From positions 2,560,001 to 2,624,000 of the forward strand of contig OZ251992.1 of the NCBI GenBank assembly GCA_965246885.1: a DNA stretch of 64,000 nt. Direction: 5' to 3'. The position numbers were made by a program, and so were the translations under genes. Position 1 is the first letter of the stretch; each line of letters begins with the position of its first letter. This DNA comes from Abditibacterium sp. (GTDB lineage Bacteria; Armatimonadota; Abditibacteriia; Abditibacteriales; Abditibacteriaceae). This document shows, piece by piece, positions 1 to 64,000 of the stretch. The notes below the pieces were generated by a model, which did no database searches, was not told the DNA's origin, and saw nothing but the letters and a program-made list of their open reading frames with translations.

Positions 1-1437
1 GTCGAGAGCGCGGGCGTAGTCGCCTTGCAATACCTGAGCGTTGGCAGCAACGCGGCGGGGCACGACGTGGGCGGGCAAGGCCGAAGTCGCGTCGCGGTCG
101 TTGGCGGGCGCAAGGTCGGCATTTTCGGGCGCAAAAGCGCGGTTGATGCGCTCTTCGGCGGCGCCGAGGTCATTGGCGGCCTGCGCCCCGGCGTTGTGCG
201 CTCCGGCGACGGCGCGGGCGACTTCCTCTTTAATGCGCGCCAACACGCTCGCGCCCTCACCGTCGGGGGCGTTGGGGTCGCGTAGCAAGCGCGCGGCAAT
301 TTGTTCGCTGGATAAACCCAGCGTTTTGATGCGGAAAGCGTCGGCTTCTTGGAGCGCGTTGGGGCGCGGCGCGAGCAAGCTGTCAAAGGCTTCGACGCCC
401 AGTTTGTAGCAGCAGCCCTGCGCGATGAGGTAGCCGGGAATTTCAAGCGCGCTCATGCCGAACGAGTAAAAGGTGACAGGCGAGCCGTTCTTGTCGCCCG
501 CGAACATACTCGCGCTGCCGTCCACCGTGCGCGCTCCCAACTGCGCCGCTTCGGGGTTGAAGATGTCGTTGTGCAGGAACTGGGCGGTGGTGACTTTGAC
601 TTCCTCGAACGACTGCTCGTCGCCGCCACCCGGCTGCGAAAGGTAGGTCGTGTCGTAGGGCGAGTAGCGCGTCGCGTTTTCGGGGCGACCGGGGTGAAAC
701 GGATACTGGACGGAGTAGTCGTTGCCGCTCATGTAGTGGTTCAGTTCTTTGAGAGCGGCAAAAGCGTTGGCGCGGCGGCGCTGCCAACGGAGCGGATCGT
801 ACGACAAGTTGGGAAGCGAAAACAAGCCCACGCGCTGAATCGGGTAGCCGTTGGCGGCGAAAGCGTAGTGCAGCAAGTAACCCAAGTCAATGAAGGCGCC
901 TGAACACGTGCCGCCGCACAGCGTGCCGACGACATACACGACGGTGTCCTTGGAAAGCATCATCGGCGGATTGGTGCCGTCGGGAAGCGGGCCGCGCGCC
1001 AGTTGTGCTTCTTGGGGCGTCAAGCGTTGCAGGGCGTCGAGGCGCACCTGAATCTCGTCGCGGATGCGGTTGCAAAGGCCGGGGAACAAAAAGGCGAGGC
1101 GCCCCACCATGCGGATGTTGCCTGCGCCCTTGGTGATGGCGCGGTCTTGGAGCGACAACAACGCGTCCTTGTCCCACCACTTCTCCAAATCGAGTTGCTC
1201 CTTGTAGCGCCCCGGCGAGTTGATGACGTTGGAATAGGAGGTCGCGTCCACGCCCAGATGGAAGTAGTTCTGGTCGAGTTCACCCGTGCCGTGCGGGGCC
1301 TCTGTTTCCAACACGAGGAATTTGAGCCAAGGCGCGGCGTCGAAGCCGCCTTGCTCCCATTGGATGCGTTGCGCGATGTAGTCGCAAACGTCGTAGCCGG
1401 TCGAACCCAAGCCGATGATTAAAGCGCGTTGTGCCAT
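1..1437 (-). CDS. Tubulin/FtsZ-like GTPase (Tubulin_2 / FtsZl1-type), 3' end truncated by window edge
   Basis: Not in the ORF track; translated by hand from ATG at 1437 and open for 479 codons to base 1. Motifs: MAQRALIIGLGSTG (T1 loop), GAGNIRMVGRLAF, VYVVGTLCGGTCSGAFIDLGYLL (T4 signature variant), ANAFAALKELNHY, PYDTTYL, FYSFGMSALEIP. Confidence 0.85.
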   Translation of the reverse strand, partial: MAQRALIIGLGSTGYDVCDYIAQRIQWEQGGFDAAPWLKFLVLETEAPHGTGELDQNYFHLGVDATSYSNVINSPGRYKEQLDLEKWWDKDALLSLQDRAITKGAGNIRMVGRLAFLFPGLCNRIRDEIQVRLDALQRLTPQEAQLARGPLPDGTNPPMMLSKDTVVYVVGTLCGGTCSGAFIDLGYLLHYAFAANGYPIQRVGLFSLPNLSYDPLRWQRRRANAFAALKELNHYMSGNDYSVQYPFHPGRPENATRYSPYDTTYLSQPGGGDEQSFEEVKVTTAQFLHNDIFNPEAAQLGARTVDGSASMFAGDKNGSPVTFYSFGMSALEIPGYLIAQGCCYKLGVEAFDSLLAPRPNALQEADAFRIKTLGLSSEQIAARLLRDPNAPDGEGASVLARIKEEVARAVAGAHNAGAQAANDLGAAEERINRAFAPENADLAPANDRDATSALPAHVVPRRVAANAQVLQGDYARALD

Positions 1438-1466
1438 GAGAAGTTCCGTAAAACAAAGGGACTAAG

Positions 1467-1913
1467 CTAAGCCGCCTTTTTCGACAGCGAGGAAATAAGC
1501 AGGGCGGACACGAACAGCCCGCCAAAGAAGAACGCGTAGGGCGCCCACCAAGGCCACGTGAGCGGCAACATCAGCATCCAAACGAAAAGCAACACAAGCG
1601 CGCTCACCCAAGCGGCCACACTTCCGGCGCGCGGCGCGAAGGTGCCCAACGCCACCAACGCCTGATACACGATCAGCCCAAACAGATAAGCGAACACAGC
1701 GCCAAGCGCAAGGCTCACATACAAGCCGAACTTTTGCAAGTAAAGGCTCCACACGCGTAGCGTAACATCAACGGCCCCTAAAAAGGACGGCGTTCCCAAC
1801 CGCGCGGCGCCCGTTTGCGCCCATGCCGCGCTGGGATGGAGCGCCAGAATCGCTACAGCTGGAAGTAGCGCCAGCCACTGTCCGCGCAACCGAAAGAAGA
1901 AAGAGTGCCTCAT
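1467..1913 (-). CDS. Small integral membrane protein (signal peptide plus about 3 TM helices), tubulin operon member
   Basis: 148-aa ORF with AWA-Q signal-like N-terminus and three hydrophobic segments; 7-nt and 29-nt gaps to its neighbours. Confidence 0.7.
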   Translation of the reverse strand: MRHSFFFRLRGQWLALLPAVAILALHPSAAWAQTGAARLGTPSFLGAVDVTLRVWSLYLQKFGLYVSLALGAVFAYLFGLIVYQALVALGTFAPRAGSVAAWVSALVLLFVWMLMLPLTWPWWAPYAFFFGGLFVSALLISSLSKKAA

Positions 1914-1920
1914 GATGGTG

Positions 1921-3348
1921 TTAGAGTTTGCGCACCGACACCGAGGCCACGATGCGCCCCGTCGCGGTGTCTATAAGGTCGAAGTCGCCGCGCTGTCCGG
2001 TTAACTTTAGTCCGGTCGGCGTGCTTTGAAAGCCTTCGGAGTTCTGCGCCGACAGCGCGCCGTTGCTAACGAGCAGCTTCTTGGAAAAGTCGGATTGAAT
2101 GAGCGCCAAAGGCCGGTCGGTATCGAATGTGACGCCCGGCAAGCGGTAGTGCGCGCCCTTGGCGGGCGTGTCTTTGCCCAGAATCGGCAGCGTCCGCGCC
2201 GGAAGCGCCGCAACCTGCCGCGACTCCTGCTCATCAAGCCGAAAATTCACGGGCCGCGCGACCCAAAACAACGCGCCGCCCAGTAGAGCAAGAAGCGGGA
2301 GAATCAACAGAACCGCGCTCCCGCCCCCACCAGTGTTCCCCTCGGTTTGGGAAGGCAAAGGTGTTGCTCCCACCGCTTTCGCAGTGGGCGCCGCAACTTC
2401 GCCAGTGAGCGGCTCCAATTTCTGCGGCGCGAAGACGGACATGTCGTATTCGAGGTTGCCGACTTGGACGGTTTCGAGGCTTTGTTTGGGATTCAACCCG
2501 GCGTCGCCCATCGCCTTGGCAAAAGCGGCAAAGCGTTGGGGATTTGATTCCAGCACCAAGTCCTTGTCGGTTGCGGGCGTTTCCGGTCGCGTGCCGTCCG
2601 ACAGAGTTTGCGGGGCCTGCGCGAGGTCGTTCCAGTCCAGCACGAGAAGGATGGTGCTTTTTGGGTCGAGGTCGTTCTGCTCCATCCAACCCAACGTTTT
2701 TTGCAGCGCCGCGCGCCAGTCGTGTCCGTCGCTCCACTTTCGGCCTTGATACTCGTCGTCTTGGGGCGATACCGCGACGGACTTTTTCAGGTTCGAGGTG
2801 TCGCGGAGCGCTTCAGCGAGGGGTTGGATGGCGCCGCGCTTGTCGCCCAGAATCGAGAAGTGATAGGGCCATACGGTGAGCGTGTCGCGCACTTGCGCAG
2901 GTGGCAAGTTGCGGCGCGACTGCGCGAGGGCATCTATGAAACCTTCGATGCCGCGCCGCGTGTTGGTCAAGCGCGCGTTGGAATCGCCGTAGCGCGCCAC
3001 TTGCGTCATGATAATCCAATGGTAGCCGCCCGGAGCGCCGAGTGCACCCGCTTGCGCCGACGGCACGCCGCGTTCTTCGAGGGCTTTGCGCGCGCGAAAC
3101 AAGAGCCGCTTGAGAACATCGCCGCTATCAGAAGTGCCCGCCGCCACATCGGGCGAGGCCGGGGGCGAAGAAAGTGGTGGCAGCGCGTCTTGAGCGCGAA
3201 GCGGCGCCAGAAAAGCGGCGTTTAGCAACAGGAACAAGCCAAAGAAAAAAGTTGAAAATCGAAAAGTCAAGCCGGAAACCTCAAGGGCGAGCGGGCCAAA
3301 GCGCGCGGCGCGGTTAATTTTAGCTGACTGGAGCGGTGTCCGTCCCAA
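1921..3348 (-). CDS. Membrane-anchored protein with degenerate vWA-like extracytoplasmic domain and C-terminal beta-rich cytoplasmic domain
   Basis: 475-aa ORF; hydrophobic N-terminal signal (LRA-Q), alpha/beta region with DGHDWRAALQKTL...STILLVLDW resembling vWA elements without a DxSxS motif, TM helix VLLILPLLALLGGALFWV. Start uncertain. Confidence 0.55.
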   Translation of the reverse strand: MGRTPLQSAKINRAARFGPLALEVSGLTFRFSTFFFGLFLLLNAAFLAPLRAQDALPPLSSPPASPDVAAGTSDSGDVLKRLLFRARKALEERGVPSAQAGALGAPGGYHWIIMTQVARYGDSNARLTNTRRGIEGFIDALAQSRRNLPPAQVRDTLTVWPYHFSILGDKRGAIQPLAEALRDTSNLKKSVAVSPQDDEYQGRKWSDGHDWRAALQKTLGWMEQNDLDPKSTILLVLDWNDLAQAPQTLSDGTRPETPATDKDLVLESNPQRFAAFAKAMGDAGLNPKQSLETVQVGNLEYDMSVFAPQKLEPLTGEVAAPTAKAVGATPLPSQTEGNTGGGGSAVLLILPLLALLGGALFWVARPVNFRLDEQESRQVAALPARTLPILGKDTPAKGAHYRLPGVTFDTDRPLALIQSDFSKKLLVSNGALSAQNSEGFQSTPTGLKLTGQRGDFDLIDTATGRIVASVSVRKL

Positions 3349-3372
3349 AATTTGGCGCGGACGGCAGAAGGT

Positions 3373-4962
3373 TCAAGCGTGGGGAGTGGCGGGTGCCGAA
3401 AGCGCGGGCGGCACGCTCAGGTCAAAAGCGCACAGGCGGCTTTCCTTGGCACTTATCCAATTCACAACGAACGTTTCGCCGCACGGCGCGAGCGTTAGGG
3501 TGCCTCCCCTTCCCGATGCGTCGCGCAAAGGTCGTATCCTGAGCCACGAAAGCGGCGCGAGCGCGACTGGAGCGACGGCCAGGAGCCACAGCGTCACGAT
3601 ATCGCCCTCATCAGTCGCGTAGAGGAGACAATGCGCCGCGCCGAAAACTGCGCCGGTGGCCCAAACCACAGGTGCGCCCGCTGGAAGTTCCTGCTCGCGC
3701 GCATCGTCCAAAGGCCGCGCGCCATCGAGGGTCGTGATAACGCTTCGCGTTCCCGACCGAAAGAACGCGATACTCGTTCCATGCACGCACGGAAACGGGA
3801 AAACGGCGTCGTTGGGCGCCATAGGAACCGACAGTTCGGCCCCATCGCTTCCGCCGTGTTCGAGGCGCCGCGCCCACAATCCCTGCGCGGTGCGGCCCCA
3901 CAGCCACAGCGCCGCGCCGTCTGGAATGGCGCCTTCGAGCGAGCGCCCATTGGCTTCGACCTGAAACTCCGCGTGCCATTCCCCCTTTGCATGGCGCCAC
4001 AGCGTGCCCTCGGTGCGAATGGCGGGCGTGTCATCCCACACGAGCAGTTCACGGAAAGTAGCGGGCGACAACCCCGGTGGAAGCGCGAGGTCGCTCGCTT
4101 CAAAGAGCGCATCTCCTCCGCGCGCGCTCACGCCCACAAGTGTGTCGTGCCATTGCCCAACGGCCAACCAATGAGTTGGCGTTGCGGCTTGGAACAGCCA
4201 CTCGACCTCGTGCGGTTGCCACCCCGCACCTGTTGGCGCGGCATCGGGCACGCCGCCGAAGTCAAAAGCGCCCCCCGCTTCGGGCGCATCGAGTAACTCT
4301 TCGCGCGCGCGGCGCACCAAGTGCTGCGGTTCGCCGCGCCCCGACAAATTGAGCGGCACGCGCGCCACACCGCGCGCATGGAGCAAATGGGCGAAGCCGT
4401 GCGTCAGCAGCAATCCTTCGCGCCGGGGGAACAGCCCATTGGCGGGCAATGGCGCGGGCACCGCGAAAGTCGCAGGCGGCGCGAAAGGCCAAGGCTTGCC
4501 CGACCGGGGGCGCCCAAATAGCCACAGCTTTTCGTCCTGCCACCACGCCAATACCCCATAACGCGACGCCATGCCGCCAAAGCGCCCGGTCGTTACTGGG
4601 GTGTGGCCGCCGCCTTCCAAAGCGGTGGGGCGCGCGCTACCCCACTGCGACGCCAACACAAGCGGCGCCCCGCCCGCAACGCCGCCATGAAAAGGATGCG
4701 GCTCGATGGGCCGCGTCCGCGCGACCGCGCACCGCTTGGTTTGGCAAGCGCGTGCATCGAGCGGGTGCAATCGCCCGCACAGCGCGCACAAGAGCGTGAA
4801 CCGCTCGCAACCGGGGCACCGCGAAACCGGAACGAGGGCGCGCACCGGCAAACCCTCTTGGCCGCATCCATACGGGCACGGCTGCAACAACGCATAGCCG
4901 CAATGAACGCAAAACCGCGCACCGTCGGGCGAATCCGCTTGGTGACAATGGAAGCACTGCAT
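3373..4962 (-). CDS. Multi-zinc-ribbon protein with C-terminal beta-propeller-like region
   Basis: 529 aa; N-terminus has CFHC, CVHC, CPYGC, CPGC, CALC and CQTKRC Cys pairs, followed by repeated short Trp/aromatic beta-strand segments. Confidence 0.65.
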   Translation of the reverse strand: MQCFHCHQADSPDGARFCVHCGYALLQPCPYGCGQEGLPVRALVPVSRCPGCERFTLLCALCGRLHPLDARACQTKRCAVARTRPIEPHPFHGGVAGGAPLVLASQWGSARPTALEGGGHTPVTTGRFGGMASRYGVLAWWQDEKLWLFGRPRSGKPWPFAPPATFAVPAPLPANGLFPRREGLLLTHGFAHLLHARGVARVPLNLSGRGEPQHLVRRAREELLDAPEAGGAFDFGGVPDAAPTGAGWQPHEVEWLFQAATPTHWLAVGQWHDTLVGVSARGGDALFEASDLALPPGLSPATFRELLVWDDTPAIRTEGTLWRHAKGEWHAEFQVEANGRSLEGAIPDGAALWLWGRTAQGLWARRLEHGGSDGAELSVPMAPNDAVFPFPCVHGTSIAFFRSGTRSVITTLDGARPLDDAREQELPAGAPVVWATGAVFGAAHCLLYATDEGDIVTLWLLAVAPVALAPLSWLRIRPLRDASGRGGTLTLAPCGETFVVNWISAKESRLCAFDLSVPPALSAPATPHA

Positions 4963-4966
4963 GGAA

Positions 4967-6202
4967 TTAAAGTTGTCCCGTCACGCGCGGCGCGTCGGAG
5001 AGGGGCGGCGCGACCATTGGCGGGGCAAGCGGGACTGTTCCGGCGCCCCGTTCTTGGGTCGGCGCGCCTAATTCTTCCATTGGCGCACCTAATTCCGTCG
5101 TTGGCGCGCGTAATTCTTCGGTTGGCGCAATCAACTCAACGACTGAATTAGGCGCCGCAACCACTGGCGCGGTGGCGCGCATGAGGGGCGGGGCGGCTTC
5201 GGGCACTTTGGCGGGTGGCGGCGCCGCACTTTGAAAAACGGCGCGGCGCACGCGGGCTGGTTGCAGCAGTTTCTTTTGTCCATCGGGCGAGATTAGCTCG
5301 AAGCCGCCGCGCTCGACCGCCACAATTACGTTATGGCGGGCCACATCGGAAGTGGGCGTTTGCAGGAACTCCGAACTCGTATGGAAGCGGGCGTCGAAGC
5401 GGGTTTCTCCGGGCACAATTTCCAGCGCCGCGATGCCAGTGCGACGGCGCAGCGTTTCCTTGACGTGCGCGCGCAGTTCCGCCGTCGCCGTTTCCAAGCA
5501 GCGCAGCGTTTGGCGTTGTTCTGGGGTGGAGTTTTGCGGCGTCAAATCGCCCCACGAAATGCGCGCGTCGGGCATCCACAGCGTCCGCTCGAATTCCTCC
5601 ATGCGCCCCTCGAACCCCGCGCCGCCACCGCTTTCCAGTTCGTTTTGCAAGGCGCGTAGCGCGCCAAAATGCTGGAACAACTGCGCCGCGAATAGGTGCA
5701 CCATGCCGCTTTCCACCTCGAAGGCCCTCAAGCGCTTGGTCATCTCCTCGCACCACGTCGCCAACAATGCGGGCGATTCAGTGCGAATCTCGAACGCCAC
5801 CCGTTGCCCCCACTGCGCGCGAAAGGCTTCCAATTGCGCTTGGAGGCCCGCATTTTCCGCGCGCACCGCGTCGAACTGCGCCCCGACTTCGCGCCGCATT
5901 TGCGCCAACCCCTCGCTCGCCCGTTGCTCTTGGCGCTTGAGTTCTTCAGTTACTTGCGCGCTCTGCGTTTTGAACTCATCGGTCAGGCGCGCCAGAAAAT
6001 CGAGCAGTTGCGCGTTCAGCCTGTCGTTGTCGGCCCTCTTGTGTTCTGCGAGCGTCGCTTGAACGCGCGCCAGATGTTCCGGCAAGAGCCGCTCGGTGTT
6101 CGCCTCCAATGACTTGAACTGCCCTTGCAACTGCCGTTGGCTCTCGCTAACGGCGTTGAGTTTATCCTCCATCTCTTCGAGATTTTTGCGGAAGTTGAGC
6201 AT
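4967..6202 (-). CDS. Coiled-coil protein with C-terminal GrpE-like (nucleotide exchange factor) domain
   Basis: 411 aa; long heptad-rich N-terminus, then GIAALEIVPGETRFDARFH...NVIVAVERGGFEL...LLQPARV matching the GrpE head pattern G(V/I)..I...GE.FDP..H...V..V...GY...VLRPA.V; Pro/Ala tail. Confidence 0.7.
   Translation of the reverse strand: MLNFRKNLEEMEDKLNAVSESQRQLQGQFKSLEANTERLLPEHLARVQATLAEHKRADNDRLNAQLLDFLARLTDEFKTQSAQVTEELKRQEQRASEGLAQMRREVGAQFDAVRAENAGLQAQLEAFRAQWGQRVAFEIRTESPALLATWCEEMTKRLRAFEVESGMVHLFAAQLFQHFGALRALQNELESGGGAGFEGRMEEFERTLWMPDARISWGDLTPQNSTPEQRQTLRCLETATAELRAHVKETLRRRTGIAALEIVPGETRFDARFHTSSEFLQTPTSDVARHNVIVAVERGGFELISPDGQKKLLQPARVRRAVFQSAAPPPAKVPEAAPPLMRATAPVVAAPNSVVELIAPTEELRAPTTELGAPMEELGAPTQERGAGTVPLAPPMVAPPLSDAPRVTGQL
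5040..5144. repeat. 21-nt-period tandem repeat (about 5 units) encoding 7-aa EL(G/R)APxx repeats
   Basis: ggcgcgcctaattcttccatt / ggcgcacctaattccgtcgtt / ggcgcgcgtaattcttcggtt / ggcgcaatcaactcaacgact; protein ELIAPTE-ELRAPTT-ELGAPME-ELGAPTQ. Confidence 0.8.
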
Positions 6203-6209
6203 GATGTTT

Positions 6210-8804
6210 CTAAAAGGAGTAGGAAAACAGAAGTTTCAGTTGACCCGATTGGTCGCTGGACACGTTCAAGCGGCGACCTTGCAACTCCATTTTGACAGAC
6301 ACCGCGCGCACTGGAGCGTCGTGTCCGCCCTCTTCCACCCCGGCGTCCACGTTGCGAAGCGCGAACATACCGACGCGCCCCTCAAACGGCGTGTTTCCCG
6401 CCGCGCCCCGAACGAAAACCGTGAAGCGCACGCTCTGGTCGGTGTGCAGGTCGTAAGTTAGCTCTCTGGAGCGCACCGATGCGAGCGGCGCGTGTTCGTC
6501 CGCCTCGAAAATCGCTTTGCCGCGTTCGTCCACGACGCGCAGCGCATAAGGGAGCGTGTTGTCTTGCGAGGCTTTGCCCGCCCAGACCGCGCCGCCCGCA
6601 ACAGCTAACATCCTGTCGGAGTCATCGAACACATCGCCGTTTCGCACGGTCAGTTCTTGCACGCCGCCGGGAAAGAACTCCTGCAACCAATCTTGCACGC
6701 GGCGCACGCGGCAGTTGCCGCCCACGCCAAAAACCCACTTGATTTCAACAGGCGCCGGAACGCCTGCCCCATCAGGAAAAATGCGCCGCCGCATTTCGGC
6801 GCCGATGGCGTCCAAGCGGCGATTGACCACCACTTCGTCGAACTCGCGGCGCGCGATTTTGACCTGTTTCGACTCCACGCCCGCGACGGTTGATTTAAAC
6901 TCCAGTTCGACCGGCGTGCCGGGCGAACCGGCGCCCGCGAACTGGCGCTTGAAGGCTTCGGTTTTGTTCCACACGTCGAACTCGCGCACCCAAGGGTTGG
7001 GGATGCGCGCGTTCCCGGCCAGTTCCACTTCGCCTTGCAAGAGGATTTCCTCGTTCTTGGGTGCCAATTGCGCGATGGAGTTCAAGCGTTTGTAGGTGCC
7101 CTCGTCTTTAATGAAGTAGCGCAGGAAGTCGTACGGAACGCCCGCTCCATTTTGCCAGATGGACAAGTAAATTGCCGTCGTGCGCGTGAGGGCTTCGCCG
7201 CCAAAGGTGGAAACTGCCGGTTTGCCGGGTGCGGCGCCGCCGTTTTGGTAGCCGCCGAGGGTCGCCACTTCCTCGAAGCGCATTCGCGCGCCGTCCAAGC
7301 GCACTTGGCCCAGTACAACGTCGGTCGTGCCGCCGCCCGAATCGAAGATGCACGCCCAATCGCCGTCGTGGGGCGGGTCGAACTGCGGGTAGCGGTAGTG
7401 GCCGTGTTGCAACAGGAGGTAAATCGCGGCGCAAAACGGCTCTGTGAAGAACTCCAAGGTGTCATTGGGGCCGACGAAGTGCGCGGCGCGGATGGCCTTT
7501 TCCAAGCGCGAGCGTTGCAAGTTGTAAAGAGTTTGGGTGCCGCCGCGATGCGAGTCGAGCACCGGCAAAGAAAAGTTCCACGCGACCGAGGCGGCTTCGC
7601 CGCCTTCGAGGTCGGGCAGAATAATCTGGCGGCGCAGCGTTTCGAGGTAGCGTTTAAGCAGCAAATCCACGCGGTAATTCGGGCCAAACTTCGCGACATA
7701 CGGCTCGCCTTCGGCGCGCAGGAGAGTTTTCAGTTCGGTCACGAACAGACCCGGTTCGAGGTCTTCGACCCGCCGTCGCAGGGCTTCGTAGCCGATGAAA
7801 AAGCCGACTTCATGGCCGTTGCGAAACGAGACATACAGCACGGACGGAAAGCGGTGCGGGTCATCGCGTCCCGCGACGGCGTGCGGATCAGTGAGGGGCA
7901 CAGCTTCCAGTCGGTCGTCGCGCCCGTCGCGCTTCCAAATGGAGGTGCCCGACGTGCCAAAATCCACGCCCAACACATAACGCGTGCGCGTCGTGAGGCC
8001 GCCGGGCGCGGGCACCATCAGGGATACCTCGCCCAATTGGTCGCCGCTCGCGCCGGAAAACACCACGCGCGCGATGCCCGCTTTGGCCATTCCGGTCGCG
8101 TGAATTGTCCACTCTTTGCGCCCGCCCGGCGCCAAAGTCCACTCGCCCGCTCCGGGAGTTCGCGCCTCAACTTCCATCCCGACCGGCCACAGGGGAGGGC
8201 GCAACACAAGCGGCGTTTCACCGGAATTGCGCAGCGACAACACGCGCTTGCGCGCGCGACCATCGAGCATCAGAAGCGTGGTTTCCACTTCCAAATGCGC
8301 CGGACGCGGCGACGACGCCAAGACCCACAACGGCTCCCACACGCGCGTGCGATTCTCCGGCTCGATGTCGAAGCCGTCGCGCGGCGCGCCGTCCCCCGTC
8401 GCCAGATAAAGCGGCACTTGCAACGGCTCGTCCACCGGTGCAGGCGCTTTACCGACCCAGCGCAACGAGAGGGGCACCGTCGTCGGCGCAAGGGAAGACG
8501 GCTTTTTGATGTCCGCCGAAAAGTGCGCGAGAGCTTGGCCGCGCACATCGAAGCGCACGAGCGACGTTTCTTCCACGCGCGCCCGCACCAGCAAGGCGCG
8601 CAGTCCAACCGCGCGGAGCGCCAAACTTGCGGAGTTCGCTTGGGGCGCGAACACCAAGCCGGGAGCGCCCATTGGCGCGCGAAGCGACATCGTCGCGCGC
8701 CCGCACTCCGGGCAAAAAGCGAAGGGCGGTTCAATGCGCGCTGCACATCCATCGGGATGAATCTGTTGACAGGTAAGGGGTTCGATGGTGGCTCCTAAAA
8801 CCAC
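6210..8804 (-). CDS. Atypical Hsp70-family ATPase with N-terminal zinc ribbon and Ig-like domains
   Basis: 864 aa; CQQIHPDGC..FCPECG zinc ribbon; LSLRNSGETPL Ig-like strand motif; Hsp70 NBD motifs VLGVDFGTSGT, FPSVLY, TEPFCAAIY, FDSGGGTTDV, FGGEAL, VGGNCRV, AVAGGA. GTG start uncertain. Confidence 0.8.
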   Translation of the reverse strand: MVLGATIEPLTCQQIHPDGCAARIEPPFAFCPECGRATMSLRAPMGAPGLVFAPQANSASLALRAVGLRALLVRARVEETSLVRFDVRGQALAHFSADIKKPSSLAPTTVPLSLRWVGKAPAPVDEPLQVPLYLATGDGAPRDGFDIEPENRTRVWEPLWVLASSPRPAHLEVETTLLMLDGRARKRVLSLRNSGETPLVLRPPLWPVGMEVEARTPGAGEWTLAPGGRKEWTIHATGMAKAGIARVVFSGASGDQLGEVSLMVPAPGGLTTRTRYVLGVDFGTSGTSIWKRDGRDDRLEAVPLTDPHAVAGRDDPHRFPSVLYVSFRNGHEVGFFIGYEALRRRVEDLEPGLFVTELKTLLRAEGEPYVAKFGPNYRVDLLLKRYLETLRRQIILPDLEGGEAASVAWNFSLPVLDSHRGGTQTLYNLQRSRLEKAIRAAHFVGPNDTLEFFTEPFCAAIYLLLQHGHYRYPQFDPPHDGDWACIFDSGGGTTDVVLGQVRLDGARMRFEEVATLGGYQNGGAAPGKPAVSTFGGEALTRTTAIYLSIWQNGAGVPYDFLRYFIKDEGTYKRLNSIAQLAPKNEEILLQGEVELAGNARIPNPWVREFDVWNKTEAFKRQFAGAGSPGTPVELEFKSTVAGVESKQVKIARREFDEVVVNRRLDAIGAEMRRRIFPDGAGVPAPVEIKWVFGVGGNCRVRRVQDWLQEFFPGGVQELTVRNGDVFDDSDRMLAVAGGAVWAGKASQDNTLPYALRVVDERGKAIFEADEHAPLASVRSRELTYDLHTDQSVRFTVFVRGAAGNTPFEGRVGMFALRNVDAGVEEGGHDAPVRAVSVKMELQGRRLNVSSDQSGQLKLLFSYSF

Positions 8805-8927
8805 CTGTAGTGTGCAAAATGAAGCACTACGTCAGTGGCGTGGCCACGTAGCTTTGTGTGTTGTCGCAGCGATTACGTCTCTAATAAGCATGACGAATCG
8901 AGGAACACCGTTGCCCTTCATTCATTT

Positions 8928-10466
8928 TCATCCGAACAGCTTGCGGTCGAAGGCGCGATAGTTAATGGCCTCGGCGACGTGGTGCATCTCGATGTTCTGC
9001 GCCCCTTCCAGATCCGCAATCGTCCTCGACACTTTCAGCGTGCGGTCGTAGCCGCGCCCCGAAAGGTTGAACTGGGCAATCGCCGCCTTGAGCAGGTCTT
9101 TGGTCGCGCTGTCCATCTCGCAGTATTCGCGCAGTTCCTTGGCGCGCATCCCGCCGTTGCAGCCGCCCGCGCGCGTTAGTTGCTTTTCCCTTGCGGCGAC
9201 CACCCTTCTCCGCACGGCGGCGGAGCTTTCGCCCGCGCGTTTGCTCATCAGTTCGTCGGAAGAGAGCCGGGGCACTTCGATATGAATGTCAATGCGGTCG
9301 AGGAGCGGGCCGCTTATCTTGGCAAGGTATCTGCGGATCTGCGGCGCCGTGCAGGTGCAGTGCTTGCCCCCGCCGTTCCCGTCCGTTTTCATCCCGCCCA
9401 GCAAATGTCCGCAGGGACAAGGGTTCATGGCGGCGACTAACTGGAAGCGGGCGGGGAAGGTGAGGGACTGGGCGGCGCGGGCGATGGAGACTTGACCGTC
9501 TTCCAAGGGTTGACGTAGCACCTCTAAGACGTCGCGGTGGAATTCGGGGAGTTCATCCAAAAACAGCACGCCGTGATGGGCGAGGGAAATCTCGCCGGGG
9601 CGGGGGTAAGAGCCGCCGCCAACCAAGCCCGCGTGCGAAACGGTGTGGTGTGGGGAGCGAAAGGGGCGCGTCTTGATGAGGCTTTGGCCGGGTTGCACTA
9701 AACCGGCGACGGAGTACAGCTTGGTGACTTCGAGGGCCTCGCCAAGTTGCATCGGCGGCAGGATAGTGGGCAAGCGGCGCGAAAGGAGGGTCTTGCCGCT
9801 TCCCGGACTGCCCACGAGCAGGATGTTGTGGCCGCCGGCCGCCGCGATTTCCATCGCGCGCTTGACGCCTTCTTGCCCCTTGACGTCCGCCCAGTCGAGG
9901 GCGCTTTCGTGAACGGGTTCGTCGCTCATGTCCACGTGCGAGGAGAGCGGCTCGCGGCCTCCTTCGCGCAACAAAGCAAGGGCATCGGCCAGACTTTCAA
10001 CGGGAAATACGTCCAAACCCTCGACGACGGCGGCTTCGGCGCCGTTGGCTTTGGGGACGAGAATGGCGCGCTTGCCCAGAGCTTTGGCGCCCAGCGCCAT
10101 TGGCAACACGCCCGTGATGGAACGCACTTCGCCGTTTAGCCCCAATTCCCCCACCGCCGCGAAATCTTCTAACGTGGGTTTGAGTTGTCCGTCACCCATC
10201 AGCACGCCCAGCGCGATGGGCAGGTCGAAGGATGGCCCCTGTTTCTTGGTGTCGGCGGGCGCCAAATTGACGGTGACGCGACGCGCGGGCATCGAGAAGC
10301 CGGAGTTGCGAATGGCGGCGCGCACCCGTTCGCCGCTTTCGCGCACGGCGGCATCGGGCAACCCGACCACCGCATAGGAAATGGCGCCCGGCGACACGTC
10401 CACTTCGACTTGAACGGCGTAGGCGTCCACGCCCAGAGCGGCGAGGGAATCCACATGGGCCAGCAT
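8928..10466 (-). CDS. comM: YifB/ComM Mg-chelatase-like AAA+ ATPase (competence helicase)
   Basis: VGLPDAAVRESGERVR, VNLAPAD, Walker A GSPGSGKT, PFRSPHH, LFLDELPEF, SGPLLDRID; start taken at MLAHVDS (10466). Confidence 0.95.
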   Translation of the reverse strand: MLAHVDSLAALGVDAYAVQVEVDVSPGAISYAVVGLPDAAVRESGERVRAAIRNSGFSMPARRVTVNLAPADTKKQGPSFDLPIALGVLMGDGQLKPTLEDFAAVGELGLNGEVRSITGVLPMALGAKALGKRAILVPKANGAEAAVVEGLDVFPVESLADALALLREGGREPLSSHVDMSDEPVHESALDWADVKGQEGVKRAMEIAAAGGHNILLVGSPGSGKTLLSRRLPTILPPMQLGEALEVTKLYSVAGLVQPGQSLIKTRPFRSPHHTVSHAGLVGGGSYPRPGEISLAHHGVLFLDELPEFHRDVLEVLRQPLEDGQVSIARAAQSLTFPARFQLVAAMNPCPCGHLLGGMKTDGNGGGKHCTCTAPQIRRYLAKISGPLLDRIDIHIEVPRLSSDELMSKRAGESSAAVRRRVVAAREKQLTRAGGCNGGMRAKELREYCEMDSATKDLLKAAIAQFNLSGRGYDRTLKVSRTIADLEGAQNIEMHHVAEAINYRAFDRKLFG

Positions 10467-10530
10467 TTTGGAAGAAGATTTTAGCGAATTTGGCGGGCGA
10501 GGAAGCCGCGCGGACGCCCCGTCGCCTTCT

Positions 10531-10656
10531 GCCACGCGTCGGCGTGGGCCTGTCAGCCATTTTCACACGTGCGCCATTGATTCCCACACGTCTGTCATTC
10601 ATTCCCACACGTGCGCCACTCGTCGGCGCGGGCCTGTCATTACGTCACCGACGTCT
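10531..10656. repeat. Degenerate 21-nt-period tandem array (6 units) between yraN and comM
   Basis: gccacgcgtcggcgtgggcct / gtcagccattttcacacgtgc / gccattgattcccacacgtct / gtcattcattcccacacgtgc / gccactcgtcggcgcgggcct / gtcattacgtcaccgacgtct. Confidence 0.8.
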
Positions 10657-10670
10657 GTTGCCGCTCGCCG

Positions 10671-11102
10671 TTATATTCTCACTTCCCACGCGCCTTCTAT
10701 CCATGCGACGCGCGGGTTGGCCGTCTCGTCGTCCCACCAAACCTCCACAATGTCGAAGCGCAGCGTTTGATCGTCGCCATTTGCGCTTATCCAAGCCCGC
10801 GCCAACTGTTCCAGTTGGCGGCGCTTATGCGCGTTAACGGCTTCTTGGGGTTCGCCGAAGTCGCTCGACTTGCGGGTTTTGACTTCGACGAAACAGATGA
10901 TGTCGCCGACTTGCGCCACGATGTCGCACTCGCCGCGTCCACCCCTGCCGGGTGGACGCCAGTTGCGGTGCAACACGCGCGCGCCTTTCGAGCGTAAAAA
11001 CGCGCTCGCCACTTCTTCGCCCGACGCGCCGCGCGCGTTGGCTTTAGCGCCGCGCAGAACGCGCGCGGGGTCAAGAGCAAGAAGAGGGCGGCGCGCTTTC
11101 AT
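10671..11102 (-). CDS. yraN: YraN/UPF0102 family PD-(D/E)xK nuclease
   Basis: GASGEEVASAFL, RNWR, GECDIVA, FVEVKTR, P.EAV..K, RFDIVEV; adjacent to comM; start taken at MKARRP. Confidence 0.9.
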   Translation of the reverse strand: MKARRPLLALDPARVLRGAKANARGASGEEVASAFLRSKGARVLHRNWRPPGRGGRGECDIVAQVGDIICFVEVKTRKSSDFGEPQEAVNAHKRRQLEQLARAWISANGDDQTLRFDIVEVWWDDETANPRVAWIEGAWEVRI

Positions 11103-11109
11103 CTCGTGA

Positions 11110-12498
11110 CTAATGAGCGCCGGGAGTGCCCGCCCCTCTGGGAGCACCACCGGGGCCAGTCGGCCCACTGGGAAGATTGCCCGCCCCACCACTGACCGCC
11201 GTGTTGCCCGTTGTGGGAGCCGTAACGGAGCCGCCCGTCGAAGGGGGCGGCAGTTTGACGGTGTTCGACGGGCCACGCTGAACCACTGTTCCGCTTCCGG
11301 TGATGATGCGCGGGAACGCCGTCGGCGCCAGAGTCGGCGTGACGGTCGCAGGCGACTGGGTCGCGCTCGTGATCGGCCCACCCAGTTTGCCGTTAGCTCC
11401 CGGCGTCGCGGGGACGTTGCTGACGACGGGGATGCTGGACTGCGCGCCCGTGCCCGTCGAGGGCGAGGGCACGCGCTGTTGTAGCGAGAGCGTCTTGCCG
11501 TTCAGTTGCATGCCCCAGATGCCCAATTTGCGGTGCCGCGCATATGCTTCGTCCAAAAGCCACGTGGGTTGGTCGAAGGAAGTGGGCGAATACAAGTCCA
11601 CAACCGCCAAACCGGAGCGGATCAGCATGCGGTTGAGCGAGAGCGAGGTGTCTTTCTTGATGGCGCCGCCGCCCGCCGATTTGAAGAAGATTTGCACGAG
11701 CGGGCGCGAGTCGTAATCTACAGGGTATTTTGGGTCTTGAAAGACGTCGAGCGACTGCGAAACGTCAACGGGCGCGGGCGGAAGCGGCGTGGGTGTTGCG
11801 TTTAACGAGGCGCGCGGCAACCCTTTGGGGGTGGCGGTCGGGGTCGCGGCGGGCGCGCCGGGAAGCGGGGTGGGTTGGGCGTAGGTTCCGGTGAGGTGCA
11901 CCCAGCGCGAGACGGCTTCGACCAAGCGGCGCGAGGCCTCGGCTTGCAAGGCAAGCTGATCGGGGTCTTGCAAACCACCACCGACTGCTCCCGCCGGGCC
12001 GGGGACGATGACGCCCGCCAATCGGACGGGGTTGTTGACGTCTTTGACGCCGCCAATGAGCAACCCTCCGGCGGGCACCGATGCGGCGACGGGCGCGGCC
12101 CCTTTGGTGGCAGTCGCTCCGGCTTTGCCGCCCGCTTTGGCGGCGGGAGCGGCAACGACCACAGCGGCGGGCGCCGGGTTGAGCGGTTGCAACACGAGAA
12201 GCAACGACGAATTTGCGGTGTCGCCTGCCACGCGCGGGCCGAACTGGATGTCTTGCAGGTCGGCGACACGGAAAGCAGTGGGCAACCCAGTCGTGCCGTT
12301 CATGGCGATGCCCTTGCCCGTTCCACCCGCGACCGTCGTGCCCTGCGTCGCGTCGAAGGGGTATGCGATGGGCGTGGGCGCGGGGGTGGGCGTGGGAAGC
12401 GGCGTGGGCGCTGCGGTAACGAAAAACGTCGAGTTGGAGCAGCCAACCAAAGCGGGCGCCAGCAGGAGCAGGGCAACGGCGGAAACAAAGCGGTTCAT
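11110..12498 (-). CDS. Lipoprotein with degenerate thermonuclease (SNase)-like domain and Pro/Thr-rich linkers
   Basis: Lipobox LVGC after MNRFVSAVALLLLAPA; VRLAGVIVP, DYDSRPL and LNRMLIRSGLAVV...EAYARHRKLGIWG resemble SNase. Confidence 0.65.
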   Translation of the reverse strand: MNRFVSAVALLLLAPALVGCSNSTFFVTAAPTPLPTPTPAPTPIAYPFDATQGTTVAGGTGKGIAMNGTTGLPTAFRVADLQDIQFGPRVAGDTANSSLLLVLQPLNPAPAAVVVAAPAAKAGGKAGATATKGAAPVAASVPAGGLLIGGVKDVNNPVRLAGVIVPGPAGAVGGGLQDPDQLALQAEASRRLVEAVSRWVHLTGTYAQPTPLPGAPAATPTATPKGLPRASLNATPTPLPPAPVDVSQSLDVFQDPKYPVDYDSRPLVQIFFKSAGGGAIKKDTSLSLNRMLIRSGLAVVDLYSPTSFDQPTWLLDEAYARHRKLGIWGMQLNGKTLSLQQRVPSPSTGTGAQSSIPVVSNVPATPGANGKLGGPITSATQSPATVTPTLAPTAFPRIITGSGTVVQRGPSNTVKLPPPSTGGSVTAPTTGNTAVSGGAGNLPSGPTGPGGAPRGAGTPGAH

Positions 12499-12569
12499 CG
12501 GGAAATGGCAGTCAAAGGAAAGCGCATCTGGGCGCGGCGTGCAACTGGTCGGGTTCACACAAGCACAAC

Positions 12570-13298
12570 CTACACGAGCACATCGCGGGCGTTGCGCAGG
12601 CCCACGCGCTCGCGTTGCGGGCCACCCAAAGCGCAGTCGCGGATCATGCCCAGTGCGGCGGCGGGATGGAAGCGGCCCCACTCGCTCGCCCACGCCACGC
12701 GGCGCTCGCCCAACACGGCGACGGCGCTCGCCACGACATCGCGCTCGGCGAAGGCAGCAACGGGAACGAAGAGGGTGTTGACGGCTTCTTTCATGGCGGC
12801 GACGGCGATTTGGGTGAGGTATTCGCTTTGCGGCGACACGAAGAACTTGACCATCGGGAACTCCTTGGCGGCGTCAACGGCGGCTTGGAGCGTCGCGGGC
12901 GAGGTGGCGGTGACAAAAAGCGGCTTGGAGTAGCGGCGCAGCGCGTTCAGCACTTCGCGCCCCCCGGCTGTTGTAAGCGCGTCGGCGTCGGTGTTTTGTT
13001 CGAGCAAGGTGCCGCAGAAGGCGGGCTTGACGAGAAAGCGGCGGGCCAAGTCGTGCGCGGTTTCGGCTTGGTGGATGGAAACCGTCAGCCAGCCGCGAAA
13101 GCGCGGGTCGAAGGCCAACTGCTCGGCCAAAAACGCCGCGCCGCCGCGCGCGTCGGTCGAGGCAAGCGGAGAAGAGAAGCACAGCGTCTCGACGCCAAAC
13201 GAGTCGGCGTAGCTCTTGGCGCCTGAGGCGTCGGGCGCGGCGACGGCGATGGTTTGCGGGGACACGCCGAAGTAGCAGTGAAGGTCAATGAGTGGCAT
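12570..13298 (-). CDS. Amidohydrolase-2-like TIM-barrel protein (degenerate)
   Basis: LIDLHCYFG N-terminal motif; LGERRVAWASEW and VGLRNARDVL C-terminal pattern. Confidence 0.7.
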   Translation of the reverse strand: MPLIDLHCYFGVSPQTIAVAAPDASGAKSYADSFGVETLCFSSPLASTDARGGAAFLAEQLAFDPRFRGWLTVSIHQAETAHDLARRFLVKPAFCGTLLEQNTDADALTTAGGREVLNALRRYSKPLFVTATSPATLQAAVDAAKEFPMVKFFVSPQSEYLTQIAVAAMKEAVNTLFVPVAAFAERDVVASAVAVLGERRVAWASEWGRFHPAAALGMIRDCALGGPQRERVGLRNARDVLV

Positions 13299-13319
13299 GA
13301 GAAGTCTGGTAGCGCCGGT

Positions 13320-14066
13320 TCACGCTTTGGCGAGCACCCGTTGCAAGTTGCCCGCGAGCACGAGCGCCTTCTGGTCGGGGGTCAGGCCCGACGCGAGCAC
13401 GGGGCCAAGCGCGCTGGACAGGTAACGGAGCGGCGAGTAGGAAGCGAAGACGAGCCGTTGCGCGCCGTCGGGGACGTTGGCGGCGACCGCTTCGAGGGCA
13501 CCGGGAGCCGACAAGTGCGTGGTTTCGAGGTGGAACTTGGGGCTGGTTCGCATGACGGCAACGGCCTCGCCCAAGTGCTGCGACTCGACGCCCGCGAGCA
13601 GAAGCGGCGCTTGCGTGAAAGCGACGGCGTCGGCCAGTTCGGTGATGTCGCCCGCGTCGGCGATTTCGACGGCGACCGTCAGCTTGAGGGCGTCGCACTT
13701 GGCGAGCAGTTCGCGGAACGGCGCGAAGCGGATGGGCCAGCCCTGATGAGAGGGGAAGAAGCGGATGAAGCGCAGCCCACTGCGCGCGACGGCCTCGGCT
13801 TCGGCCAAACACGCGGGGTAAGCGCGCGGGTCAAGGGTGGCAGTCGGGAGCAGTTGGGCGGGATGGGCGCGCGCGGCGTCGAGGGTTTGGGCGTTCCCGG
13901 CGCGGAAGTCGTGGAAGATGCCCGTCGTCGAAAGAGCGAGGGTGCGGGCGATGTTGCTGGTGCCCATGAGCGCGAGCAAATCGGGCAAGGCCAAGTCGTC
14001 GTGGCGCGGCCAAGGCCCAAAGAAGGCGCAAGCATCGAATATCGGGGGCGCGGCCATAAGTGCCAT
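13320..14066 (-). CDS. Amidohydrolase-2-like TIM-barrel protein
   Basis: IFDACAFFGPWP, GNAQTL, RLVFASYSP, VLAGNLQRVL. Confidence 0.75.
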   Translation of the reverse strand: MALMAAPPIFDACAFFGPWPRHDDLALPDLLALMGTSNIARTLALSTTGIFHDFRAGNAQTLDAARAHPAQLLPTATLDPRAYPACLAEAEAVARSGLRFIRFFPSHQGWPIRFAPFRELLAKCDALKLTVAVEIADAGDITELADAVAFTQAPLLLAGVESQHLGEAVAVMRTSPKFHLETTHLSAPGALEAVAANVPDGAQRLVFASYSPLRYLSSALGPVLASGLTPDQKALVLAGNLQRVLAKA

Positions 14067-14117
14067 TCATTTTAGCGCGTGGACGGCTTTCCTGTACCCG
14101 GCCCCGCCCCGCGCGCC

Positions 14118-15887
14118 CTACTCCACCAACGCGCCATACCGCTCCGCGACCACCTTGCGCTTGATTTTCAGCGTCGGCGTCAGTTCGCCGTTGGCTTGGG
14201 TAAACGGCTCGGAGAGGACGACGAACTTGCGGATTTTCTCGAAGTCGGCGAGGTTTTTGGTGCGCGCGTCTATCTCGGCGCGCAGCAGTTTCTGCGTCGC
14301 GGGGTGCGCGGCGAGCGCGGCGTCGTCGGGTTTGTTGGGCAGGTTCAACGCCTCGCGCAACGCGGGAAAGGCGGGCACGATGAGGGCGGAGACGGCTTTG
14401 GCTTTGTCGCCCAGCAGCACCACTTGCGCGACCAAGCGGCTTTCCATGAGCGCGAGTTCAATCGGTTGCGGCGCGACATTCTTCCCGTTGCCAAGCACCA
14501 GTAAGTCCTTTTTGCGGTCGGTGATGCGCAAGCATCCATCGGCGTCAAGGGTGCCGATGTCGCCGGTGTGGAACCAGTTGTCGCCATCCAGCACCTCGCG
14601 CGTGGCGTCGGGCCGGTTCCAATAGCCCTTCATGATGGTGGCGCCGCGCGCCAGAATCTCGCCGTCGTCGGCAATCTTCACCTCGACTCCGGGGAGCGGC
14701 GGGCCGACCGTGCCAAGGCGCGGGCGAAACGGCAAGTTGACGGCGATGACGGGCGCAGTCTCGGTCAGGCCGTAGCCTTCTAAGACTTCCAAACCCACGC
14801 CCAGAAAGAGCGCGCCCATTTCCGGCGCCATCGGCGCGCCGCCGGAAATGAAGTGCTTGAGCCGCCCGCCGAAGCGGTCGCGCACTTTGGCATACACGGC
14901 GCGGTCGTAGAGGGCGAACTTGATTCGCTCAATGAGATTGAGGGACGGCGCGCCGGGGAAGGCGCCCTTCTTGAGTCCGGCCTTGCGCGCGAGCGCGAGG
15001 GCGGCCTCGAACTGCGCGCGCTTCTTGGCGGGCAAGGCGTCGCCGAAACTTTCGAGGGTCTCGCGCGTGGATTCGAGCAGGCGCGGCACGCACGCCATCA
15101 GGGTGGGGCGCACTTCGGCGAGGTTCTTGTTGAGCGTGCGCAGCGATTCGGCGTAAGCCACGCTCGCGCCCAAACGAAGCGGCAGGAAGTGTCCGGCAGT
15201 GCGCTCATACACGTGCGCGAGCGGTAGGAAGGAAAGGAACACATCGTCGGGGCCAAGGTGCGGGCCAATTTTGAGGATGCCCTCGACATCGGCGATGAGG
15301 TTCTTGTGCTGGAGCATGACGCCCTTGGGCGGGCCGGTCGTGCCGGATGTGTAGATGATGGTCGCCACATCGTTGGGCAGGGCGGCGGGCCATGTGGACT
15401 CGTACAGTCCGGGGTGCTCTTCCCAATAGGCCGCGCCCTTCTTCTCCAGTTCTGGGAAGGCGGCGAAGTCCCACACCAGTTCGAGGGCGGGAAGCGCCGC
15501 GCGGATTTCGGCGATCTTGGCGGCTTGTTTGTCGTCGGACACGACGACAAGCCGCGCGCCGCAGTCAGCGAGGATGGTCTCGATTTGGCCTGCGGGCAAG
15601 GTCGCGTAGATGGGCACGGAGATTAGCCCTCCCATTTGGCAGGCGAGGTCGCACAGCGCCCACTCGATGCGGCTGTCGCCCAGAATCGCCACGCGCTCGC
15701 CGCGCGCCAGTCCGGCGTCCAAGAGCGCCCCGCACAAGTTCTGCACCCGCGCGGCGATGGCGGCGAAGGTGTGGAACTCGTAGGCCTTGCCGTTTTTCTC
15801 GCCCAGATACGGGCGCGCGGCGAAGGCAACAAAGGAACGCTGGGCGAGTTCCGCGAGGGTGGCGGGCGGCTTGGAAGGGTCGAACAC
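14118..15887 (-). CDS. fadD: Long-chain fatty acid--CoA ligase (AMP-binding)
   Basis: IIYTSGTTGPPKGVM, SFLPLAHVYER, EGYGLTET, WFHTGDIG, ITDRKKD, LTPTLKIKR. Confidence 0.9.
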   Translation of the reverse strand: MFDPSKPPATLAELAQRSFVAFAARPYLGEKNGKAYEFHTFAAIAARVQNLCGALLDAGLARGERVAILGDSRIEWALCDLACQMGGLISVPIYATLPAGQIETILADCGARLVVVSDDKQAAKIAEIRAALPALELVWDFAAFPELEKKGAAYWEEHPGLYESTWPAALPNDVATIIYTSGTTGPPKGVMLQHKNLIADVEGILKIGPHLGPDDVFLSFLPLAHVYERTAGHFLPLRLGASVAYAESLRTLNKNLAEVRPTLMACVPRLLESTRETLESFGDALPAKKRAQFEAALALARKAGLKKGAFPGAPSLNLIERIKFALYDRAVYAKVRDRFGGRLKHFISGGAPMAPEMGALFLGVGLEVLEGYGLTETAPVIAVNLPFRPRLGTVGPPLPGVEVKIADDGEILARGATIMKGYWNRPDATREVLDGDNWFHTGDIGTLDADGCLRITDRKKDLLVLGNGKNVAPQPIELALMESRLVAQVVLLGDKAKAVSALIVPAFPALREALNLPNKPDDAALAAHPATQKLLRAEIDARTKNLADFEKIRKFVVLSEPFTQANGELTPTLKIKRKVVAERYGALVE

Positions 15888-15908
15888 GCGCTTTATTTTA
15901 GCGCAGGC

Positions 15909-16556
15909 TCAGCGCTTGAGCGAGACGCGCACATCGTGGCCAGCGTGGGCCGACCAGTTTTTCAGCGTAAAAACGAGGTCTTTGAGCTTGGTGTCCGGCG
16001 GCACCGCGAAGAGGACAGTCATGTTCTCGGCGGAACCGGGCAATAGCGGCTTAGTCACCCAATCGCCCTTGGTTTGCATATCGTAAACAATGGGCGCGTA
16101 GGAGTTGGCGTCGAAGTCCGTCAGCGCCGTCTTGGGGTCGTCCGAGTAGCAGTCCAACTGCTCGACCTTGTTCTGCTGCCTGTTCTTGACTTGGCACTTG
16201 ACCGCGATGAACGTGTATCCGGCCTTGGGTGTGAAGGTGTGCAGGGTGCCGTCAGTTTCGGCGGCGGCATGATACTTGGCGAAGTCCTGCTCGCTGTTGG
16301 GGACTTTCAAGGTGTAGGTGGCCACCTGCTGCACATCCAGCACTTGAAAGCTCCACTTGCCATCGAAGAGAACCTGCCCGATCTTGCCGTTCAGCCCTTC
16401 CACTTGATTGGCGCCCCCCGCCGGTTTCTTGGTGGGTTTGGGCTTGGCCTTGTTAGTGGCTTTGGCGTAGGTCGGCGCCGCGTGGCCGGTGAGGGCCATG
16501 CTCAGGGCCAGAAGCCACAGAAGGTGTGTGCGGTATGGATGTGTCTTGATTTGCAT
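15909..16556 (-). CDS. Exported protein, DUF4352-like Ig-fold domain
   Basis: Signal peptide from MQIKTH (ATG 16556); PKAGYTFIAVKCQVKN...LTDFDANSY...LLPGSAENMTVLFAVP pattern. Confidence 0.6.
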   Translation of the reverse strand: MQIKTHPYRTHLLWLLALSMALTGHAAPTYAKATNKAKPKPTKKPAGGANQVEGLNGKIGQVLFDGKWSFQVLDVQQVATYTLKVPNSEQDFAKYHAAAETDGTLHTFTPKAGYTFIAVKCQVKNRQQNKVEQLDCYSDDPKTALTDFDANSYAPIVYDMQTKGDWVTKPLLPGSAENMTVLFAVPPDTKLKDLVFTLKNWSAHAGHDVRVSLKR

Positions 16557-16573
16557 TGTTTTTCCTTGTTCGA

Positions 16574-17896
16574 TCAGGGGCGGCCCTGCCGGATGTTGTC
16601 GCGGATATACATGAAGTAGGGATCGTTGGAATCCATCGGCGTCTGGTCTTGAGCGCGCATTCCGGCAAACCATTGATCCACAATCGCGCCCTGCTGCTCG
16701 GTTCCAAACTCTCCCCATGGGCGACCGGGCGGGCCGTAGGCATAGGCGCTGCCGCCGAATGAATCGTGCCCTTGGGTCACCACGTCTTCACAGAGGAGAC
16801 CGGGCAAGAACGTCCTGTTCTGGATCTGCCACGCATGAGTCAGTTCGTGAATCAACACCTGCCCGCGCTTGGGATAACCTTTGATGGCACGCATTGGGTC
16901 GTTGAAGGAAGGGCCAATGTTGAGGTAGATGTTCTTGTTGTCGATGCCGGGAAAAGTAAAGTAGCGCCCGCCGAGTCCGGCCATGTTCGTTAGCCAGATT
17001 CTTTCCCTCGGCGGCAGCGAGCCGCCGAAAACTGTCGCGGCGAAGGCGTATTCGTCGCCGTGCATCTGGCGTTGCTGGATCATCGCATTGGTCACGGCGC
17101 CGACGGTCGCTCCGACTGGCAAGGCCAAAGCTAACGTTCCGCCCGACGCGAAAACCACGACTCCCGCGAGCAAGCCGAACTCGCTGCCCAGCCCCAGATC
17201 GCCAAAGACCTGACCCATTTCTCTGCCCAATCCAATGACGACGCCTAGCCCAGCGCCTATCGTGTGCGTTCCGATGTCCAGCACGAACGAGGCGACATCT
17301 TGAACGGCGCCAATCACGCCCGTCGGCTTGTATTCCTTGGTCACGGCGAAACTGCCCGCCTTCACATCCGGCCAGAAGTCCTTGATGAACGGATGCGAGC
17401 CGCTGATGATATGGTTATCGCTGCGGTTCTTATTGCCCACGATATGGCCCTCGACATGACCGCTTTGCTGTGCCACGAAAGCCAAACCGTTGGCGGCGGT
17501 GAAGATGGCGCGCACTTGATAATCGTAGTCGGCGGCGCCACTGTCGTGCAGATGGAAGTGCGCCTCGTAGGTGCCGTCGCTGCGGAGCTTCAGGTCGACC
17601 CAGCCGCCGAGCGCGGTTCCCGTTGGAGTCGAGACGATGCCGTGAAAGTGGACTTCTTCGAGTGGTGCGGCGACGGCGGGCGGCGGAGCGTCCAGCACGC
17701 CGATGAGGGCGGTTAGAGAAATGGGATCCGCCATGCCGAAGCGACGGGCGAGGGCGCGAACGCTCACGATCCCGCCGTTACCGGGCCTTGGTATTCCAAT
17801 AATGGGGCGAGGGAGGGGTATTCCAATGATGTTGCGGGGCCTTGGCCGCACGGGGTTGGCACTCGCGGTGCGGGCGGCTTCGCGCAGACTTTTCAT
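16574..17896 (-). CDS. Putative zinc metallopeptidase / toxin-like protein with Gly-zipper hydrophobic segment
   Basis: 440 aa; LIHELTHAWQ (HEXXH) plus downstream FGTEQQGAIV; central Gly-rich hydrophobic stretch; Pro-rich N-terminus with IIGIP repeated twice. Confidence 0.65.
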   Translation of the reverse strand: MKSLREAARTASANPVRPRPRNIIGIPLPRPIIGIPRPGNGGIVSVRALARRFGMADPISLTALIGVLDAPPPAVAAPLEEVHFHGIVSTPTGTALGGWVDLKLRSDGTYEAHFHLHDSGAADYDYQVRAIFTAANGLAFVAQQSGHVEGHIVGNKNRSDNHIISGSHPFIKDFWPDVKAGSFAVTKEYKPTGVIGAVQDVASFVLDIGTHTIGAGLGVVIGLGREMGQVFGDLGLGSEFGLLAGVVVFASGGTLALALPVGATVGAVTNAMIQQRQMHGDEYAFAATVFGGSLPPRERIWLTNMAGLGGRYFTFPGIDNKNIYLNIGPSFNDPMRAIKGYPKRGQVLIHELTHAWQIQNRTFLPGLLCEDVVTQGHDSFGGSAYAYGPPGRPWGEFGTEQQGAIVDQWFAGMRAQDQTPMDSNDPYFMYIRDNIRQGRP

Positions 17897-17934
17897 AGTG
17901 ATTTTCCTTATGGCCGATTCAACCGGCCAAGTCG

Positions 17935-19137
17935 TTACTGCAAAGAAACCAGAATGGGGATAAGCCCCTGACCGTCGGGCAAACCGCGCAAGGCTTTCCC
18001 GACGACGGCACCGAAGGCTTGAACCGGATCACCGGCTTTCATGGCGTGTCCGGGCGTGTCGGAGGTCGTGAGCAAGTCGCCCGCTTCGATGGCGCCGTAG
18101 CGCGCGTCGGCTTTGCAAAAGACCTTACCCATCAAGGCGACGGGCTTGCGCGGGCGTCCTGTCGGCCTCTTGTCGAGAATCAGCCCCGGTTTGTAGTCGC
18201 CCGCGCCGGAAATGACGCCCGCCACGCGCTTGTCATACGCTTTCTGGCTCAGTTGCAGCGCGCCCTCATCGCACAGCACCATGACCGTGCCCGCCTCGAT
18301 GGTTTCGGCGTCCACGATGTCGAAATCTTCGGCGCAGTCGGCGTTGAGCAAGCGAATGTCGCCCGTCACTTCCACATCGCCGTCGAAAAAACCGGCCCTG
18401 CCACCCTTCCCGCTTTCAGCGTGGAGCGCAGTCCCGGTGTCGCTGTGAGCCAACACTCCGGTATGATCGACGCTAGTCCCCAAAACTCCTATGCCATTGC
18501 CAGCGATCCCACGCACACCGGCGCCTGTTTTTGAGAAGCCGTAAACGCCCGTTTTCGTGTCACTGTCGCCCTTAACGCCAGCACCGTTGGCACTGATTCC
18601 ATATATGCCGATGCCGCGACCAGTGGATGCGGTGATTATTCCTATTTTGTGATTTCCGGCCATATATTCATCTGTAAGATTGGCGAGATCAACAAAGATT
18701 GGGGTAGAAGTTCCAGTTGCTTGTTGTAAATGTTCCTGTTGCGCCCGCGCCACTTTGCTAAGCGGCGTGATGGCGGGCAACAGCAACATCAATCCGCCCG
18801 CCATGACCATCTTCTGAATCATCGCGCGGCGCGAATCGTCGCCCGCACCGACCGGGCGCTCTACCGGGCTACTGAGCAAGCGCGCTTTGTCGAGGGTGTC
18901 CAGCGACAGCCAGACCAACTCCTCGTCCAAGGGCTGTTGCAATTCTTCCGACAACAAGCGCGTGGTCTCGGCGATGGTTTGCTCCCCGTCGCAACGACGC
19001 CACACCCACGCCGCCGTCGCGTTGAGACGGTGCGCGCAGAAGTGCTTGGCATCGTAAACCAGCAACCCCTCATCCAGTTGCTCCATGAACAACTCGTCCT
19101 GCCGCGCTTGCGGCAACTTCCCGATTTCGTTTTTCAT
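17935..19137 (-). CDS. PqqD/RRE domain - internal Tat-like signal - Gly-repeat - intramolecular-chaperone-like fusion protein
   Basis: N-terminal ELFMEQLDEGLLVYD...LNATAAWVWRRCDGEQT (PqqD-like); SRRAMIQK + hydrophobic stretch + ARA; G.GV.G.S repeats; C-terminal ADCAEDF...GVISGA...VALMGKVFCK...GDLLTTS...VVGKAL. Confidence 0.7.
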   Translation of the reverse strand: MKNEIGKLPQARQDELFMEQLDEGLLVYDAKHFCAHRLNATAAWVWRRCDGEQTIAETTRLLSEELQQPLDEELVWLSLDTLDKARLLSSPVERPVGAGDDSRRAMIQKMVMAGGLMLLLPAITPLSKVARAQQEHLQQATGTSTPIFVDLANLTDEYMAGNHKIGIITASTGRGIGIYGISANGAGVKGDSDTKTGVYGFSKTGAGVRGIAGNGIGVLGTSVDHTGVLAHSDTGTALHAESGKGGRAGFFDGDVEVTGDIRLLNADCAEDFDIVDAETIEAGTVMVLCDEGALQLSQKAYDKRVAGVISGAGDYKPGLILDKRPTGRPRKPVALMGKVFCKADARYGAIEAGDLLTTSDTPGHAMKAGDPVQAFGAVVGKALRGLPDGQGLIPILVSLQ

Positions 19138-19221
19138 AGCGACTCTACAAAATTGAACTACGCGCGTTATTCTACTCCATTTTCTTATCTCAGTGCAAGA
19201 GGATAAAAAAGGGGCGTCCCC

Positions 19222-20637
19222 TCACAGCACCGTCAGGTATCTGTCCAACTCGTATTGATGCACTTGCGCGCGGTAGGCTTCCCATTCGAGCTTCTTGTTC
19301 GCCAGAAATTTGTCGAACAGGTGGTCGCCTAAGACGCGGCGGGCGAGTTCCGATTCCTTGGCGGCGGCGATAGCTTCATTAAGGTCGGAAGGCAACACCT
19401 GCGCGGTGTCGGTCATTTCGGCGGGCAGTTCGTAGCCGTTCTTGATGCCTTCCAAACCCGCCGCGAGGAGAAGCGCGAAGACGAGGTAGGGGTTGCATGC
19501 GGCGTCGGGGGAGCGCAGTTCGACGCGGCGCGAGCTTTCCCGACCCGGCTTGAAACTGGGCACGCGCACCAGATCGGCACGGTTCTTTTGCGCCCACGTC
19601 ACGCGGGTGGGCGCTTCAAAGCCGGGGACGATGCGCTTGTAGGAGTTGACCCACTGGTTGGTAAACAGCGTCAGTTCGCGGGCGTGGCGGAGCAGTCCGG
19701 CAGTGAAGCCACGTGCGAGGGGAGACAAAGAGTCAGGGTCTTTGGCGTCGTAAAAGGCGTTCTTGCCCTTTTTGAACAGGCTCATGTTGATGTGCATCCC
19801 CGACCCGTTGTGGCCCGCCAAGGGCTTGGGCATGAAGGTGGCGAAGCAGCCGTTTTCGGCGGCGATTTCTTTGACGACGAGCCGGAAGGTCATCATGTTG
19901 TCGGCCATCGTGAGCGCGTCGGTATAACGCAGGTCTATTTCGTGTTGCGAGGGCGCGGCTTCGTGGTGGCTCGATTCGACGCCGATGTCCATCTTCTCTA
20001 AGGTGAGCGCGGTTTTGCGGCGCAGGGGCGAGGCGACATCGCTCGAAGTGAGGTCGAAGTAGCCGCCTTGGTCGAGGGGCATGGGTTTGACGACGGCGCC
20101 ATCTTCGATGGATTTGAAGTAGAAGAACTCGACTTCCGGCCCGACGTAAAAGGTGTAGCCGAGCGCGGCGGCGTCGCGCAGTTGGCGCTGGAGGATGTGG
20201 CGCGGGTCGGTGTCGGCGGGCGTGCCATCGGGCAAGCGGATGTCGCAAAAGATGCGCGCGACGGCGCCTTCGGCTGAGCCAAACGGCAGAAGGGTAAAGG
20301 TGTTGGGGTCGGGGAAGGCGATCATGTCGCTTTCGTCCTCGCGGGCGAAGCCCTCGATGGCGGCGCCGTCGAAAGTGACGCCTTCTTCGAGGGCGGTTTC
20401 CAATTCTTCGGCGATGATGGCGACGCTTTTGAGGGTGCCAAGGATGTCGGTGAACCACAAGCGCACGAATTTCACGTCGCGCTCTTGGGCGACGCGTAAG
20501 ACGTATTCGATGTTTTTGTGGTCGTCTTTGCCGGAGTTTCTGGGAGGGCGCATGGGTGGGACGGAATCGGCTTCGGGCGCGGACAGCGCGTCGGAAGCGG
20601 CGGAATCGGGAGAGAGTTCGGAGTAATCGGGCGACAT
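19222..20637 (-). CDS. glnA: Glutamine synthetase type I
   Basis: VKFVRLWFTDILG, FDGAAIEGF, GPEVEFF, HHEAAPSQHEI, ATFMPKP, NGSGMH, NSYKR, ELRSPD..CNPY. Confidence 0.95.
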   Translation of the reverse strand: MSPDYSELSPDSAASDALSAPEADSVPPMRPPRNSGKDDHKNIEYVLRVAQERDVKFVRLWFTDILGTLKSVAIIAEELETALEEGVTFDGAAIEGFAREDESDMIAFPDPNTFTLLPFGSAEGAVARIFCDIRLPDGTPADTDPRHILQRQLRDAAALGYTFYVGPEVEFFYFKSIEDGAVVKPMPLDQGGYFDLTSSDVASPLRRKTALTLEKMDIGVESSHHEAAPSQHEIDLRYTDALTMADNMMTFRLVVKEIAAENGCFATFMPKPLAGHNGSGMHINMSLFKKGKNAFYDAKDPDSLSPLARGFTAGLLRHARELTLFTNQWVNSYKRIVPGFEAPTRVTWAQKNRADLVRVPSFKPGRESSRRVELRSPDAACNPYLVFALLLAAGLEGIKNGYELPAEMTDTAQVLPSDLNEAIAAAKESELARRVLGDHLFDKFLANKKLEWEAYRAQVHQYELDRYLTVL

Positions 20638-20653
20638 GGCGCCTTCATAGACG

Positions 20654-20702
20654 AAAATTGGCGGGCCGGTTGCCCCATCGGGGAAGCCGACCCGCCAATT
20701 TG
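20654..20702 (-). terminator. Long hairpin between the porin-like gene and glnA (terminator/attenuator-like)
   Basis: aattggcggg-ccggttgccccatcggggaagccga-cccgccaatt; followed by TTTT on the minus strand. Confidence 0.5.
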
Positions 20703-20724
20703 CTTGGTCGGGGCGCGGAGCGCG

Positions 20725-21588
20725 TTATGGGGTGGCGGGCACGGGCGCGGGGCCGCCGTTGCTGGCGGGCGTCTTGGCGTCGCCACCCGTCGCAGGCGCC
20801 GGGTTGGAGTTACCCGCCGAGGGCGCGGCGCGGTTGAAGTCGAAGTTGTAGGCGAAAGCCAAATAAATCTGGTCTTTCACTGCCGCTTGACGGTTGTTCA
20901 AGCGGAAGTAACCCAAGCCAAACGAGGCTTTGTCGTTTACGCTGTAGTAAATGGTCGGCTGAATGCCCGCAAAGCCGCTCTTACCCGAATAATAGTCGGT
21001 GACGAACTGCAATTTGGGCGTGATCAAGCGGTCGTAGCCCAACTGCAGCGACGACCGACCCGGAGCAGTCGTCACGCCCGCCGCGCTGGTGGTGTTGAAC
21101 AACCCTTTGGTTAATCCGTAAGCGTAGCCAAGGTGAAAGCGCCCGATTTTGTTGACGTTCTTCGAGCCGAGCAGGTACACGTAGTTCGGGTTGGCGGACG
21201 AACTGCCCAAATCCCAGCCGCCCGCAACCACGCGAATTTGCTGCTTGTCATCGTTGAACAGCTGCGTTTTGGCGTTGAAGAAGATGCGGTTGGTGAATTT
21301 GATAGCGCCAGCCGACGAGAAGTTGTAGTCGTAGCCGACCTCAGAGCGCCCCAACACGCCCGTTTTGTCGGGGCCGATGCCGTAGGTAAGGCCCTGCGTG
21401 GGCAACACTTCGGTTTTGAAGTTGGTGCTACCATAGGAGTCCACGTCAACGTGGATGTTGCCCTTGGAGTAGATGTCAGTCGAAGGGTAGGCGCCCAGCG
21501 ACGACGGCAGAGCATGCGCGGGGCGCGACGCGAGAGTGGTGGCGCCAACGGCCACGAGGCCCAAGGCCAAAAGTTGTGTGTTTTTCAT
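20725..21588 (-). CDS. Exported outer-membrane beta-barrel-like protein
   Basis: Signal peptide MKNTQLLALGLVAVGATTLASRPAHA; alternating aromatic/Gly strands (EVGYDYNF, FHLGYAYG, LQLGYDR, FGLGYFR, YLAFAYNFDF); Pro/Ala tail. Confidence 0.6.
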   Translation of the reverse strand: MKNTQLLALGLVAVGATTLASRPAHALPSSLGAYPSTDIYSKGNIHVDVDSYGSTNFKTEVLPTQGLTYGIGPDKTGVLGRSEVGYDYNFSSAGAIKFTNRIFFNAKTQLFNDDKQQIRVVAGGWDLGSSSANPNYVYLLGSKNVNKIGRFHLGYAYGLTKGLFNTTSAAGVTTAPGRSSLQLGYDRLITPKLQFVTDYYSGKSGFAGIQPTIYYSVNDKASFGLGYFRLNNRQAAVKDQIYLAFAYNFDFNRAAPSAGNSNPAPATGGDAKTPASNGGPAPVPATP

Positions 21589-21846
21589 CGGTGAAAGAAA
21601 CCGGGAGCGCCCGCCTCGCCCGTTGCCCTCGTCATTCATGCTTCCGAAGGAAACTCGCGGTGTGTCCATGTTGCCACCACAAGCGGTTGGGATGCTGCGA
21701 ACAAAGAAAGCGAAGCGCGCGGCGGTGCGACGCAAGCGAATTTAGCCGCCGATTGTTTCAAACATATTAACCTCGCGTAAAGAGTGCGCAGCGAACGCGT
21801 ATAAACCGCGCGACGCGCCCCGCCGGAAGCGTCAAACTGCCCCGTT

Positions 21847-22602
21847 ATGTCCGTTGAACCACTTGCTGCATTGCTCGAATTATCGCACGAACTGGGGCGC
21901 GAGGAACGCCGCTTCGCCATTTTGGGCGAGGGCAACACCTCCTGCGACATGGAAAACGGCCTCTTCGCCGTCAAAGCCTCCGGCTCGTCGCTTGGCACCC
22001 TCAACCGCGCGGGCGTCGCCATCTGCCACGTCGCGCCGGTGCTCGATTTGTTCGCCACTCCCGACGCAAGCGACGACGACATTGAGCGCACCCTGCTCGA
22101 TTCGCGCGAGTCCGACGCCGAGCGCAAACCCTCGACCGAAGCCCTCTTCCACGCTTATTTATTGTCGCTCGACGGCGTGAGTTACGTTGGTCACACCCAT
22201 CCCGAAGCCGTCAACGCCCTGCTCGCCTCGCCCCACGCCGCCGACTACGCCGCCAAGCGTTTGTTCCCCGATCAAGTCGTCTGCTGTGGCACCCATTCGC
22301 CGCTCGTGCCCTACGTCCACCCCGGCGTCCCGCTCGCCCTCGCCATCAAGAGCGCCGTCGAAGCCCATCTTCAAAAGTTCGGCGAAGTCCCGCGCTTGGT
22401 GCTCCTGCGCAATCACGGCCTCATCGCCTTGGGAAAAACCCCCGCCGCCGTCCTCGCCGCCACCCTCATGGCCGAAAAAGCCGCCCGCATCTTCCTCGGC
22501 GCAGCCAGCGTCGGCGGCCCCGTCTTCATGGACGACGCCAACGTCGCCCGCATCGCAGGCTGGAACGCCGAACACTATCGGCAGAAGGTGTTGGGGCTGT
22601 GA
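21847..22602 (+). CDS. Class II aldolase/adducin family protein
   Basis: GEGNTS, VKASG, KPSTEALFH, GHTHP, LLRNHGLI. Confidence 0.9.
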   Translation: MSVEPLAALLELSHELGREERRFAILGEGNTSCDMENGLFAVKASGSSLGTLNRAGVAICHVAPVLDLFATPDASDDDIERTLLDSRESDAERKPSTEALFHAYLLSLDGVSYVGHTHPEAVNALLASPHAADYAAKRLFPDQVVCCGTHSPLVPYVHPGVPLALAIKSAVEAHLQKFGEVPRLVLLRNHGLIALGKTPAAVLAATLMAEKAARIFLGAASVGGPVFMDDANVARIAGWNAEHYRQKVLGL

Positions 22603-22622
22603 ACCTTTTGGGGCCTTTCTCA

Positions 22623-22766
22623 AGTTCACCTCAGGCCCAGCGACTGAAGTCGCGGCAACATACAGCAAAACCTCCCTGCGGAGGCTTTCGCTTTCGGAGT
22701 GCAGTCGGCGTAGGCCGACTTTGCTGTATGTTGCCGCGACTTCAGTCGCTGGGCCTGAGGTGAACT
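22623..22766. repeat. Palindromic REP/MITE-like element with 47-bp perfect inverted arms
   Basis: Arm agttcacctcaggcccagcgactgaagtcgcggcaacatacagcaaa (22623-22669) and its exact reverse complement (22720-22766); spacer holds two small hairpins. Confidence 0.9.
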
Positions 22767-23984
22767 CTACTGAAAGCGCAACGCTTCTATCGGGTCGAGT
22801 TCTGCGGCTTTGGAGGCGGGATACAGGCCGAAGAAGATGCCAATCGCGGCGCTGACGAGGAAGCCCGTGAGCGCCCAACCGGGAGAGACGGCGGCGGGGA
22901 AGCCGAAGGCCCAGTTGACGAGCGCCGAAAGAATGACCCCGGTGATGATGGCGCCTACCCCGCCGATGAGCGAAAGTGTCGTGGCTTCGACCAGAAACTG
23001 GAGCTTGATGTCCCGCTTGCGGGCGCCTAACGCTTTGCGGATACCGATTTCCCGCGTGCGCTCCGTGACCGACACCAGCATGATGTTCATGATGCCAATG
23101 CCGCCCACGAGCAGGGCGATGGCGGCTATGCCCGATAGCAAACTTGTCAGCAACACCGACACTTTGCCGCCCAAGCTCATTAACTGTTGCTGCGTCAGCA
23201 CCTGAAAGTCGTCTTTGTCCGTCCGTTTGAGGCGGTGATTGGCGCGCAACACCTTGGTGATTTGCGCTTTCGCGGCGTCGGCGGCGCCTTCGGAGCGCAG
23301 TTGCCCATGAATCTCCGACAAGTCGCGCGCCCCGAAGACTGTGCGCATCCCCGTCAAGAGCGGCACGAAAGCGTAGCCGTCGAGGTCTTCAAACAGCGCG
23401 GCGCCCTTGGGTTTGAGGACGCCAATGACCCGAAAGCCGATGCCCGCGAGCCGAATTTGGCGCCCGACCATCGCCCGCGCGTCCACGTTTTTCCCGAACA
23501 GCTTGGTGCCCAGCTTCGCGCCCAGCACCACCACTTTGCGCCGCGCCGTGACATCGCGCATGGTGTAGAGTTTTCCGGCACCGATGGACAAATCGCGGAT
23601 GGCGAAGTAGTCGGGAATCGAATTATTGACCTGCGCTTGCGTCCCTTTGCGCCCCGCTTTGACGCGCGCGTTTCCGGTGAAGCCCGGCGCGACACGCAGC
23701 AACGCAGGGCACCCTTTGGCCAAATCCTGCGCGTCCTTGAGCGACAGCTTCGGCGGGTCGCCCGCCGCTTTGCCCTCGGTGTCTTGCGAAGAGAAGATGA
23801 CGACGGTGTTCGAGCCGAGCGTCTGGATGGTCTGCAAAATCTTCGTGCGCGAGCCTTGGCCAATGGCCGTCCCCAAAATCACCGCGAGGACGCCGATGAA
23901 GATGCCCAGCACCGTCAAACTCGCGCGCAACTTGTTGGACATGATGCCGCGCAGGGCGATGGAGAAGTTCTCAAGCAGTGGCAT
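22767..23984 (-). CDS. MacB-type ABC transporter permease (FtsX-like)
   Basis: NKLRASLTVLGIFIGV, GGIGIMNIMLVSVTERTREIGIRKALGA, YPASKAAELDPIEALR. Confidence 0.93.
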   Translation of the reverse strand: MPLLENFSIALRGIMSNKLRASLTVLGIFIGVLAVILGTAIGQGSRTKILQTIQTLGSNTVVIFSSQDTEGKAAGDPPKLSLKDAQDLAKGCPALLRVAPGFTGNARVKAGRKGTQAQVNNSIPDYFAIRDLSIGAGKLYTMRDVTARRKVVVLGAKLGTKLFGKNVDARAMVGRQIRLAGIGFRVIGVLKPKGAALFEDLDGYAFVPLLTGMRTVFGARDLSEIHGQLRSEGAADAAKAQITKVLRANHRLKRTDKDDFQVLTQQQLMSLGGKVSVLLTSLLSGIAAIALLVGGIGIMNIMLVSVTERTREIGIRKALGARKRDIKLQFLVEATTLSLIGGVGAIITGVILSALVNWAFGFPAAVSPGWALTGFLVSAAIGIFFGLYPASKAAELDPIEALRFQ

Positions 23985-23990
23985 GGTGCG

Positions 23991-24734
23991 TCAAAACGTC
24001 GGCTCCTCCCCCATTTCCGCCAGCACTTCCCGCGCGTCCAATCGCTTGGCGACGGCGAAGTCCTCGGTCACAACGCCGTCCCGAAAGCGGACGATGCGAT
24101 CCGCGTGTCCGGCGATGTCCGCTTCGTGCGTGACCATGACGACGGTCTTTCCGGCTTCGTTGAGGCGCTGGAAAATCGCCATGATCTCCTCGCCCTGCCG
24201 GGAAGCCAGCGCCCCGGTCGGTTCGTCCGCGAGCAAAATGAGTGGGTCATTCACGAGCGCGCGCGCAATCGCCACGCGCTGCTGTTGGCCGCCCGACAGT
24301 TGGTTGGGCAAATGCCGACCCCGGTCGGATAAGCCCACCGCGTCCAGCGCGGCGAGTGCCCGTTGCCGCCGCGCGTCCGCTTTGGCGCCGCCGTAAAGGA
24401 GCGGAAGTTCGACGTTGGACAGCGCGGTTTCGCGGGAGAGAAGCATGAATTGTTGGAACACGAAGCCGATTTTGCGGTTGCGAATCGAAGCGAGAGCATC
24501 GTCATCGAGCGCCGCGACTTCCTGCCCGTCGAGCAAATAGGAGCCTTCGCTGGGCCGATCCAAACAGCCGATAATGTTCATCCACGTGGATTTGCCGCAC
24601 CCCGACGGCCCCATGATGGCGACAAACTCCCCCGCCGCGATGTCGAGTTTGACGCCGCGTAGGGCTTGAACAATCTCGTCGCCCATCTGATACGATTTGC
24701 GAAGGCCACGAACGGAAATAGCGAGAGCGGACAT
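23991..24734 (-). CDS. MacB/LolD-type ABC transporter ATP-binding protein
   Basis: [40 protein letters not shown]. Confidence 0.95.
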
Positions 24735-24765
24735 GAGGTGGCGGAAGTAGTTTGGGCGCGGCGGC

Positions 24766-25018
24766 AGTTCGCGCGGCTCTTGCGGGAGTTCGCGCGGCTC
24801 TTGCGGGAGTTCGCGCGGCTCTTGCGGGAGTTCGCGCGGCTCTTGCGGGAGTTCGCGCGGCTCCCGCGTGAGTTCGCGCTGCTCCCGCGTGAGTTCGCGC
24901 GGCTCCCGCGTGAACTCACGCTGCTCCCGCGTGAACTCACGCTGCTCCCGCGTGAACTCACGCTGCTCCCGCGTGAGTTCGCGCTGCTCCCGCGCGAACT
25001 CACGCGGGAGCAGCGCGA
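24766..25018. repeat. 21-nt tandem repeat array (11 units) capped by an inverted copy
   Basis: agttcgcgcggctcttgcggg x4, then agttcgcgc(g/t)gctcccgcgtg and aactcacgctgctcccgcgtg variants; 24992-25018 is the reverse complement of the unit. Confidence 0.95.
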
Positions 25019-25040
25019 CGCTTATAGAAGGCGTTTTCTC

Positions 25041-26924
25041 TTAGTTGAACGGGTTGTCACCCCCTCCCGGCCCGGCGGCGGGCTTGTCGGACGAGGGCAG
25101 GACGAGGGTGTCTCCCTCCGCGATGCCGGACAGAACCTGCGCGCGTTCGTCGCCACGCGTGCCGACTTTGACCTCGACTTTCTGCTGGTTGGCGGGGTCG
25201 CCCGCCGCCTTGGAGGGGTCTTTGACGCGGGTGACGAAGGTGCGGTCGCCCTCTTCTTTGAGCGCGTCAACGGGAACGGATAGGGCGCTATCCCGCTTTT
25301 CTAACTCGAAGTCGCACGTCGTGTTGAGCGCGGGGCGCAGGCGCGGGTCGCTTTGCAGAATCTCGACTTGGACTTTGACGAAAGTGACGTTGTTTTCGAT
25401 TTGGGCGAGCGGAAAGACCTTGCGCACGCGGCCCCGGAAGGGGTGCTTCGGGTAGGCGTCGAGGGTGACTTGCACGCTCTGCCCCGCGTGGATGGCGCCG
25501 ATGTCGGCCTCGTCCACTTGCGCTTCAACGACGCGCAAACCGGTGTCGGCGAGTTGGACGATGCTCGTGCCGCCGGAAAAACCGCTTTCGCCGGATTGGA
25601 TGATGGCGCCCCTGTCCACATATTTTTGAAGCACAATGCCGTCGCGCGGCGCGACGACACGGGTTTGGGCGAGATTGCGCGCGCTTTGTTCCTCTTGTTG
25701 GAGCGACTTTTGGAGTTGCGCCGTTTGCGCCGCCACATCCGCGCGCCGCGCGGCGACAGTTCCACTCGCCGCCCGCGCGCTTTGGAGGGCCGCTTCGTTG
25801 GAGCGCAGTTGCGCTTCCTCGGACGCGACATCGCCCGCGCGTTGCTCGATGCTACGGGCGTTGGCGCGTGCGGTATCGAGACTGGCCTGCGCTTGTTCGA
25901 GCGCGCCACGAGCTTCTTCGACGGCGCGGGTTTTGAGGCGGTCTTGCACGCGGCCCGTTTGGGCTTGGAGCAGTGCGGCGCGCGCCGTCCCCACGCTCGC
26001 CCGCGCCGCTTCGACTTTGGCGCGCGCGTCGGCGCTTTGGGCGTCCTGCTCGGCTTTCAAGGTGTCGAGCCGCGACTGCGCGGCATCGAGCGCCGACTGC
26101 GCGACTTCGACGCTGTTTTGGGCGGCATCCACCGTGTTGGCCGCGACGTAGCCCTTGTCGAGCAACTGCTTTTGGCGGGCGAAGTTGCGCTTCGCCACGT
26201 CCAAATTGGAGCGCGCCGAGGCGAGATTGGACGCGGCGCTCGCGCGGTTTTGTGGGAACGTCGCGCGGAGCAAGCCGCGCAAGTTCTGCTCTGCGGACGC
26301 CAAATTCGCTTGGGACGACGCCAAGCCCGCGCGCGCCGAGGCAATGGACGCGCCGGTTAAGTCGGGCTGCGAGCGGGCTTCTTCCAAGGCGCTTTGCAGG
26401 CGCGATTGGGCGCTGCGGACTCCGGCCTGCGCTTGAACAATCGCCGCCCGCGCCGATTCGCGCCCTTGCCCAAGCGCCGAGCGCGCGTTGCGCACGCGAG
26501 CGCGACTGGCCGCGACCGCCTCGCTCGCTTGCCGGATTTGCGGGCCGAGTTGCGACGCGCTTTGGCCCGCATTGGCGCGGGCGCTTTGAAGCGCCGCTTG
26601 CGCCGCCGCGACGTCCGCCCGCGAACTGTTGAGCGAGGCGAGGTTGTCGCGGCGGTCAATGAGACAGATGAGTTGCCCGCGCTTCACCAAAGAGCCTTCC
26701 TCGACCGCGAGCGAGATGACCGTGCCGCCCGCTTTGGACTTCACGTCCACCGTCGAGAACGGCTGGATTTTGCCGGACGCCGACACGGTTTTCAACACCT
26801 CGGCGCGGCTGACCCGCGCCGTTTCGACTTTGGGGAAGACTGCTTTGCGGGGGCGAACAAGCCACGCCGCGCCCGCCATGCCAACGGCGGCGAGGAGAAT
26901 AAGTGGGCGGGAGGGGCGCTTCAT
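25041..26924 (-). CDS. Efflux periplasmic adaptor (MacA/HlyD-like) with very long coiled-coil hairpin
   Basis: VSASGKI..VDVKSKAGG, RVVAPRDGIV, VEAQVDEADIG, VKVGTRG. Confidence 0.9.
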   Translation of the reverse strand: MKRPSRPLILLAAVGMAGAAWLVRPRKAVFPKVETARVSRAEVLKTVSASGKIQPFSTVDVKSKAGGTVISLAVEEGSLVKRGQLICLIDRRDNLASLNSSRADVAAAQAALQSARANAGQSASQLGPQIRQASEAVAASRARVRNARSALGQGRESARAAIVQAQAGVRSAQSRLQSALEEARSQPDLTGASIASARAGLASSQANLASAEQNLRGLLRATFPQNRASAASNLASARSNLDVAKRNFARQKQLLDKGYVAANTVDAAQNSVEVAQSALDAAQSRLDTLKAEQDAQSADARAKVEAARASVGTARAALLQAQTGRVQDRLKTRAVEEARGALEQAQASLDTARANARSIEQRAGDVASEEAQLRSNEAALQSARAASGTVAARRADVAAQTAQLQKSLQQEEQSARNLAQTRVVAPRDGIVLQKYVDRGAIIQSGESGFSGGTSIVQLADTGLRVVEAQVDEADIGAIHAGQSVQVTLDAYPKHPFRGRVRKVFPLAQIENNVTFVKVQVEILQSDPRLRPALNTTCDFELEKRDSALSVPVDALKEEGDRTFVTRVKDPSKAAGDPANQQKVEVKVGTRGDERAQVLSGIAEGDTLVLPSSDKPAAGPGGGDNPFN

Positions 26925-28282
26925 GGGGAGGGAGAGTTTGACGCTCCGTTGGCATAGCGGCCCGTCGCCAAGTCCACGTTGGCGAGGGCAATCCGGGCGT
27001 CGAACTGCGCGCCCGTCAGCGAGGTTTGCGCCCCGAAGAGTTGGTTTTGCGCGTTCACGATGTCGAGGGCAATCCCCACGCCCGCCGCGTAGCGCCCCCG
27101 CGCGACTTCCAAGTTTTGCCCCGCCGACGCGACCAGTTGCGTCGCCAATTCGACGCGGGCGCGCTGGCCTTGCAGGTTGACGACGGCGCTCCGCACGGCG
27201 GCATCGGACGAGCGTTCGAGTTGCGCCAAGCGGAGTTGACCCGCGCTGAGTTCGTCGCGGGCGGCGCGGGTTTGGGCGCGGCGGCTTCCGGCGTCAAAGA
27301 GGGGAATGGCGACCGTCGCGCCCACGTTGAAGGTGCGTTGGTCAGTTTTGCGCGGGTCGAGGTTAAGCGCGAGCGTCGCCGCGATACTGGGCAATTGCTC
27401 GATGCGGGCCGCCTTGAGTTGCGATTGGCTTTGACGGATTTGCGCTTGCCCGCTTTGCAAGTCGGGGCGACGGCTGCGGGCGAGGGCGAGCAGTTCGGCT
27501 TCGCTCGGCAAGGTGGCAGGCGCCTCGGCGGTGTCACCCACCAGTTGCAAGGCGGGGCCGTCGTCCAAACCGAGCGCGTTGCGCAGATCAATGCGCGCCG
27601 TCCGCAGGGCGTTTTGCGCAGTGAGCAGGTCGAAGCGCGCTTGCGCGACGTTGACTTGTGCGGCGAGCAAATCGGAGCGCGGCGAGGTGCCCACCGTGAT
27701 TTGCGCTTGGATTTGCCCCAAAGATGCGCCCGCTACTTCGACCTGCCCCGCGCGCTGGGCGACGAGGGTTTCCTGACGCAGTTGCTCGTAGAAACGCTGC
27801 GCGACTTGGTAAGCGAGGTTCGTTCGCGTCGTGCCGAGGGTGCCGCGCGCGATGTCGAAGGCGGCGCGCCCCTGCCGCACGGTTTCGCGCGTGCGGCCCG
27901 AATCGAAGACGTTTTGCGAGAGAGCCACGCCCGTCGTGAACGTCGTCCCGGTGCTATTGATGGTGGTCGCGCCACCCGTGCCGGTTCCCGTCGAGGGGAT
28001 GCTCACGACCGAGCCTGAATTCACGTAGTTGCTGCCCACGCTTGCGCTCAGTTGCGGCGAGCGCGCCGCTTGCGCAACGGCAATGCGCTCGCGGGCGGCG
28101 CGGGTTTGCTCGCCCGCAGCCAGCACGTCGCCCTGATTCTGGAAGGCGGTTTGAATGGCGTCTTCAAGCGACAATGGCGCGATGACGACGGGCGGAACTT
28201 CGAGGGTGGTGGGCGGCGCGGCGGTTTGGGCGCACGCGGGCGCAGCGAAAAGCAAAAGGAGAAGGGCGAGGCGGGCGGACAT
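26921..28282 (-). CDS. TolC-family outer membrane efflux protein
   Basis: LSLEDAIQTA, ALSQNVFDSG, RRPDL, IPLFDAG, RYAAGV..LDIVNAQ; overlaps the adaptor gene start. Confidence 0.9.
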   Translation of the reverse strand: MSARLALLLLLFAAPACAQTAAPPTTLEVPPVVIAPLSLEDAIQTAFQNQGDVLAAGEQTRAARERIAVAQAARSPQLSASVGSNYVNSGSVVSIPSTGTGTGGATTINSTGTTFTTGVALSQNVFDSGRTRETVRQGRAAFDIARGTLGTTRTNLAYQVAQRFYEQLRQETLVAQRAGQVEVAGASLGQIQAQITVGTSPRSDLLAAQVNVAQARFDLLTAQNALRTARIDLRNALGLDDGPALQLVGDTAEAPATLPSEAELLALARSRRPDLQSGQAQIRQSQSQLKAARIEQLPSIAATLALNLDPRKTDQRTFNVGATVAIPLFDAGSRRAQTRAARDELSAGQLRLAQLERSSDAAVRSAVVNLQGQRARVELATQLVASAGQNLEVARGRYAAGVGIALDIVNAQNQLFGAQTSLTGAQFDARIALANVDLATGRYANGASNSPSP

Positions 28283-28318
28283 GGAAGCGACGGGTCAGTT
28301 TGCCGCGCACAGCCGACT

Positions 28319-28990
28319 TTACTCGCCTTCTTGCACGGGCCGGATGCGGCGACGGTCAAAGGAGGCGCGCACGGGCGGGAAGTTTTGCGTGGCCAAAAAG
28401 CGGAAGAACTCACCCTCGTCGGGAGAGGGGCCTTGGCCCATGTTGAGGTGCGCGCCCTCTTCCGTCCATTCGCAGAACACACTCCGCGCGCGGCCATCGA
28501 GTTCGATGCCTTTTTCGAGGGTAAAATAGCGCACGGGCATGGAGCGCAGCAGGAGGCGGAGCACCTCGCGCGCTTCGTCGGAACTTTCGGCGTCGGCGTC
28601 GTCGGTTTCGGGCGGCAGGTCGGAGAGGATGGCCACGAAGTGCGCTTCGGTCGTGCGCTGGGGAGTGGGCAAGGTGACAATGGCGACCAGTTGCTCGCCC
28701 GCGCGGGTCACGCTCGCGCGCAGGCCGTTGGGCGCGACCAAATCCTCGCCCGTTTCGCCCTGTCCGCAGTCGGCCCACACGCTTTGCAAGAACTCGTCGC
28801 GCTTGTCGTCATTGGCCAGAATCACGAGGATGAACGCGCCCATTTGCCGCGCCAGAGCGGGCAAAAAGCGGTGCGCGAAGGTGTAATGTTGCCCGCGCGG
28901 GCCGGGCGAAGCCGCGACGAACTGCTCCATGCGCGCTAACTCTTCCTTAGCCGCGCGGTGGCGCTTTAGCCGTTGGAGCCATTGGAACAT
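28319..28990 (-). CDS. Hypothetical protein
   Basis: 223-aa ORF with host-like codon use; HYTFAHRFLP, RYFTLEKG, FCEW..GAHLNMG. Confidence 0.65.
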   Translation of the reverse strand: MFQWLQRLKRHRAAKEELARMEQFVAASPGPRGQHYTFAHRFLPALARQMGAFILVILANDDKRDEFLQSVWADCGQGETGEDLVAPNGLRASVTRAGEQLVAIVTLPTPQRTTEAHFVAILSDLPPETDDADAESSDEAREVLRLLLRSMPVRYFTLEKGIELDGRARSVFCEWTEEGAHLNMGQGPSPDEGEFFRFLATQNFPPVRASFDRRRIRPVQEGE

Positions 28991-29008
28991 AGCGGAAAGA
29001 ACCTCGAT

Positions 29009-29326
29009 TTAGCGGCGTAGTTTGACGGCGGTGCCGTACGCCAAGACTTCGGTCATGCTTTGCGCGAACTCGGTCGCGTCGTAGCGCATGGAGATCACCG
29101 CGTCAGCGCCCATTTCTTGCGCGTGTTGCACCATGCGGTCGTAGGCGTGCTGGCGGGCTTGGTCGCAAACTTCGGCGAACATTTCGATGTTGCCGCCGCC
29201 GATGGACTGGAGCGAACCCAAGAAACCTTGCACGATGTTGGGCGAGCGCACAACGACGCCGCGCACAACGCCAATGACATCGGTGATTTCGTGGCCGGGG
29301 ACGGCGATTGCGGTGGTGACGATCAT
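29009..29326 (-). CDS. YbjQ/UPF0145 family protein
   Basis: MIVTT..VPG..I...IGVVRG, GADAVISMRYD, EVLAYGTAV. Confidence 0.92.
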   Translation of the reverse strand: MIVTTAIAVPGHEITDVIGVVRGVVVRSPNIVQGFLGSLQSIGGGNIEMFAEVCDQARQHAYDRMVQHAQEMGADAVISMRYDATEFAQSMTEVLAYGTAVKLRR

Positions 29327-29337
29327 ACCCCTTTAAT

Positions 29338-29805
29338 TTACCGCCGCAAAGAAAGGAGCGGGGCACCTGTCTCGACCAATTGCCCCGATTCGGCGTTGAT
29401 TTGGGCAACGACCCCGCCCGTTTCCGCCGTTATCTCGTTGAACACCTTCATCGCCTCGACCAACCCAATGGTCTGCCCCGCTTCGACGCGGTCGCCGACC
29501 TCGACAAAAGGCGGGTCGGACGGCGACGGCGAACGATAAAACACCCCCACCATCGGCGACACGACGGCCACCAAGTTCTCCTCGAAAGGGGACGCCACCC
29601 CGCTTGGCGCGGCGCCTACAAAGGGCACCGCTCCCCCGTTCGTGGGCGCCGCGACGAACTGCGGAGTCGCGCCCTTGAGGGTTATCTTCCAGTCGTCTCC
29701 CTCTAATTCGAGGAGCGATAACCCCTCCTCGCGCACGATGTCCGCCAATCCGCGCAAATACGCCACCCGCCTTGTCCAATTGTTCCCCGATGTGTTGTCC
29801 GCCAT
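29338..29805 (-). CDS. accB: Acetyl-CoA carboxylase biotin carboxyl carrier protein
   Basis: SPMVGVFYRSPSP, biotinylation motif EAMKVFNEI; start taken at MADN. Confidence 0.92.
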   Translation of the reverse strand: MADNTSGNNWTRRVAYLRGLADIVREEGLSLLELEGDDWKITLKGATPQFVAAPTNGGAVPFVGAAPSGVASPFEENLVAVVSPMVGVFYRSPSPSDPPFVEVGDRVEAGQTIGLVEAMKVFNEITAETGGVVAQINAESGQLVETGAPLLSLRR

Positions 29806-29899
29806 AAAAGTGAGTGGTGAAAAGTTACTATTTTTTGGGGAATGGAGCAAACTGGAGGGACATTGCTCGTGCCGTCTTATGCTGCCAATGGGCCAACCC

Positions 29900-29997
29900 G
29901 TAGGGACGCTGCTTGCCGCGTCCGCTCTTATAAGTTACAACGAACCAAGGGCACAAGCGAAACCCCTGTGAACGGACGCGGCAAGCAGCGTCCCTAC
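29900..29997. repeat. REP doublet (REPIN) upstream of RAYT
   Basis: gtagggacgctgcttgccgcgtccg (29900-29924) and inverted copy cggacgcggcaagcagcgtccctac (29973-29997); GTAG-terminated. Confidence 0.92.
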
Positions 29998-30020
29998 GGT
30001 GGGCGCATAAACATTTAACC

Positions 30021-30533
30021 ATGCAAAATCGCCGTTCATATCGTCGTCCGCAGTGGGATTACGCCACGACCGGCGCTTATTTCGTGACCATTCGCAGTTT
30101 GGGCGGACGCTGCGTTTTCGGCGAAATCCGCAATGGCATCATGGGCCTGAACCGCTTTGGCGGCACCGTGTGGCGCGAGTGGGAGTTGTTGGCAGCGCGC
30201 CGAAACGATGTGCTGCTCGATGAACTCGTCGTGATGCCGAACCATATTCATTTAATTTTGTGGATAGAGCGCACCGACGAGGAAAGGGCGGACTTGAACA
30301 CGCTCGGCAGTATGATCCCCGGCTCGTTGGGTGCCATCATGCGCGGGTTCAAGTCAGGGGTTAGCCGCGAGATTGGCAAAATGCGCGGGCAGAAAACGAA
30401 AGCGTGCCAAGACAAATTTTACGACCGCGTTGTGCGCGACGAGCGGGAACTAAAGGAGATGCGCCGCTACATCCGCGACAACCCGATGAACTGGCACAAC
30501 GACAAGCACAACCCAGAAGGCATACAACCGTAG
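30021..30533 (+). mobile_element. rayT: REP-associated tyrosine transposase (RAYT, IS200/Y1 HUH family)
   Basis: RRSYR..WDY..GAYFVTI, HUH motif VVMPNHIH, SLGAIMRGFKS, catalytic YIRDNP; flanked by REP doublets. Confidence 0.92.
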
Positions 30534-30623
30534 GGACGCTGCTTGCCGCGTCCGCGCCGCCAACAAACGGTTCGGGCACGCCTCCAATAACCTGGCGTTG
30601 GACGCGGCAAGCAGCGTCCCTAC
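30530..30623. repeat. REP doublet (REPIN) downstream of RAYT
   Basis: gtagggacgctgcttgccgcgtccg (30530-30554; its TAG is the RAYT stop codon) and inverted copy ggacgcggcaagcagcgtccctac (30600-30623). Confidence 0.92.
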
Positions 30624-30744
30624 GGGTCATCCAGACTTTTGTAACCGCTCCAATTGCAAAGCCAACCTTGACATCGGGGGAACCGTCCTCTACTCTTTCC
30701 GTCCCGAAAGCCAAATCCTGAAAGTGCAAAGGGAGAGAACAATT

Positions 30745-30936
30745 ATGTCGATGTCGAGTAAAACCCAACAGAAGTGCAGCGTGTGCGGCCAAATGGTGCG
30801 CACCGCCTTCGGAGCCATCCAAATGCGAAAAGCGCCCATCGTGTGCCGCAAATGCTTTGGCGAAACTACCTACAACGTCGTCCCCGTCTGGACACAAAAC
30901 TTCGGCCTGCCCGATTCCGCAGGCGGAGACAGCTAA
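30745..30936 (+). CDS. Small zinc-ribbon protein (63 aa)
   Basis: GGGAGAG RBS before ATG 30745; CSVC...CRKC; followed by a terminator. Confidence 0.6.
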   Translation: MSMSSKTQQKCSVCGQMVRTAFGAIQMRKAPIVCRKCFGETTYNVVPVWTQNFGLPDSAGGDS

Positions 30937-30940
30937 CCCC

Positions 30941-30972
30941 AAAAACCCGCCTCGTTTGAGGCGGGCTTTTTT
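30941..30972 (+). terminator. Rho-independent terminator (possibly bidirectional)
   Basis: aaaaacccgcctc-gttt-gaggcgggctttttt. Confidence 0.8.
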
Positions 30973-31005
30973 GTCGGTCTAAACTCTGCCCAGAACGAAA
31001 CGCCC

Positions 31006-31266
31006 ATGACACTCGAACTTTCTCCCGAACTCGAAACCCAAATCGAACGCGCGGCGCAGCAACAGGGAACCGACGCCCCCACGTTCGCCATCGAAGCATT
31101 GCGCGTGGCCGCCCAATCTGCGACGGCAGGGGCCAATACCCTGACAAAAGAGGAGCGCCGCGCCGCGATTGCACGCTTGAAGGGGCGATACAAGGACTCC
31201 ACCACAACCGTTGACGACTTCTTGGCCGAGCGAAGCGCCGAAGGACACCGCGAAGCGGGCTTATGA
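31006..31266 (+). CDS. Putative antitoxin (VapB-type) of type II TA pair
   Basis: 86 aa, MTLELSPELETQIERAA N-terminus; ATGA overlap with the PIN toxin gene. Confidence 0.7.
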   Translation: MTLELSPELETQIERAAQQQGTDAPTFAIEALRVAAQSATAGANTLTKEERRAAIARLKGRYKDSTTTVDDFLAERSAEGHREAGL

Positions 31267-31694
31267 TGGTCTTCGATTCTTCGGCGTTTTTGGCGTTGGC
31301 CCGCGAAGAAACGGGCGGCGATCTCGTGGCCGATTTGCTCGAAGATGCCGATGTGCCCAAGTTCGTTCACTCCGCCAATCTGTGCGAGGTGTTCCACCAG
31401 ACGTGGCGCTATGAAGAGGAGCGTGGCCGCTCCGGGCGGCTCGGCGCCGAAGAAGCCATCTTCGACATTCGGAGCGCGGGCGTCCTCGAACGCGCCGACA
31501 TGGACGGTGCTTTGTGGCGCGACGCGGGCGAACTCATCGCCCTACGCCGTCTCGCGGGCGCCTCGCTCCCATTGGGCGACGCCTTGGGCGTAGCTCTGGC
31601 ACGGCGCCTCGACGCCCAGTTCGTCACCGCCGACCACGCCGAAATCGAACCACTTCGCGCGGCGGGGTTGGTGGACGTGGTGTTTATTCGGTAA
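31263..31694 (+). CDS. vapC: PIN-domain (VapC) toxin
   Basis: VFDSSAFLA, ANLCEV, LPLGDALGVALA, FVTAD (acidic PIN tetrad). Confidence 0.88.
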   Translation: MMVFDSSAFLALAREETGGDLVADLLEDADVPKFVHSANLCEVFHQTWRYEEERGRSGRLGAEEAIFDIRSAGVLERADMDGALWRDAGELIALRRLAGASLPLGDALGVALARRLDAQFVTADHAEIEPLRAAGLVDVVFIR

Positions 31695-31859
31695 GGTGAA
31701 CTTCCGCCCACAAACTACTGCGTGATGATTCCGCAGACGCAGCGTGCTAAACCATCTGTCCACCTCCCTGCTGAGGCAAGCTTTTCCTGAGTAAACTATG
31801 CAAGAGAAAGCACACGCCACATAATGAGCGGTTAATAATTCTCCCCTGACACAATCTAT

Positions 31860-32258
31860 ATGGAAGTCTCTTTCTTTATATTCCTTGTCGTCGTGGGCAC
31901 TACTATCTGGATGACCTATGACTCCGCAGCCCACCAAATCCCTGTTTCCGGCAACGACTACACGATAAACACAGGAGCTTTGGCGTGGTTCCTATCTGGT
32001 TTTTGTCTGTGGATCATTACCTTCCCATTCTATTTGTCCAGAAGATCAACCGTGTTACGCCAGCGGCAGGCGGAGCAAACGATCAGAACGCTCTACCTTG
32101 CACACTCGAACACTCCACCTCTTCCACCCGTTGTCCCTGCTCTTCCTTCGCAACCCAGTGTTCCCGATGAACTTAGACATTTGAAACAACTTGTCGACGA
32201 GGGGGTTATCACCGAACAGGAGTTTGAATTGAAGAAGAAGCAGCTACTTGGTCTGTAG
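31860..32258 (+). CDS. Membrane protein with C-terminal SHOCT domain
   Basis: Two TM segments; DELRHLKQLVDEGVITEQEFELKKKQLL; visibly lower GC than the host. Confidence 0.8.
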   Translation: MEVSFFIFLVVVGTTIWMTYDSAAHQIPVSGNDYTINTGALAWFLSGFCLWIITFPFYLSRRSTVLRQRQAEQTIRTLYLAHSNTPPLPPVVPALPSQPSVPDELRHLKQLVDEGVITEQEFELKKKQLLGL

Positions 32259-32346
32259 ATCAACTAATCGGCGCAGAGCATCTTGCCGCCTCTTCTTGCG
32301 CGCGCCCCACCAAAACCCCGGAACCCCCAACATCCGCGCCTCGTAT

Positions 32347-34251
<1,905 letters not shown>

Positions 34252-34254
34252 AGG

Positions 34255-34779
34255 ATGGCCACCTTCCTGACGCAATCGCTCGTCTACGCCCTTGCGGGAT
34301 TAGCGATTGCGTCAGTGGGTGGATTTACTATCCACACTCTCGTGATTCGCTGGCCAGACAAAGCCCACGACTTCTTCTACTACTTTGCGTTGGTTTTAGC
34401 AGGATGCTTTGGGTTGTTTCTGTGGGCGAGCGTCTCGTTCTCATTGCCATCACTCGCCGCCCTACTTGCTGTCTGCGCGACGGGGGCTTTGGCAGACCGA
34501 GCAGCCGAACAAAAGAGGATTACTTGGACGGAAGCATTTTTCAGGCTCATCCTATCAACGACAGCTTCAATCCTGCTCCTGTCTATAGTTTCGCCCTTGA
34601 CTTTCGCGCTGGTTGTCAGTCGTATTGGACGACCAAGCGCAAGTGTGTTTTATTCCGGCCTTGTAATTGGAGTCGTTTGCTCCCCGACCGTTTTAGCCGT
34701 CTTTCGTTGGATGTTCAGCACGCTCCAACTCCGCCCCGGCATTGATCGACATTTGAACGAGGACGACGAAGCGGCGTAG
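34255..34779 (+). CDS. Hypothetical multi-pass membrane protein inside the dnaK-dnaJ operon
   Basis: 174 aa, about 5 hydrophobic segments, lower GC; starts 3 nt after the dnaK stop. Confidence 0.65.
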
Positions 34780-34805
34780 AGGGCGCCGCGCCGGAGTTGA
34801 TTATC

Positions 34806-35834
34806 ATGGCCAAGGATTTTTATTCCGTTTTGGGGATTGCGCGCGACGCGGACGAGAAGGCGATTAAAAGTGCCTATCGGAAGCTGGCGCGCAAATATCA
34901 CCCGGACGTGAACCCGAACAACCCGGATGCCGAAGCGAAATTCAAGGAGATTAGCTCGGCGCACGAGGTTCTCGCCGACCCCGAAAAGCGCAAGCTCTAC
35001 GATCAGTTCGGCGAGAACTTCGACAAAATCCCTCCCGGCTACGCGCAACATGGCCCGCAAGGGGGCGGCTTTGGCGGGCAAAGTTATAGTGGCGCGGGCG
35101 TGCCGGGCGGGTTTAACCTCGAAGACATCATCGCGCAAGCGCAACGCGGCGGCGGGGGAGCGCGCGTCAATGTCGGCGGCAATCAAGCGGGCGGGGCGGG
35201 CGGAATCGGCAGTTTGTTTGGCGAAATGCTCGGCGGCTTTGGCGGAGGGCGAGCGCGCGGCCCGCAAAAGGGCGGCGACATTGAACACCCGCTCGACATC
35301 TCCTTCGCCGAAGCGGTTAGGGGCACGCAAAAGCGCGTTCACTTGCGAATCCAAAGCGGCGATGGCCGCGAGGAGATGCGCGACGTAACGGTGAAAATCC
35401 CGGCCTTGATTGCCAACGGCGCGACGGTGAAAGTCGCCGGACGCGGCGCATCGAGCGCGACGGGCGGGCCAAACGGCGATCTGTTTTTGCGCGTCGGCGT
35501 GGCGACCGACCCTTTTTGGAAGCGCGACGGCCTCGATATTCGGGTCGAAATCCCCGTCGCTTTTCACGAAGCCGCGCTCGGCGCGACCATCGCCGTCCCG
35601 ACCATCGGCGGCGAGGTCAACCTGCGCGTCCCGCCCGGAACGCAAAGCGGCCAAACATTCCGTCTGACGGGGCGCGGCCTGAAGAACGACAAGACCGGGC
35701 AAAGCGGCGACCAATACGTCAGCGTCAAAGTCGCCGTCCCGAAGGGTTTATCCGCGGGCGAGGAAGAGTTAGTGCGCGAGTTGGCGACCGGGCGCACCGA
35801 GGATGTTCGCGCAGGGTTGCCCAAGGGAATTTAG
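34806..35834 (+). CDS. dnaJ: Class II DnaJ/CbpA-like co-chaperone (no zinc finger)
   Basis: J-domain DFYSVLG...YRKLARKYHPD; G/F-rich region; DnaJ C-terminal domains; no CxxCxGxG. Confidence 0.9.
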   Translation: MAKDFYSVLGIARDADEKAIKSAYRKLARKYHPDVNPNNPDAEAKFKEISSAHEVLADPEKRKLYDQFGENFDKIPPGYAQHGPQGGGFGGQSYSGAGVPGGFNLEDIIAQAQRGGGGARVNVGGNQAGGAGGIGSLFGEMLGGFGGGRARGPQKGGDIEHPLDISFAEAVRGTQKRVHLRIQSGDGREEMRDVTVKIPALIANGATVKVAGRGASSATGGPNGDLFLRVGVATDPFWKRDGLDIRVEIPVAFHEAALGATIAVPTIGGEVNLRVPPGTQSGQTFRLTGRGLKNDKTGQSGDQYVSVKVAVPKGLSAGEEELVRELATGRTEDVRAGLPKGI

Positions 35835-35848
35835 GGCTTACGCCGACT

Positions 35849-36037
35849 GGTTAGGTGAACCGTTCCCCCGGTCGGGGAAATTGTTCGACCGGTTAGGAGA
35901 ACGATTTCCCCGGCTATGGGAACGACTGACATAGCCGTGCCGACGATTCCCTCGGTTAGGGGAACGATTGACACAGCCCGGTGAACGGTTCACACAGCCG
36001 GGGGAACGACATAATTAACCGGGGGAATCGCTTACCC
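35849..36037. repeat. Degenerate 21-nt-period tandem array (9 units) between dnaJ and hspR
   Basis: ggttaggtgaaccgttccccc / ggtcggggaaattgttcgacc / ggttaggagaacgatttcccc / ggctatgggaacgactgacat / ... / aaccgggggaatcgcttaccc. Confidence 0.8.
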
Positions 36038-36105
36038 GACCGAGTGGCTGAAAGAATTATCAATGCTACGTTTTTGGACGTAGGCTAACGAAGAGGTGAA
36101 ACACT

Positions 36106-36417
36106 ATGTCAACCAACTCCAACGGCGGCTCTCGCAAAGTCACGATGTATCATATCTCGGTCGTCGCGCAGATGGTCGAAACCCACCCCCAGACGCTAAG
36201 GATGTATGAAAAGATGGGTCTCATCTCGCCCCAGCGCACCGGAAACAATATCCGCTTGTTCTCCGATGAGGATGTCGAGTTAGTGCGCCGCATCCAACAC
36301 CTGACACAGGACTTGGGCGTTAACTTGGCGGGCGTCGAGGTGGTTTTCAAACTCCTCGAAGAGATGGAACGCATGCGCGGCGAGATAGAGCAACTACAAA
36401 CGAAGAACCAAGCATAG
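36106..36417 (+). CDS. hspR: Heat-shock repressor HspR (MerR family)
   Basis: YHISVVAQMVETHPQTLRMYEKMGLISPQRT.NNIRLFS...LGVNLAGVEVV; follows dnaK-dnaJ. Confidence 0.88.
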   Translation: MSTNSNGGSRKVTMYHISVVAQMVETHPQTLRMYEKMGLISPQRTGNNIRLFSDEDVELVRRIQHLTQDLGVNLAGVEVVFKLLEEMERMRGEIEQLQTKNQA

Positions 36418-36445
36418 GAGCGAGCCGACATGTTCGTCCTTTTGT

Positions 36446-37336
36446 TTAAGAATAGGTCGCCGGGTCGCGCAGCCACATTTTGTGGCGCACAGTCCGCACA
36501 TAGTGGCGCAACACTATCGCGCCGGATACAGCCAGATCGGAACGGACGTGCCTGTCCTCAATGGTCAGAAGAAAGCGGTCGCTCGGCAATGGGTGGGCGC
36601 CGTTGAAGTGCATGACGTTATGAACAATTGTCTGCTCGGAAAAATGCTGTGGTGCCCCTTGGAACGAGTGCAGCGGCTCTAAGGCTTCTTCCCATTCCCA
36701 CCCGCACCCAAACAAGCAGAAACCACTATTAACGGGCGCGAGAACCGAAGCCTCGCTTCCGCCTTGGGACGTAAGGAGGCGCGCATCCAGAGACGGGACG
36801 CAATCGCGCAAAAACCATGACTTTCCCGCAAAGCCGCCAAGCGGCGACACATCTGGCGCCGCGAAATACAGCACGTCCGAATCGGTGTAGATCGCTGGCT
36901 CCACCCCGCCGGAGATGGCCACCAGCAGCTGTAACTTGCGGGCAAGGTAAAATCCCGCCATCTTTTCTTCCACGAGTGCGGCCACCCAAGGCGGCACATC
37001 CAACTCCTCCAGTTCGCGGCACTCGACGCAGGGATGGTGGGCGGTCAGGTGGTCTTTGTGCGTTGCCGTTAGCGTCCCATCCGACACGACCACGAACTTT
37101 TGCGGTGCGCCGACGCCCCGTAGAAACGAGCGCATTGAGACGATCTGCTCTAAAACATTTTGTGCGCCGCAATACGAGTAAACCCTCGCTTCCAAATCGC
37201 GCGGTGCGTCGGGGCGGTTGGCCACGACTTTATCGAGACGGCGCGCAAAATCGCGTTGCACCCGACGCGCGCGCGTCCGCAGAATGCGGCGCGTTAACAC
37301 CCACAGACGGCGTTGCAAATAGGAAGGGGAAGTCAT
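36446..37336 (-). CDS. GT-A fold glycosyltransferase-like protein
   Basis: VVVSDGTL, DxD motif YTDSDVLYF, VNSGF, FSEQT, LRHY. Confidence 0.7.
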   Translation of the reverse strand: MTSPSYLQRRLWVLTRRILRTRARRVQRDFARRLDKVVANRPDAPRDLEARVYSYCGAQNVLEQIVSMRSFLRGVGAPQKFVVVSDGTLTATHKDHLTAHHPCVECRELEELDVPPWVAALVEEKMAGFYLARKLQLLVAISGGVEPAIYTDSDVLYFAAPDVSPLGGFAGKSWFLRDCVPSLDARLLTSQGGSEASVLAPVNSGFCLFGCGWEWEEALEPLHSFQGAPQHFSEQTIVHNVMHFNGAHPLPSDRFLLTIEDRHVRSDLAVSGAIVLRHYVRTVRHKMWLRDPATYS

Positions 37337-37365
37337 AAATGGGGAAGCCTTTTATAACACAGCCT

Positions 37366-38301
37366 TTAGACCCTCCCCACTTCCCGCCGCTCCCCGCCAT
37401 TCTCCAAGCGCCGAAACACCCATAGCGCACCGCACGACACCCAGAACGTCGTCAGGAAGTAGCGCGCAAAGGCGAGCGGCAGGAACAGGTGCGACGCTTT
37501 GCCCAACCCGAAGTAAAATAGCGCGACGCCTGCAAAACCGAACGCCGCGCGCAACGGGGAACGGTGAACCGGCACATCGCGCGGCGCGAGGAGCAACCCC
37601 ACGAGCAAGCCCAACAACGCCGCGCTGCGCCCGACGAGCGAACGGACGCCGCCTTCCAACCCCTGCGCATACACGCCCGACGCGGCGGAAGCGTGCCCCA
37701 ACGCCAATGACCCAAGCGCCCATAAAACTCCTACAAAAACCGCGCTGAGCAGCAGTTGCACTCCCACCGGACGCGCGCGAAACGAGGTCTCCCACGCGGT
37801 ACCGAACCGCTCGAACATAAAGAGCAACGTCGTTCCGATGAGCGCCCCGCCCACGACATCGAGGGGCCAATGAACTCCTAATACCAGCCGAGAGAGGGCA
37901 ATAAACGTCGCCAATACGAGCGCCAGTGGAAGCCATTTTTTCGGGTTGCCCGACCGCAGCGCCAGAAACGGCCACACCAAAAAGGCGCCTTGCGAGTGCC
38001 CTGAGGGGAAGCCGAACGTCGGCTCAAGCGCGAAGTGTGAGAGTGGCGTGAGGCGCGGGTCTACCCAATACGGGCGCGGCAGATGGACGGCAAACTTCGC
38101 CAAGTCGTTCACGAAGACGGAGATCAGCACCAGAACGCCCAACTGCGCGCCGATTCGTCGGTCATAAAACCAGAAAACGAGCGGCAACAGCAGTAAATAG
38201 AACGGCTCGCTTCCCAATGCCGAAAAGATTAGTGCGAGCGGTTGCAACGCCTCAATGTGTAGGGCGCGCATCAAGCCAAGCGTGGACGTCAATAATTCCA
38301 T
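37366..38301 (-). CDS. PAP2-family membrane phosphatase
   Basis: K...LPRP, FPSGHSQ, SRLVLGVHWPLDV; multiple TM helices. Confidence 0.9.
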   Translation of the reverse strand: MELLTSTLGLMRALHIEALQPLALIFSALGSEPFYLLLLPLVFWFYDRRIGAQLGVLVLISVFVNDLAKFAVHLPRPYWVDPRLTPLSHFALEPTFGFPSGHSQGAFLVWPFLALRSGNPKKWLPLALVLATFIALSRLVLGVHWPLDVVGGALIGTTLLFMFERFGTAWETSFRARPVGVQLLLSAVFVGVLWALGSLALGHASAASGVYAQGLEGGVRSLVGRSAALLGLLVGLLLAPRDVPVHRSPLRAAFGFAGVALFYFGLGKASHLFLPLAFARYFLTTFWVSCGALWVFRRLENGGERREVGRV

Positions 38302-38363
38302 GCGCCAAAGATTAGCAGATGCGCCGCAATTGGCCCGCTTCTCGCGCGTCGGGTTCGTTACTT

Positions 38364-39101
38364 ATGATGTCTCAACGGCCCATGCCCGAACCCGCCACGC
38401 CCGCCGACCCGTCTCAGCGCGTGCCCCGCCAGTGGGTGTCATTCTTCTTTTACCAACTCGACGACATCTTCCGCTCCCTCCCCGAAGCCGAGCAAGAGCG
38501 CGCCAAGAGCGAGTTCGCGGCGGTGGTGCATGGGTTCCAAGAGGGCGGCACCATCGTCGTGCCCTATTCGACCGTTGGACTTCGCTCTGGCTGCGACTTC
38601 TTCTTGTGGCGCATTGACTACAAGCTGGAGCGCCTCCAAGAGTTGCAAGTCGCCCTCAACAAGACCACGTTGGGCAAGCACTTAAAAGCCGTGCAGTCGT
38701 TCCTGTCCATGTCGAAGCGTTCGACCTACATAGACAAGATTGACCCCTCGCACGACGAGACCCGCACCCGCATCAAGCCCGGACGCGGCAAGTTCATCTT
38801 CGTTTATCCGTTCGTGAAATCCCGCGAGTGGTATCTGCTCCACCCTCAAACGCGGCAGGGCATCATGGACGAACACATCTGGGTCGGCAACAAATATCCG
38901 ACAGTCAAGCTCAACACCACCTACTCCTTCGGTGTGGACGACCAAGACTTCGTCGTCGCCTTCGAGGGCGACTACCCCGAAGACTTCGTGGAACTCGTCC
39001 AAGAACTGCGCGAGACGGATTCCAGCAAATACACCGTTCGCGACACGCCGTTCTACACCGGCATCAAGGGAACGTTAGAAGAAGTGTTGGGCACACTGTA
39101 A
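38364..39101 (+). CDS. Chlorite dismutase / coproheme decarboxylase (ChdC/HemQ) family protein
   Basis: YSTVGLRSGCDFFLWR, FVYPFVKSREWYLL, MDEH, NTTYSFGVDDQDFVVAFE, RDTPFYTG. Start uncertain. Confidence 0.88.
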   Translation: MMSQRPMPEPATPADPSQRVPRQWVSFFFYQLDDIFRSLPEAEQERAKSEFAAVVHGFQEGGTIVVPYSTVGLRSGCDFFLWRIDYKLERLQELQVALNKTTLGKHLKAVQSFLSMSKRSTYIDKIDPSHDETRTRIKPGRGKFIFVYPFVKSREWYLLHPQTRQGIMDEHIWVGNKYPTVKLNTTYSFGVDDQDFVVAFEGDYPEDFVELVQELRETDSSKYTVRDTPFYTGIKGTLEEVLGTL

Positions 39102-39105
39102 AGAT

Positions 39106-39133
39106 GAAAGCGCGGGAAAGTCCGCGCTTTTCG
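39106..39133 (+). terminator. Rho-independent terminator-like hairpin
   Basis: gaaagcgcgg-gaaagt-ccgcgctttt directly after the Cld/ChdC stop. Confidence 0.65.
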
Positions 39134-39149
39134 CTTTGGAAAAATCCAT

Positions 39150-39389
39150 ATGGAACGATTCATCCGAGCCACCAACGGCTTTCTACTCGGTGCGTTTTTC
39201 GGGTTGGCGTCTTGTTTTTTCTTTGGAGCAGTGTTCCCCTTCAGCAGCCTACCACTTCAAGAGTGGATATTAGCGCAACAAACCCACAGAGATGCTTGGG
39301 GGGCGAGCCGCGTGATTTTTCTCTTGTTCGTTCTTATTGGCGGAGCAATAGGCTTTACCGTCGCGCTCCTACCGCGTCGCAAAAAATGA
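39150..39389 (+). CDS. Small two-TM membrane protein
   Basis: 79 aa, two hydrophobic helices, lower GC; ATGA overlap with the PP2C gene. Confidence 0.55.
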   Translation: MERFIRATNGFLLGAFFGLASCFFFGAVFPFSSLPLQEWILAQQTHRDAWGASRVIFLLFVLIGGAIGFTVALLPRRKK

Positions 39390-40015
39390 TGCGCGTCCTT
39401 TTCCACTCCCAACCTTCGCACGCGGGCCGCGAGAATCAGGATGCCGTTGAGATTCGGCGCATCGGGAGCGCGCGTTTGGTCGCTCTCGCCGATGGTCAAG
39501 GCGGGCGAGCGGGCGGCGCGAAGGCGGCGCGCGTTGCGGTTGGAACGGCGCTTGATCTTCTGGAAAGCGCGCCCGACCCGTTCGGTGCCGACACGTTACG
39601 ATTGGCCATTTCGGTCGCTGATGAAGCGGTCGAGGCCGACGAGGAGGCCGGATTTTCCACGCTCATTGTGGTTGTCGGCGAAAAGAGTAAAGTCGCGGGC
39701 GCGTCGGCAGGTGACTCGCTGGTGCTACACATCACGGATCAAGAGTGCACGGAACCGACAGAGCGACAGCGCAAAAATCCGCCGGTTGGGTCGGGCGGGT
39801 GTGTGGGCACTCCGTTCCAATGTGCGCCGCGAGCGGGCGAGCAACTCTTATTAATGAGCGACGGGGTATTTCGTTGGGTCGGCATCGAAGCAATAGCGGC
39901 TACGTGCCGCGATGCGGCTGACGCGGAAGTGTTGCCGCGCCTGCTCTCCCTTCACAAGCGGAGCGAGAACGGCGACTTGCCCGATGATTGGAGCGCAATC
40001 CTCCTGCGCTTCTAA
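39386..40015 (+). CDS. PP2C/PPM-family phosphatase
   Basis: GRENQD, LVALADGQGG, SAGDS, LLLMSDGV, DDWSAILL; 3' part of track ORF 38828-40015. Confidence 0.85.
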   Translation: MMRVLFHSQPSHAGRENQDAVEIRRIGSARLVALADGQGGRAGGAKAARVAVGTALDLLESAPDPFGADTLRLAISVADEAVEADEEAGFSTLIVVVGEKSKVAGASAGDSLVLHITDQECTEPTERQRKNPPVGSGGCVGTPFQCAPRAGEQLLLMSDGVFRWVGIEAIAATCRDAADAEVLPRLLSLHKRSENGDLPDDWSAILLRF

Positions 40016-40154
40016 GTTAAGCGACGAGTTTCCTATGACCGAAGACCCGCGTTGGCATGGAAGTCGAGGAAGCCTTGCAAGAAGTGGGGGCGACGCCTTA
40101 GAAACGCTCAAGAGTGGCTGCGTTACAATATAAACTGCAAGAAGGAATCAATCC

Positions 40155-40814
40155 ATGAAAAACCGTTTTTCTTTCGTCTTTGCCCTGATTGTCTCCGCGC
40201 TGTTGGCGCCTTTGGCGCACGCGCAATGGGATTATGGGCAGAATTCGATAGACAACATCATCGAGAGCCGCATAGACAAGCGCAAAACCCTTGACAGAAT
40301 TAGGAAGCAGCGCGGTGCGGGAAGCAAGCGGAAAGGCACCTCCCGCACGCGAGGGACAAAGGCCAGAAGTAAGAGCCATTCTTCCCGCAGGCAAGCAACA
40401 GTTCCGCGCAAACAATTGGTCGCTCTTTCCAGCCCACCCACACCTTCGGTTGTGGAGTTCCACCGCGACACTTTTCAGACCTTCCACATCTACGAAGACG
40501 GCTATGACGTGAACTTCACGTTCACCTCTACAACCGGAAAAGTGCTTCGTAGATCGTATAAGTACAGCTTCGCCAACTGCAACACCGAGTTTGGCGACAT
40601 CCCCGCCGGTAACTACCGCGTCACCGCCCAGTGTGTCTACAAGGGAAGAAGTTATCCCGTGCTTGTAGGAAGCGAAGAGGGCAGTACAACCGATCCCAAA
40701 GCCGGGAACTTTGCGCCTTCGATGATGATGAAGGTCGCGCCGCAGAAGGATTCCAACGGTACCCTTCGTCTCCTCACCGTCCCCGATTCACTGTATGTCC
40801 GCGTTGTCGAGTAA
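40155..40814 (+). CDS. Secreted hypothetical protein
   Basis: AAGGA RBS; signal peptide ending AHA-Q; very basic linker, then a beta-rich domain. Confidence 0.65.
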   Translation: MKNRFSFVFALIVSALLAPLAHAQWDYGQNSIDNIIESRIDKRKTLDRIRKQRGAGSKRKGTSRTRGTKARSKSHSSRRQATVPRKQLVALSSPPTPSVVEFHRDTFQTFHIYEDGYDVNFTFTSTTGKVLRRSYKYSFANCNTEFGDIPAGNYRVTAQCVYKGRSYPVLVGSEEGSTTDPKAGNFAPSMMMKVAPQKDSNGTLRLLTVPDSLYVRVVE

Positions 40815-40886
40815 GGGACGAGAGGCCGCCATCGAAACCGAGACTGCCGCTCTTATCTGCGCCCCATAACTATGTGCTTGAGTCAC

Positions 40887-41747
40887 TCAGCGTTGTAGCT
40901 CCTCGACAAAAGCATCTAAAGCGGAAGCGGGCGCACCTGTCGCTAAGAAGCGCGCACCTGCGCGCTTCCAAAATCTACCTCCCTTAACCGTTGCGGGGGC
41001 GCGATCGGCGTCTGAAGTAGGTTGCTCGAAGAGCGAGATGCGTTGCTGGCCGTTCGAGTAGCGCAGCCAAGCCGAGTTCTGGCCGACGACGGCGCTTTCA
41101 AAACTCCAACCGGGCGGGAGCGTGACAGGGGATTGGAGCCAGCGCGCCGCGTGTTTGGCGGCGTTGATGTTAGAATAAAGCGCGCCGTCCAGATGTTGGA
41201 TTTGTACTCCGGCAGGCGCCGTGAAGGTGAACTTCGAGGCTGGAACGGAGCCGAGTTTGATGTTCGAGAGGGCAAAGCCGCCATTCTTGCCGCTTATGCC
41301 GAGCAAGATTTTTGTTTGGGCGTCAACCGTGAGGGTGCGTTCACCCGCTTCGATGCGCAAAGCACGGCGCCCGGCGAACGTGGTTGGTTTCGCCCCGCCA
41401 GTCGCAGCAAAGTGGGGAACGTGCGGGCGCGAATTGGTCTGCGTCGCGCTCCGCTCGGCGCGGCGATACCAGAAAACCTTCGTCCCGTCGTCCACCAACA
41501 CATCCCCGCGCTTGCCTTCGGGCGCTACCCATTCCAGCCGCCGCTTTAGGCCCGACCGATATACGCGCGCCGTCCCGCCCGGCCCCGTCTGGGTCGCGGA
41601 ATACTGCGCTGTTTTTTCGGCGGCCTGCATCTGGGAAAGGAGCGTCGCGGCGTCCTGCGCATGAACGGGGGCTACCAATAGAAGAACGGAAAAAGGGAAG
41701 ACGGAAAGTTTGCTCTTTCCTCCTTCCCTTTCTCTACTCCAAAGCAT
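40887..41747 (-). CDS. RseB/MucB-like periplasmic sigma-E regulatory protein
   Basis: Signal peptide (VHA-Q), LolA-like strands, SKFTFTAPAG, LPPGWSF, LRYSNGQQRISLFEQ; downstream of an anti-sigma gene. Confidence 0.75.
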   Translation of the reverse strand: MLWSREREGGKSKLSVFPFSVLLLVAPVHAQDAATLLSQMQAAEKTAQYSATQTGPGGTARVYRSGLKRRLEWVAPEGKRGDVLVDDGTKVFWYRRAERSATQTNSRPHVPHFAATGGAKPTTFAGRRALRIEAGERTLTVDAQTKILLGISGKNGGFALSNIKLGSVPASKFTFTAPAGVQIQHLDGALYSNINAAKHAARWLQSPVTLPPGWSFESAVVGQNSAWLRYSNGQQRISLFEQPTSDADRAPATVKGGRFWKRAGARFLATGAPASALDAFVEELQR

Positions 41748-41748
41748 T

Positions 41749-42291
41749 TTAGCGGGGGTTTGTATCATCGGTGGCCTCATCCGCGCCGGTTTCGACGGCG
41801 CTCACGTCGCCCGCGACGGGGGCGCTTTGAACGTAGGTCTCGTGCTGTTGCAGCGACTGTTGGATGAACTGCTGGTCGGCAGTCGTTATGTCCGCGACGG
41901 CGGTCGGCTGCGCGTTCTTGGGCGCGGCCATAAAGAAGCCGAGCGCGAGGACAAGGGCCGCGAACGCTGCGCCGAAGGAGTAGCGCACGGCGGGTTTGCT
42001 CGCTCCGGCGCGGTTCAGCAATTTGGAGATTTGGCGAAAAAAGCCGCGCTTGGGCGGCGGGCCAAGTTTGTCGCGTAGTTCGGGCCAGAACTTCTCGCTC
42101 GTCCGCATCGGCTCCGCCCCGTATTCGAGGGCGTTGAAGTCGTGGAGCGATTGCGTGGCAAAGCGCAGTTCGTCCACTAACTCGCGGTCTTCGGCGCTGC
42201 CTTGTAAATGTGACTCGACACGCACCCGCTCTTCAGGAGGAAGGGTGCCATCGAGATAATCCATGATTTGTTCGGAAGAAAGGCGGGTCAT
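41749..42291 (-). CDS. Anti-sigma factor (RseA-like, single TM)
   Basis: IMDYLDGTLPPEERVRVESHL N-terminal anti-sigma domain, one TM; directly after the ECF sigma gene. Confidence 0.8.
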   Translation of the reverse strand: MTRLSSEQIMDYLDGTLPPEERVRVESHLQGSAEDRELVDELRFATQSLHDFNALEYGAEPMRTSEKFWPELRDKLGPPPKRGFFRQISKLLNRAGASKPAVRYSFGAAFAALVLALGFFMAAPKNAQPTAVADITTADQQFIQQSLQQHETYVQSAPVAGDVSAVETGADEATDDTNPR

Positions 42292-42306
42292 TTGGGTTCC
42301 TATTGT

Positions 42307-42951
42307 TTACTTCGCTCCGGTCATATAGGGTCGCAAGCGGCGGGCTAAGTCGGCGCGGGCGTGGAAGATGCGGCTTTTGACGGTGCCGAGGGGGATGTCG
42401 AGATTGGCGGCGATCTCCTCGTAGGCCATGCCTTGCAGGTCGCACATCACGAGGACTTGGCGCTGCTTTTCGGGCATGGCGGCGACAGTTTCGCGCACCA
42501 TAGCGCGCATTTCGTCGCGCTCAACGCCTTTGCCCGGTTCATAGCGGTCGTCGGCGATTTCGCGCCCGCCTTTGTCATCGCCGCTTGTGTCGAACGGCTC
42601 ATCCAAAGAATAGGCTTGCTGCGGGCGGCGTTTGCGCGCGCGGGCGTGGTCAATGCACAGGTTAGTGGCGATTTTGTAAATCCACGTCGAGAAACTGGAC
42701 TGCCCGCGAAAGCTGTCCATCGAGCGGTAGGCCTTAATGAAGGTCTCCTGCACGATGTCCTCGGCCTCGTCGCGGTCGCCGTTGGTCATGCGCGCGACGT
42801 AGCCAATCAGCTTGTTTTGGTAGCGAGCGACGAGTTTTTCAAAGCCCACGATGTCCCCATCGAGCGCCCGCTCGACCAGATACAAATCGCTTTCGAGTTC
42901 AGTTCCTGAACTCCACACGTTGGGAGTGGCCATTGACAAAGAAAGTTCCAT
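42307..42951 (-). CDS. ECF RNA polymerase sigma-70 factor (RpoE/SigW-like)
   Basis: AEDIVQETFIKAY, FSTWIYKIATNLCID, MAYEEIA..LDIPLGTVKSRIFHAR. Start uncertain. Confidence 0.93.
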   Translation of the reverse strand: MELSLSMATPNVWSSGTELESDLYLVERALDGDIVGFEKLVARYQNKLIGYVARMTNGDRDEAEDIVQETFIKAYRSMDSFRGQSSFSTWIYKIATNLCIDHARARKRRPQQAYSLDEPFDTSGDDKGGREIADDRYEPGKGVERDEMRAMVRETVAAMPEKQRQVLVMCDLQGMAYEEIAANLDIPLGTVKSRIFHARADLARRLRPYMTGAK

Positions 42952-43069
42952 TGCGCGACACCTGTTCAAACTCCTCCCTCCGACGCCGCGCCGCCGAAGG
43001 TGTTCACTTTAGATGGGTGTAGTATGAAAGACGTGTGCCGTAGGTGCGGCGGACGGCAAACTGAAGAGC

Positions 43070-43375
43070 ATGAAAACCCGCATCATGTATGTCGAGTGCA
43101 AGGCTGGAGGACTCGTCGGAGCAGGGCGCATTGGGCGCGTCCGCTTCTCCAAAACGGGCCGCACGCTCTACTACGACGGCAAGACTTTCCAAAGCCTCAA
43201 AGGAAGCGGCTTCAAAGCCAACTTCTACGACGTGGAAACCGGCGAAGACTACTGGATTTCCGGCCCCCATAAAGACGGTGGCGACCGGCTGTATGGCGAG
43301 CGATTGCCAATTGTGGTGGACGACGACGTGAACGAGGAGTATTGGACGCAAATCCGGGGGCAGGCGAAGCCTTAA
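43070..43375 (+). CDS. Conserved hypothetical protein (101 aa)
   Basis: MKTRIMYVECK...RIGRVRFSKTGRTLYY...YWISGPHKDGGDRLY; host-like codon use. Confidence 0.7.
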   Translation: MKTRIMYVECKAGGLVGAGRIGRVRFSKTGRTLYYDGKTFQSLKGSGFKANFYDVETGEDYWISGPHKDGGDRLYGERLPIVVDDDVNEEYWTQIRGQAKP

Positions 43376-43983
43376 ACGGTGAAGTCCTCCTCCATCCCCG
43401 GCAAAACGCCCTGCTCGGCCAGTTCGATGTCTTCATAAATTTCGCCGAGCGGGACGGCAATCTCAAACGATTCGAGGCGCAGGGCAAGCATCAGTTCGCG
43501 GTAGACGCGGCGCACCCATTCGCCTTCCCCCGCGCGGTAGTAATGCTCGACGCGCACTTGGTCGGACGAGATGAGGATGTAGTCGGAGAGTTCGGGGATG
43601 AGCGCGTATTCATCGAACTTCCCCGTCCGGTCGAAATCGGCTGTAGCGGGCGAGAGAACTTCAAAGACGGCGCGCGGGTTGAGGAGCGCGGTCTTGTCGC
43701 GGGGATGGAAGCGATAGGGCGGGCATTTGATGAGAAAGTCGGGGTGAACCCAGTTCATCTCGCCGATTCTCACCCGTTGTTGACTGCCCGACCCGCTCCA
43801 AGGTTTGCCGCGCAAACGCACCCCGACGGCGCAAGTGAGATTCGAGAGGATGTCCGTGTGAACGAGTGCCGAATCGTCCCTTTGAACCAAGCGGCCATCC
43901 ATAAACTCATGGCGCTCAAGCGAGGCTTCCTCAAACGCCAGCAGTTCGTCAAAATCCAGAATGTGTTCGGGTTGCGCGGTCAT
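43372..43983 (-). CDS. Uma2 family putative endonuclease
   Basis: RHEFMDG, HPDFLIKC, NPRAVFEVLSPAT..DRTGKF..Y, LGEIYEDI; start taken at MTAQPE. Confidence 0.88.
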   Translation of the reverse strand: MTAQPEHILDFDELLAFEEASLERHEFMDGRLVQRDDSALVHTDILSNLTCAVGVRLRGKPWSGSGSQQRVRIGEMNWVHPDFLIKCPPYRFHPRDKTALLNPRAVFEVLSPATADFDRTGKFDEYALIPELSDYILISSDQVRVEHYYRAGEGEWVRRVYRELMLALRLESFEIAVPLGEIYEDIELAEQGVLPGMEEDFTV

Positions 43984-44022
43984 GGCGAGCGGGAGTTTAA
44001 GAAGGCGCGCACACTTTCTCTC

Positions 44023-44250
44023 GTGCTTCTGCCTCCTTCCTCTGCTCCCCGCCGCGCGTTCTTGGATTGGGGCGGGTGCGGCTGTTGTTTGGTCGTCCTT
44101 TTGAATCTGCCGTTCTTGGCCATCCCATTGGTAATCGTCGGTGTTGCTAAACAACTCAGCGACGAGAGTAAAGCCCGCAAACAAGCGACAAAAGACCTGC
44201 CGCCCATTGCCGACCCGAACCCGCCCTCCGAAGACGATGCCACTCCCTGA
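44023..44250 (+). CDS. Possible small single-TM protein
   Basis: GTG-started 3' part of track ORF 43342-44250 with a GCGCC motif and hydrophobic helix; overlaps the DUF309 start. Confidence 0.35.
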   Translation: MLLPPSSAPRRAFLDWGGCGCCLVVLLNLPFLAIPLVIVGVAKQLSDESKARKQATKDLPPIADPNPPSEDDATP

Positions 44251-44665
44251 AAACCCGCCGCTTGGCCGCTTGCCGTTTCCTGTTCCCGACCAGTTCCCGC
44301 CCGATTTGGCGGAGTTTTGGGAGTTGTGGCGTCACGAGAAGTTCTGGGCGTGCCACGAGGCGCTCGAAGAAGTCTGGAAAGCCGAGGCGGACGCGGGGCG
44401 CAAGCAGTTCTTGCAGGGGCTGATTCATGGCGCGGTGGCGGTTTTTCAATTCCGGCGCGGGAACTACGTCGGGGCGGTGCGGCAACAGACGCGGGCGTGG
44501 TGGCGGATGCAAGCGTCGCGGCCAGAGCGGGACGGGGTGGATGTGACGGCGTTTCTGGTTCGTATCGAGGTGGAGATCCTGCCGTCGTGGGCGCATCTGA
44601 CCGAAAAGCAACTGGTGGACTGCGATGAATTGCAGGAGCGGTTGCGGCGTTCCTACTCCTCCTAA
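44237..44665 (+). CDS. DUF309 family protein
   Basis: FWACHEALEEVWK...FLQGLIHGAVA...RGN..GA. Confidence 0.85.
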   Translation: MPLPENPPLGRLPFPVPDQFPPDLAEFWELWRHEKFWACHEALEEVWKAEADAGRKQFLQGLIHGAVAVFQFRRGNYVGAVRQQTRAWWRMQASRPERDGVDVTAFLVRIEVEILPSWAHLTEKQLVDCDELQERLRRSYSS

Positions 44666-44727
44666 ACACATTCATTCCTATTCCCTTCCCTACCCCGCGA
44701 GGGGGATTTGTTAAACCTTTCTCTATC

Positions 44728-46383
44728 ATGTCCGTTGATCCGACCAACCTGCGCTCCGCCAAACTCAAGTTCGCCGAAGATGGCCGCCCCGCCACGCTCG
44801 CCGCGATGGGCGACGACCGCGCCAACCTGACCCGCAACGAGCGCATCAAAATCGAGAAGTTGCCGCCGCTCGTGTGGCGCGACATCGTCGAGAACTACGC
44901 CAAAAACGGCTACTCCTCCATCTCCGAGGACGACATGGAGCGGTTCAAATGGGTCGGCGTGTATCAGCAACGCCCCAAAGAGGGCCACTTCATGATGCGC
45001 ATCAAAGTCGCGGGCGGCATCGCGCCGACCGCCCAGATTCGCGGCTTCGCGTCTATCGCCCGCAAATATGCCGACTCCGTCGCCGACATCACCACGCGCC
45101 AAGCGATTCAACTGCACTGGCTCACCATCGAGAACATGCCCGCCGTCATGGACGACCTCGAAGCCATTGATTTGGGCATCAACAAAGGCTTCTTCGGCGC
45201 GTGCGGCGACGTGACGCGCAACATCGTCACTTCCCCGCTCACCGGCATCGAGCCGGAACAGGTCATTGACCCGCTCCCCTTCCTCAACGAGGCCAACTAC
45301 TTCTTCTCGACCGCGCCTGAATACGCCGACCTGCCGCGCAAGTTCAAGGTCGCCATCCTTGGCCACCGCGACGGCGGGCAAGTCGAAATCAACGACCTTT
45401 CCTTCTACGGCGTCCAACAAAACGGCGAAACCGGCTACCGCGTGATGGTTGGCGGCGGCCTATCAACCGAGCCGCACATCGCCCAAGACCTCGGCGTGTT
45501 CGTCCGGCCTGACCAAGCCATGAAGGTGTTTGAAGCCGTCGTGCAAACCTACCGCGACTTCGGCTACCGCAAGAGCCGCAAGCACGCGCGCATCAAATAT
45601 CTTGTCGCCGACTGGGGCGCCGAGAAATTCCTCGCCGAGTGCGAGAACGTGTTGGGCTACTCGCTCGAAAAAGCCGAGTCCGCGCCCGCCCCGACCAAAG
45701 GCTACGAAGACCACTACGGTGCCCGCCCGCAAATCCAAGCGGGCCTGTTTTGCGTGGGCGTCCCCGTCATCGGCGGGCGCGTGACGAGCGATCAGTGGGA
45801 CGGCATCGCCGACATCGCCGACCAGTTCGGCTCCGGCGAAGTGCGCTTCACGGTGATGCAGTCGTTCTACATCCCCAACGTCAAGAGCGCCGACGTGCCG
45901 ACAGTCGAAGCCAAGTTAGTCGGGTTGGGCTTCAACATGGCGCCGTCGCCGCTTTACTCCGGCATGGTCGCTTGCACGGGCATCCAATACTGCAACCTCG
46001 CCGTCGCCGAAACCAAGAACCGCGCCAAGAGCGTCGCCCTGTGGCTCGACTCCAACGTCAAGTTCTCCGAAGCCGAGCATTTCCGCGTCAACATCAACGG
46101 TTGCCCCAACTCGTGCGGCCAGCACTGGATCGCCGACATCGGCTTGCAAGGCTGCCAAAAGAAGGTGGACGGCGTCCTTAAGGAACACTTCGATGTGTTC
46201 TTGGGCGGCTCCCTCGGCACCGACGCCCGCTTCAACCGCCGCATCAAGCGCATTGACGGCGACGACCTCGAAGTCACCGTCAAAAAGATCATCGAGTCCT
46301 ACCAGTCCACCCGCCAAGGCGAGGAATCCTTCGCCAAGTTTGTGGAGCGGCAAACGGACGAAGAGTTGGAACTGCTGTTCTAA
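44728..46383 (+). CDS. Ferredoxin-dependent sulfite/nitrite reductase (siroheme, 4Fe-4S)
   Basis: FKWVGVYQQR, DITTRQAIQLH, LPRKFK, ACTGIQYCNLA, INGCPNSCGQ. Confidence 0.92.
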   Translation: MSVDPTNLRSAKLKFAEDGRPATLAAMGDDRANLTRNERIKIEKLPPLVWRDIVENYAKNGYSSISEDDMERFKWVGVYQQRPKEGHFMMRIKVAGGIAPTAQIRGFASIARKYADSVADITTRQAIQLHWLTIENMPAVMDDLEAIDLGINKGFFGACGDVTRNIVTSPLTGIEPEQVIDPLPFLNEANYFFSTAPEYADLPRKFKVAILGHRDGGQVEINDLSFYGVQQNGETGYRVMVGGGLSTEPHIAQDLGVFVRPDQAMKVFEAVVQTYRDFGYRKSRKHARIKYLVADWGAEKFLAECENVLGYSLEKAESAPAPTKGYEDHYGARPQIQAGLFCVGVPVIGGRVTSDQWDGIADIADQFGSGEVRFTVMQSFYIPNVKSADVPTVEAKLVGLGFNMAPSPLYSGMVACTGIQYCNLAVAETKNRAKSVALWLDSNVKFSEAEHFRVNINGCPNSCGQHWIADIGLQGCQKKVDGVLKEHFDVFLGGSLGTDARFNRRIKRIDGDDLEVTVKKIIESYQSTRQGEESFAKFVERQTDEELELLF

Positions 46384-46387
46384 CACG

Positions 46388-46418
46388 AAGCGCCCGCCGA
46401 TTGCTCGGCGGGCGTTTT
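46388..46418 (+). terminator. Rho-independent terminator
   Basis: aagcgcccgccga-ttgc-tcggcgggcgtttt. Confidence 0.75.
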
Positions 46419-46814
46419 AGTTCCACTGCTTAGACTTCTCCATGTTCTTCTTCAGGTAGCGCAACAAGAACAGCCAGTCGTCGGTGTAGAGACGCTCTTT
46501 CAACTCGTTGATGTACACGACTTCGGCTTCCAAAGACGAGGCGCGGTCAAGGGCATCTTCGAGCGCGCGCACGACGGCGAAGTCGTAGTTCCACCGTTTG
46601 TCCATTCGGTCGGCAACCGGAACTCCAATGCGCTGAGGCCGCAACAGTCAAGCGTGCAGTTACTCTCGAAGCGCAGTAGCCGCTCCAACAAGACGTGCGG
46701 CAGGGCGTCCAACTTCCACGCGAGACGGGCGTCCGACGTGACGGGGCGAAAGCGGAAGACGCCCCGCTCGTCAAAGAACGGCGGTTCGGGTTTGCAATGG
46801 GCAACCTTTTTCAT
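46417..46814 (-). pseudogene. Probable frameshifted gene (about 130 aa if intact) with ExxCxxxCCG motif
   Basis: GGAG RBS + ATG 46814 gives MKKVAH...FESNCTLDCCGLSALEF; protein-like sequence continues in another frame (DKRWNYDFAVVRALED...KQWN, stop 46417). Switch near 46590-46625. Confidence 0.5.
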
Positions 46815-46934
46815 ACCGCCCACTCCCCGGCGGGCGGCAGATTGCGGCTCAGGGTCAGGCTCATGGGCGTTAGTTTCACCCGCGCGGGTGGGGCGCGGGT
46901 TTTGTCCGCCAATTTGCAAGGAGAGCGGGCGTCC

Positions 46935-47873
46935 ATGCCATCCTTCTCCGACACCGACGCTGCGCTTTTCGAACTGGGGCGCCTTTTGCGCGACTCTGGT
47001 TACTCCTTTACGACGGCTACGCCCACCACGCACACGCGGGTCAATGCGCGCGCGGGGAACGAGTTCGCGCGCAACGTGCGCGGCGTGTTCGGGTGGAGCC
47101 GCTCCTTCTTCCCCGCTATTTTGCCGCCGCGCCTATGGGAGTTAATGGGACGCGCAGGCATTGCCCGGCCAGACGGCGAGCGGTGGAAGTGCACGCTTCG
47201 CTTGTCGTCGCTGGGCGGCAACTTGTTCTTTCACTCCGCGTTTCCGACGACCGATGCCGATTCCGTCTTCTTCGGCCCAGACACCTACCGCTTCGCCCGC
47301 GCCATCGCCGCCCACTTCGAGCGCCATACCCAACCCGTCCGGCGAGCGGTGGATATTGGCACCGGGTCGGGCGTCGGGGCGATTTTGGTCGCTCAGGCGC
47401 GGCCCGATGCCCTCCTGTTCGGGGCCGACATTAACCCCGTCGCCCTCCGCTTGGCGCGCGTCAACGCCGCCCTGAACGGTGCCAACGTCGAGACGCGCGA
47501 ATCGAACCTCTTGGCGGGCGTCGAGGGCGAGTTTGACCTGATCGTCGCTAATCCGCCTTACTTAGTGGATGAAGCGGAGCGCGCTTACCGGCACGGCGGC
47601 GGGCCGTTGGGCGCGGGCCTATCGCTCGCCATCGTAGACGCCGCCCTCGAACGCTTAGCGCGCGGCGGCGCCTTGCTGCTGTACACCGGCGCCGCGATGG
47701 TGGACGGGAACGACCCCTTCCGCGATGCCCTCGAAGCCAAACTCAACGCCCACGATTGCGCTTGGTTCTACGAGGAAACCGACCCCGACATCTTCGGTGA
47801 GGAGTTGGAGTGCCCCGCCTACGAACGCGCCGACCGCATCGCGGCGGTCGTGCTTTCGGTCGAGAAAAACTAA
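46935..47873 (+). CDS. Class I SAM-dependent methyltransferase (HemK/MTS-like)
   Basis: VFFGPDTYRF, VDIGTGSGVGA, LIVANPPY, YEETDPDIFGEEL; start taken at MPSFSD. Confidence 0.88.
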   Translation: MPSFSDTDAALFELGRLLRDSGYSFTTATPTTHTRVNARAGNEFARNVRGVFGWSRSFFPAILPPRLWELMGRAGIARPDGERWKCTLRLSSLGGNLFFHSAFPTTDADSVFFGPDTYRFARAIAAHFERHTQPVRRAVDIGTGSGVGAILVAQARPDALLFGADINPVALRLARVNAALNGANVETRESNLLAGVEGEFDLIVANPPYLVDEAERAYRHGGGPLGAGLSLAIVDAALERLARGGALLLYTGAAMVDGNDPFRDALEAKLNAHDCAWFYEETDPDIFGEELECPAYERADRIAAVVLSVEKN

Positions 47874-48103
47874 GGGCGCTTTGGCTTACTCACGGCGCCA
47901 ACGAAAACTAAAACCGCACCGAGGAGCAGAAGAACGGGCACCGAAAACACGCATATCGCCAGCGCCGTCAACAGTGGCAACGTCATCGGGTCATTGATTG
48001 GCATGGCTTTAAGAGGAGGCCAAGCGAACTCTTCGGCGACGCGCAGGACAACACCCAGCGCCAGCAGGACACAGCCAATTTTCACCGTCACGTTCATAGG
48101 CAC
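47870..48103 (-). CDS. Small two-TM membrane protein
   Basis: 77 aa, two hydrophobic helices. Confidence 0.5.
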   Translation of the reverse strand: MPMNVTVKIGCVLLALGVVLRVAEEFAWPPLKAMPINDPMTLPLLTALAICVFSVPVLLLLGAVLVFVGAVSKPKRP

Positions 48104-48166
48104 AAAAGAGGAAAACTCAAAGCGGCAAGCGCTTTGAGTCTACAAAGGGGACAATGAGCGCGCCCT

Positions 48167-49582
48167 TTAGCCCAGCATGTCATTGAAGATGCGCGTCGCC
48201 ACCAACCCCGCCGCGCTGTGATGAAGCGCCGGGGACATGAGCGAAATAAGAAGGGCAATTTCTTCTTCTTGCGAGCGCACGGACGCGAGTTGATGGTGCA
48301 GAGCATTCACTTCTTCGTCGAAGTCCGACGCACCGCCCGGAGTGCCATCGGGTTTAGCGGCGGCCCGCAAACGCTGTTTGGCCTCAAAGGAAGCGGCGGC
48401 GCGGGACGAGCGCGCGAGTTGCGGGTCGTTGAGTGCATCACCCGCGATGTAATCGTAGATGACCTGCTTCTCATACGCCGAAAAGACGCCGAACATTTTG
48501 GCTTGCTCGCCTTCTATCAGCTTCCAGAATCGGCTTTGGCGCGGGTCGGTGTGGCGCTTGAACCAGCCCTCGACTTCCATCTGATGCAGAAATTCTTCGG
48601 CTTCGAGCGGGTTCGCCAGCCAGTCGTTGACGCTCCGCGCGCCCACTTGACGGTAATCCGAGTGCGCGAACTGACCGACGACGCCCTTGCGCGCGAAGAT
48701 GTCAATCAATTCGCGCCGGAGGTCGAAAGAACCAATGATATCGTTCGTCCCGATGCCAATGTCGTTGAGCAAGAAGCCATTGCGCACGCGACGCAGCCAT
48801 TCTTCCGCGTTACCTAAGCGAGGCATCGTCTCGAACACCGCGTCCACCGCTTTACGCGCATGGCCCGAATCGGCGTTGTCTACGGTGATATGCAGCGTAA
48901 AGTAATAGGGGTCAACCCCCAGTTCGTGCAACTCATACGCGCAAATCAGCAGGTGCAAAGGCAACTGCTCGTAGCCCAAATTGAAGCCGATGATTTCCGG
49001 CAAGAAGTGGTCGGCGTTATACGCGAGGGCCAGTTGGATTGCGCCTTGCGTGAAGTTGGCGTCCGGCATGTTGTCGAAGTGCTCCAAGCCCTGCGAGGCG
49101 AGCAGCTTGCGATACAAGACGACGTGGTTCTTGGTCGGCAAGCCCTCGCCCAACTCTTCGAGATACGTCTGGATGAGCGCGCCAAAGCGGGCGTCCTGCC
49201 AATGCGACAAAAGGCCATACAGCCACGCACCATCCACCAACTTGGTGGGCGACGCTTGCTTGATAAAGTGCAGGGCGCTCGACTTGGACGGGAAAAAGCG
49301 GCGCGGCTCGCCTGCCTTGCGCGCTTCGAGGTAGTCGTGATAGCGGCGACCGACTTCGGCGGTGGAACGTTCCATCCACGCGACAAGCTCGTGGGGGTTG
49401 TTGGGCAAATCGCACGGCAACTGCGCCGCTTCACCGAGTTGTTCACACAAAAAATCGGCGGCCCGTTCGCGCGCGGCGTGGTCGAAGTTCCCGCCAAACA
49501 GATCAAAATAAACGTCGCGCGGTGAGCGGGCCACTTCTCGTTCAAGGGTGGAAGTTTCAGGAGTGGAAGAGAATGAAGTCAT
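48167..49582 (-). CDS. Heme-oxygenase-like diiron oxidase (iron-containing redox enzyme family)
   Basis: PTKLVDGAWL, YLEELGEG..KNHVVLY, GFNLGYEQLPLHL, YFTLHITVDNADSGHA. Confidence 0.85.
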   Translation of the reverse strand: MTSFSSTPETSTLEREVARSPRDVYFDLFGGNFDHAARERAADFLCEQLGEAAQLPCDLPNNPHELVAWMERSTAEVGRRYHDYLEARKAGEPRRFFPSKSSALHFIKQASPTKLVDGAWLYGLLSHWQDARFGALIQTYLEELGEGLPTKNHVVLYRKLLASQGLEHFDNMPDANFTQGAIQLALAYNADHFLPEIIGFNLGYEQLPLHLLICAYELHELGVDPYYFTLHITVDNADSGHARKAVDAVFETMPRLGNAEEWLRRVRNGFLLNDIGIGTNDIIGSFDLRRELIDIFARKGVVGQFAHSDYRQVGARSVNDWLANPLEAEEFLHQMEVEGWFKRHTDPRQSRFWKLIEGEQAKMFGVFSAYEKQVIYDYIAGDALNDPQLARSSRAAASFEAKQRLRAAAKPDGTPGGASDFDEEVNALHHQLASVRSQEEEIALLISLMSPALHHSAAGLVATRIFNDMLG

Positions 49583-49851
49583 GGCGTTGGGCGCCCACGC
49601 GAGCGCGTAAGGCGTGATTCAAACGGATAACACGAACAATATGGGCGATGTGGATGGAAATACACCTTTGCAATTCGCCTTCCAAAGCGCCAAATCCAAG
49701 GGATTACCCGCAGTTTTTTAGTCAACGCCCACGCGCTGCGTACGTTTCTTACAAAGAGTTATGTTGGCGATGAGGAGCGTTTCTTCACCCACTTGCGGCA
49801 GAAGGCAAAAAAGGGGTGGTTAAACTTCCCGGTGCTTCCGCACTTCTCTTT

Positions 49852-52458
49852 ATGGCCCGTTCCACGTCCGCCCCCATCGCCGTTTCTCCGGGTAACTCCT
49901 CCCCGGCACCCGCGCTCGCCGCGCCGCGCTTTGGCCACTCCTTTTGGTGGTATCTGAAATGGTTCTTCATCATGCTGCAAGCGGTGGTGTTTTGCGCGCT
50001 CATCGTCGCGGCAACAGCGGCCAAGGGCATCTATGACGAGTTGCCGGGAGTTGTGCCCGATTTGCGCTTGCTGCTCGCCAAAGACCGCGCGGCGCCTTCG
50101 CGCGTTTACGCTGCTGATGGGAGCCTCCTCGCCGAGTTCAAAACGCAAGAGCGCAAGTGGATTCCCCTCGATGACCTCAAGACATTTAAAAGCGAGAAGG
50201 GGCAGGTCGTCGTCACTCCCGGACGCCTTATCGCCGCGACGCTTTCCATCGAAGACGCGCGCTTTTACACCCACCCCGGCGTGGACGCCAAGCGCATTGT
50301 CGGCGCACTGATTGCCAACTTCAAAGCGGGCGGCGTGTCGCAAGGCGGCTCGACCATCACCGAACAGTTAGCCAAGAACGTTTACCTTAACCGCTCGCGC
50401 ACCACGAAGCGGCGCCTTTCCACCGCGCTTATCGCCCTCCAATTAGAGCGCAAGCTGTCCAAAGACGAAATCCTCGAAGCCTACCTCAACGACATCTTCT
50501 ACGGCAACCGCGCTTACGGCTGCGAAGCGGGCGCCCAGACGTACTTCGGAAAGCACGCGCGCGACCTATCCATTTCCGAGGCCGCCCTCCTCGCCGGGTT
50601 GCCGCAAAGCCCCACTAACCTCGACCCTTGGAAACATTTCGACCACGCCAAAAAGCGCCAACGCATCGTGCTCCACGAGATGCAGCAGAACTGGCTCATC
50701 ACCTACCCGCAATACCTCGCGGCCTTAAAGGATGAGTCGGTCGAAGCTGAAATCAAGGCGGGACGGCGCCGCGCTCAGCGTGACCGGGCGCAGGTCAAAC
50801 GCTGGAAGTCGCCGTACTTCGTGTCCTACGTGCGGCAATACCTCAAAAAGCAGTACGGTTACGACCTCGACCAGCCAGGCCTTATCGTGCGCACCTCGCT
50901 TGACCCCAAGCTCCAGCAAATTGCCAACGCCGTGATGCACGAACAAGTCCGGCAACACGGGGAATACTTGCAAGGCGCGCTCGTTTCCATTGACCCTTGG
51001 ACGGGACAGGTCGTGGCGATGGTGGGCGGTCTGGACTACTACGGCAAGAACGGCCAATTCAACCGCGCCGTCCAAGGCAAGCGGCAACCCGGCTCGACGA
51101 TGAAGCCGTATATCTACGCGACTGCGATGGAAGCGGGCCTCACGCCCGATACGGTCATGGAGGATTCACCGCTCTTTTTGTGCGGCGACAAAGAGTGCCG
51201 CGACGGGCGCGAGGGGCGCGGGCGTGAACTGCGCAACTACGACCGCGATCATCATGGCGCCATGACGTTGCGCGAAGCCATCGCCATGTCCAACAACGTC
51301 ATCGCCACCAAACTGCTGCTACGCGTCGGCATCCAAAACGCCATCCTCAAAGCGCACTTGATGGGCGTCCAATCGAGCCTGACACCCGTGCCCAGCCTCG
51401 CGCTTGGCACGTCTGAACTGTCTCTTTTAGAGCACGTTTCGGCGTACGGCGTCTTTGCGACCAAAGGCTTACGGGCCGACGCGACTCCAATTGTCAAAGT
51501 TGAAAACGGCGCGGGCGAAGTTCTCGTAGACCAAAGCGGGCCGGTGCGAGCCGCCCGCGTGCTTTCCAAGAACGCCGCCAATTATATGTACGAGATGTTG
51601 CGCAACAACGTCACCAATGGCACGGGGCGCCCGGTGCAAATCGAGGGCGTCGAACTCATCGGCAAAACTGGCACGACCAGTTCCAACAAGGACGTGTGGT
51701 TCATGGGCGCCAGCCCGCAACTCGTGACCGGCGTGTGGATGGGCTACGACAAGCCCAAGCCATTGGGCTACGGCAGCGCGGGCGGCAAGTGGTGCGGCCC
51801 CGCGTTTCGCCAGTTCATGCTGGAGGCTTTGCCCGTGTGGGCGACGCGCAAACCGATGGAGAAACTGGTTGAGGACGCTCGCGCAACGGCACAACGGCGC
51901 TTCGTGGCACAGCAATACAAGCAGTACATCAAAGTCCGCATTTGCAACGAGAGCGGCTTGCTCGCCACCAAGGGTTGTCCCGACACGAAGATGGAAGTCT
52001 TCAGCGCGGCGGGCGGCGCCCCAACGCAATACTGCCCGTTGCACGGCAAAAGCCCGACCGAAGAGCGCCGCTTGTCGCAAGGCGGGGCACCGCCGGGAGC
52101 TTATGATTTGGGCGCCCCCGTCCGTCAAAACGGGGGAAGCGGTGGGGGTAATAATAACCCCGGCGCCGACAACGGGCCGGGTAACGTGCCCAACGCGCAA
52201 GGCGGCGCTGTCGGGGAAGACGGACAATCGGGCGCCGACGACCCGAACGCACAGGCCCAGCGCGAATACCGCCGCGACCAAAACGCCGACGACGCGGGCG
52301 GCGCGCCCCCCCCGCATCAGGGCGACGGCATCGTCACCTTGGAGGGAGGGAGTGCTTCCCCGCAACGGCGGAATTCCGGCGGCGGGGGTCAGGTTCTCCC
52401 CGACAACGACACTCCGCAAACCTTGGACGGTTATAGCGGCACCTCGCGGGGACAATAA
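49852..52458 (+). CDS. Class A penicillin-binding protein (PBP1A, transglycosylase/transpeptidase)
   Basis: N-terminal TM; EDARFYTHPGVD, QGGSTITEQLAKN, RQPGSTMKP (SxxK), SNN, GKTGTT; disordered C-terminal tail. Confidence 0.95.
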   Translation: MARSTSAPIAVSPGNSSPAPALAAPRFGHSFWWYLKWFFIMLQAVVFCALIVAATAAKGIYDELPGVVPDLRLLLAKDRAAPSRVYAADGSLLAEFKTQERKWIPLDDLKTFKSEKGQVVVTPGRLIAATLSIEDARFYTHPGVDAKRIVGALIANFKAGGVSQGGSTITEQLAKNVYLNRSRTTKRRLSTALIALQLERKLSKDEILEAYLNDIFYGNRAYGCEAGAQTYFGKHARDLSISEAALLAGLPQSPTNLDPWKHFDHAKKRQRIVLHEMQQNWLITYPQYLAALKDESVEAEIKAGRRRAQRDRAQVKRWKSPYFVSYVRQYLKKQYGYDLDQPGLIVRTSLDPKLQQIANAVMHEQVRQHGEYLQGALVSIDPWTGQVVAMVGGLDYYGKNGQFNRAVQGKRQPGSTMKPYIYATAMEAGLTPDTVMEDSPLFLCGDKECRDGREGRGRELRNYDRDHHGAMTLREAIAMSNNVIATKLLLRVGIQNAILKAHLMGVQSSLTPVPSLALGTSELSLLEHVSAYGVFATKGLRADATPIVKVENGAGEVLVDQSGPVRAARVLSKNAANYMYEMLRNNVTNGTGRPVQIEGVELIGKTGTTSSNKDVWFMGASPQLVTGVWMGYDKPKPLGYGSAGGKWCGPAFRQFMLEALPVWATRKPMEKLVEDARATAQRRFVAQQYKQYIKVRICNESGLLATKGCPDTKMEVFSAAGGAPTQYCPLHGKSPTEERRLSQGGAPPGAYDLGAPVRQNGGSGGGNNNPGADNGPGNVPNAQGGAVGEDGQSGADDPNAQAQREYRRDQNADDAGGAPPPHQGDGIVTLEGGSASPQRRNSGGGGQVLPDNDTPQTLDGYSGTSRGQ

Positions 52459-52620
52459 GACGTCCGTCACTCGTTGACAGACGACGGCGGGTGGAAACGG
52501 GAAGAAGTGGGCGCGTCAGAGACGTCTGTCAGCCATTCCCAGACGGCGGCGCCTCAGTGACAGACGTCTGTCAGCCATTCCCAGACGGCGGCGACTCGGC
52601 GACAGACGTCTGTCACCGGG
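52459..52620. repeat. 21/42-nt-period tandem repeat between the PBP1A gene and galT
   Basis: gacgtctgtcagccattccca + gacggcggcg.ctc.g.gaca repeated at 52521, 52563 and 52605 (partial). Confidence 0.8.
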
Positions 52621-52682
52621 GCGCCGCCGCCGCTCGCACCGCCGCGTCGGGGCCGCGAATTGCTACACCTTCCTTTGATTTT

Positions 52683-53711
52683 ATGCCCGAACTCCGCAAA
52701 GACCCAATTTTAGACCGTTGGGTCATCATCGCCACCGACCGCTCGCGCCGCCCCAACGACTTCTCATCCCAGACCATCGCTCCCACCCCGACCGACAGCG
52801 TCTTCTCACCCGGCAACGAAGATAAAACGCCGTCCGAGGTCTTCCAAATCGGGCGCGCGTCTGGCGCCGCCAAGGATTCGAGCGGCTGGCGCGTGCGCGT
52901 CGTGCCCAACAAATTCCCGGCCTTATCTTCCGAGGGCGCGTTGGATTCGCGCGCGGCGGGTATGTTCGACGTGATGAACGGCGTCGGCGCGCATGAGGTC
53001 GTTATCGAACATCCGAGCGCTGCGTGGGATTTGTCCGACGCCACGTCGGAACAAATGGGCGAAGTTTTGGACGCTTATGTTGCCCGCAACCGCGCTCTCT
53101 CCGACGACGCGCGCTATCGCTACATCCTCACGTTCCGCAACTTCGGCACCCTCGCAGGAGCCTCGATTAACCACCCGCACTCGCAGATCATCGCCCTTCC
53201 CGTCGTGCCGCGCCAAATCAAAGACCAGCTGGACTGCGCCCGCGAACACTTCCACGAAAAGCTACGCTCCATCTACGCCGACCTTTTGCGCCAAGAAGTA
53301 GACGGCGGCGCGCGCATTGTCGAAGAAACCGAGCACTTCGTGGTGCTTTGCCCGTATGCTTCGCGCTTTCCGTTCGAGACGCAAATCTATCCCAAAGGTG
53401 GCGGCGCCCATTTCACCAACCTATCGCCCGCCGAACACGCTGCCCTGTCCGAAGTTTTGCCGCGCACCCTGCGCCGCATCCGGGCCGCGCTGGGCCACCC
53501 GCCCTACAACATGGTCTTCCAAACCGCGCCCATCACCAAAGAGCGCATTGGCAACGCGGGGCAGTGGGACACCCTCGAACACGACTTCTCGTGGCACATT
53601 GACATCCTACCACGCCTCACGCAAGTCGCCGGTTTCGAGTGGGGCACCGGCTTTTACATCAACCCCGTTTCGCCCGAAAACGCTGCGAGCTTTTTGAGGG
53701 ATTCGGATTGA
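52683..53711 (+). CDS. galT: Galactose-1-phosphate uridylyltransferase
   Basis: MPELRKDP, VRVVPNKFPAL, GAHEVVIE, GASINHPHSQ, AGFEWGTG. Confidence 0.92.
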   Translation: MPELRKDPILDRWVIIATDRSRRPNDFSSQTIAPTPTDSVFSPGNEDKTPSEVFQIGRASGAAKDSSGWRVRVVPNKFPALSSEGALDSRAAGMFDVMNGVGAHEVVIEHPSAAWDLSDATSEQMGEVLDAYVARNRALSDDARYRYILTFRNFGTLAGASINHPHSQIIALPVVPRQIKDQLDCAREHFHEKLRSIYADLLRQEVDGGARIVEETEHFVVLCPYASRFPFETQIYPKGGGAHFTNLSPAEHAALSEVLPRTLRRIRAALGHPPYNMVFQTAPITKERIGNAGQWDTLEHDFSWHIDILPRLTQVAGFEWGTGFYINPVSPENAASFLRDSD

Positions 53712-53719
53712 TGGATAAA

Positions 53720-53817
53720 AGCGACTGAAGTCGCAGCCAGCAGAAACGTCAACCTTCGCCGACGGATACCCTCGTCAACGAAGGTTGACGTTTCTGCTGG
53801 CTGCGACTTCAGTCGCT
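53720..53817. repeat. Palindromic REP/MITE-like element with 39-bp perfect inverted arms
   Basis: agcgactgaagtcgcagccagcagaaacgtcaaccttcg (53720-53758) and exact reverse complement (53779-53817); shares agcgactgaagtcgc with the 22623 element. Confidence 0.9.
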
Positions 53818-53888
53818 CGACACGCATTTTCTCTTCTCACCCGTAACCGGGAACGGCGCGCGGCGAGGTCGCTCTTAAACTTCCCCTT

Positions 53889-56800
53889 ATGAACGACGTT
53901 TTTGCCCGCCTCAATGAACTGTTAGCCCAGCGCGTGCTTCTCCTCGACGGCGCGATGGGCACCATGATTCAAGCGCACGCCCTCACGGAAGAGGACTTTC
54001 GCGGCGAGCGCTTCGCCGATCATGCCCTCGCGCTCAAGGGCAACAACGACGTTTTGAACATTTCGCGGCCCGACATCATCCGCGACATTCACCGCCAATA
54101 CTTTGAAGCGGGCGCCGACATTTGCGAAACGAATACCTTCTCCTCGACTTCGATCGCCCAAGCCGATTATGGGTTGGACGACGCACAGTCGGTGTATGAC
54201 TTAAACTTTCACGGTGCGCGCGTAGCGCGCGAGGCGGCCCGCGAAGTGGAAGCCAAAGATGGCAAGCCGCGTTTCGTGGCGGGCGCGCTCGGCCCGACGA
54301 ACCGCACCCTCTCCATGTCGCCGGACGTGAACGACCCGGCCTTTCGCGCGCTGTCTTGGGACGAACTTGTCGCCGCTTACAAAGCCCAAGCGCGCGCCCT
54401 GCTCGAAGGCGGCGTGGATATTCTGCTGCCCGAAACCACTTTCGACACGCTTAACCTCAAGGCGTGCTTGTTCGCCATCTCGCAGCTATGGGACGAAGGC
54501 TTTGAGCGCGTGCCCGTCTTCGCTTCGCTGACTTTCGCTTCAGAGGATTTGCGAATGTTGACAGGGCAAACAGTGGAGGCGGCGATTGTTTCGGTTGAAC
54601 ACGCCGATTTGTTCTGCGTGGGGCTGAACTGCGGAATGGCCCCAGACAAGTTGCGCTCGCAGATCGAAAGCGCGTCGAAAAATTCGGCGTGCTGGACGCA
54701 CGCCTACCTCAACGCTGGAATTCCCAACGCTTTCGGCGAATACGATTGGACGCCCGAACAGTTGCGCGATGTCGTGGCGCCCTTTGCCCAAAACGGCTGG
54801 GTGAACATCCTCGGCGGTTGCTGCGGCACCACGCCCGCGCACATTCGCGCGTTGGCCGAGGCCGTTGCGGGCGTCACGCCCCGACAAAAGCCCGAAGCGA
54901 GCGCGGCGGCGTTCGCGCAGTTTTCCGGCTTGGAGCCGCTTTCTATTCGGCCCGAATCGAACTTTCAGATGGTCGGAGAGCGCACTAACGTCACCGGCTC
55001 GCCCAAGTTTTCGCGGCTCGTCAAAGAAAGCAACTGGCGCGAGGCCATCGAAATCGCGCGCCAGCAAGTTGATAACGGTGCCAACATCGTGGACTTCAAC
55101 TTCGACGAAGGTCTGCTGGACGGCCCCACCACGATGCGGCATTTCTTGAATCTTCTCGCCGTCGAGCCGGACGTTGCGCGCGTGCCGTTTATGATTGATT
55201 CGAGCAAATGGGAAGTCATCGAGGCCGGTTTGCAATGCGTGCAAGGAAAGGCCATCGTCAACTCCATCTCCCTCAAAGAGGGCGAAGCCGCCTTTAAGGA
55301 GCGCGCGCGCTTCGTGCGAAAGTATGGAGCGGGCGCGGTCGTCATGGCCTTCGACGAGGCAGGGCAGGCCGACAGCTACGAGCGGCGCATCGAGATTTGC
55401 GCGCGCGCTTACCGCATCTTGGTAGAGGAAGTCGGTTTTCCGGCGGGGGACATCATCTTCGACCCCAACGTGCTGACCGTCGCTACGGGTTTGGAAGAAC
55501 ACGCGGACTACGCGCTCGATTTCATCCGCGCGACGAAGTGGATCAAGGAAAACCTGCCGCGCGCGATGGTATCGGGCGGCATCTCCAACGTCAGTTTCTC
55601 CTTTCGCGGCAACAACACAGTGCGCGAAGCCATGCACTCGGCGTTTCTCAAGCACGCCATCGAAGCGGGCCTCGACATGGGCATCGTGAACGCGGGCATG
55701 TTGGAGGTCTACGATCAAATCGAGCCGGAGCTTTTGGAAAAAGTCGAGGATGTTTTGCTCAACCGCCGCGCCGACGCGACGGAGCGGTTGGTGGACTTGG
55801 CCGATGCCATCAAGGCGCGGGCAAGCGGCGAAGTCGCCGAAGTTAAGACCGAAGCGTGGCGGCAAGAACCTGTGCAAAAGCGGCTCGAACACGCGCTCGT
55901 CAAGGGCATTGACGCCTTTATCGAAGCCGATGTCGAGGAAGCGCGCCTCCAATACGCCAAGCCCTTGCACGTTATCGAAGGGCCGCTCATGGACGGCATG
56001 AACATCGTGGGTGAACTGTTTGGGAGCGGGAAAATGTTCCTGCCACAAGTCGTCAAGAGCGCGCGCGTCATGAAGCGCGCCGTCGCCGTCTTGCTGCCTT
56101 ACATGGAAGACGAGGCGGGCGAAAGCCAGAGCGCCGGAAAGATCGTGATGGCGACCGTGAAGGGCGACGTGCACGACATCGGCAAAAACATCGTCGGCGT
56201 GGTTTTGCGCTGCAACAACTACGAGGTCATAGATTTGGGCGTTATGGTTCCCGCAGACAAGATACTCCAAACCGCCCGCGAGGTCGGCGCCGACGCCATC
56301 GGTCTATCGGGATTGATTACCCCGTCACTCGATGAGATGGTTTCCATCGCCCGCGAAATGGAGCGGCAGGGCTTTTCCATTCCCCTGCTGATTGGCGGCG
56401 CGACGACTTCGCGCATCCACACCGCCGTCAAAATCGCCGAAGGCTACCCATCGGGCGGCGTCGTGCACGTCATAGACGCGAGCAAAGCCGTCGGCGTTGT
56501 CGGCGCGCTTTTCTCCGATGAACAGCGCGACTCCTTCATCCGTGAAACGCGCGAAAAGCAGGACGCCGACCGCGAAGCGTTCTGGCAAAAGCGCGACGCC
56601 AAGCCCCTCCTCCCCCTCGAAGACGCGCGCGCGCGCCGGTTGCAAATCGAGTGGACGCCCGACGACATCGCCCTGCCCGAACGGGTCGGCTTGCAGCAGT
56701 TGCACGGTGTGCCGCTCGAAGAGTTGGCGGAGTTCATTGACTGGACGCCCTTCTTTGCCAGTTGGGAACTGAAGGGCATTTACCCGGAGATTTTCGAGGA

Positions 56801-57599
56801 CGCCCACTACGGAGAAGCGGCGCGCGAGCTATGGGCCGACGCGCAGCGACTACTCGGCGACATCCTCAAGCGGCGCTCCCTCACGGCGCGCGGCGTGTGG
56901 GGGTTCTGGCCCGCCAACGCGCACGGCGACGACATCATTATCTGGAGCGATACCGACGCCAAGCGCGAATTAGCCCGCTTCCCGATGCTTCGCCAACAAA
57001 TCGACAAAGCGCCGGGGCGCCCCGACCTCGCGCTGTCGGATTTTGTCGCGCCGGTTGACTCCGGTTTGCTCGATTACGTAGGCGCCTTCGCCGTCTCGAT
57101 ACACGGCACGGAAAAGCTCGCCCTTGACCACAAAGCGGCGGGCGACGAACACTCGGCGCTTCTGGTGCAAAGCCTGAGCGACCGCCTCGCCGAAGCCTTC
57201 GCCGAGTGGCTGCACTTGAAGGCGCGCCGCTTTTGCGGCATTGACGGGAGTGAAACGCGCGAGCAGTTGGTGCGCGAAGAATATCGCGGCATCCGTCCGG
57301 CCTTTGGCTACCCCGCGTGCCCCGACCACACGCCCAAGCGCATCTTGTTCGAGCTAATCCAAGCGCACGCTTACGCGGGCATCTCCCTGACCGAGTCGTG
57401 CGCCATGTGGCCGCCATCTGCCGTGTCGGGGATTTACCTCAACCACCGCGAAGCCTCTTACTTCGCCGTCGGCAAGATAGGCCGCGACCAAGTCGAGGAC
57501 TACGCCGTCCGGCGCGGCTTTGGGTTCGAGGAAATGGAGCGCTGGCTCTCGCCGAACTTGGGGTACAATCCGGGAAAAGTTGAGGCCGCGCCGCTTTAA
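53889..57599 (+). CDS. metH: Cobalamin-dependent methionine synthase
   Basis: [64 protein letters not shown]. Confidence 0.97.
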
Positions 57600-57609
57600 A
57601 GCGGCGCGG
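57586..57609. terminator. Perfect 24-bp palindrome overlapping the metH stop codon
   Basis: ccgcgccgcttt-aaagcggcgcgg between convergent genes. Confidence 0.5.
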
Positions 57610-57613
57610 GAGT

Positions 57614-57928
57614 TTACTTTGGTCGTGGAGGGGACATCTCGCACCACAACAACACACGCTCAACTAAGCCCGCGCCGAAGAGCATTAATCCCAGCAGTCG
57701 AAAAGTAGAAGCTGCCCGTTCCGCATCCGCTAAGCTATAACCGCCCGAATGATCAGTTGCGGAGTTGATACCCAGAGCCTGTGCGAAAGCGACGAGGAGT
57801 AACTCCACGCCCAACAACACGCAGACGGCGGCGAGGCGCATATTAGATGTGAATCGCGCGTTCTCGGCGCGCGCGGCGGCAGTGTCGCTGGAGTCGACTT
57901 GCGATTGCGGAGACGCAGAAGAGTTCAC
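57614..57928 (-). CDS. Small two-TM membrane protein
   Basis: 104 aa with two hydrophobic helices. Confidence 0.5.
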   Translation of the reverse strand: MNSSASPQSQVDSSDTAAARAENARFTSNMRLAAVCVLLGVELLLVAFAQALGINSATDHSGGYSLADAERAASTFRLLGLMLFGAGLVERVLLWCEMSPPRPK

Positions 57929-57944
57929 CCTTTAAGGTTACAAG

Positions 57945-59054
57945 TCACTTTCCGTCGGAACTCATATCGGGCGCGTCTATGAGCGTGGCGCGATAGTCCT
58001 GCACGGTCGAGTCCACTTCGTCCAAGCCCGAATCGTCGGATGCAATGGGGCGCGTGAGAGTGAGGGGGCGGACGCGCGGCGGCGAGATGCGTAATGGCGC
58101 TTCCAGCGACGCCAATAGCACGCGCGGGCCACGTGCACCCGGAGATTGCAGCGCATCGGACGGCGACACGGGGGCGCTCGTTAAGACAACGGCGGGCGTC
58201 TCGAAGTGCGTCGCTGACGCGACGGGGTGCGGCGCGCGAGGGGTACGCGGCGACTGCGCGCGACGCGGCGCGGTTTCGGCGAGGGAGGGCCTTTCCCGAA
58301 GCATGGGAAGCGGCGCATCGGGTGCGGGGAGCGCAATGGAAAGCGCGCGCATCGGGAGTTGATCCAACTCCCGATGCGCCCGAACGAGCGACTTATCCGC
58401 TCCAGACGCGCGCCACGCCGAGTCTTCTTCCGAGCGGGGCGTCGCCGTGTCTGAGACAACGTGCGACGGAAGAATCGGCAGTTCAGCGTCCGCCGAAACA
58501 GTCAAAGCTCGCGCTTTATCCGACGCTTCGGAAGCGCGGACAGTCAGTCCAAGGGGTGCACTCGCGGCGGCATCCGACGGCGCGGGCGGTGGAGCCAACG
58601 CTGCGCGGGTAAGGAGTAGCGCGAAGGCGCAGAGCGCAAGCACACCCGGCAACGGCAAGCCGCGCGGCATCCACATCGGCGACAGCGTCGGACGCTCCTC
58701 GCGGCGCGAGGTGTGCTTCAGAATTTGCGCGCTCAACCTCGGCGATGGGGCCATCGGTCGCGCTAAGCGGCAGGCCAAGGCGATGCGCCATAGCAAATTC
58801 GGAGGCGGAGCGGGTGGCTCGGCGAGTTGCAAAAACAAGTGCCGCGTCTGGTTCCAATCGAGCCACGCGCGCGCGCATCGCTCGCATACCAGCAGGTGCC
58901 GCCGCGCCGCGAGCGCCTCGTTCTCGTCGGCCTCGCCATCGAAGAGCGCCGTTAGGAACGGCGTCCACTCGCGGCACGCTTCCAATTCCGCGCGCGCGGA
59001 CGCGGCGTCCGAAATCTCTTCGGGCCACCAGAATGGGCGCGCGGGCTGCTTCAT
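57945..59054 (-). CDS. Zinc-binding (zf-HC2/ZAS) anti-sigma-like membrane protein
   Basis: C..WTPFLTALFDGE...RHLLVCERC (HxxxCxxC), one TM, long Pro/Ala/Ser tail. Confidence 0.7.
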   Translation of the reverse strand: MKQPARPFWWPEEISDAASARAELEACREWTPFLTALFDGEADENEALAARRHLLVCERCARAWLDWNQTRHLFLQLAEPPAPPPNLLWRIALACRLARPMAPSPRLSAQILKHTSRREERPTLSPMWMPRGLPLPGVLALCAFALLLTRAALAPPPAPSDAAASAPLGLTVRASEASDKARALTVSADAELPILPSHVVSDTATPRSEEDSAWRASGADKSLVRAHRELDQLPMRALSIALPAPDAPLPMLRERPSLAETAPRRAQSPRTPRAPHPVASATHFETPAVVLTSAPVSPSDALQSPGARGPRVLLASLEAPLRISPPRVRPLTLTRPIASDDSGLDEVDSTVQDYRATLIDAPDMSSDGK

Positions 59055-59138
59055 CGTTGCTGTTTAGAAGGGGCGCGCGGGGCGAAGTTGCATCGCCGTT
59101 GCTTGGTTCTGTGTTAAGAGGCGTGCCGATAGTGCGCC

Positions 59139-61088
59139 CTACCCCACCAGAAAACGGTTCCAATCGGCGTCGAGCGCGTCGAGTGGTTGCCCCGTCGCCG
59201 CTCCAATCGCGGCATCTGGTGCTTGCCCCGACGCCAAGCGCGCCACCAATTCGCTCGCCGTGCCCGCCCCGAATTGGCTATACAGCCACGCCACCAGCGC
59301 CGTCGAACGTGCTCGGCCAAGGGGCGAGTTGCCCGTGCGCGCCTCGTTCTCAAAAAGCGACAGCGCACCCGCCTGAGCCGCGTTACGCAAAGCCGCTCGC
59401 GCGTCGGGTGAGTTTCCGCCCAGCGCCACACCCACAAAACCCTCCTCCACCCAAGCCGGAAGAGGGCTGGTATCATCGCTCCACGTCGCCAGCAAAACGC
59501 GGCTCCACAAGGCGCGGAGCGTGGCGTCGTCCGATGCCCCTGATGCAAGCAAAATGGTGTCGCCGATGTGTGCGCCGCCTGCCACGCCTCCTCCGCCCGT
59601 CCCGCCCAAGGCACGGCGTAGCGCAAAGAAGCTCTCCGGCGTCGGCAACAGCATCACCTCCACATGGGGCGCGCGCCAACCGAACGCCGTGTCGCTCAAG
59701 AGCGCCGTCACGCTCGTTTCCAGCGCCGCCTCGTTGGGGTCGCCCTCGAAAAAGCGGATGCTCGCCGTCGCGTCTCCCACCGCGAGGGTGCGCACAAGCG
59801 GTGGCGATAGCGACGAAATCGCCGCCAAGCGCGCCAGTTTTTGGCTCCACGCCCGCCGCAACGAACCGGGCACTCCGGGTTCTGCCGGAGCACGCGTAAC
59901 AATGCTTGCGGCGATGGTGCGCGCGGCAAGGTCGAACAGATTCGCGCGCTCTGGCGCCGCAAGCGAAGCATCAGCCGCCAACTGCGCGTTCAGACACCCA
60001 TTGGAGAACGCGACTTGAGATGCTTGCGATGGGTCGGCGCTCGCCGCTTCGAGGGCGCGGGCACACGTCGCGGGGTCGGCGTTTTGCAAGGCCAAGCGCG
60101 CTTGAAACAGCGCGATACGCGCCGGGGCCGAAGCGTCGCCCGCCCGAATCGTCGCCAACAGCGCCGCCGCTTCCTCGCGGGACACCGGCAGCGTCGGCTC
60201 GGACACTGGCGGCGCGGTGACAGGCGCCGTCGGCACGCCAAATGCCGGAAGCGCCGCCGTGCCGTTGGTCGCATTGGCCGCCAGAAGGCGCGCTTCGAGC
60301 GCGGCGGCGAGCGTCGCTTGCGTACCCTCTTGCAACGACCGTGTCGGGATACCCACCCAACGTTGCCCCGTCGCCCCCGGAACGAAGCCCGCGAGCGCCC
60401 GCGCGAACGCGGCGCCATCGGCGCGGCGCAGGTCTATCTGGTCGGGACAAAATATCGCCCACCCCGCGCCCAACGACGTAATCGCCGCCGCGAACTGCGG
60501 CGTCTGCCCGTCGCCCGTCACGTCCTCGACCAGCAGAAGCGGCGTCGCCACATCGGACGCCTCGACAAGCGCATCGCCCTCGCGGAGCGAACCGAAGACG
60601 AGCGACACTCCCGGTAAGCGCGCCACGCCTTGGGCGGGCAATGCCATCTCAAACGCTTCCGCAAGCGGCGACGCCGTTACTTCGGCCCCTGTCTCGCCGC
60701 GCAAAAGCGGGTGCGCGCCCAACGGCAGCGCCGCGCGAGTGCGCACCCACTCCTGCCCGTCCTGCGCGGGCGTCGTCGCGCGCAACGGGGCGGTGGCAAA
60801 GCCGAAACTTCGCGCCGCGTCGGTGTGCAAAAACACCACGTTGCCGCGCGCGACCCAACTCTTGATGTCCGCGTCGGCTCCCGGATTCGCGCGCAAGCCC
60901 GCCAAACTCGCCCGCAGCGAAATCGCGCCCGCGCTGGGAAGGGCAAGCGTAGGTAGACCCGCGTCGTCCACTTCGGGCACGATGGGCGCAGCCCGCGCTA
61001 CGCCCTGCGCGCGGGCTGGAGCGTAGGGCGCGAGCGCGCCAAGTGCCACGCAAAGCAGCAGCAATACCGAGCAAAAGCGGGAGTTCAT
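59139..61088 (-). CDS. Exported protein with degenerate peptidase-MA-like C-terminus
   Basis: Signal peptide from MNSRF; C-terminal LPAWVEEGFV...STALVAWLYSQFG...LDALDADW, but no HEXXH. Confidence 0.6.
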   Translation of the reverse strand: MNSRFCSVLLLLCVALGALAPYAPARAQGVARAAPIVPEVDDAGLPTLALPSAGAISLRASLAGLRANPGADADIKSWVARGNVVFLHTDAARSFGFATAPLRATTPAQDGQEWVRTRAALPLGAHPLLRGETGAEVTASPLAEAFEMALPAQGVARLPGVSLVFGSLREGDALVEASDVATPLLLVEDVTGDGQTPQFAAAITSLGAGWAIFCPDQIDLRRADGAAFARALAGFVPGATGQRWVGIPTRSLQEGTQATLAAALEARLLAANATNGTAALPAFGVPTAPVTAPPVSEPTLPVSREEAAALLATIRAGDASAPARIALFQARLALQNADPATCARALEAASADPSQASQVAFSNGCLNAQLAADASLAAPERANLFDLAARTIAASIVTRAPAEPGVPGSLRRAWSQKLARLAAISSLSPPLVRTLAVGDATASIRFFEGDPNEAALETSVTALLSDTAFGWRAPHVEVMLLPTPESFFALRRALGGTGGGGVAGGAHIGDTILLASGASDDATLRALWSRVLLATWSDDTSPLPAWVEEGFVGVALGGNSPDARAALRNAAQAGALSLFENEARTGNSPLGRARSTALVAWLYSQFGAGTASELVARLASGQAPDAAIGAATGQPLDALDADWNRFLVG

Positions 61089-61132
61089 ACGCTCAGTTTC
61101 CCCATTGGCGGCGCGCAAGGCACGGCGCCGCC

Positions 61133-62122
61133 TCATCGCGCGGACTTGTTGGCACGGAGCAACGCCCGCACTTGTCCCGGTTGGTCGGTGAAAAGCGCCT
61201 CGACGCCCGCGCGCTCGAAAGCGCGCACCCAAACCGCCGTGAGCGGGGGCGCAAAGGGGAAGCGGTCGGTTTGAAAGGTGTAGGGATGCACTTGTAAGTG
61301 CGCGGCGTGCGCTTGCGCCACCAAGGGCGACAGGCCGCCCAAGCCCGAAACGACATAGTTCAGGCGCGGGCCGATGGCGTCGGCGTAACGTTTGACCGCG
61401 CGCAGTCCGGCAGGGGTGCGCATGGCGTCGAAGTCGAAGTGTTGGCCTTGGGGGTCGAAGGTATCGCTCGAAAGCCCGATGAGTTGAGTTTGGCGATAGG
61501 GCGCATGGAGTTCAAAGCGCAGCCGCTTGAGTTCGGCGGGGTCGAAGCACTCCAACCAAACGCGCGAGGCGGGCAAGCGGGAGCGGTGCAGTTCGGCCAG
61601 CAGGAGTTTCGTGGTGTCCACGCCACTTTCGCGGTGCCAGCGTGGGGCTTTGGGTTCGAGGTAAAAGCCGCCTCCCCCACTTCGGAGCGCCAAGAGTTCC
61701 GCAAGCGTCGTGATGCGCGCGCCGGTAACGTCCACCTTGCGCGCGGGAAAGGCGCGGGCGCCACCCAGCTCCGGCTCGACGCGCGCGCGCGGGGTGAGGG
61801 TTTGGAGTTCGGCGAGCGTGAAGTCGAGGGCGTAGAAGTGCCCGTCGCGCCGATGGCGAGCGGGAAAGCGCGCGGCGATGTCGGTCGTCGGCTCCAAGAA
61901 CAAGTCGTGCGAGAGGATGAGGCGCCGGTCTTTGGTAGCGATGACGTCCGCTTCGAGCCAGTCCGCGCCCTCGGCCTGCGCGCGCGCTTCCGCCGCGAGG
62001 GTGTTTTCGGGCCGCTCCGACTGCGCGCCCCGGTGGGCGATGATTTCCAAGGCGACGGTGGGTCGGAGACACGCAGCAACACACCAAAGAACGAGCGCCG
62101 AGACACCGCCAACGCCACGCAT
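61133..62122 (-). CDS. glpQ: Glycerophosphodiester phosphodiesterase
   Basis: IIAHRGA..PENTL, LEADV..TKD..LILSHD, YLEPK, VHPYTF, LFTDQP. Confidence 0.9.
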   Translation of the reverse strand: MRGVGGVSALVLWCVAACLRPTVALEIIAHRGAQSERPENTLAAEARAQAEGADWLEADVIATKDRRLILSHDLFLEPTTDIAARFPARHRRDGHFYALDFTLAELQTLTPRARVEPELGGARAFPARKVDVTGARITTLAELLALRSGGGGFYLEPKAPRWHRESGVDTTKLLLAELHRSRLPASRVWLECFDPAELKRLRFELHAPYRQTQLIGLSSDTFDPQGQHFDFDAMRTPAGLRAVKRYADAIGPRLNYVVSGLGGLSPLVAQAHAAHLQVHPYTFQTDRFPFAPPLTAVWVRAFERAGVEALFTDQPGQVRALLRANKSAR

Positions 62123-62130
62123 GCGCCCGC

Positions 62131-62910
62131 TCACCACACCTTCCAAGGCGCGTCGCCGCGCTTCCACGCTTCGTTGAGCAGAAGGTATTCGCGATAGGTA
62201 TCAATGGCCAGAAACATCCCGTCGTGGCGGTAGGCCATCAGTTCGCCCGACGCGGCGAGCGATTCGAGCGGCTCGCGCTCCCACGTCGTCGTGTCGCCTT
62301 CGATCAGTTCCAAGACGCGCGGCTCCAGCACGAAGAAGCCCGCCGACACCCAAGAGTCCTGCATCGGCTTCTCGACGAAGCGCGTCACCTCCCCCGATTC
62401 CTCAGACGAAACCGTGCCAAAGCGCGACGGCGCGCGCACGATGGTGAGCGTCGCCGCCTTGCCGTGCGCGCGGTGGAAGTCGAGGGTGGCTTGGATGTTC
62501 ACGTCCGACAGCCCGTCGCCGTAGGTCAGGAAGAACGGCTCATCGGCGTTCAGATAGCGCCCGACGCGCCTAAGGCGCCCGCCGGTCATGGTGTCGAGGC
62601 CAGTGTCGGCGCAGGTAACGGCGAAGTTGTCTTCTGGCGCCGCGCCGTCGTGGATACGCAACGAGGCGTGGTCGCCCAAACGGAGCGAGAAGTCGTGGGT
62701 TTGCGCGCGGAAGTTGAGGAAGTAATCCTTGATCATGGCGCCCTTGTAGCCCAAGCAAAGCACGAAGTCATCGAAGCCGAAGTGGGCGTAATGCTTCATG
62801 ATGTGCCACAGAATAGGGCGGTCGCCCACTTCGACGAGCGGCTTGGGGCGGTATTCGGTCTCTTCGCGGAGCCGCGTGCCCTGCCCGCCGCACAAAATCA
62901 CCGTCTTCAT
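62131..62910 (-). CDS. rfbF: Glucose-1-phosphate cytidylyltransferase
   Basis: VILCGGQGTRLREETEYRPKP, ILWHIMK, DTGLDTMTGGRL, LTYGDG, APWKVW. Confidence 0.93.
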   Translation of the reverse strand: MKTVILCGGQGTRLREETEYRPKPLVEVGDRPILWHIMKHYAHFGFDDFVLCLGYKGAMIKDYFLNFRAQTHDFSLRLGDHASLRIHDGAAPEDNFAVTCADTGLDTMTGGRLRRVGRYLNADEPFFLTYGDGLSDVNIQATLDFHRAHGKAATLTIVRAPSRFGTVSSEESGEVTRFVEKPMQDSWVSAGFFVLEPRVLELIEGDTTTWEREPLESLAASGELMAYRHDGMFLAIDTYREYLLLNEAWKRGDAPWKVW

Positions 62911-62913
62911 CGC

Positions 62914-63666
62914 TTAAAACTCCACCTTGAGGCCGTCAGTGGCGCCGACAACGCCGGGAATCTGCCCATAAACGTCGTCCTCTTCGAGCGGGTCTGTCGA
63001 AGTGAGCGGGTTGAAGTGCGTGGCGACGACGCACTTCGCGCCCGATACGCGCGCGGCGGCGACAAGGTGCGCCGAGGTGCAGTGCCCGGATGTGATGGCG
63101 AGGTCGGCGAAGCGGTCGGGGAAGTTGCGCTCGTGAACCAGCACGTCGGGCGCGCCTGAAATCAGTTCGTGGCACAACCCATCGCCAGAAGTGTCGGTGA
63201 CGTAGCACAGCGTTTTGCCATCGGGCCACCCAAAGCGGTAGGCGAGCGAGCCGCCGGGGTGCGTGAGGGTGCAAGTGTTCACCTCGACGCCCGCGACGTG
63301 GAACGGCTGGGCGGCCTGTACTTCGACCGTGTCGCGGCCCAACTGAAGCGGGAAAAGCGGCGATCCAAACAGCGTGCCGCGCACCGCGTCCAACGTGTGA
63401 GCGTCGCCATATAATGTGACGTGGGTATCGGGATGCGCAAAGCACACGTCAGTCAGGAACGTAAGTCCGAGCACGTGGTCAAGGTGCGGGTGCGAAAGGA
63501 AGACGTGCAAGTGGGCGGGCAGGTCGCGCGTGGTCAGCCGGAAGAAACCGCTTCCTGCATCGAGAACAAAAGCGTGCCCCGGCGCGGCGTCGGGCAACAA
63601 GACGCAGGAGGTGTGGCGCGCTTCGTTGGGGTGATACCCCGCCGTTCCTAAGAATTCGAGATGCAT
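62914..63666 (-). CDS. Metallo-beta-lactamase-fold hydrolase (RNase Z/BN-like)
   Basis: FLGTAG, LDAGSG, SHPHLDH, THPGG, YVTDT, GHCT, THFNP. Confidence 0.85.
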   Translation of the reverse strand: MHLEFLGTAGYHPNEARHTSCVLLPDAAPGHAFVLDAGSGFFRLTTRDLPAHLHVFLSHPHLDHVLGLTFLTDVCFAHPDTHVTLYGDAHTLDAVRGTLFGSPLFPLQLGRDTVEVQAAQPFHVAGVEVNTCTLTHPGGSLAYRFGWPDGKTLCYVTDTSGDGLCHELISGAPDVLVHERNFPDRFADLAITSGHCTSAHLVAAARVSGAKCVVATHFNPLTSTDPLEEDDVYGQIPGVVGATDGLKVEF

Positions 63667-63695
63667 GAAGGAAAACGTAGTGTGACAAGTCTTGC

Positions 63696-64000
63696 TTACG
63701 CTTCGAGGGCTTCGTCCAACTCCGCATCGTCCGTGCCCAAATAGGCCGCCACCACGTGCGGGTTGTTCTGCACGTTCGCGGGGGCGTCGTCCGCTATCTT
63801 TACGCCGCCGTCGAGCACAATGACCCGCTCGCATATCTCCATTACCAAGCTCATGTGATGCTCTATCAGTAGCACCGCGATGCCCAACTGCTCGCGCACC
63901 AGCCGGATGGTGCGCGAGATGTCAGCCGTCTCGGACGGGTTCATGCCCGACGTCGGCTCATCGAGCAGCAGCACTTTGGGCCGGGTCGCGCACGCGCGGG
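63696..64000 (-). CDS. Branched-chain amino acid ABC transporter ATP-binding protein (LivG-like), 5' end outside window
   Basis: LLLDEPTSGMNPSET, LLIEHHMSLVM.ICERV, V..NPHVVAAYLG. Confidence 0.88.
   Translation of the reverse strand, partial: RACATRPKVLLLDEPTSGMNPSETADISRTIRLVREQLGIAVLLIEHHMSLVMEICERVIVLDGGVKIADDAPANVQNNPHVVAAYLGTDDAELDEALEA

Follow-up and report, generated by a model that had tools for sequence, protein, structure and literature searches.

The window analysed here, a stretch of 64,000 nucleotides of the Abditibacterium sp. contig OZ251992.1, opens inside a predicted operon of nine co-oriented genes (A to I), six of which lie in the window. An earlier note had described these six genes as co-oriented, with gaps of 7, 4, 24, 7 and 29 nt, and had placed the housekeeping dnaK about 24 kb away. 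The gaps were reproduced exactly, and dnaK starts at position 32410, at a distance of 23.6 kb. The downstream genes, whose retrieval the note had proposed, add three members off the window (G, H and I). Off-window coordinates are those of locus L001, in which window position 1 is position 17001.

6210..8804, minus strand: gene A, 864 aa, zinc ribbon, Ig-like and Hsp70-type
4967..6202, minus strand: gene B, 411 aa, coiled coil and GrpE-like
3373..4962, minus strand: gene C, 529 aa, zinc ribbons and beta-propeller
1921..3348, minus strand: gene D, 475 aa, exported vWA-like with a transmembrane (TM) helix
1467..1913, minus strand: gene E, 148 aa, small membrane protein
1..1437 (open), minus strand: gene F, in-window part, FtsZl1/Tubulin_2 GTPase
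L001 15753-18437, minus strand: gene F, whole open reading frame up to a TAG, 894 aa
L001 15072-15752, minus strand: remainder of gene F after the TAG, in frame, 226 codons
L001 13336-15072, minus strand: gene G, 578 aa, MotA/ExbB/ZorA-like membrane protein with a long helical tail
L001 12443-13357, minus strand: gene H, 304 aa, MotB/ZorB-like TM helix with Asp26, and OmpA-type domain
L001 11733-12446, minus strand: gene I, 237 aa, matching no known family
L001 9237-10247: WYL gene beyond the operon
L001 2642-9232: type I-B cas6-cas3 beyond the operon
32410..34251, plus strand: housekeeping dnaK (TIGR02350, 859 bits, cut-off 822.55)

NCBIfam provided names for none of the nine operon genes; gene I has a counterpart in locus L020 (36% identity). 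The operon has a GC content of 63.7%, against 62.5% for the host. Two scans found 0 and 3 promoter-like sites, where 1.5 and 1.2 were expected, and 26 and 25 terminator-like sites, where 18.5 and 15.6 were expected.

Protein A consists of a zinc ribbon and two Ig-like beta-sandwiches (residues ~10-265), an Hsp70 nucleotide-binding domain (~275-748) and a C-terminal, beta-only domain of the substrate-binding type (~752-864). Its predicted structure (pLDDT 86.7) has DnaK as best Foldseek match (E 3.4e-24), while identity to solved DnaKs is 15-18%. Structural comparison (VIA) gave Z scores of 28.2 with the Hsp110 nucleotide-binding domain and 28.1 with BiP, against 25.8 and 24.9 with the actin-fold filaments MreB and BeeR. 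The motif residues D281, K359 (near), E455, D488-GGGT, K619 and G695-G696 are kept in a 21-row alignment, and the phosphate-1, connect, phosphate-2 and adenosine motifs are those of the window's DnaK. A is thus predicted, from sequence and model, to be an Hsp70-type actin fold with intact ATPase motifs. The linker and the beta substrate-binding domain are present (beta-only at 754-863, aligned to BiP over 271-860), and the model shows no helical lid: beyond residue 747 any helix is shorter than four residues. The DnaK-DnaJ-GrpE chaperone system is built on the Hsp70 fold, its catalytic motifs and a GrpE-type partner, all of which A shares; relative to a canonical DnaK, it has an additional zinc-ribbon/Ig front, no lid and no J-domain gene found in its cassette. 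A five-sequence J-domain profile retrieved nothing but the control among 5019 open reading frames of 95 loci, so that the usual Hsp70 cycle would lack its activator in these loci; the genome does have five J-domain genes at other sites, which might provide this function. The start codon of A is uncertain: a non-AUG start is a hint only, a Shine-Dalgarno motif being absent from most of the other genes of the operon. For the front end of an A homologue, the HYDIN/ASH/NEW3-type Ig leads in the Atlas fell below the bar (feature score 0.77, TM 0.41-0.57), and no relation to eukaryotic ASH domains is asserted.

Protein B has a coiled coil, a divergent GrpE head (~228-324) and a low-complexity tail. 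GrpE structures rank first for its family profile (E 2.7e-7 and 3.6e-7), 8 of 24 B-slot proteins match Pfam GrpE at E<=0.01 (3 above the cut-off), and the profile of the head also retrieves the genome's stand-alone GrpE (E 1.2e-10). The window protein searched alone gave no GrpE match. The signature features of GrpE (coiled coil, helical bundle and beta head) were all found in B, among whose relatives a membrane anchor or a second GrpE head is common. By these profiles B is GrpE-like, and nucleotide exchange on A is its putative role. The operon does have its own private Hsp70 and GrpE-like proteins, as had been claimed. Such a pair is not unusual here, since the same genome encodes two more and related GTPase conflict systems have an HSP70+GrpE theme.

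In protein C, N-terminal zinc ribbons with conserved cysteines precede a beta-propeller, for which the model (pLDDT 73.6, pTM 0.76) found propeller matches. C is a candidate adaptor, and in one natural protein cluster (P0184/P0111) it is fused to a kinase and a tubulin. P0150, P0152 and others, which join a long coiled coil to a C-like propeller, were discarded as B-C fusions for want of a GrpE head. A complex prediction for tubulin 1-480 and C 1-517, made with no folded controls, scored 0.00 and counts neither for nor against an interaction. Protein D has a signal peptide, an exported vWA-like domain, a proline linker, one TM helix and a cytoplasmic beta domain, with hydrophobic segments at 29 and 339. 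Its vWA assignment, proposed in the earlier note, is supported by relatives that carry Pfam VWA_2 and match the D profile, whereas the window protein itself lends it no direct support. Atlas vWA clusters at 0.87 are a lead only, the profile matched no solved structure by sequence, and the MIDAS (DxSxS) is degenerate in this copy and intact in distant members. E has three hydrophobic segments. F matches Pfam Tubulin_2 (E 1.4e-46), and its N-terminal FtsZ-like domain has a loop (GGT-x-SG) of the GGGTG(S/T)G type, with invariant G175-G176-T177 and G180; by sequence, the tubulin profile matched no solved structure. Apart from the vWA domain, the proposed folds were upheld (Hsp70, GrpE, zinc ribbons with a beta-rich part that is a propeller, tubulin, and a small protein with three TM segments).

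The best solved match of the G family profile is ZorA (E 1.4e-19), and TolQ (2.4e-10) and ExbB were also matched; the G protein of this genome alone gave no Pfam MotA and no PADLOC match. H matches Pfam OmpA (E 1.7e-5), and its Asp26 is invariant in 15 of 15 rows. Mutation of the equivalent Asp in Zorya stops the motor (PMC11946911). As in Zorya, where a MotA-like protein with a long cytoplasmic tail is paired with a MotB-like protein with a membrane Asp and a wall-binding domain (Hu et al. 2024, PMC11946911), G and H have, by sequence, the ZorAB build. Differences from Zorya are that the pair is optional here, adjoining at least 13 of 33 A-type loci and not lying beside the tubulin in two congeners, that PADLOC scores for ZorA and ZorB are weak for most members, and that PADLOC assigned none of the nine operon genes to the partners ZorC/D, ZorE or ZorF/G. 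For the core genes, none of the PADLOC models gave a convincing match.

The co-occurrence of these genes in other genomes, which the earlier note had made a test of its reading, was found: they form a conserved unit. Scanning the genome contigs with the sequence of A by itself returned nothing, and scanning with an alignment returned 18 loci. Gene A is present in 36 of 301 Armatimonadota genomes; Tubulin_2 accompanies it in 34 of these 36 and occurs in 74 of the 265 genomes that lack A (Fisher test, p 5e-15, a value overstated by the relatedness of the genomes). In 24 pairs A and Tubulin_2 share a contig at a distance of no more than 12.7 kb. The gene order A-B-C-D-(E)-F is seen again in different classes, and the A-linked tubulins are mostly of one clade. 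Presence is all-or-none in the host family, where A, C and the F-type tubulin share one set of 4 genomes out of 27; nearly closed congeners yielded none of them. One weak match to A (L055, labelled Bacillota, E 9e-5) was set aside as an outlier, with no adjacent B or C and no Tubulin_2 in its genome. As far as sequence can tell, the tubulin-Hsp70-GrpE cluster is a real, conserved gene set of a little-studied phylum. Loci with D-F-G-H and without A-B-C exist, so the A-B-C module is dispensable for the tubulin. In some genomes (L041/L089, L090) the A-B(-C) module lies apart from the tubulin, kinases occupy its slot in three other tubulin loci, and one A locus (L097) carries a double-GTPase.

The operon adjoins a WYL gene and a type I-B CRISPR-Cas system. 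In the flanks of A-type loci (115 open reading frames, 29 genomes) genes are mostly housekeeping or metabolic, a count made with no background control; clear defence neighbours occur in 2 of 29 sets, a type IIG restriction system (L047) and BREX (L065), with 2 more partial. Among three congeners the flanks of the operon differ. A was not found on plasmids. Deinococcota plasmid loci have defence-type neighbours at the 4 examined among 8 matches, and one carries an IS inside the tubulin.

The order D-E-F-G-H is that of DR_0540-DR_0536 and Deide_2p00760-00800 in the Deinococcus-type FtsZl1 operon (PMC2875224). The Deinococcus plasmid proteins match the D, F, G and H profiles at about E 1e-25, 1e-142, 1e-43 and 1e-49, and one of two loci tested has a counterpart of E (E 1.4e-4). 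In contrast, a six-frame test of four Deinococcus FtsZl1 loci revealed no A, B or C. D-H is the published operon and A-B-C an added module, which occupies the slot of kinases or GTPases in other FtsZl1 operons. The FtsZl1 partners named in PMC2875224 are vWA proteins, kinases, GTPases and OmpA, the latter taken there as an outer-membrane protein and read here as a MotB-type motor subunit; its supplement lists DnaK (amb2961) and GrpE (Cagg_1315) once each, in different genomes. GAP1-N2 double-GTPase systems (Kaur et al. 2020, PMC7159879), described mainly from Firmicutes and Actinobacteria, have tubulin, vWA, HSP70 and GrpE as variable membrane-near parts, and in its overview that study mentions tubulin homologues and an HSP70 as members of GTPase systems. 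It describes a tubulin theme and an HSP70+GrpE theme that do not overlap, each dependent on a GTPase and GAP1 core; in this Armatimonadota operon the two occur together without such a core. A genome-wide search confined to GAP1-N2 and DO-GTPase2 (PF20013, PF19993) found neither in this genome, which is 92.7% complete. Two supplement files of PMC7159879 hold no Armatimonadota terms, and its source-data tables could list such loci. The earlier note knew of no characterised system of this composition; we found none in the literature either, nor an experimental study of FtsZl1, and the gene set as a whole was not found in print.

In this genome the frame of F counts 1121 codons, of which the 895th is a TAG. 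In its orthologues the frame stays open for 1116-1136 aa, in keeping with the long helical middle and C-terminal region and the length of about 1000-1150 aa of FtsZl1 proteins; the remainder behind the TAG aligns with their C-terminus, and at the TAG position they have Thr or Ser. A sequencing error was rejected, as contigs of both sequencing runs bridge the TAG without a difference (the runs are from one study, and one may be the assembly source). Readthrough of the TAG, or a deliberate split of the gene, that would leave the tubulin functionally intact is very unlikely. The 226 codons after the stop have kept an open frame, and their conservation is close to that in intact orthologues (identity to distant relatives 0.28-0.33 against 0.32-0.34), and third codon positions still differ most; yet a recent nonsense change accounts for the same conservation, TAG is the ordinary stop of three other operon genes, and a suppressor tRNA was rejected, no tRNA with a CUA anticodon being found among 50 ARAGORN calls, where two 'Stop' calls are dispersed palindromic repeats. 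The TAG thus appears to be a recent nonsense change, and the tubulin being cut, this copy is probably crippled or altered and a poor reagent. The interpretation of the earlier note is supported in part; the truncation had escaped it, as had the ZorAB-like motor and the published type of the D-H operon.

We tentatively read the operon, at a little below an even chance, as an accessory, envelope-spanning and NTP-gated conflict machine of the FtsZl1 kind, most likely directed against phages or other invaders, with the Hsp70-type ATPase as its switch. The analysis shows which parts there are, how they fold, and that they keep their order and occur all or none; the following steps are inferred from this. 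The exported vWA protein D and E, with the wall-anchored ion motor G/H where present, would sense envelope disturbance like ZorAB, and the signal would enter the cytoplasm through the inner beta domain of D or the helical tail of G. The GTP-binding F, with its long helical body, would assemble at the membrane as the output (scaffold, barrier or membrane-damaging assembly). A, cycled by B and brought to F by C, may keep F unassembled or dismantle the assembly, and thereby set a threshold. On the side of defence are the conserved A-Tubulin_2 link, the recurring gene order, the DnaK-like ATPase motifs of A, the C-kinase-tubulin fusion, the kinase/GTPase slot, the ZorAB build, the WYL and CRISPR neighbours, and the plasmid defence neighbours; the double-GTPase at L097 provides a link to the conflict systems of PMC7159879. 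Patchy presence, the varied flanks in three congeners and the fresh nonsense allele fit fast turnover. Against it, clear defence flanks are few, no nuclease, toxin or other recognisable effector domain was found in the core genes, G/H are optional, A-B-C is dispensable and in some genomes apart from the tubulin, no convincing PADLOC match was obtained for the core genes, and no J-domain gene was found in the cassette loci. The host-like GC, the failure to find A on plasmids and the predominance of one clade also count against it, since they make the set look old and settled rather than a fast-moving island. Rather unlikely is a narrower version, a nuclease-free, motor-triggered immunity in which the ZorAB-like motor and the vWA sensor trigger giant-tubulin assembly, gated and reversed by a J-independent Hsp70/GrpE pair with the propeller adaptor.

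The operon might instead serve membrane remodelling or envelope repair, with a Tol/Mot-type motor pulling on the wall, FtsZl1 shaping the inner membrane and A-B-C acting as assembly and disassembly chaperone. This is a possible reading, if on the unlikely side. A remodelling role was proposed by Makarova and Koonin (PMC2875224), who in 2010 left FtsZl1 polymerisation open, and it agrees with the TolQ and ExbB matches of G, with the mostly housekeeping flanks, with the host-like GC, with the old link at clade level and with the presence of Tubulin_2 in 108 of 301 genomes of the phylum and all 14 of one family. Nevertheless, the restriction to 4 of 27 host-family genomes, the tolerated nonsense allele, the ZorA-like long tail of G, absent from TolQ/ExbB, and the defence neighbours of the plasmid loci argue against it. 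Alternatively, A could be a structural or signalling actin-fold switch, with an ATP-dependent oligomer or shape change reset by B, and A-B-C would then sit beside the tubulin module and not act on it. The missing lid, the absence of a J-domain match, the closeness of MreB and BeeR behind the Hsp70s, the genomes where A-B(-C) is apart from D-F, and the suggestion that tubulin and HSP70 effectors form multimeric assemblies (PMC7159879) point this way. We consider it improbable, however, as A retains the linker, a beta domain aligned to the substrate-binding domain and a conserved GrpE partner, which fit a clamp-and-release cycle, and as the natural fusion of C with the tubulin connects A-B-C to it. 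The slightest chance is that of transport or secretion, where the motor would energise export or surface display of a cargo held unfolded by A-B; the ExbB/TolQ-type motor, the exported vWA protein and a reviewer's suggestion of transport or signalling (PMC2875224) speak for it, but the loci examined share no conserved channel, secretin or cargo gene and the motor is optional.

Few tubulin families are as divergent as FtsZl1. The cassette indicates that one tubulin-vWA-motor core accepts different switches (kinase, GTPase or Hsp70/GrpE). Six genes make up a compact minimal set, which two congeners have in intact form and which is suited to testing. If an Hsp70 gates a tubulin without a J-protein, Hsp70s would have a wider role, and if the set defends against phage, Zorya-type sensing would extend to a cytoskeletal output. 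Should the nuclease-free immunity be real, actin-fold and tubulin-fold NTPases would form one bacterial immune machine, and FtsZl1 would have its first function.

The operon is real, conserved and uncharacterised, and most of its parts have been predicted before. Genes A to F are the six co-oriented ORFs of the earlier note, on the minus strand and with the same gaps of 7, 4, 24, 7 and 29 nt. The last of them does continue off-window, as proposed: reading past the edge (locus L001) extends gene F and adds three further overlapping, co-oriented genes, G, H and I, which gives a nine-gene run. Ahead of the run lies comM/yifB; 1.5 kb behind it come a WYL regulator, type I-B cas genes and a repeat array. 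These cas genes have a lower GC (54%), the same region has a cas1-like fragment (judged by eye), and the array holds 214 copies of the seed with a period of about 66 nt. The separate housekeeping dnaK, placed about 24 kb off by the earlier note, was found 23.6 kb away, leading on to a 174-aa ORF without Pfam or NCBIfam match and to a DnaJ. The window is G000:C1:2560001-2624000 of the source genome (G000), and named relatives put the host in the family Abditibacteriaceae of the phylum Armatimonadota. Features of the window and of this genome to which we refer are the following:

G000:C1:2529844-2553247, off-window (L001 and beyond): WYL regulator, type I-B cas6-cas8b-cas7-cas5-cas3 and repeat array, downstream of the operon
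Window 11110-12693: lipoprotein-like gene of 527 aa, upstream of yraN and comM, with a weak staphylococcal-nuclease-type match (E 0.0017)
G000:C1:2928170-2930260 and 756492-758461: two further Hsp70 plus long GrpE pairs, separate from dnaK
G000 571546-572273: GrpE beside a J-domain gene
G000:C1:1435707-1435791, 3354297-3354378 and about 25 other places: palindromic repeats of 55-130 nt, REP/BIME-like

Gene A was described as a zinc-ribbon/Ig-Hsp70 protein, and structure prediction agrees. Against Pfam its HSP70 match is faint (E 0.013), and such a match is found in 5 of 21 family members. The predicted model (pLDDT 86.7) shows a zinc ribbon and two beta-sandwiches, followed by an actin-fold domain and a tail of beta structure only, without the helical lid. 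In Foldseek the top match is DnaK (E 3.4e-24, 16% identity), and an independent structural aligner gives Z 28 for Hsp110 and BiP and 25.8 for MreB. The phosphate-1 Asp, Lys 359, the EP-motif catalytic Glu, the DxGGGT stretch and the adenosine GG, placed by the DnaK motif patterns, are conserved across 21 divergent rows. Since these motifs are kept and align with those of the window DnaK, gene A would most likely be active as an ATPase. An AGGAG followed by ATC lies a few codons ahead of its zinc ribbon (window 8760-8830), as does an AGGAG followed by ATT in two congeners with intact tubulin (L038, L039). No in-frame ATG, GTG or TTG was seen ahead of the zinc ribbon in the L038 gene, and a non-AUG start is possible.

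Gene B alone gives no GrpE match in Pfam. The GrpE likeness noted earlier is nevertheless borne out by the family profile, whose first matches are GrpE structures (E 2.7e-7), by Pfam GrpE matches in 8 of the 24 proteins occupying this slot, and by a head profile that retrieves the genome's own GrpE. Relatives commonly have a membrane anchor, two heads or two genes. A small profile found no J-domain gene in the cassette loci examined; five lie elsewhere in the genome. Gene C indeed combines zinc ribbons with a beta-rich part, which is a beta-propeller. Six proteins of 1140-1310 aa (P0150, P0152, P0164, P0175, P0178, P0179; one labelled Fimbriimonadaceae) form a family that combines a signal peptide and a TM helix with an extended coiled coil and a propeller like that of C.

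Among the remaining genes, D has a signal peptide, one TM helix, an inner beta domain and the expected vWA-like region, whose MIDAS is degenerate here and intact in distant members. The small membrane protein E has three hydrophobic segments. Together G and H make up a pair of MotAB type: the G profile best matches ZorA among solved structures (E 1.4e-19; TolQ 2.4e-10), the coiled coil giving part of the score, and the membrane Asp of H is kept in 15 of 15 rows. Gene I also occurs in locus L020 and belongs to no known family.

The divergent tubulin of the earlier note is a Pfam Tubulin_2 protein (gene F, E 1.4e-46). Its frame ends at a TAG, codon 895 of 1121, behind which it stays open, whereas relatives have uninterrupted frames of 1116-1136 aa. 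Contigs of both runs, from one study that is possibly the source, bridge the site without differences. Behind the TAG, conservation is roughly the same as in the intact orthologues, which indicates that the premature stop is recent. No tRNA able to read amber was detected in the genome; ARAGORN tRNA-Stop calls were rejected as copies of the dispersed palindromic repeats, one of which overlaps a tRNA-SeC call at 351206. In this genus (L038, L039, L001) the tubulin ends in a proline-rich tail instead of the C-terminal zinc ribbon that most other aligned tubulins possess. The tubulin gene of a Deinococcus radiophilus plasmid (L112) is likewise interrupted: an IS630 element sits about 836 codons in, with cas6 nearby.

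The genes co-occur elsewhere. We found gene A, for which three candidates per genome were scored, in 36 of 301 genomes of the phylum and Tubulin_2 in 108; 34 of the 36 also have Tubulin_2 (2 lack a tubulin match), with the pair on one contig within 12.7 kb in 24 cases and on different contigs in 10. In the host family, A, C and this tubulin share one set of 4 genomes out of 27. Loci titled Abditibacterium, Chthonomonas and Fimbriimonas repeat the order A-B-C-D-(E)-F, except that A-B lies apart from C-D-F in L041/L089 and that L025 and L090 have insertions within the run. Among congeners, intact operons are of a six-gene type (L038/L039) and of a type with the motor (L020/L056). By our count, with several loci cut short, G/H adjoin, on either side, at least 13 of 33 A-type loci, and four loci (L074, L075, L077, L080) have D-F-G-H without A-B-C. 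In a quick, midpoint-rooted tree of 62 tubulin domains (duplicates left out, and biased because loci were partly picked by A), all A-linked tubulins but one fall in one clade (support 0.999), which also includes A-less members; kinase-linked tubulins and those with a second Hsp70 type lie outside. This other chaperone set of the phylum, seen in L029 and L032, consists of an Hsp70-vWA fusion, a further Hsp70, two genes of GrpE type and Ig and vWA genes, and adjoins a tubulin of another clade. Trypsin-like protease genes lie beside the cassette in several loci (L097, L100, L092, L045), and a DO-GTPase in L097.

We suggest that A-B-C would gate the tubulin, because of the gene order, of kinases occupying the A-B-C slot in three other tubulin loci, and of a fusion: P0184 and P0111, from one cluster, carry the whole of C, a Ser/Thr kinase and an entire FtsZl1 tubulin in one natural chain of 2100-2200 aa. 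This fusion, a single event, hints directly at C working with tubulin.

Defence, the reading that we put forward tentatively for the nine-gene operon, is consistent with the patchy, all-or-none presence of the cassette, its differing flanks in three congeners, the WYL/CRISPR neighbourhood, the fresh nonsense allele of gene F and the defence-type genes flanking each of the Deinococcota plasmid loci inspected (4 of 4). The ZorAB-like motor G/H points the same way, given the Zorya mechanism as outlined in PMC11946911, and so does kinship with the GTPase conflict systems predicted in PMC7159879, with a DO-GTPase at one A locus. However, clear defence genes occur in only 2 of 29 flank sets (a tally without control), the operon has host-like GC, gene A was not found on plasmids, and no recognisable effector was found in the operon. 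A membrane remodelling machine is the rival reading, and to us a somewhat less likely one.

Genes D-H represent the Deinococcus-type FtsZl1 operon recorded in a 2010 study (PMC2875224), as a direct comparison with the Deinococcus operon bears out; in the supplement of that study DnaK adjoins one FtsZl1 and GrpE another. In Kaur et al. 2020 (PMC7159879), tubulin and HSP70+GrpE are separate themes of GAP1-N2 GTPase systems; the core described there was not found in this genome. The earlier note knew of no characterised system of this composition, and in a search of mainly openly accessible papers none turned up that describes the cassette as a whole. The copy in this genome is damaged, and the combination is unusual and testable.
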